Shown: positions 1 to 24,000, counted from the first letter of the stretch. The stretch: 24,000 bases of DNA from Devosia sp. 66-22 (GCF_001899065.1 NZ_MKUZ01000029.1:13503-37502), one strand, 5' to 3'. Notes: generated by a model not told the origin, from the sequence alone. Numbers and translations: made by a program.

Positions 1-1443
1 GTAATTGGCCGCGAGGAGATCGAACACGGTCGCGACCAGGGCCTCGCCTGAAGCCAGTTGCAGCCGCTTGACCGGCACGGCGCGGACGAGGACGCTCGCA
101 TGGTCGGTACCTTCGAAATGGTCGTGTTCGCGGTTGCCGAAATAGGGGAACGCCACGTCGGCTACCGTGTCGCGTTCCTCTTCGAGGACCATCGACATCT
201 TGAGCTCGACATCCTTGCCGGCGCCGTCCTTCTGCTCGAGGTTCCATTTGCCGCCCCCGTCCCATCGGTGCCCGGCTGAACCCTGCGGCGTGACCACCCT
301 GCCGGTCTTGCCGTCGATGGCGACGGTCTTCCACTCGGAGTTCTTGTCCTCACCAAGGCTGTCGGCGAAGTCCGACGCCCTCAGTAGCCGCTCCGGCACG
401 AGGTGCCCGTCCTGCTCGACGAGGCGCACCAGCATCGGCATGTCGGTGTAACGACGGCAGTAGTCCTCGAAATACTCTGCCTGCCGGTCGAGATGAAACT
501 CCCTGAGGATCACGTGCCCCATCGCCATCGCCAACGCGGCGTCGGTCCCCTGCTTGGGGTGGAGCCAGACGTCGGCGAACTTGGCCGCCTCGGAATAGTC
601 CGGCGAGACCACTACCGACTTGGCGCCCTTGTAGCGGGCCTCGGTGTAGAAATGCGCGTCCGGGGTGCGGGTCTGGGGCACGTTCGAGCCCCACAGCATC
701 AGGAAACCGGCATTGTACCAGTCAGCCGATTCCGGCACGTCGGTCTGCTCGCCCCAGGTCATGGGCGAGGCTGGCGGCAGGTCGCAGTACCAGTCGTAGA
801 ACGACATGCACACCCCGCCCAGCAGCGACAGGTAACGCGAGCCGGCAGCATACGAGATCATCGACATCGCCGGGATCGGCGAGAAGCCAATCACCCGGTC
901 CGGCCCGTGCTTGCGCACCGTGTAGGCGTTGGCCGCCGCGATGATCTCGTTGACCTCATCCCACCGGGCTCGCACGAAGCCACCATGGCCGCGAACCTTG
1001 GTGTAGTCCCGGCGCTTGGCCGGCGTCTCCACGATCGAGGCCCATGCAGCGACCGGCGCTTTCGTCGCCCGCGCCTCGCGCCAGAGCCTGAGCAGGCGTG
1101 AGCGGATCAGTGGGTGCTTAACCCGGTTGGCTGAATACATGTACCATGAGTAGCTGGCGCCGCGGGCGCACCCACGCGGCTCATGGTTCGGCAAATCGGG
1201 GCGGGTGCGAGGGTAGTCTGTCTGCTGGGTCTCCCAGGTGACGATGCCGCCCTTGACGTAGATCTTCCACGAGCACGACCCCGTGCAGTTCACACCGTGG
1301 GTCGAACGAACGATCTTGTCGTGCTGCCAGCGGCCCCGATACGCCTTCTCCCAAGTGCGGCTCTCGGTAGTGGTGACGCCATGGCCCTCTGCAAAAGTCT
1401 TTGGCTGCGTGAAAAAGTTCAGCCGATCGAGTAGCAGGCTCAT
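1..1443 (-). CDS. narG: Respiratory nitrate reductase alpha subunit NarG, N-terminal 481 codons (continues beyond window start)
   Basis: The minus-strand frame is open from 1443 to position 1. It is absent from the ORF track because it has no stop inside the window. My translation starts MSLLLDRLNFFTQPKTFAEGHGV..RWQHDKIVRSTHGVNCTGSCSWKIYVKGGIVTWETQQTDYPRTRPDLPNHEPRGCARGASYSWY.. and continues ..CDLPPASPMTWGEQTDVPESADWYN... This follows the E. coli NarG N-terminus closely, including the H-x3-C-x3-C FS0 cluster motif. The ATG at 1443-1441 overlaps the narK stop (TGATG). Confidence 0.93.
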   Translation of the reverse strand, partial: MSLLLDRLNFFTQPKTFAEGHGVTTTESRTWEKAYRGRWQHDKIVRSTHGVNCTGSCSWKIYVKGGIVTWETQQTDYPRTRPDLPNHEPRGCARGASYSWYMYSANRVKHPLIRSRLLRLWREARATKAPVAAWASIVETPAKRRDYTKVRGHGGFVRARWDEVNEIIAAANAYTVRKHGPDRVIGFSPIPAMSMISYAAGSRYLSLLGGVCMSFYDWYCDLPPASPMTWGEQTDVPESADWYNAGFLMLWGSNVPQTRTPDAHFYTEARYKGAKSVVVSPDYSEAAKFADVWLHPKQGTDAALAMAMGHVILREFHLDRQAEYFEDYCRRYTDMPMLVRLVEQDGHLVPERLLRASDFADSLGEDKNSEWKTVAIDGKTGRVVTPQGSAGHRWDGGGKWNLEQKDGAGKDVELKMSMVLEEERDTVADVAFPYFGNREHDHFEGTDHASVLVRAVPVKRLQLASGEALVATVFDLLAANY

Positions 1444-4193
1444 CAGACTCTCCGTTCCATACGGCGTGCTTCGCCGATGGCGTCGCCGCCCCGGCTTCTT
1501 TCGATGTCGTGCAGCAGGCCGCCGCGACGTGTGTAGACGAACCAGGTGAGCGCGAGGCAGGTCACGTAGAAGACGAGGAACGCCCATAGCGCCGCCGAGG
1601 CGTCGCCGGTCATCTGGATGGAGGTGCCGTAGGCGCGGGGGATGAAGAACATCCCATAGGCCGCCACTGCCGACGTGAAGCCGATGATCGCCGCCGATTC
1701 CTTGTCGGCCTGCCGAACCCGGTCGGTCGGCGCCAGCTCGGGCATCAGCCGGTCGATCTCCTTGCGCATGATCACTGGGATCATCTGGAAGGTAGAGGCA
1801 TTACCGATGCCGGTGGCGAGGAACAGCACCATGAACATTGCAAAGAACCCCCAGAACGCGCCCGGCTGTTCCTTGATCGCCATGAAGTAGAGTACGCCGC
1901 CCACTGCTGCGATCATCAGGACGAATGTCCAGAAGGTGACCCGCGCGCCGCCCCAGCGGTCCGAGATCCAACCCGTTCCGGCGCGTGCGAGCGCCCCGAC
2001 CAGCGGTCCGAGGAAAACGTACTGAAGCGAGTTCACCTCGGGGAAGGCGATCTTGGCGAGCAGCGGGAACCCGGCCGAGTAGCCGATGAAGGAGCCGAAC
2101 GTGCCGGTATAGAGCCAGCACATCAGCCAGTTGTGGGCCCGGCCGAAGATCACCGCCTGGTCCTTAAGCGAGGCCTTGGCCGAGGCGATGTCGTGCATCC
2201 CGAACCAGGCGGCAAGCGCCGAAATGATGAGGAACGGCACCCAGATGAAGCCGGCGTTCTGCAGCCACAGCCGGGTCGTCTCGTTCACCGCCTGCGGCTC
2301 GCCGCCGATTGCGCCGAACACCCCGATCGTGATCACCAGCGGCACGAGGAACTGCATCACGCTGACGCCGAGGTTCCCGAGACCGGCGTTGAGGGCCAGC
2401 GCGTTGCCCTTCTCGCGCTTGGGAAAGAAGAAGCTGATGTTGGACATCGAGGAGGCGAAGTTGCCGCCGCCGAAACCGCAGAGCAGCGCGAGTACCAGGA
2501 AGATCAGATACGGAGTGTCCGGGCTCTGAACCGCGTAGCCGATGCCCATCGCGGGGATGATCAGCGAGGCGGTGGTCAGCGTGGTCCACAGGCGCCCGCC
2601 GAAGATCGGAACCATGAACGAGTAGAATATTCTGAGCGTCGCGCCGGAGAGGCCCGGCAGCGCCGCCAGCCAGAACAACTCGTCGGTCGTGAACTTGAAC
2701 CCGACACTCGGCAGCTTGGCGATGACCACGCTCCACACCATCCAAACCGCGAAGGCCAAGAGCAGATTGGGGATAGAGATCCACAGATTCCGGGCAGCGA
2801 TCTTCTTGCCCTTCGCTTGCCAGAAGGCAGGGTCTTCCGGCCGCCAGTCCTCGAGCACTTTCGGCCCGGTGGCGGCCAACTCTCCCCTATGCAGTGGCTG
2901 CATCTCCGGCAGCTGCGGCAGCTTGGCGAGAGCTTCCTGCGATGCCCCCTTCTCCATCGCGCGGATCGAGAAGTGCATCCACAGCAGCGATACCATCACC
3001 ACTCCGAACAGAAGCATGAAGCTGCTGGTCCACAGGCCCGTCACGTCCAGCAGCACCCCGAAAGCGATCGGCAGAATGAACCCGCCCAGCCCGCCGATCA
3101 TGCCGACGAGACCGCCTACCGCCCCGACACTGCCCGGATAGTAGACTGGAATGTGCTTGTAGACCGCCGCCTTACCGAGCGACATGAAGAAACCAAGCAC
3201 GAACACGACCATGACGAACGGTATGAGGTCCATCTGGGTGGAGAAGGCGATCGCGCCGTGCACCCCGTGGATGACGTAGTCGGTCTGGGGATAGGCGAGC
3301 ATGAAGGTGCACACGGCGGCGACGCCGAACGTGACATACATCACCGCCCGAGCACCGTAACGGTCCGACAAGTACCCACCGTAGACGCGGAACAGGCTGG
3401 CTGGGATGGAGAAGGCGGCGGCGAGCAGCCCCGCCATTTTGATGTCGAGGCCGTACACGCCCATCAGGTAGCGCGGCAGCCACAGCGAGAGCGCCACGAA
3501 AGCACCGAAGACGAAGAAGTAGTAGAGCGAGAAGCGCCAGACCTGGATATTCTTGAGCGGCTCGAGCTGCAGCAGCGTGCCTTTGGCCTTGATCCCCTTG
3601 GTCCGGCGTTCGACCAAATCCGGATCGTCCCTGGTGGTGAACCAGAAGATCACCGCGGTGACTACCAGGGCTCCCGCCCATATCTGCGCAACCATTGGCC
3701 AGCCAAAGGCGACCATGACGAAAGGGGCAGCCAGCTTGGTGACCGCAGCTCCGACATTGCCCGCGCCGAAAATGCCTAGTGCCGTGCCCTGCTGGCTGGT
3801 CGGATACCATTTGGAGACATAGGCGACGCCCACGGCGAAGGATCCGCCGGCGAGCCCCAACCCCAGCGCCGCGAGGAGCACCATCTCGTAGCTCGTCGCA
3901 TATGAAAGGAGCCAGGTCGCGACGGCTGCGAGGAGCATGGTGAGCACGAAGACGACACGCCCGCCGACTTGGTCGGTCCAGATGCCAAGCAATACGCGAA
4001 CCAGCGACCCCGTCAGGATGGGAGTGCCAACGAGCAAACCGAGTTGCGCGTCGCTCAACCCCAGGTCAGCCTGGATCTTGACCCCGATGATTGAAAAAAT
4101 CGTCCACACCGCGAAGCACACGGTGAAGGCGAAAGTGCTCATTCCCAGAGCTGTGTTCTGCTGTGCTTTGGTGGCACCTGCCGGTACGGCCAT
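1443..4193 (-). CDS. narK: Fused two-module MFS nitrate/nitrite transporter (NarK1-like N-half, NarK2-like C-half, 916 aa)
   Basis: 916-aa ORF. The C-terminal half, from about residue 446 (..LEDWRPEDPAFWQAKGKKIAARNLWISIPNLLLAFAVWMVWS..), aligns by eye along its length with E. coli NarK. The N-terminal half is a second 12-TM MFS module. A GAGGGGGG Shine-Dalgarno sequence precedes the ATG at 4193. The gene lies immediately upstream of narG and is coupled to it. The same fused architecture is known for Paracoccus NarK. Confidence 0.92.
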   Translation of the reverse strand: MAVPAGATKAQQNTALGMSTFAFTVCFAVWTIFSIIGVKIQADLGLSDAQLGLLVGTPILTGSLVRVLLGIWTDQVGGRVVFVLTMLLAAVATWLLSYATSYEMVLLAALGLGLAGGSFAVGVAYVSKWYPTSQQGTALGIFGAGNVGAAVTKLAAPFVMVAFGWPMVAQIWAGALVVTAVIFWFTTRDDPDLVERRTKGIKAKGTLLQLEPLKNIQVWRFSLYYFFVFGAFVALSLWLPRYLMGVYGLDIKMAGLLAAAFSIPASLFRVYGGYLSDRYGARAVMYVTFGVAAVCTFMLAYPQTDYVIHGVHGAIAFSTQMDLIPFVMVVFVLGFFMSLGKAAVYKHIPVYYPGSVGAVGGLVGMIGGLGGFILPIAFGVLLDVTGLWTSSFMLLFGVVMVSLLWMHFSIRAMEKGASQEALAKLPQLPEMQPLHRGELAATGPKVLEDWRPEDPAFWQAKGKKIAARNLWISIPNLLLAFAVWMVWSVVIAKLPSVGFKFTTDELFWLAALPGLSGATLRIFYSFMVPIFGGRLWTTLTTASLIIPAMGIGYAVQSPDTPYLIFLVLALLCGFGGGNFASSMSNISFFFPKREKGNALALNAGLGNLGVSVMQFLVPLVITIGVFGAIGGEPQAVNETTRLWLQNAGFIWVPFLIISALAAWFGMHDIASAKASLKDQAVIFGRAHNWLMCWLYTGTFGSFIGYSAGFPLLAKIAFPEVNSLQYVFLGPLVGALARAGTGWISDRWGGARVTFWTFVLMIAAVGGVLYFMAIKEQPGAFWGFFAMFMVLFLATGIGNASTFQMIPVIMRKEIDRLMPELAPTDRVRQADKESAAIIGFTSAVAAYGMFFIPRAYGTSIQMTGDASAALWAFLVFYVTCLALTWFVYTRRGGLLHDIERSRGGDAIGEARRMERRV

Positions 4194-4268
4194 TCACGTC
4201 CCCCTCGACAAACGCATTCAGCCGTAAAGCCGCCCGATAGACCCTAGGGACGAGCGAGACGTGCGACG

Positions 4269-4282
4269 TTGATCCAGATCAA
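4269..4282. promoter_or_regulatory. FNR/NarR/ANR-type binding site, TTGATCCAGATCAA
   Basis: Perfect match to the CRP/FNR-family consensus TTGAT-N4-ATCAA. It is centred about 82 nt upstream of the narK ATG, in the expected place for anaerobic activation of a nar operon. Confidence 0.7.
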
Positions 4283-4615
4283 TGAAGCGGCGTCGGGCGC
4301 CACTTAGGGCTGCGACATTTCCGCCGTGGGCGTTGGCGTCGGCGCAGCGTCGAGACGAATCCCGTGTCGCATCGTAGGACCGGCCCCCACTGAGCGAGGT
4401 CCTCCGCTTGCTCGCCGGCGGGTCAATCAGCGAGCCTGTCGATCTCGACCTGCGTGCGGAGCAGTTCCGATCCGTGGTCGCCTCATCGCGGGCTTTTACG
4501 ACGCTCAACCCGGGTTTCTCCATGGCGGCGATTTAGGGCCGCCGGACTCTCGAGAGGATGCTTATCCTCGACGGCGGGACCCCGGGCTCCCACAGCCTGG
4601 CAGTGCAGGCGATCG

Positions 4616-4637
4616 TTCGGCGGTAGGCACCGCCGAA
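4616..4637. terminator. GC-rich hairpin (9-bp perfect stem TTCGGCGGT/ACCGCCGAA, loop AGGC); possible terminator or insulator between the cytochrome gene and the narK promoter
   Basis: The perfect inverted repeat was read directly from the sequence. No convincing U-tract follows on either strand (only TT on the plus strand), so function and orientation are uncertain. Confidence 0.25.
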
Positions 4638-4957
4638 TTGATGGCGTCTTGCAGCTCCAAGAGCACCTAGCCATAGCACGCTCCAAGCTGGCCTACCGCA
4701 AGGGTTCGCTGGGCCGGGAGAACTCCGCGATGAACCTGACGCGGTCGATGCAGTTGCCCACCTCGCCAAGCCCGCACCCCTCATCGACGGCATCGACCAT
4801 GTTCGCCCCCGTTCCGGCGCCTGACACCCGCCGTGTGGCGGCGAATTTGGTCCGAGGCAGGGTGTTGCGCCATGGCCCCGACATCATCGTGGCGCAGGCC
4901 GGAAGAGCTTGGGGCGGATGTTGCTCAGCGCATTTCGACGCGACGTCATCGCCAGTC

Positions 4958-5410
4958 CTATTCACCAAAGCGATAGGCGGCGTGGCATCCAGTACAAACC
5001 ATCAGATGATCCGAGAGCATTCCCGTCAATTCCTGCGGTGTCGCGCCCGCCTCCGCCGCAGTCGCGATGAGGTCGAACCCTGTGTGCGCGTTTAGGCCGG
5101 CCTCCTTGAATGCGAATGGCAGTTTGGCAAGTAGGGCCAGCGACTCCCCCTCCATTGCCGCAGTGCCGACTGGTCGGGCAATCTCCGCTACGGCGGCGTT
5201 ATCGCCGCGGGCCAGCGCCCCTGTGATGTCGGCGGTTGCTTGAAGTAAGCCGCGCATTTCGGCGAGCACCTCGTCCCGCTCCGCCGATGTCAACAGCACG
5301 ACATCGCGCCCGTCGCTTCCCTCGGTCGTGTAACCGCTGAAGAAATAATAGGCCGCGGCTGACACGGTAGCGACCCAGACAACCAAGGCGACGACAGCAG
5401 TTCGAGACAT
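4958..5410 (-). CDS. Class II c-type cytochrome (cytochrome c'/c-556-like), exported
   Basis: Single heme motif CTGCH seven residues from the C-terminus (..MVCTGCHAAYRFGE*), which is the class II / cytochrome c' arrangement. The N-terminus has a hydrophobic signal segment with a VSA-A cleavage-like site. I prefer the start at 5410 (GGAGA 7 nt upstream) over the track's 5440. Confidence 0.55.
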   Translation of the reverse strand: MSRTAVVALVVWVATVSAAAYYFFSGYTTEGSDGRDVVLLTSAERDEVLAEMRGLLQATADITGALARGDNAAVAEIARPVGTAAMEGESLALLAKLPFAFKEAGLNAHTGFDLIATAAEAGATPQELTGMLSDHLMVCTGCHAAYRFGE

Positions 5411-5523
5411 GTGGCGTTCTCCATAGACGCTTGAGGCCATGCAAGGAACGAGTTCGATGGCTTGACCTCGGCAATCAGCGTAAGTATGTAATTACTCACT
5501 AACATGTCAAGCGAGCGAATTGC

Positions 5524-5982
5524 ATGCAAAATGCCCGGAGCGCGGTCCCGTCGAGCCCCAACGATACGCAGCCAGTCAAGTCGCCGGTCGGTCCGCGGTG
5601 GACGAGTGTAGCGGCAATAGCCGCTGCCGTGTTCGGCGTAGCCACCATAGTTTCTGGCGCGGGCACGCTATTCGGACCGCAGGAAGTAAGGGCCGCGGCA
5701 GGAGCGGTGGTCCAGTTTGTGTTGTGGTTCAACTTCCTTGCCGGGTTCGCCTACCTTGTCGGGGCCTATGCCCTGTATCGAAGACGGCGTTGGGCGCTCG
5801 GCGCCGCCGCAGCCATCGCAGGCACCACAGCCATCGTGGCGATCGCGTTCACTGTCTACACCGTCTCCGGAGGGGCCTTCAGTTGGCGAACGCCCGGAGC
5901 CTTGTTGCTGCGCTTCGGATTCTGGATGGCGATCGCCTGGGGATTGTTCCGCAGCACACAGCCGACGGATCGTGATGCGTAA
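5524..5982 (+). CDS. Small integral membrane protein (about 4 TM), unknown function; first gene of the TetR-RND operon
   Basis: 152-aa ORF with four hydrophobic segments and high third-position GC. Its stop overlaps the TetR start by 8 nt. No family was recognised. The start codon is uncertain because the ATG lies inside the TTGCATGCAA palindrome. Confidence 0.5.
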   Translation: MQNARSAVPSSPNDTQPVKSPVGPRWTSVAAIAAAVFGVATIVSGAGTLFGPQEVRAAAGAVVQFVLWFNFLAGFAYLVGAYALYRRRRWALGAAAAIAGTTAIVAIAFTVYTVSGGAFSWRTPGALLLRFGFWMAIAWGLFRSTQPTDRDA

Positions 5983-6604
5983 GCCCTCCCCCGAGCGCAA
6001 GGCCGAGATCGTCGAGACAGCCATCGGCCTCGCCGATCAGGTCGGACCAGACAGAATCACCACCGAGATGATCGCCAAAGCGATCGGAGTCACTCAGGCT
6101 ACCGTGTTCCGTCACTTTCCCAAGAAGGGCGACATCTGGAACAGCGTCGCCATTCATCTGACGGAGAAGATGCGCGAATCTTGGGAGAAGTCCGGCCCCA
6201 CCGAGGGCGACGCGGTCGCGCGGCTCGAGACGGCCGTCCTCGGTCACTTCCAGCTGATCACCAGGATGCCGGCCCTGCCTGCTATCCTGGTGTCGCGTGA
6301 GCTCCACGGCGACAACGCCCCGCTGCGCAAGACCCTGCTGATGACGATGGGGAGCTTTCATCAGCGTATCACTGATCTGATCGCGGAAGCGGTCGCGACC
6401 GGGACTTTTCGGGAAGATCTGGTGGCGAGTGACGGTGCGCTGCTGATCATCGGCATGGTCCAGAGCTTGGCGATGCGCTGGTCGATCGGTGGAAGGAGCG
6501 AGGACCTGGTGGCATCAGGGGAACGGCTCTTGGCGGTTCAGATCGCTGGTTTTCTCGCCCCCCGGCGCTCAGCCGGAGGAGTTGAGGTGGGAGCCGGTAC
6601 ATGA
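5975..6604 (+). CDS. TetR/AcrR-family transcriptional regulator
   Basis: From the internal ATG at 5975 the protein reads MRKPSPERKAEIVETAIGLADQVGPDRITTEMIAKAIGVTQATVFRHFPKKGDIW.., a typical TetR N-terminal HTH. The track's upstream extension from 5717 is Pro/Ser/Cys-rich and overlaps the previous gene. The stop overlaps the next ATG (ATGA). Confidence 0.88.
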   Translation: MRKPSPERKAEIVETAIGLADQVGPDRITTEMIAKAIGVTQATVFRHFPKKGDIWNSVAIHLTEKMRESWEKSGPTEGDAVARLETAVLGHFQLITRMPALPAILVSRELHGDNAPLRKTLLMTMGSFHQRITDLIAEAVATGTFREDLVASDGALLIIGMVQSLAMRWSIGGRSEDLVASGERLLAVQIAGFLAPRRSAGGVEVGAGT

Positions 6605-7704
6605 CGCGAGGTTTGAAGCGATCGGCCCAACTGAGCGTAGCGGCTCTGGCCCTGGTAGGCCTCACTGCGTGCCAGCAACCGGAAGCTGCGATCGAGGAGT
6701 CGCCGCGCTTGGTTCGCGTCATCACCGTGGCGGTTCGCGATCACACCACGAGCGCTTCTCTGACCGGCGAAGTTCAAGCGCTGACGAAAATCGACCTCGC
6801 GTTTCGGGTTGCGGGGCAAATCAGCGAGCTCAACGTCACCGTCGGCCAGCACGTGACCGCCGGTCAGATCCTGGCACACATCGACTCCGAAGCGCAGCAG
6901 GCCGACCTCGAGCTTGCAAAGGCAAGCGTTCAGGCCGCCGAGGCGGCCCTCGAACAGGCCTCAGCGGCGCTGGCCCGCCAACAGGCGCTGCTGGCGAGCG
7001 GACTGGTAACACGAAGCAAATACGATCAGGCGGAACAAGACCGCCGCACCGCCGAGAGCTCATTAGTAGCGGCTCAAGCCATGCACCAGGCGGCCCTGAA
7101 TGCGCTTTCCTACACGGAGCTTTTGGCCGACGGCGACGGCATCGTAACGCGCATCAATCGCGACAAGGGTGAAATCGCGGCATCGGCGCAACCGGTCATC
7201 TCTATCGCACATGACGGTCCGCGCGACGCCGTTTTCAACGTGCACGAGTCGCTGCTCTTTGCCGACGCCGAAGAGCTCCAGGCTGTACCGGTGGACATCG
7301 CGCTGGTCGCGGACGACAGTGTCCGAGCCATCGGCACCATACGGGAAGTCGCGCCAACGGTAGATCCTCGGTCGGGCACGGTTCGCGTCCGCGTCGCCCT
7401 GGAGAACGCCCCGCCCGCAATGAAGCTCGGCTCGCTCGTGACGGGAAGCGTAACTATGCCGATCTCGCACGCAATCGTGATCCCATGGAGCGCGATCACA
7501 CTGGACCAGGGGCGGCCGGCTGTCTGGCTGGTGGAGCCCGAGGCACTGACAGCTACCGTGCGGCACGTCGAAATCAAGCAATACACTACGCCGGGCATTG
7601 TCCTTGCGGGCGGTCTGAAGGCGGGTGACTTGCTCGTCGTTGAAGGTGGTCAGTTTCTCTATGAAGGCAAGCCGGTCCGCATCGCCAGCGGAGACCCGGC
7701 ATGA
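6601..7704 (+). CDS. RND efflux periplasmic adaptor (membrane fusion protein) lipoprotein, copy 1
   Basis: Lipobox LVGLTAC. Biotinyl/lipoyl-like motif ..IDLAFRVAGQISELNVTVGQHVTAGQILAHID.., followed by a coiled-coil hairpin (AQQADLELAKASVQAAEAALEQA..) and beta-barrel segments typical of HlyD/AcrA-family adaptors. Confidence 0.88.
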   Translation: MTRGLKRSAQLSVAALALVGLTACQQPEAAIEESPRLVRVITVAVRDHTTSASLTGEVQALTKIDLAFRVAGQISELNVTVGQHVTAGQILAHIDSEAQQADLELAKASVQAAEAALEQASAALARQQALLASGLVTRSKYDQAEQDRRTAESSLVAAQAMHQAALNALSYTELLADGDGIVTRINRDKGEIAASAQPVISIAHDGPRDAVFNVHESLLFADAEELQAVPVDIALVADDSVRAIGTIREVAPTVDPRSGTVRVRVALENAPPAMKLGSLVTGSVTMPISHAIVIPWSAITLDQGRPAVWLVEPEALTATVRHVEIKQYTTPGIVLAGGLKAGDLLVVEGGQFLYEGKPVRIASGDPA

Positions 7705-8783
7705 TGTGGAAATCAGTACCCACCGCCGTGCTGGCACTGTCGCTGCTGTCGCTGGCCGCCTGCCAGCGGCCCGAGGCGCAACCACCGGCCGACCCGGTGC
7801 GGCCGGTCCTGTCAATGTTGGTGCAGGCCCAATCCAGCCCCCGGCTGCGCCTCGCAGGGACAATTGCGTCGCAGGTCCAAGCCGATCTGGGATTTCGGTT
7901 GGCGGGCAGGCTGGCGACGCGTAGCATCGATGTCGGCGATTACGTCACCGCCGGACAGGTTGTCGCCGAACTCGACCCCTCTAGCCTAGAATTGGCTCGT
8001 CGGGCCGCTGGGGCGGACCTGAATTCTGCCAAGGCGCAACTCGAGAATGCGCAAGGCCTCGAACAGCGCCAGCGCGAACTATTCGAGAGCGGTACGACCA
8101 CCCAGGCAAGTCTCGAGCTGGCTGAGCTGCGACTCAAGCTGACACAAGCAACCCTCGCGCGAGCTGAAAGCAGTCTGCATAAGGCCCAGGACCAACTCGG
8201 ATATGCGCAGTTGCGCGCCGAATTCGACGGGGTCGTAACCGCAGTCTACCTGGACCCTGGCAGTGATCTCATGCCAGGTCAGCCCATTCTCACCATTGCA
8301 AGGCCGGAGCTGCGCGACGCCATCGTCGACGTACCAGAAGGCGTCGCCGGGACGCTTGCCGACCATGCCGTCTTTGACGTCCTGTTGCAGCTCGACCCGT
8401 CCATCATCGCGCAAGGAACCTTGCGCGAAATCGCACCGGAAGCCGACCAGGCAACACGGACGCGGCGCATCAAGATCGGCCTACTGAACCCGCCCCCAGC
8501 TTTTCGCATCGGCACGACCGTCACGGTTCAGACCTCGATCGGCGGCGAAGCGAAGATCGAAATCCCCCTGAGCGCAATCCGAGTCATCGACGGGCGCAGC
8601 TACGTGTGGGTGATCGATGGGGATACAAACACTGTGTCCCAGGACGAAATCACGATCGACCGTCACAGCGGCGACGTAGCCGTCGTCAGCGAGGGTCTTG
8701 CCGCCGGCACACGTATCGCTGTCGCGGGTGCAAACAGCCTCGTCGAGGGACAAGAGGTCCTCGTCATGAGGGAAGACCAATGA
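7701..8783 (+). CDS. RND efflux periplasmic adaptor lipoprotein, copy 2 (paralog)
   Basis: Lipobox LSLAAC. Motifs are parallel to copy 1 (..ADLGFRLAGRLATRSIDVGDYVTAGQVVAELD.., with a coiled coil). ATGA overlaps link it to both neighbours. Confidence 0.88.
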   Translation: MMWKSVPTAVLALSLLSLAACQRPEAQPPADPVRPVLSMLVQAQSSPRLRLAGTIASQVQADLGFRLAGRLATRSIDVGDYVTAGQVVAELDPSSLELARRAAGADLNSAKAQLENAQGLEQRQRELFESGTTTQASLELAELRLKLTQATLARAESSLHKAQDQLGYAQLRAEFDGVVTAVYLDPGSDLMPGQPILTIARPELRDAIVDVPEGVAGTLADHAVFDVLLQLDPSIIAQGTLREIAPEADQATRTRRIKIGLLNPPPAFRIGTTVTVQTSIGGEAKIEIPLSAIRVIDGRSYVWVIDGDTNTVSQDEITIDRHSGDVAVVSEGLAAGTRIAVAGANSLVEGQEVLVMREDQ

Positions 8784-11700
8784 AACCATTCAACCTTTCC
8801 GACTGGGCGCTCGAGCATCGTTCCCTCGTCTGGTATTTCATGATTGCCTTCCTCGTCGCCGGGACGGCGGCGTACTTCAACCTTGGTCGCGAGGAAGATC
8901 CGGCCTTCGCCATCAAGACCATGGTCGTTCAGGCGAACTGGCCTGGAGCCTCGACCGAGGAGATGACCGACCAGGTTGCCGATCGGATCGAGAAAAAGCT
9001 CGAGGAGCTGCCCGCCCTAGACTACACGCGCAGCCTGACCACGCCCGGCCAGACGATCGTCTTCGTCTACCTGCGGGACAGCACACCAGGACCCCAGGTC
9101 GCGGCCTACTGGCAGCAGGTGCGGAACATGCTTGGCGATATCCGGAGCCAGTTCCCTGCCGGAATGTTGGGGCCGTTTTTCAACGACAGCTTTGGCGACG
9201 TCTATGGCAACATCTACGCCTTCACCGGCGACGGTATCACGCCGCGCCAGTTGCGGGACTACGTAGAGGACGCGCGCGCCAGCGTGCTGGGAGTTCCCGA
9301 CATTGGGCGGGTCGACATCATCGGCGCCCAGCCGGAGGTGATCTACCTCGAGTTTTCGACCAGCAAGATCGCCGGTCTCGGTCTCAATCAGCAACAGGTC
9401 ATCGCCAGCCTGCGCTCACAGAATGCAATCACTCCCTCGGGTGTCGTTCAGGCCGGACCGGAGCGCATCAGCCTTCGGGTGAGCGGTCAGTTCACCAGCG
9501 AAGAGAGCCTCCGCTCCATCAACCTAAGCGTGAACGACAAGTTCTTCCCACTTACCGACATCGCGACCATCAAGCGTGGTTACGCCGAACCGCCGAGCTC
9601 CCTGTTCCGAGTGAACGGCGAGCCTGCCATCGCGCTCGGCGTTGGCATGAAGAGCGGAGCAAACCTGCTCAGGTTTGGGCAGGCGTTGGATCGTGAGATT
9701 GAAAGGATCAACAAGACCCTGCCGGTGGGCGTCGAGATCACGCGGGTGTCCGATCAGCCGAAGGTCGTTGAGGACGCCGTCTCGGGCTTTACGACCGCGC
9801 TGTTCGAGGCTGTCGCGATTATTCTGGGCATAAGTTTGCTCAGCCTTGGGCTGCGGGCCGGCCTTGTAGTGGCAATCGCCATACCCCTGGTGCTGGCGAT
9901 TACGTTCTTCGTCATGGCCTATTTGGGAATCTCGCTACAGCGAATCTCGCTTGGCGCATTGATTATCGCGCTGGGTCTGCTTGTGGACGACGCGATGATC
10001 GCCGTGGAGATGATGGTGGCACGGCTTGAGGTGGGTGACACCCTCCGGAAAGCTGCGACCCACGTCTACACCTCGACGGCATTCCCGATGCTGACTGGCA
10101 CGCTGGTGACCGTGGCCGGCTTCATCCCTGTCGGGCTGAACAGCAGCAAGGCGGGCCAGTTCCTCGTCACACTGTTTATCGTGATCGCCGTCGCGCTGCT
10201 GGTCTCCTGGTTGGTGGCCGTAATCTTCACCCCGCTGCTGGGCGTCACCATCCTGTCCGAGAAGCTCAAGCAAAAGCATGAGCGGAAGGGCTGGTTCGCC
10301 TCAGCGTTCAATTGGCTGCTGTTAGTCAGCATGCGCTGGCGATGGGTCACTATCACCGCCACCCTCGCTGCCTTTGCGGCGTCCGTGGTCGGCCTCGGTC
10401 TGGTGCAGCAGCAGTTCTTCCCGACATCCGATCGCCCCGAGTTGATCGTCGACTTCACGTTGCCGCAAAACGCCACCTTCGCGGAAACCGACCGCCAGAT
10501 GGCACAATTCGAGCGTGACATGCTTGTTGGCAACCCCGACGTTGAACACTGGTCGACCTATGTAGGACGAGGAGCGCCGCGCTTTCTGCTGTCGTTCGAC
10601 ACTCAGGCGCCCAGCCCGACGACGGGTCAAATGATCATCGTTACTACCGGACGGGAGGTTCGCGACGATCTGCGGAAGTCACTCCAAACCTACCTGGACA
10701 AGACCTTCATCGGCACCGACGCATTCGTGCGCCTGCTCGACCTAGGCCCACCGGTCGGACGGCCGATCCAATACCGGATAAGCGGCCCAGATCCGCTGGT
10801 GTTGCGCGGCATCGCCCAAGACCTTGCAGCAGTCGTCGACCAGAACCCGCACGTCGGAGGCTTGACCTTCGACTGGATGGAGCCGGGCCGTGTTGTCAGG
10901 GTGGAAATCCTGCAGGATCGCGCACGCCAGCTGGGGGTGACCTTCGACGGGGTTGCGACAGCACTCAATAGCGTCGTTCAAGGCGCGCCAGTAACGCAGA
11001 TGCGGGACGGCACCTATCTGGTCGATATTGTTGGTCGCGCCGAGGCCGGCGACCGCGGCTCGATCGAGCATCTCAACGGCCTGCAGATCCCCAACAGCAG
11101 CGGTAAGCTGGTCCCGCTCGCGGCGGTTGCCACGCTCTCCTATCAACTTGAGCAACCGACGATCTGGCGGCGAGCCCGCATGCCCACCATCACCATGAAC
11201 GGAGCAGTCCTGGACACCACGCAGCCGGCAACCGTCGTGGCTCAGTTGCGCGATCCGATTGACGAGTTCTCGGCCCGGCTTCCGGCGGGCTATAGGGTCG
11301 CGCCTGGGGGCACCGCAGAAGAGAGCGCAAAGGCGCAGGCGCCGATCATTGCCGTGGTGCCGCTGATGCTGTTCGTGATGGCCACCGTCCTCATGATCCA
11401 GCTACAGAGCTTCCAGCGCCTGTTCCTGGTCTTTGCGGTCGCGCCGCTCGCCTTGATTGGAGTGGTCGCCGCGCTGCTGCCCAGTGGCGCCCCTCTCGGT
11501 TTCGTCGCCATTCTCGGTGTGCTGGCACTAATCGGCATACTGATCCGCAACTCGGTGATCCTGATCATGCAGATCGAGCAACTCAGGCAAGACGGGCGAT
11601 CGGGTTGGGACGCAGTCCTCGAGGCTACGCAGCACCGAATGCGTCCAATTGTCCTGACGGCTGCGGCCGCGACGCTCGGCCTCATTCCGATCGCCGGTGA

Positions 11701-11890
11701 AGTGTTCTGGGGGCCTATGGCCTATGCAATGATGGGCGGGATCATCTCCGGTACCGTTCTGACCCTCTTGTTCCTGCCGGCACTCTATCTGGCATGGTTC
11801 CGCATCAGGCCACCCGGGCCAGATGGATCGCCACTGGCACCCAATGTACCAGAGCTAGAACCTGACGGAGTGAGGAGTGCTGCACGGTGA
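8780..11890 (+). CDS. RND-family inner-membrane efflux transporter (AcrB/HAE-type), 1036 aa
   Basis: From the ATG at 8780 the protein reads MKPFNLSDWALEHRSLVWYFMIAFLVAG.., a typical AcrB-family start. It has the 12-TM architecture with two large periplasmic loops, plus motifs such as ..ALGLLVDDAMIAVE... The track's extension to 8606 is Arg-rich and overlaps adaptor 2. Confidence 0.92.
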   Translation: MKPFNLSDWALEHRSLVWYFMIAFLVAGTAAYFNLGREEDPAFAIKTMVVQANWPGASTEEMTDQVADRIEKKLEELPALDYTRSLTTPGQTIVFVYLRDSTPGPQVAAYWQQVRNMLGDIRSQFPAGMLGPFFNDSFGDVYGNIYAFTGDGITPRQLRDYVEDARASVLGVPDIGRVDIIGAQPEVIYLEFSTSKIAGLGLNQQQVIASLRSQNAITPSGVVQAGPERISLRVSGQFTSEESLRSINLSVNDKFFPLTDIATIKRGYAEPPSSLFRVNGEPAIALGVGMKSGANLLRFGQALDREIERINKTLPVGVEITRVSDQPKVVEDAVSGFTTALFEAVAIILGISLLSLGLRAGLVVAIAIPLVLAITFFVMAYLGISLQRISLGALIIALGLLVDDAMIAVEMMVARLEVGDTLRKAATHVYTSTAFPMLTGTLVTVAGFIPVGLNSSKAGQFLVTLFIVIAVALLVSWLVAVIFTPLLGVTILSEKLKQKHERKGWFASAFNWLLLVSMRWRWVTITATLAAFAASVVGLGLVQQQFFPTSDRPELIVDFTLPQNATFAETDRQMAQFERDMLVGNPDVEHWSTYVGRGAPRFLLSFDTQAPSPTTGQMIIVTTGREVRDDLRKSLQTYLDKTFIGTDAFVRLLDLGPPVGRPIQYRISGPDPLVLRGIAQDLAAVVDQNPHVGGLTFDWMEPGRVVRVEILQDRARQLGVTFDGVATALNSVVQGAPVTQMRDGTYLVDIVGRAEAGDRGSIEHLNGLQIPNSSGKLVPLAAVATLSYQLEQPTIWRRARMPTITMNGAVLDTTQPATVVAQLRDPIDEFSARLPAGYRVAPGGTAEESAKAQAPIIAVVPLMLFVMATVLMIQLQSFQRLFLVFAVAPLALIGVVAALLPSGAPLGFVAILGVLALIGILIRNSVILIMQIEQLRQDGRSGWDAVLEATQHRMRPIVLTAAAATLGLIPIAGEVFWGPMAYAMMGGIISGTVLTLLFLPALYLAWFRIRPPGPDGSPLAPNVPELEPDGVRSAAR

Positions 11891-12045
11891 GCAAGCGACA
11901 GCGCCAGCGGATCGATAACTCATGCAATCCCCGTCCACATGGTGGAGTCCGCAGCAGATGATATCGGCTTGGGAAGGTCAGGGGTGAAGTCGCGAGCCCC
12001 ATCGTACGCGGATCAGGCGGATAGTAACCGGGTCAGGAGGTCTTC

Positions 12046-12645
12046 ATGGCTAATATCGACTTTTGGTTCTCAATCGGTAGCACCTACAGCTACCTGTCGG
12101 TGATGCGATTGGGCCGCGTGGCCACCGAAACCGGAATCGAGTTCGTCTGGCGCCCTTTCAACGTCCGCGAAATCATGGTGGCGCAGAACAATATCCCCTT
12201 CGCCAACAAGCCAGTGAAGGCGGCCTATATGTGGCGCGATGTGGCCAGGCGATCGGACAAGTACGGGCTTCGACCTAGATTGCCGGCCCCCTATCCCATC
12301 CCGGACCTGCCGCTGGCGAACCAGGTTGCGCTGCTTGGGATGCGCGAGGGCTGGGGGATTGCATACGCTATCGAAACATATCGACTCTGGTTCGAGGAGG
12401 GCCTTGTCGCCGGCGCCGATCCGAATCTGTCCCGTTCACTTCGCGTAGCAAGACAGAACCCCGAGGAGACGATCGTCCGCGCTTCGGCCGATGCAGCAGC
12501 CACAGCACTTGCCGATCAGACACGTGCAGCGTTGGCCCTCGGCATCTTCGGATCGCCCACCTTTGTCGTGGACGGGGAAGTCTTTTGGGGGGACGATCGA
12601 CTGGACGACGCGATCTCCTGGTCACGCAGCGGCCGCGTACGTTGA
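12046..12645 (+). CDS. DsbA-like thioredoxin-fold protein, 2-hydroxychromene-2-carboxylate isomerase family
   Basis: N-terminus IDFWFSIGSTYSYLS (family signature in place of CxxC) and C-terminus GIFGSPTFVVDGEVFWGDDRLDD are both characteristic of the HCCA isomerase/DsbA-like family. AGGAGG lies 7 nt upstream of the ATG. Confidence 0.8.
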   Translation: MANIDFWFSIGSTYSYLSVMRLGRVATETGIEFVWRPFNVREIMVAQNNIPFANKPVKAAYMWRDVARRSDKYGLRPRLPAPYPIPDLPLANQVALLGMREGWGIAYAIETYRLWFEEGLVAGADPNLSRSLRVARQNPEETIVRASADAAATALADQTRAALALGIFGSPTFVVDGEVFWGDDRLDDAISWSRSGRVR

Positions 12646-12652
12646 GTGGCGC

Positions 12653-13777
12653 TCACCCGGAAGGAGCTGAGTTTGGCACTCGCAACGCCCCCAGGATGCG
12701 TCGTGCAAGCCCCACGATTGCAAGTGTCCACGCTGCGAGCGCGACAAAGACCAACACCTTGGGGATCAGATCGAGGAAGCCGTAGCCCATGGCTCGATCG
12801 AACTGGTAGGTGCTCGTCGTATACATCCCCAGCGGAAAGACCATTCCCCAGACCGCTGGCTCGTAGGCGAAACGGTCGCGCATCCAGACATAGCGCCACA
12901 GCATCAGCAAAAACAGGAACGGGATCCACCAACTCGCCACCGCCCAGAAGAAAAACGTGAATCCCTTGAGGAACGGGAGGAGGGGACCGAGGAGCGGCCA
13001 GGTCTCGCCCCGCAGGATCAGCACCGAGCCGGCCAGCGCCGTGATCGCCACAGCACCCATGTTGATCCAGTAGGGCGGACTGAAGTCTTCGCGGCTCATC
13101 GGCACGAAGGTGAGGCGATAAAAGATCAGCGGAATGATCGCCAGATAGAGCATGCAGCCGATCAGGAACATCGCAATCACCTGGAACTGAACCGCCTCCG
13201 GCGGCGGCGTGCTCACGTCGATCACGCCGCGCAACACCACCACCGACTGCGTCGAGACGGCGGCGATTAGCCATGCGCCGTTGATGCCGCGCTTGAGCGT
13301 GGGCTTGCGCGCGCGCACTGTTACGGCAGTGAAGAAGATGTACATAATCGCGAACCACAGGATCAGCCCGAGCCACCAGAGCACTGTGCCGACGCCCGTG
13401 GCCCCTATCACCACCACATTCTGCGTACCCAGAACGCAGGTCCCTGCCACGATGGTGAAGAAGCCGGGCGCCCGCTGGTGGTCTGAAATGTCGCGCATCA
13501 GTTCGGCGCGGAACCGAAGGGCCCGCACGATCGTCAATACCCAGAGGACGGGCCAGGCCACCCAGTTGACACCGATCAGTGCCAGTGCAACCGGGCGCAG
13601 CCCCATGAAGTGGCAGGCGATTGAGACCACCCCGGTGGCCATGACCAGTGCGAAATAGCCCGGAAATAGTGAGACCGCGCCATCAAGGATCACTGCAGCC
13701 AATCGCGCCGGGAGACGGGGCGGCTGCGAAGCGAACCCGGCACGGTCATCCCCGCGCATATCTGAAAACCAGCTCAA
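12653..13777 (-). CDS. TehA/TDT (SLAC1-homolog) family anion channel/transporter, 10 TM
   Basis: 374-aa polytopic protein with ..FPGYFALVMATGVVSIA.. and overall hydrophobic periodicity typical of the tellurite-resistance/C4-dicarboxylate transporter (SLAC1) family. The alternative start at 13759 is equally possible. Confidence 0.75.
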   Translation of the reverse strand: MSWFSDMRGDDRAGFASQPPRLPARLAAVILDGAVSLFPGYFALVMATGVVSIACHFMGLRPVALALIGVNWVAWPVLWVLTIVRALRFRAELMRDISDHQRAPGFFTIVAGTCVLGTQNVVVIGATGVGTVLWWLGLILWFAIMYIFFTAVTVRARKPTLKRGINGAWLIAAVSTQSVVVLRGVIDVSTPPPEAVQFQVIAMFLIGCMLYLAIIPLIFYRLTFVPMSREDFSPPYWINMGAVAITALAGSVLILRGETWPLLGPLLPFLKGFTFFFWAVASWWIPFLFLLMLWRYVWMRDRFAYEPAVWGMVFPLGMYTTSTYQFDRAMGYGFLDLIPKVLVFVALAAWTLAIVGLARRILGALRVPNSAPSG

Positions 13778-14102
13778 GCTGAAGGGAGATCAGAACCAAG
13801 GAGGCGTTGAGTGCCCAGGTGACGGTCAGCCATCTCGCAAGCGTGCCCCAGAAGGGATCGGAATTGACCGCTGAGCGCCAGATCGCCACGACGATCCAGA
13901 CCGTGTAGGCCGCCGAGAAGAGGATCAGACCCTGCTGAACGTCGAGTCGTTCCTGATACATGGCGATAGCGTACAGGCCGGCGATGACGAGGCTCAATCC
14001 GACGCCGTACCCCCAGAACACGTTCCCCAGCGGCGCTTTTCCGCGCCAGGCCCGCCGTTCCGGAGCTAAGAAGAGGAACACGAAATCTGCGATCCAACTC
14101 AT
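13746..14102 (-). CDS. Small membrane protein (3-4 TM), unknown function
   Basis: 118 aa from the ATG at 14102, with GGGAGG 6 nt upstream. It sits 40 nt downstream of the nsrR stop, and its 3' end overlaps the TehA-like start by 14-32 nt. No family was recognised. Confidence 0.5.
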   Translation of the reverse strand: MSWIADFVFLFLAPERRAWRGKAPLGNVFWGYGVGLSLVIAGLYAIAMYQERLDVQQGLILFSAAYTVWIVVAIWRSAVNSDPFWGTLARWLTVTWALNASLVLISLQLELVFRYARG

Positions 14103-14141
14103 TCCCGCCTCCCGTCCATCCCGAGCCTGCCCCGCCCCCAA

Positions 14142-14591
14142 CTACGCCGCCCTAGCCTCTGGTAACCCTAGAACTCGGCGCATCGGATGGTTCGGGACCG
14201 TGAGGTCTTCGAGCGTATATCTGTCGAGCACAGCGAGGTAAGCGGCGAGGGCTTCCCCAAGCACGGATTTCAGCCGGCAGGCAGGCAACAGCGTGCAGGA
14301 ACTGCGCCCTGCCTCGAAGCACTCGACGAGGCGGAAGTCGTCTTCGGTTGCCCGGACCACGTCACCGACGCGAATCTCGGTTGACGGCCGCTGAAGCCTC
14401 AGGCCGCCCTTGTTGCCGCGCGTCGATGTGACAAAGCCGTATTTGACCAGTCCCTGCGTCACCTTCATCAGGTGGTTGCGCGAGACGCCGTAGCGCTCCG
14501 CCACCTCCTGAATTGTGGCAAGCCCGTCGGACTTGATTGCCAGGTACATCAAGAGGCGGAGAGACAGGTCGGTGAAATGGGTGAGCCGCAT
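14142..14591 (-). CDS. nsrR: Rrf2-family NO-sensing repressor NsrR
   Basis: From the internal ATG at 14591 the protein reads MRLTHFTDLSLRLLMYLAIKSDGLATIQEVAERYGVSRNHLMKVTQGLVKYGFVTSTRGNKGGLRL.., an Rrf2 winged HTH. It carries the three-Cys cluster ligand pattern ..ECFEAGRSSCTLLPACRLK.. (compare E. coli NsrR ..C..C.I.PACRLK). The track's 60-aa N-terminal extension is implausible. Confidence 0.85.
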   Translation of the reverse strand: MRLTHFTDLSLRLLMYLAIKSDGLATIQEVAERYGVSRNHLMKVTQGLVKYGFVTSTRGNKGGLRLQRPSTEIRVGDVVRATEDDFRLVECFEAGRSSCTLLPACRLKSVLGEALAAYLAVLDRYTLEDLTVPNHPMRRVLGLPEARAA

Positions 14592-14599
14592 GGTCGCAT

Positions 14600-14628
14600 C
14601 CAAAGATGCATGCATCGTATTGCTTTGG
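14600..14628. promoter_or_regulatory. Candidate NsrR operator: CCAAAGATGCATGCATC..CTTTGG, containing the perfect 12-bp palindrome GATGCATGCATC
   Basis: AAGATGCAT (14603-14611) matches 9 of 11 positions of the enterobacterial NsrR half-site AAGATGCYTTT. GATGCATGCATC (14605-14616) is a perfect palindrome. CCAAAG and CTTTGG arms flank it. The site lies 9 nt upstream of the nsrR ATG in the divergent intergenic region. Confidence 0.45.
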
Positions 14629-14647
14629 CGGCAGATCGGCAATACGG

Positions 14648-14678
14648 TCCAAAGAGGCACTGACGATACCTCTTTGGA
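14648..14678. promoter_or_regulatory. Perfect 10-bp inverted repeat TCCAAAGAGG-N11-CCTCTTTGGA overlapping the RBS of the 14687 gene
   Basis: Read directly from the sequence. The right arm ends in the GGA of the GGAGA Shine-Dalgarno sequence, 7 nt before the ATG at 14687. It could be a protein operator or an RBS-sequestering RNA hairpin. Confidence 0.4.
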
Positions 14679-14686
14679 GATCGACC

Positions 14687-15148
14687 ATGGAAACCGCCAC
14701 AGATCTGCCCGCGGAAGCCACAATCGAGGCTGCTGCCTTGGCTGCATCCACAGGCTTGCTGACGCACTCACTGTCCAACTGGCGAGATCGCGAGATCGCA
14801 GCCGGCATACACCCGCACGTGTTCGTACTTTTTGCGGGGACCTACGCAGCGATGCTGCTGGTACTCTGGTTGTTCTTCGGCACCGACGTCAACGCGGCTA
14901 TCGCGCTCGGCGTGAGCACCGTCTATTTCGCCATGTACTTTGGCGTTCCATTTGTCATGCTTCGCCTCGCTGACGAGGCCACAAGTAAGCCAAGGCCCGG
15001 TTCTTTCGGCAGTTTCCTCGCAGGCGATGTCGAGACCTACTCCGGTCGGGTCAGTGGTTGGGGCGCAGTCGCGCAGTTGCTAACAATTCCGGCGGGCCTG
15101 ATCGGGGCGTTCGTCGCTATCGGGATCATCAGCCGACTGGCCCAGTAA
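14687..15148 (+). CDS. Membrane protein (3 TM), unknown function, divergent from nsrR
   Basis: 153 aa from the ATG at 14687, with GGAGA upstream. There are three clear hydrophobic helices (..VFVLFAGTYAAMLLVLWLFF.., ..AIALGVSTVYFAMYFGVPFVML.., ..LLTIPAGLIGAFVAIGII..). No family was recognised. Confidence 0.5.
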   Translation: METATDLPAEATIEAAALAASTGLLTHSLSNWRDREIAAGIHPHVFVLFAGTYAAMLLVLWLFFGTDVNAAIALGVSTVYFAMYFGVPFVMLRLADEATSKPRPGSFGSFLAGDVETYSGRVSGWGAVAQLLTIPAGLIGAFVAIGIISRLAQ

Positions 15149-15398
15149 GAGGCGACGGGGCCCCGGGAACCGCCGAGCGGTGTGGCCGGCTGAGGCCCCG
15201 CAGCCCGCAGGCCTCGCATGCCGCCAGGGGATTCTCTGCTCCGGTAAACACTGGGAGTAACGCCATCATGACGGATCGCACGATCCAACCGCCGATCAAC
15301 GGGACGCCACAGGCGCAGTACGAGGCCCCCTGCCTGCGGCAGGGTATGGAGGGCTCGTTTCGCTTGCCTTCCCCCCAAGCGACGGCCCTTCTGCCTGC

Positions 15399-16247
15399 TT
15401 AGCTCCCCCTCGAGTCTCGAAAGGCGGTGGGTGACAACCCCGTCACGCGCCGAAACTCCCGGCTGAAGTGCAGGGGATCAGGATAGCCACAACACAGCGC
15501 AACCTCCGAGATCGGCGTGTCGGTCTGCACCAGAAGCCGCTTGGCGGCGTTCATGCGTTCGCGCCGAAGCCAGTTCATTGGTGAAGACCCGACGACCTTT
15601 CGAAACCGCCTGTGCACCTGCGATGAACTCAGTCCCATCAAGGCGCTGAAATCGACGATCGACCAGGCCCGCCCGAGTTCCATCCGCGCCTGCTGCATTA
15701 TGTCCGCCATGGGCTGGGGCGCGGAGGAGGATCGCTCTGGCGACCGGTTAGCAACGAGCGCGGCAATGATGGCGGCCACTGCGGCGCTGTTCTCCGGCTC
15801 GCTATCGGCATGGTTGGCGGCCAGCCGTTGCTTGATCCGGGAGAACTGCAGACTGAGGGCCTCATCGACGGTCGAGACAATGATCGGCCTGGCACGAGCC
15901 CCCAGCATCTCGGCGGCTTCATCGAGCCCGAAACCGCGCATGCCGAACCAGAGATAGCTCCAGCCGTGGGATCCTCGCGCGCAGGCATGTCGGTACTCGC
16001 GAGACGTGTCCAGCCAGGCAATGCTGCCCTGAGGACACTCATAAGTTCGACCCTCGACCTCCATCTCACCGGTTCCGGCCAGCGTCAGGATCAGCACGTG
16101 CTGCTTGAACCTGCGACGGACGGGAGGTTCGGAAGGTGCCGCCGTCGCCTTGCCTGCGGCCAACACCCGATATGGGAATGCCGCCGTGTGTGCCGGAGTG
16201 TAGAAATAAATCTCATCGTCGCGGCCCGATGCGCTGGAATGAAACAT
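15399..16247 (-). CDS. AraC/XylS-family transcriptional regulator
   Basis: The C-terminus carries the double HTH ..WSIVDFSALMGLSSSQVHRRFRKVVGSSPMNWLRRERMNAAKRLLVQTDTPISEVALCCGYPDPLHFSREFRRVTGLSPTAFR... The N-terminus is a cupin-like sensor domain. The start at 16247 (MFHSS..) is preferred, but 16307 is possible. Confidence 0.88.
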   Translation of the reverse strand: MFHSSASGRDDEIYFYTPAHTAAFPYRVLAAGKATAAPSEPPVRRRFKQHVLILTLAGTGEMEVEGRTYECPQGSIAWLDTSREYRHACARGSHGWSYLWFGMRGFGLDEAAEMLGARARPIIVSTVDEALSLQFSRIKQRLAANHADSEPENSAAVAAIIAALVANRSPERSSSAPQPMADIMQQARMELGRAWSIVDFSALMGLSSSQVHRRFRKVVGSSPMNWLRRERMNAAKRLLVQTDTPISEVALCCGYPDPLHFSREFRRVTGLSPTAFRDSRGS

Positions 16248-16421
16248 GTGAGTCTCCGCAGGTCGCGCATGCGATTTTTCTCCATGCCAAGCGCGTTGTC
16301 CATCCATTCCTCTGCCATCGAGAGCTTGATAACCTCAAGAAGTGATCCTGAAGGCCGAGGCATCCGCTCGCGCGAGCCAAGTCCATCCGGTCACAGGTTG
16401 CGCGGCTGGAGGGAGAGCAGC

Positions 16422-17954
16422 ATGCCGGACGGCTTGGAACGTCTGCGGTCGATCGTCGAGGATGCCAGCCTCAGCGTGGCGCAGAAGGCGCGGCAACTCG
16501 CCATTGCGGCTGACGACCTGCTGGCCTACCTGCCCCTCGAGGCGCAGACGCAGCGTGCGCTTGACGAACGGGTGATCTGCGACATGTACGAGGGCCATGC
16601 GCCCTATACGCCGCGATATGTGTTGGCCGACTTCTCGGTCGTGCTCCGCAGGGGGAGCGATCATCTGGAACTGCTGGCGCCCACGTCGCTCGCCGATGCG
16701 ATCCACACCCTTATGATCGCCTATCATCACGTCCCGTCCGTGACCGGAATGCCAGTCTATCTGGGGCAGCTAGACGAATTGCTTCTGCCCTTCTGCGACG
16801 ACGTCGGTGACGAGGAACTCTATGCCGAGATCAAGCGGTTGTGGCGCTACCTCGACCGCACACTGCCCGATGCCTTCATGCATGCCAACGTCGGTCCTTC
16901 GGACAATCGGGTGGCCAGGACCATCTTGCGGGTCGATGCCGAGCTCAAGCAGATCGCGCCGAACCTGACCCTGCTTTATGATCCCGAAGCCAGCGGTGAG
17001 GCCCTGCTGGCCCGCGCCATCGAGAACATCCTCGAGTGCTCAAAGCCCCACGTCGCCAATCATCCTTTGCACACGGCAGCTTTCGATGCGCGCGGCTACG
17101 GCATCGTTTCCTGCTATAATGCCCTACCCTTGGCGGGCGGCGCATCAACCCTTGTGCGGGTCAATCTCAAGAAGGTCGCCGAGCGGTCGCGTGACGCCCG
17201 CGAGTTCCTGGATACCATCCTGCCGAACTATGTGGGGTTGGCCTTTGACCTGATGCAGGCACGGATCGACTACCTGTTCGACCACTCCGGTTTCTTCCAG
17301 AGCTTCCTCGTCGAAGAAGGATGGATCGACAGAACGCGGTTTGCGGCAATGTTCGGGGTGTTCGGCATGGCCGAGGCGGTCAACACGCTCGAACGGAAGG
17401 CGGGGCGCTCCGCCCGTTACGGCAGCAATGGCGGTGCCGACGACCTCGGACACGCCATCTCGGCCCGGCTGGCCGAACTGGTGGCGGCGCAGCCGCTCGA
17501 CAATGTCTGGCGCGGTCGGGCGATGCTTCATTCCCAAGCGGGCCTCAGCACCGATTCGGAGACGACACCCGGGGTTCGTATCCCCTATGGCAGCGAGCCC
17601 GATCCCGTCACCCATATCAGGGCCCTGGCGCCCCATCACAAGTACTATCCCTCGGGGATCAGCGAGATCCTCACCCTGGAGGAGACCGTCAAGGGCAACC
17701 CGCAGGCCGTTCTTCAGCTCTGCAAGGCAGCCTTTGCGAGCGGCTTCCGCGAATTCACTGCCAATGTCGCCAACAATGACCTCGTCCGAGTGACCGGCTA
17801 CATGATCCGCCTGTCCGACGTGAAGCGGCACAACGAACTGAAGGTTTCGCGCACCAATACGACGGCGCTGGGCGCCGAGGCGGCGAGGCTGACCGGCATT
17901 CTGGCGCGCAAGCCGCGAGTCGTGGCTCATGAACTCGCCGCTGGCGACCGTTAG
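16422..17954 (+). CDS. yjjI: YjjI-family glycyl radical enzyme (510 aa)
   Basis: From the ATG at 16422 (GGAGGGAG upstream) the length and sequence pattern resemble E. coli YjjI. The glycyl-radical fingerprint ..LVRVTGYMIRLSD.. is present (Gly codon 17796-17798, about 50 residues from the C-terminus). A cognate activase follows. The track's 714-aa version (from 15810) is an antisense run-on through the AraC gene. Confidence 0.8.
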   Translation: MPDGLERLRSIVEDASLSVAQKARQLAIAADDLLAYLPLEAQTQRALDERVICDMYEGHAPYTPRYVLADFSVVLRRGSDHLELLAPTSLADAIHTLMIAYHHVPSVTGMPVYLGQLDELLLPFCDDVGDEELYAEIKRLWRYLDRTLPDAFMHANVGPSDNRVARTILRVDAELKQIAPNLTLLYDPEASGEALLARAIENILECSKPHVANHPLHTAAFDARGYGIVSCYNALPLAGGASTLVRVNLKKVAERSRDAREFLDTILPNYVGLAFDLMQARIDYLFDHSGFFQSFLVEEGWIDRTRFAAMFGVFGMAEAVNTLERKAGRSARYGSNGGADDLGHAISARLAELVAAQPLDNVWRGRAMLHSQAGLSTDSETTPGVRIPYGSEPDPVTHIRALAPHHKYYPSGISEILTLEETVKGNPQAVLQLCKAAFASGFREFTANVANNDLVRVTGYMIRLSDVKRHNELKVSRTNTTALGAEAARLTGILARKPRVVAHELAAGDR

Positions 17955-18795
17955 CAAGATCCTGACCTGGTCGTGTGTCGATGGCCCCGGCAACCGGCTG
18001 GTCATCTTCCTGCAGGGCTGCAACTTCGCCTGCCCCAGCTGCCACAATCCCCACACCATCGGTGTGTGCAATCACTGCGGCGATTGCATTCCGGCATGCC
18101 CGACCGATGCGCTGTCCTTGGTGGATGGCTTGATCGTCTTCGACGCCGATGCATGCAACAGTTGCGACGCCTGCCTCAGGGCCTGCCCGATCAGTGCTAG
18201 TCCGATGACGCATGTCTACACCGTAGAAGATATCCTCGCCCTGGTGCGGTCCAACAGAATCTTCCTCAACGGGATCACCGTCTCTGGCGGCGAAGCCACG
18301 CTGCAGCTCAAGTTCATCATAGCGCTGTTCTCGGCAATCAAGCAGGATCCGGAGCTTGCCGGCTTGACATGCTTCATCGACAGCAATGGACACTTGGGTG
18401 AACTGGCCTGGCAACGCGTCCTGCCGGTGACCGATGGCGTCATGCTCGACATCAAGGCTTTCGACAATGGCACGCACATGGCACTGACCGGCCGCTGCAA
18501 TCGGCGCAGCCTGGCGTCGGCGCGGTCACTCCACGCACACGGCAAGCTCTTCGAACTGCGCTACCTCATGATCCCCAGCCGCACCGACACCGATCTCGAG
18601 CTCGACCAGCTCGCGGAGTTTGCGAGCTCACTCGACCGGAGTCTTCGAGTCCGGCTGAATGCCTTTCAGCATCACGGCGTCCGCGGCGAAGCGCGTGAGT
18701 GGGAAAAGATGTCGCGCGCCGGAGTGGAAATGGCCGCCGAAAGGCTGCGAGCAGCCGGCCTGGCCAACGTCGTCACTCCGTCGGTCTGGATTTAG
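17929..18795 (+). CDS. yjjW: YjjW-family glycyl-radical-enzyme activating enzyme (radical SAM, with two extra 4Fe-4S motifs)
   Basis: N-terminus ..SCVDGPGNRLVIFLQGCNFACPSCHNP.. carries the CX3CX2C radical-SAM cluster (18019-18042). Ferredoxin-type motifs CNHCGDCIPACP and CNSCDACLRACP follow, as does the SAM-binding ..GITVSGGEATL... The gene overlaps yjjI by 26 nt. Confidence 0.88.
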   Translation: MNSPLATVSKILTWSCVDGPGNRLVIFLQGCNFACPSCHNPHTIGVCNHCGDCIPACPTDALSLVDGLIVFDADACNSCDACLRACPISASPMTHVYTVEDILALVRSNRIFLNGITVSGGEATLQLKFIIALFSAIKQDPELAGLTCFIDSNGHLGELAWQRVLPVTDGVMLDIKAFDNGTHMALTGRCNRRSLASARSLHAHGKLFELRYLMIPSRTDTDLELDQLAEFASSLDRSLRVRLNAFQHHGVRGEAREWEKMSRAGVEMAAERLRAAGLANVVTPSVWI

Positions 18796-18893
18796 CTGGC
18801 AGTGTGCTGAGGGTTCGGCAAATTGCAAATTCGCTGAGAGGGACTGAGAAGCTGGGGTTGTGAAGTCAACCAACCTTCACCGGAGCTCCCCGC

Positions 18894-19126
18894 ATGAACG
18901 TCCACAAGAATGCGCGTCGACCCCTCGTGGTCGAGTGCTTTTGGTTGGCGGGCATTCGCTAGGTGAGCAGCTGAGCATGCCAGCCAATCACCGACAACCA
19001 CGGCGAATGATGCTAACGGAGGTTGAGGCAACGCACCGCCGTTGTTGCCGCTTCCCGGAGCGTTGGGTATCCCCCCATCAACTGCCTCTCTGCTCTTCTA
19101 AACCGACCAAAGGTCACCCTGGGTAA
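18894..19126 (+). mobile_element. Degenerate, frameshifted remnant of an IS481-family transposase N-terminus
   Basis: The ATG at 18894 (GGAG upstream) encodes MNVHKNAR. After a +1 shift this continues as ..TPRGRVLLV.., matching the characteristic IS481-family start MN.HKNARLTP.GR..LV. Later weak echoes (..RF.., ..SSKP.. versus SSRPH) are seen before the remnant runs into the PilZ gene. No intact transposase and no inverted repeats were identified. Confidence 0.35.
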
Positions 19127-19361
19127 ACTTGACACCGATCTCGGCGCCCGAACAATGGACCATCTTGCATCGATACCGAGTGCCGTCGTCCAACGAGAGG
19201 ACGAAGTGGGGTGGGACGCCAATCACGGATTCCACTCGAAGCAATGCCCCGGTCGTTGAAAGATTTCTCACGATGCAGGTGATCGTTGAGCGTCCTTCGT
19301 TAAACACAATATGAGCACCTTTCAGGACACGCCGTCTAGCGCTGACCCTCCGCTCCTCCAT
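19098..19361 (-). CDS. Stand-alone PilZ-domain protein (putative c-di-GMP receptor), 87 aa
   Basis: Carries the canonical PilZ motifs RRVSARRR (RxxxR) and RNLSTTGA ([D/N]xSxxG) at the correct spacing: MEERRVSARRRVLKGAHIVFNEGRSTITCIVRNLSTTGALLRV... Confidence 0.8.
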   Translation of the reverse strand: MEERRVSARRRVLKGAHIVFNEGRSTITCIVRNLSTTGALLRVESVIGVPPHFVLSLDDGTRYRCKMVHCSGAEIGVKFTQGDLWSV

Positions 19362-19599
19362 GCGATTACCTCTCCAAGAATAATGCCCGAGACGCCATGG
19401 CCAGGCCGCTCAACGCCACTTATCGGCGACGCCTGAGGAAACTAGCGCCAAGCCCGGCTTTGGCGTCGGCATCTTCCTCTGGCTACGCCTCACCACTTGA
19501 TGGGCAATCACCAATTTGCAGCCGAGCGGGTGATTGAATCGTTGAGCTATCGCAAGTGAGCGGTAAGACGCACAGCTACTCAAGCATTACACACTCCCG

Positions 19600-20835
19600 T
19601 CAAGTGTTGCTCGCGGCAGCGAGGGGAAGATCGAAAAGACGCGCCCAGGCTGTGGTCGCAGCATGCTGGATGGCTACAATGTCGGTGCCGAAGGTCCACC
19701 ACCCGTTCGCCGGCGCGACCAGGACGTCGGGCGACCAGATTGCGGATTGCAGAACGGGCCAGACGAGCAACTGCTCGTAGCAGATCAGTGTCGCTACGCG
19801 GCTGCCTCGGACGGAAACGATTGGGTTGGCGAAGAAGTCGGCCCGCGCCCCGGCCGGCTCACCAAGCATGTTCAGCCACGGTTGCCACATTGAGACTGGA
19901 ACCGGCATGCGCTCCCGGTAACGCACCACGGCATCCTGCCATGACAGCTCGAGCATGACATTGTCGTAGCCAGTCGTGTCGACGATCACGGCACCGCCAT
20001 AGACGGTGACGTCGAGATTCTGCAGCGCACCCGCCCAGAGCCGCTCGATGGTCGATGTCCAAGCGCCCAACGCACTCTCCGGCAACACGATGACCGACGC
20101 TCCCGCCTTCGCCGCTTCCCGGACGCGATTGATGGTGTCGAGATGCTGCTGGAAGTTGGCATAGTCGCCATTGCTGCCGCCGAATTTCGTGTCGACGCCG
20201 ACCCAGCCTGGCGGCAGGACGGGCGCGGTCCAGTTCGCAACGGACCAGATCCAGAGACCTCCAAGTGTCAGGATCGCGATCGGCCGAAGTCTCGTCGTCA
20301 TGACGAGGAGGCCGATCGCTGCCGCCCCAAGCCCGAACCAGCCCCAGCGCGGAAACAAGATCCCTGCGGCGGTGATCGGGTGGGCCCAGCCCACGATACC
20401 GATCGGTGGCACGCTGAGCAGCACCGCGATGATTGCGTAGCGGATCAGCCGTCCCCTGCCCGACCGTGACGTCCACAGTAACGTGTGCGTGCCAACGAAC
20501 AGAACTGACGCCGCGATCCAGAGCGCGATGCCGGCTTCGAAGCCGGCGCCGTAGAAATTGCTGACGCCCTGCGGCAGACCGCGCGAGGCGGCAAGAAAAT
20601 AGCCCGCGGCGACAAGCGCAGCGCCGAGGCGCGTCGGTGCGAGCGCCCAGAGCGCCGGGAAGAGCATCGCGGCGGGCAACAGGCGCGGCTCGCCGCTCCA
20701 CGCGATCAGCCCGGTTCCGACTGCCGCGGTGACGAGCGCGGCCGACCGAACGAAATCAGGGACTGAAGACCAGGAGCGGGTGAGCCAGTCCAAGCACGCC
20801 GGCAGCTGGGATCGGCCCGAAATATCTCGAGTCAT
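19600..20835 (-). CDS. traB: Conjugal transfer protein TraB-like: polytopic N-terminal domain plus C-terminal Lnt/CN-hydrolase-like domain
   Basis: Follows traF, as in rhizobial traAFB operons. The N-half has about 6 TM segments. The C-half has ..ASVIVLPESALG.. and ..VATLICYEQL.., resembling the Glu and Cys motifs of apolipoprotein N-acyltransferase. The start is uncertain: ATG 20835 gives an 80-nt overlap with traF, and TTG 20793 is possible. Confidence 0.6.
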   Translation of the reverse strand: MTRDISGRSQLPACLDWLTRSWSSVPDFVRSAALVTAAVGTGLIAWSGEPRLLPAAMLFPALWALAPTRLGAALVAAGYFLAASRGLPQGVSNFYGAGFEAGIALWIAASVLFVGTHTLLWTSRSGRGRLIRYAIIAVLLSVPPIGIVGWAHPITAAGILFPRWGWFGLGAAAIGLLVMTTRLRPIAILTLGGLWIWSVANWTAPVLPPGWVGVDTKFGGSNGDYANFQQHLDTINRVREAAKAGASVIVLPESALGAWTSTIERLWAGALQNLDVTVYGGAVIVDTTGYDNVMLELSWQDAVVRYRERMPVPVSMWQPWLNMLGEPAGARADFFANPIVSVRGSRVATLICYEQLLVWPVLQSAIWSPDVLVAPANGWWTFGTDIVAIQHAATTAWARLFDLPLAAASNT

Positions 20836-21289
20836 AGGAACCTGCGAATCCTGAGAAGAGGAAGAGCTGACCATTCGGGACGATGCCGCCGGCGAAGGGT
20901 GCGAGCGCCCTGCCCGCGCCGTCGGTCGGGCGAACGGAAGAATGGGGGAGATGGACGCCGCCGACGGCAATATCGCCATCGACGACAACACGCTGACCGG
21001 CGACAGCGACCACCGTCTTGATCAGCGGCGAGAACCATCCCGGACATAGCCCGCGGCCGAGATAGCCACGGTCGCGCGCCAGCTCGAAGGCTGGATCCTG
21101 CGGCGGGCAGATGAAGATGCGATCGCCAACGCCAGGATCGTGTGCCAGCGGTTCGATGCGCCACAGGCCGAGCGGATAGCTCGGGGTGAGATTGACCCGC
21201 AGCCCCGAGATGAAGCCGATTCCGGCGAGGGTGGCGAGCAACACAAACGACGCGCTGACCATGACGACATGGCGGACACGAATGGTCAT
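20756..21289 (-). CDS. traF: Conjugative transfer signal peptidase TraF (S26 family)
   Basis: 177 aa with an N-terminal TM segment, ..VNLTPSYPLGLWRI.. (catalytic Ser motif of TraF-type peptidases), ..LIKTVVAVAGQRV.. (Lys motif) and ..GSYDSRYFGPI.. (S26 box E-like). Confidence 0.82.
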   Translation of the reverse strand: MTIRVRHVVMVSASFVLLATLAGIGFISGLRVNLTPSYPLGLWRIEPLAHDPGVGDRIFICPPQDPAFELARDRGYLGRGLCPGWFSPLIKTVVAVAGQRVVVDGDIAVGGVHLPHSSVRPTDGAGRALAPFAGGIVPNGQLFLFSGFAGSYDSRYFGPIPAAGVLGLAHPLLVFSP

Positions 21290-21362
21290 TTGAGGACCTG
21301 GCTCTGCCGCTGCGTTTGGCGCAGCGCTTCGGTCTGTTTGAGCGCCTCCACCGTGCGTTCAT
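21287..21362 (-). pseudogene. Possible 3'-terminal remnant (about 25 codons) of the gene upstream of traF (traA relaxase position in traAFB operons)
   Basis: The open frame ..HERTVEALKQTEALRQTQRQSQVLK* ends in a TGA that overlaps the traF ATG (ATGA), as expected for a coupled upstream gene. It is cut off at the junction with the MBL fragment. Identity as traA is inferred only from operon order. Confidence 0.25.
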
Positions 21363-21512
21363 GAGGATCTTCATGCCGGTGGCCGCGGCTGCGTCGACAT
21401 AGGGCGCGATGTCGCCGACCGGATCTACGACGGCACCCGAAGCCTTGCCTCCGCAGCCGAACAGATACGAGGCGGCGACCGGGTCGAAGTGAAGGAACTG
21501 GCGAAGGATCAT
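21363..21512 (-). pseudogene. 5' fragment (first about 50 codons) of an MBL-fold metallo-hydrolase (persulfide dioxygenase/Blh-like), truncated
   Basis: The ATG at 21512 encodes MILRQFLHFDPVAASYLFGCGGKASGAVVDPVGDIAPYVDAAAATGMKIL, a typical N-terminus for this family. The expected ..DTHxHADH.. zinc motif never follows. Instead the frame runs into unrelated Arg-rich sequence overlapping traF. Confidence 0.6.
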
Positions 21513-21563
21513 GACATGGTCTCCCGCCGAGCCCGCCCCTTGCGGATCGGGTTCGGATACGAT

Positions 21564-21583
21564 ATTCAACAATTACATTGAAT
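21564..21583. promoter_or_regulatory. Candidate ArsR/SmtB-type operator ATTCAA-N8-TTGAAT
   Basis: Inverted repeat in the AT-rich 88-bp divergent region between the MBL fragment and the ArsR-rhodanese gene, 18 nt upstream of the latter's ATG. It resembles the TATTCA/TGAATA-type arms of SmtB/ArsR-family operators. Confidence 0.4.
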
Positions 21584-21600
21584 GTTTTATTGTTGGCCCA

Positions 21601-22260
21601 ATGTCAAGCACCTCGCCAAAACTGGCCTTGTTCGAACAGTTTGCCCTGGTCGCCAAAGCGCTCGGCCATCCGCAGCGTCTCGAACTGATCGAGCAGCTCG
21701 GCCAGGGGCCGCGCCACGTCGACCTGCTGGCCGACAAGCTCGGCATTCCGATCGCCAACGTGTCTCAGCACCTGCAGGCGATGCGGCGGGCGGGACTGGT
21801 TGCCGCCGAACGGCAGGGCAAGTTCGTGATCTACCGATTGGCCGGTCCGGGCGTGCTGGAAGCGGTCGAGGCGATCCAACAGGTGGCCGAAGCCAATCTC
21901 GCCGAGGTGGAGAAGGTCGTCCGGGGTTATTTCGATCAGCGCGACAACCTTGAGCCGATATCCCGTGACGAGCTCAGCGCCCGCCTGCGCGATGGCACGG
22001 TAACGGTTCTCGACGTACGTCCGGCAGATGAGTATGCGCTCGGGCACGTACCGGGCGCGGTCAATATGCCGCTGGGCGAACTGGAAGCGCGATTGTCGAC
22101 CCTGGATCCCGCCCAGGAGGTCATCGCCTATTGCCGCGGACCTTACTGCGTCATGTCGTTCGAAGCCGTCGCCCGCCTGCGCCGGAAGGGATTTTCGGCG
22201 CGGCGCCTCGAGGACGGTATGCCCGAATGGGCAGCGGCCGGCCAACCCGTCGAGTCTTGA
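21601..22260 (+). CDS. ArsR/SmtB-family HTH regulator fused to a C-terminal rhodanese domain
   Basis: N-terminus ..ALGHPQRLELIEQLGQGPRHVDLLADKLGIPIANVSQHLQAMRRAGLVAAERQGKFVIYRL.. is an ArsR winged helix. C-terminus ..VTVLDVRPADEYALGHVPGAVNMP..VIAYCRGPYCVMS.. is a rhodanese domain with its active-site Cys loop. Confidence 0.85.
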   Translation: MSSTSPKLALFEQFALVAKALGHPQRLELIEQLGQGPRHVDLLADKLGIPIANVSQHLQAMRRAGLVAAERQGKFVIYRLAGPGVLEAVEAIQQVAEANLAEVEKVVRGYFDQRDNLEPISRDELSARLRDGTVTVLDVRPADEYALGHVPGAVNMPLGELEARLSTLDPAQEVIAYCRGPYCVMSFEAVARLRRKGFSARRLEDGMPEWAAAGQPVES

Positions 22261-22278
22261 CCCATCCGGAGTTTCCAA

Positions 22279-23460
22279 ATGCAACCCATGCATCGTCAGG
22301 TTCTATTGCTGGCTTCGGCGCAGGCCCTGTTCCAGACCGCATCGGTTCTGGTGATGACAGTTGGCAGCCTCGCCGGGGCCGTCCTGAGCCCGGCGCCGGA
22401 GTGGGCGACAGCGCCAATTGCCTCGATGTTCCTCGGCACCGCCCTTGGCACCGTGCCGGCGTCGATGTGGATGGCCCGCGTCGGCCGCAGGACAGGCTTC
22501 GTCGCCGGAGCTACGATCGGCGCGACAGGTGGCCTGTTGGCGGCACTGGGCATCTTCGGAGGGTCTCTGCTCCTTCTTTGTATTGGTACTTTGCTGGTTG
22601 GCGTCTACCAGGCCTTTGCGCAATTTTACCGCTTTGCCGCCTCGGAAGTGGCAGACGACGCATTCAGGCCGCGCGCCATCTCACTAGTGCTCGCAGGCGG
22701 CGTGGTGGCGGCGCTCGCCGGGCCTACATTGGCGCGGGTCGGCGGCGAATGGCTGCAGCCGATCTACAGTGGGTCGTTCCTGCTGCTCGCTATCGTCTCC
22801 ATGCTCTCAGCCGGCCTGCTGCTGGGACTCAAAGTCCCGGCCGCTGCGACCACTGGGGACAACGGTGCGACCGCCAGATCGATGGCGGCAATTGCCCGGC
22901 AGCCGACCTATCTGGTCGCACTGTTTGGCGCCGCGACGGGCTACGGCATCATGATCCTGGCGATGACGGCGACCCCCCTTGCCATGGTCCATCACCACCA
23001 TAGCCTTGCCGATGCTTCGATGGTTATCCAGTTGCACGTCCTCGGCATGTTTCTGCCTTCTTTCATCACCGGATCGCTCATCGCCCGGTTCGGCGTGCTT
23101 TCGGTGATGGGCGCCGGCATCGCAATATTGGCGGGGCACGTGTTGCTGACGTTGAGCGGAACCGGGTTCTACTCGTTTGCCGGTGCACTGATCCTGCTCG
23201 GGGTTGGCTGGAACTTCCTCTATGTGGGCGGCACCAATCTGCTGACGCGGACCTACACCGCGGCCGAGCGGGGCAAGGCTCAGGCCGCGAATGACTTCAC
23301 GATATTCATCGTTGGCCTCGTGGCCTCTCTCTCGGCCGGCCTGTTGCAGCAGGCCGTGGGCTGGCAGACCATGAATCTGATCCTGCTCCCCTGGCTGGCG
23401 CTCGCTGCCGTCGCGGTGCTATGGCTGGTGATCGGCCGCCCCCGTGCAGCAGAGGCCTGA
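22279..23460 (+). CDS. MFS transporter (12 TM), substrate unknown
   Basis: 393-aa polytopic ORF with the MFS loop 2-3 motif ..MARVGRRTGF... It starts 18 nt after the ArsR-rhodanese stop, with GGAG upstream, so it is probably co-transcribed. Confidence 0.8.
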   Translation: MQPMHRQVLLLASAQALFQTASVLVMTVGSLAGAVLSPAPEWATAPIASMFLGTALGTVPASMWMARVGRRTGFVAGATIGATGGLLAALGIFGGSLLLLCIGTLLVGVYQAFAQFYRFAASEVADDAFRPRAISLVLAGGVVAALAGPTLARVGGEWLQPIYSGSFLLLAIVSMLSAGLLLGLKVPAAATTGDNGATARSMAAIARQPTYLVALFGAATGYGIMILAMTATPLAMVHHHHSLADASMVIQLHVLGMFLPSFITGSLIARFGVLSVMGAGIAILAGHVLLTLSGTGFYSFAGALILLGVGWNFLYVGGTNLLTRTYTAAERGKAQAANDFTIFIVGLVASLSAGLLQQAVGWQTMNLILLPWLALAAVAVLWLVIGRPRAAEA

Positions 23461-24000
23461 ATTGGTAACGAACCACGTTCAGGGCGACTTGCCGGTGTTT
23501 GTTTGGACAATCAGGGGCACGGCCTTCGGCTGGGAGACATGCGCTCGTCCAAGTCTCGTGTGCAACCTGGGTGTCCGTTTATGGCCTAGGGCTCGGGCGA
23601 GCCTAGATCGAGCCCGCAGCCAAGCCGATTCCAATGATTGATAGTGCGACTGCAACGATGCGGGCGGCGCTTTGTGACCCGGTCTCGATAAGCGCAACTC
23701 TTGGCCCTGCCGATTTCGCCTTCGCGCTGGGTGGCTTCCTGCTTGCCGTATGGAAGGCGTCACCCTCGATCGTGGTGCTGGTGTACGCCGCCGGCGGCAT
23801 TGCGCTTGTGACACGGTGAACCAGGGAGCTGCGGGCGGAGGACGCAGACTTCGAGTGGTGACCACTTCTGTCCCGCAGAACGGACTCGGCTAGGGCGAAG
23901 CCGAAGCTCCGCCCCAAGCGTTACCTTATCCAAGGGCCGCCATCTGCAGTTCGGCCGCCTTGCGGTCAATACTCTGCCCGGGATTCTCGACCGGCCTTTC

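Follow-up and report, generated by a model that had tools for sequence, protein, structure and literature searches.

The window analysed here, a single stretch of 24,000 nucleotides from Devosia sp. 66-22, carries a genuine and intact YjjI/YjjW pair, a glycyl radical enzyme (GRE) and its radical-SAM activase from a family that is already catalogued. The AraC-family gene that diverges from yjjI is a conserved partner of yjjIW and is accompanied by a conserved operator-like motif. The three genes and their intergenic region probably represent a functional two-gene glycyl-radical system under dedicated AraC-type control. To our knowledge, YjjI/YjjW is the sole GRE pair of Escherichia coli without an assigned reaction. 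Features of the locus, in coordinates of the window, are:

15399–16248, minus strand: AraC-family regulator with cupin ligand-binding and HTH_18 domains (Pfam), likely start at Met21; the open reading frame reaches 16307
16271–16284, plus strand: GCGA-N6-TCCA copy 1, GCGATTTTTCTCCA, a putative AraC site that overlaps the araC promoter-like element
16274–16302, minus strand: sigma-70-like araC promoter, TGGACA-17-AAAAAT, 9 of 12 consensus matches (consensus match only)
16372–16385, plus strand: GCGA-N6-TCCA copy 2, GCGAGCCAAGTCCA, a putative AraC site 50 nt upstream of the yjjI ATG
16422–17954, plus strand: yjjI, YjjI-family glycyl radical enzyme, 510 aa (TIGR04040 and PF11230 profiles)
17112–17114, plus strand: codon of the finger-loop cysteine Cys231, in GIVSCYNALPLAGG
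17796–17798, plus strand: codon of Gly459 in the glycyl loop, VRVTGY
17929–18795, plus strand: yjjW, radical-SAM activase, 288 aa (TIGR04041; Radical_SAM and Fer4/Fer4_7 domains)
18019–18042, plus strand: radical-SAM motif CX3CX2C (CNFACPSC), YjjW residues 31–38
18917–18934, plus strand: weak terminator-like hairpin with a T-rich tail, roughly 120 nt downstream of yjjW (consensus scan)

A preliminary description of the window had proposed a 510-aa open reading frame with the VRVTGY signature, a candidate thiyl-radical cysteine loop (GIVSCYNALPLAGG), and an overlapping activase with CNFACPSC and two ferredoxin-type clusters, all of which were found in place. YjjI scores 679.8 bits against the curated NCBIfam profile TIGR04040 (cut-off 498.3), covering profile positions 2–497 of 497, and 650 bits against the Pfam profile PF11230 (formerly DUF3029). 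In an 82-sequence alignment drawn from Alpha- and Gammaproteobacteria, Clostridia and Fusobacteriota (37–85% identity), residues Ser230, Cys231, Tyr232, Asn233, Arg456, Thr458 and Gly459 are invariant; also invariant family-wide are Cys53, Glu57, Arg65, Tyr66, His103, His154, Arg246, His370, Gln372, Arg386, Glu392, His398, His406 and Arg443. Clostridia and Fusobacteriota often carry the family, which comprises more than 3,000 clusters at 90% identity and 455 representatives, mostly fragments, at 50% identity. The small number of clusters at 50% identity, together with the 58% identity to E. coli YjjI, indicates one conserved function. No reaction is assigned to YjjI in the literature searched, and a 2026 GRE review is not among the full-text matches to 'YjjI'.

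YjjW scores 357.7 bits against TIGR04041 (cut-off 250.2), and contains two ferredoxin-type four-cysteine motifs, CNHCGDCIPACP and CNSCDACLRACP, in addition to the radical-SAM motif. The yjjI and yjjW genes overlap by 26 nt. Their adjacency is observed in all 96 YjjI-bearing loci of our survey (90/90 in the first set and 6/6 in later loci), and the pairing is obligate. The number of terminator-like elements found in the consensus scan, including the one that follows yjjW, is not above the shuffled expectation.

The AlphaFold (AF2) model of YjjI (pLDDT 88.5, pTM 0.89) predicts a fold of the GRE type, a ten-stranded α/β barrel, in which Cys231 and Gly459 are each located at the tip of a β-hairpin (strands 226–229/233–236 and 454–457/460–463, respectively). 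A Foldseek search of the PDB with this model returned 154 matches at E ≤ 0.001, and all 50 of the 50 matches listed are GREs. The top matches among those listed are class III ribonucleotide reductases (RNR; NrdD), with E of 9e-17, TMq of 0.69–0.73 and 12–14% identity, and PFL-like GREs were matched with E values of 1e-13 to 1e-10. A profile alignment of YjjI with NrdD (hhalign, probability 69%, E 4e-5) begins at NrdD residue 117 and pairs Cys231 with NrdD Cys384 and Gly459 with NrdD Gly681. Tyr66 is placed opposite NrdD Cys175 and Val229 opposite Met382, equivalences that are provisional and could be shifted, and no YjjI cysteine falls opposite the NrdD Zn-ribbon ligands in this moderate-confidence alignment.

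The residues around Cys231 also differ from those of the other GRE classes. Ser230–Cys231 pairs with Cys418–Cys419 of PFL in a profile match that is not significant (E 0.5), and the Cys-Cys pair of pyruvate and ketoacid formate-lyases is absent from all 82 sequences, in which the first position is the invariant Ser230. The GRE eliminases (GDH, PD, CutC, HypD and IslA) carry a Cys-x-Glu motif that places the general base two residues past the catalytic cysteine; this motif is absent from YjjI, where the corresponding position is the invariant Asn233 in the same 82 sequences. The window's YjjI is matched neither by the NrdD and NRDD (PF13597) models of NCBIfam and Pfam nor by Pfam PF02901, and the clostridial members show only faint or weak NRDD matches in precomputed annotations. 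Since the residues diagnostic of reductases, PFL and eliminases are all missing from YjjI, it constitutes a separate GRE family, in agreement with the earlier view that it resembles no characterised class.

The AraC-family protein has the layout of AraC/XylS regulators, with an N-terminal cupin domain for ligand binding and a double HTH at the C-terminus; it matches the Pfam models HTH_18 (7e-25), HTH_AraC (1.5e-18) and AraC_binding (1e-12), and reaches no characterised AraC equivalog model in NCBIfam. The divergent open reading frame previously described (15399–16307, minus strand) is present, and alignment with five orthologues moves its likely start to Met21 at 16248, giving a protein of 282 aa. 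The promoter-like element, which runs from 16302 to 16274 on the minus strand, fits this start. Within the alpha-type clade (34 distinct loci), 11 loci have an AraC orthologue upstream of yjjI in divergent orientation, and it is absent outside this clade among the loci surveyed; in other lineages, LysR or Crp/Fnr-type regulators, or none, are found next to yjjIW. The motif GCGA-N6-TCCA is present on the plus strand of the AraC–yjjI intergenic region in all 11 AraC-bearing loci, compared to 4 of 80 others on either strand. The window's match at 16271–16284 is the sole exact one in the window, an equivalent of the second copy (16372–16385) is found at −53 in locus L085, and tandem copies with a spacing of 21–22 bp occur in L086, L091 and L027. 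The proposal of a dedicated regulator is thereby strengthened, and we infer from conservation alone that the AraC protein may bind GCGA-N6-TCCA.

Further upstream, the window contains the following genes:

1–~1445, minus strand: narG, 5′ part
1443–4193, minus strand: narK
12653–13777, minus strand: SLAC1/TehA-family anion transporter, contiguous with the 131-aa membrane-protein gene
13746–14141, minus strand: membrane protein, 131 aa, contiguous with the Rrf2 gene
14142–14591, minus strand: Rrf2-family regulator (Rrf2 superfamily model)

The narG and narK genes reported earlier are thus both present, while the gene that had been called nsrR can be assigned to the Rrf2 family only. Its protein passes the Rrf2 superfamily model and falls below the equivalog cut-offs of both RirA (144.3 bits, cut-off 193) and NsrR (132.6 bits, cut-off 182), and its cysteine spacing, C-x7-C-x5-C, is one that we take to be RirA-like. 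The block from the transporter to the Rrf2 gene (12653–14591) is context and lies outside the yjjIW system. TraB/TraF genes of the Ti-type tra system and a match to the Atu_Ti1 sRNA in the yjjIW region indicate that the region is on a Rhizobiales conjugative element. Across the 96 loci, the neighbours of yjjIW vary (anaerobic ubiquinone genes, nucleoside catabolism, LysR regulators), and no conserved metabolic partner hinting at a substrate was found among them. In enterobacteria, yjjI is reported to be induced anaerobically and activated directly by FNR (PMC3688515, PMC3792023, PMC3228777), the direct activation in E. coli being described in PMC3688515. A role of yjjIW in anaerobic life generally is well supported.

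In the mechanism that we favor, YjjW, which has a single radical-SAM cluster plus two auxiliary clusters of the ferredoxin type, would reductively cleave SAM and take a hydrogen from Gly459 of YjjI. The glycyl radical stored at Gly459 would then move to Cys231, on the finger loop opposite. The resulting thiyl radical would take a hydrogen from the substrate, a common metabolite of the cytoplasm that would be small and probably anionic, held by the family-invariant residues enumerated above from Cys53 to Arg443. The S-C-Y-N catalytic loop and the residues aligned with the reductase positions are unlike their counterparts in RNR, in PFL-type C–C cleavage and in the C-x-E eliminases, so that the reaction is most likely one undescribed for GREs. 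On sensing the substrate, or a metabolite related to it, the divergently encoded AraC protein would occupy the GCGA-N6-TCCA sites and so control yjjIW transcription. The module, located in an accessory region for anaerobic respiration (narGK and an Rrf2 regulon) beside Ti-type tra genes, would be used under anoxia and not specifically against NO. The radical transfer, the type of substrate and the newness of the reaction are all inferences.

A stronger version of this proposal, which we advance tentatively and consider somewhat more apt to fail than to hold, is that YjjI represents a new GRE reaction type, with a distinct active site, a common metabolite that gains relevance during anoxic respiration as its substrate, and the AraC protein as its specific sensor. 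The distinct site would consist of the S-C-Y-N finger loop, the invariant Tyr66 and Arg65 where reductases have a cysteine, and a conserved loop rich in His, Glu and Arg (residues 370–406).

Action on a nucleoside, nucleotide, pentose or nucleobase-derived substrate is unlikely, although several neighbourhoods point to it. One example would be a radical 2′,3′-diol dehydration, akin to the first half of the RNR reaction, that feeds nucleoside catabolism. The nearest solved folds among the Foldseek matches listed are class III RNRs, deoCABD is divergent from E. coli yjjI, and in seven Gilliamella genomes genes for adenosine deaminase, CpdB, cytidine deaminase and pyrimidine-nucleoside phosphorylase precede yjjI on the same strand, with UshA (5′-nucleotidase) between the phosphorylase and yjjIW in five of the seven. 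Additionally, a DHFR gene overlaps the start of yjjI in Caminicella, xanthine-dehydrogenase-family genes flank yjjIW in L090 and L091, and substrates of this kind are present in every host phylum. However, few lineages are involved, the synteny may simply be inherited in the related Enterobacteriaceae and Orbaceae, and some 55 Vibrio, Photobacterium and Shewanella loci lack the linkage, as do most alpha loci.

The original suggestion that yjjIW serves nitrate respiration or nitrosative stress specifically, through an inducible chemistry and in cooperation with the Rrf2 (NsrR-like) and nar neighbours, now looks distinctly improbable, and is partly supported in that the tie holds for the closest relatives only. 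In these (L086–L089, YjjI 77% identical), the Rrf2 gene (82%), the SLAC1 gene (65%) and two small membrane-protein genes are shared, although arranged differently from the window, and are joined by globin, DUF2249 and DUF1858 genes. Two loci have NnrS genes near yjjIW, and L007, L009 and L010 have Rrf2 genes there. An AAGATGCAT half-site, of the kind typical of NsrR operators, lies upstream of the Rrf2 gene in both the window and L086. Furthermore, E. coli and Salmonella both show co-expression of yjjI with narG (PMC3228777). However, a window scan located GATGCATGCATC / AAGATGCAT only upstream of the Rrf2 gene, at 14605–14616, and the yjjI promoter (16249–16421) is served by an AraC gene and motif of its own and lacks an NsrR-type half-site; a copy with one mismatch falls within the coding sequence of yjjW, and a pair of such matches is about what is expected by chance. 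In the homologue survey, Rrf2 genes lie within 10 kb in only 5 of the 34 distinct alpha-clade loci and are missing at that distance from every gammaproteobacterial locus, narK is close to yjjIW in this window alone among the loci surveyed, and the nir, nor and nos families are not among the recurrent neighbour families. The abundance of the family in Clostridia and Fusobacteriota, the bit scores and cysteine spacing of the Rrf2 protein, and the reported irreversible destruction of glycyl radicals and activase clusters by NO in PFL and class III RNR (bioRxiv 10.1101/2025.02.23.639758) also argue against it. An NO- or nitrate-specific role is not well supported.

Very unlikely is a function of YjjI in O2-independent ubiquinone biosynthesis or related aromatic chemistry. 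In four Rhodobacterales loci, ubiT-ubiU-ubiV immediately precede yjjI in the same orientation, with gaps of 17–53 nt; these genes also occur with ubiD and ubiX nearby in L005 and L086, making three distinct arrangements in 6 of the 34 distinct loci; in E. coli, yhbUV (ubiUV) and yjjI are both FNR-activated (PMC3688515). However, the co-location may simply mirror common anaerobic regulation, and the linkage was not found in the gamma loci or in the window. YjjI is moreover present in Haemophilus and strongly conserved among Clostridia and Fusobacteriota, hosts that are not known to make ubiquinone. Finally, that YjjI is a minimal class III RNR for anaerobic dNTP supply is highly implausible: NrdD structures are the best Foldseek matches among those listed, and yjjIW resembles nrdDG in standing alone as two genes, one of them for a dedicated activase, but the window protein matches no NRDD/NrdD model, is only 12–14% identical to NrdD and, in the provisional hhalign alignment, has no equivalents of Cys175, Met382, the Zn-ribbon cysteines and the N-terminal ATP cone, and E. 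coli nrdD mutants are not known to grow under strict anoxia despite carrying yjjI.

The YjjI family is widespread in facultative and strict anaerobes, a picture that the window copy leaves unchanged. The leads obtained here are the placement of YjjI as a separate GRE lineage, nearest to class III RNR and devoid of its reductive residues; the AraC gene and conserved operator-like repeat of one alphaproteobacterial clade; and a few recurring neighbour themes, namely anaerobic ubiquinone genes, nucleoside catabolism and NO-responsive genes, which narrow the conditions to test. The dedicated regulator and repeat make reporter-based ligand screening possible and, if the AraC protein is a specific sensor, a GCGA-N6-TCCA promoter could serve as a reporter to identify the YjjI substrate. 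Its identification would open a new branch of GRE chemistry and fill a gap in the E. coli annotation.

Among known systems, class III RNR resembles YjjI/YjjW in its alignable glycine loop and finger-loop cysteine and its two-gene unit with a dedicated activase. In contrast to NrdD, YjjI has neither an ATP cone nor a Zn ribbon and, according to the moderate-confidence alignment, carries Tyr66 and Val229 at the positions of Cys175 and Met382, respectively; YjjW also differs from the class III RNR activase NrdG by its two additional ferredoxin-type clusters, which NrdG is not known to contain. The PFL-like GREs (PflB, the glycerol, propanediol and hydroxyproline dehydratases, CutC, IslA and PflD) share the barrel fold and the RVxGY motif with YjjI, and YjjW is an activase of the PFL-AE/GRE-AE type, whose ferredoxin inserts are also found in several activases of PFL-like GREs. 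However, YjjI is about 250–300 residues shorter than these enzymes, with Ser-Cys in place of the Cys-Cys of PFL and Asn instead of Glu two residues past the cysteine. The closest counterpart is the E. coli pair YjjI/YjjW (b4380/b4379), in which YjjI is 58% identical over 98% of its length, has the same length and the same Gly and Cys loops, and is followed by an overlapping activase gene in the same stand-alone two-gene layout. The E. coli pair has no adjacent AraC regulator, is FNR-activated and is divergent from deoCABD, whereas the window pair has a divergent AraC gene with an operator-like motif and is located on a Rhizobiales conjugative element with Rrf2 and nar genes nearby.

The window encodes a predicted glycyl radical enzyme (GRE), YjjI, its activase YjjW and a divergent AraC-family regulator, arranged as follows.

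Features of the yjjIW locus in the window
15399–16307, minus strand: AraC-family ORF, 302-codon frame (ORF list)
16271–16284 and 16372–16385, plus strand: two copies of GCGA-N6-TCCA (pattern match)
16422–17954, plus strand: YjjI, 510-codon frame within a longer open frame from 15810 (ORF list)
17112–17114, plus strand: Cys231 codon in the YjjI Cys loop GIVSCYNALPLAGG (seen in sequence)
17796–17798, plus strand: Gly459 codon in the YjjI glycyl motif VRVTGY (seen in sequence)
17929–18795, plus strand: YjjW, 288-codon frame with a 26-nt overlap with yjjI (ORF list)

YjjI matches the NCBIfam model TIGR04040 (YjjI family glycine radical enzyme) over the full profile length with 679.8 bits (cut-off 498.3), and YjjW matches TIGR04041 (YjjW family activase) with 357.7 bits (cut-off 250.2). 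Pfam assigns PF11230 to YjjI, Radical_SAM and several Fer4 models to YjjW, and HTH_18, HTH_AraC and AraC_binding to the AraC protein. YjjW carries CNFACPSC and two CxxCxxCxxxCP motifs. All motifs quoted in the preliminary description are present at the codons it claimed, and the finding is real and was correctly described. A small correction concerns the AraC protein, whose start is most likely Met21 (coordinate 16248) by alignment with five orthologues; a minus-strand promoter-like element (16302 to 16274) is consistent with this start. Rfam gave no match near the operon that would indicate a riboswitch in the yjjI leader. The pair is a new copy of a catalogued, uncharacterised family, with nothing unusual about the window copy.

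Word-indexed searches returned more than 1,331 clusters at 90% identity with the window YjjI as query and more than 3,380 with a Fusobacteriota YjjI; named sources include Devosia, Rhodobacter, Hoeflea, Roseibium, Woeseiaceae, Clostridium botulinum, Proteiniborus and Hypnocyclicus. The nearest named homologue is from a Devosia MAG (78% identity). Among plasmid records searched with tblastn, the E. coli protein is 58% identical to the window YjjI, and those of Haliovirga and a Chloroflexota bacterium are 37% identical. An exhaustive HMMER search found only 455 representatives, mostly fragments, among 1.84 billion 50%-identity representatives. An alignment of 82 sequences, spanning 37–85% identity, contains 76 invariant columns, which include C53, E57, R65, Y66, H103, H154, R246, H370, Q372, R386, E392, H398, H406 and R443, as well as the loops S230-C231-Y232-N233 and R456-x-T458-G459. 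The family is compact and its members are strongly conserved, pointing to a single function. No functional study of YjjI, YjjW, DUF3029, b4380 or HI0521 was found in the full-text literature searched: HI0521 occurs only in primer names, yjjI appears merely in an expression table of a LysR paper, and a June 2026 review of glycyl radical enzymes is not among the full-text matches to 'YjjI'.

Gene neighbourhoods were compared across 96 YjjI-bearing loci, comprising 80 from one-genome-per-species contigs (the best 80 of 593 confirmed hits), four from plasmid records and 12 from metagenome or genome contigs. Neighbours in high-GC loci were called with tblastn and a GC3-filtered ORF caller. YjjW adjoins YjjI in all 96 loci, and no other neighbour is universal. 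Counts for the alpha-type clade (at least 60% identity to the window YjjI) were made by tblastn with the window proteins and refer to 34 distinct loci. An AraC orthologue is present in 11 of these 34, divergent and 115–270 nt upstream of yjjI.

All 11 AraC-bearing loci contain GCGA-N6-TCCA on the yjjI strand of the AraC-yjjI intergenic region, compared to 4/80 other loci (within 300 nt, either strand), which supports the earlier claim of a dedicated regulator. Distant members do not share the sequence that flanks the motif, which argues that the motif is under selection, and we infer from this pattern that the AraC protein would bind it. In three loci (L086, L091 and L027) two copies lie 21–22 bp apart, the direct-repeat geometry typical of AraC-family operators. 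The window copy at 16271–16284, the only exact match to a tighter pattern in the 24 kb, overlaps the araC promoter-like element. What makes the locus worthwhile is the open function of the family, together with the putative operator as an experimental handle. The AraC gene is interrupted in the closest long relative (L085, 445–9546; 85% YjjI identity): its ligand-binding half adjoins yjjI, and an HTH fragment lies beyond about 8 kb of phage-like genes, capsid and protease genes among them. In this relative yjjIW is intact. A LysR-family gene is found no more than about 10 kb from yjjIW at 42 loci of Vibrionaceae, Shewanella and Aeromonas; at most of them it sits on the opposite strand just past the end of yjjW, and the remaining neighbours vary. 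This LysR gene (for example L067, 14007–14945, minus strand) is found in Vibrio, Photobacterium, Shewanella and Aeromonas and so spans three gamma-proteobacterial orders. Its product has no equivalog, the best model being BsrA (127 bits, below cut-off). The LysR regulator may be the gamma-proteobacterial counterpart of the AraC protein of the alpha clade.

Genes for a Ti-type TraB (541 bits, subfamily model) and TraF lie just downstream of yjjIW. An Rfam match to the Rhizobiales sRNA Atu_Ti1 (20228–20319, plus strand; 59.5 bits, gathering score 55), antisense within the traB coding region, also supports a Ti/Ri-type conjugative context. Conjugative plasmids of Rhizobiales account for most TraB homologues (400 of 558 records), and a Pelagibacterium plasmid carries the best match (68%). 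Together with the Devosia-MAG YjjI, these observations indicate that a Devosiaceae-like bacterium probably carries the locus on a conjugative plasmid or an integrated element. A megablast of the yjjIW operon against plasmids gave no match; with all 24 kb as query, matches (71–78%) were confined to the narGK and RND regions.

Among the candidate substrates, a nucleoside- or pentose-derived compound fits the phylogenetic breadth and fold ancestry of YjjI best, and is itself no more than a tentative proposal, doubtful as it stands. E. coli yjjIW is divergent from deoCABD. Seven Gilliamella genomes carry genes for adenosine deaminase, CpdB, cytidine deaminase and pyrimidine-nucleoside phosphorylase upstream of yjjIW on the same strand; in five of these genomes UshA is interposed between the phosphorylase gene and yjjI. 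In these loci (L032, L040, L046, L056, L066, L069 and L082) a nucleoside/nucleotide salvage or catabolism cluster in the region about 7 kb upstream of yjjI continues into yjjIW. In Caminicella sporogenes (L096, 7499–8008), a dihydrofolate reductase gene overlaps the yjjI start codon by 8 nt, suggesting a single operon. Contexts of other kinds also occur: C. botulinum yjjIW lies between glycine-reductase-like genes and hydEFG, and in Haliovirga a gene with a cyclic-nucleotide-binding domain, possibly a Crp/Fnr-type regulator, is divergent from yjjIW. Subunits of the xanthine-dehydrogenase/aldehyde-oxidase family (Fer2_2, FAD_binding_5, MoCoBD) flank yjjIW at two loci (L090, 12549–16206; L091, 4505–7205), and two more MoCoBD proteins were found elsewhere in a Pfam census of neighbours.

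The preliminary description proposed a role in nitrate respiration or nitrosative stress. A nitrogen-metabolism role was also predicted for yjjI by biclustering in 2011, from co-expression with narG and FNR-/NarL-like motifs (PMC3228777). An FNR ChIP study lists yjjI, beside yhbUV, among the operons that FNR directly activates under anoxia (PMC3688515), and anaerobic induction in Yersinia intermedia was 4.3-fold for yjjI and 2.1-fold for yjjW (PMC3792023). The window contains narK-narG; NarK (1443–4193, minus strand; 916 aa) consists of two fused MFS transporter domains and lies directly upstream of narG, with a second MFS match at residues 22–405 and NarK-family matches at 446–890. The window also holds a contiguous unit of an Rrf2 gene, a 131-aa membrane protein and a SLAC1-family transporter, divergent from a 153-aa membrane-protein gene. 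A 77%-identical lineage (L086–L089) shares the Rrf2 (82%), SLAC1 (65%) and two membrane proteins (43%, 53–55%) in a different arrangement around yjjIW, and adds globin, DUF2249, DUF1858, ubiDX, ubiTUV and, at a contig end, a TraB-like gene.

SLAC1 was considered as a substrate transporter for yjjIW and rejected: in the window it forms a contiguous same-strand block with the Rrf2 gene, and it belongs to a gene run divergent from the Rrf2 gene in L086, and was therefore assigned to the Rrf2 unit. The Rrf2 protein falls below both the NsrR and RirA equivalog cut-offs; it has C-x7-C-x5-C spacing, and its RirA score is slightly above its NsrR score. The Rrf2 promoters of the window and L086 both carry AAGATGCAT, which resembles the NsrR half-site. 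In the window (14589–14620), the Rrf2 gene, with a likely start at 14591, is preceded by a perfect palindrome, GATGCATGCATC, within AAAGATGCATGCATCG; the orthologous L086 promoter (15780–15800) has AAAGATGCATCATTG. These sites look like an NsrR-type half-site and an autoregulatory operator that would also serve the divergent gene for the 153-aa membrane protein.

The proposed tie to nitrate or NO fades outside the L086–L089 lineage: the Rrf2 regulator and the SLAC1/TehA-family transporter each occur within 10 kb in only 5 of the 34 alpha-type loci. Among the 280 ORFs that the census covered, all lying within 5 kb, U32 peptidase, UbiD and AraC recur most often of the specific families; NnrS was seen twice, and nir, nor and nos are not among the top families. 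The yjjI promoter has no AAGATGCAT-type site. An FNR/FixK box (TTGAT-N4-ATCAA, up to two mismatches) lies upstream of yjjI in 18/92 loci versus 22% of random windows, showing no enrichment, and a TTGA-N5-TCAA in the window was rejected as such a box for its wrong spacing. The sole perfect box in the 92 loci, TTGATGTGAATCAA, is in Pararhodobacter (L092, ~9857, −144 from yjjI), between yjjI and a divergent SLAC1-family gene. Members of the family also abound in Clostridia, and enzymes of the GRE class are inactivated by NO, as reported for PFL and class III RNR (bioRxiv 10.1101/2025.02.23.639758). A role specific to NO or nitrate is thus unlikely, and we conclude that yjjIW is not part of such a pathway; rather, it is part of an anaerobic-lifestyle gene set that tends to co-travel in some alpha-proteobacteria.

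A ubiquinone-related role is very unlikely and would fit alpha-proteobacteria only. There, ubiT-ubiU-ubiV, usually with ubiD/ubiX, occurs in 6/34 alpha-type loci in three different arrangements, and UbiT, UbiU and UbiV pass their NCBIfam equivalog cut-offs. In four Rhodobacterales loci, ubiV ends 17–53 nt from yjjI on the same strand. These genes lie directly upstream of yjjIW (about 2 kb upstream, same strand) in L007, L009, L010 and L011, and nearby with ubiD/ubiX in two further lineages (L005; L086, 2376–7042). No mention of this linkage was found in the literature searched.

Taken together, the evidence best supports a functional glycyl-radical system with AraC-gated expression. YjjW would install the radical on Gly459 of YjjI, Cys231 would carry it to the substrate, and the AraC protein would gate yjjIW expression; YjjI, with an active site unlike those of known GRE classes, would act on a common metabolite under anoxia.

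The AlphaFold2 model of YjjI from the 82-sequence alignment is confident (mean pLDDT 88.5, pTM 0.89). Cys231 is at a turn between strands 226–229 and 233–236, and Gly459 at a turn between strands 454–457 and 460–463; in the model they form the pair of facing hairpins by which glycyl radical enzymes are defined. A PDB sequence search with the protein and with the family profile found nothing significant. A Foldseek search of the model against the PDB gave 154 matches at E ≤ 0.001, and all of the best 50 are GREs. The top matches are class III ribonucleotide reductases (8P2S_B, E 9e-17; TM-score on query 0.69–0.73, 12–14% identity), followed by hydroxyproline, glycerol and propanediol dehydratases, PFL2, PflD and PFL (E 1e-13 to 1e-10).

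Alignment by hhalign to a single NrdD sequence gave a weak local match only. The match was better against an NrdD alignment of 13 sequences, drawn from E. coli and from phage loci: YjjI 10–487 aligned with NrdD 117–710 (probability 69%, E 4e-5). In this profile-profile alignment, the NrdD thiyl Cys384 and Gly681 pair with C231 and G459, whereas NrdD Cys175 and Met382 are replaced by Tyr66 and Val229, and no YjjI cysteines lie opposite the zinc ligands; that YjjI is a true ribonucleotide reductase is highly improbable. A weak profile match pairs C418-C419 of PFL with S230-C231, and where GRE eliminases have a glutamate two positions past the catalytic cysteine, YjjI has an invariant asparagine. 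By predicted fold and motifs, therefore, YjjI is a glycyl radical enzyme, and it lacks the features by which reductases, formate-lyases and eliminases are defined. Its description as resembling no characterised GRE class is correct, with the qualification that in structure it comes closest to the class III reductases.
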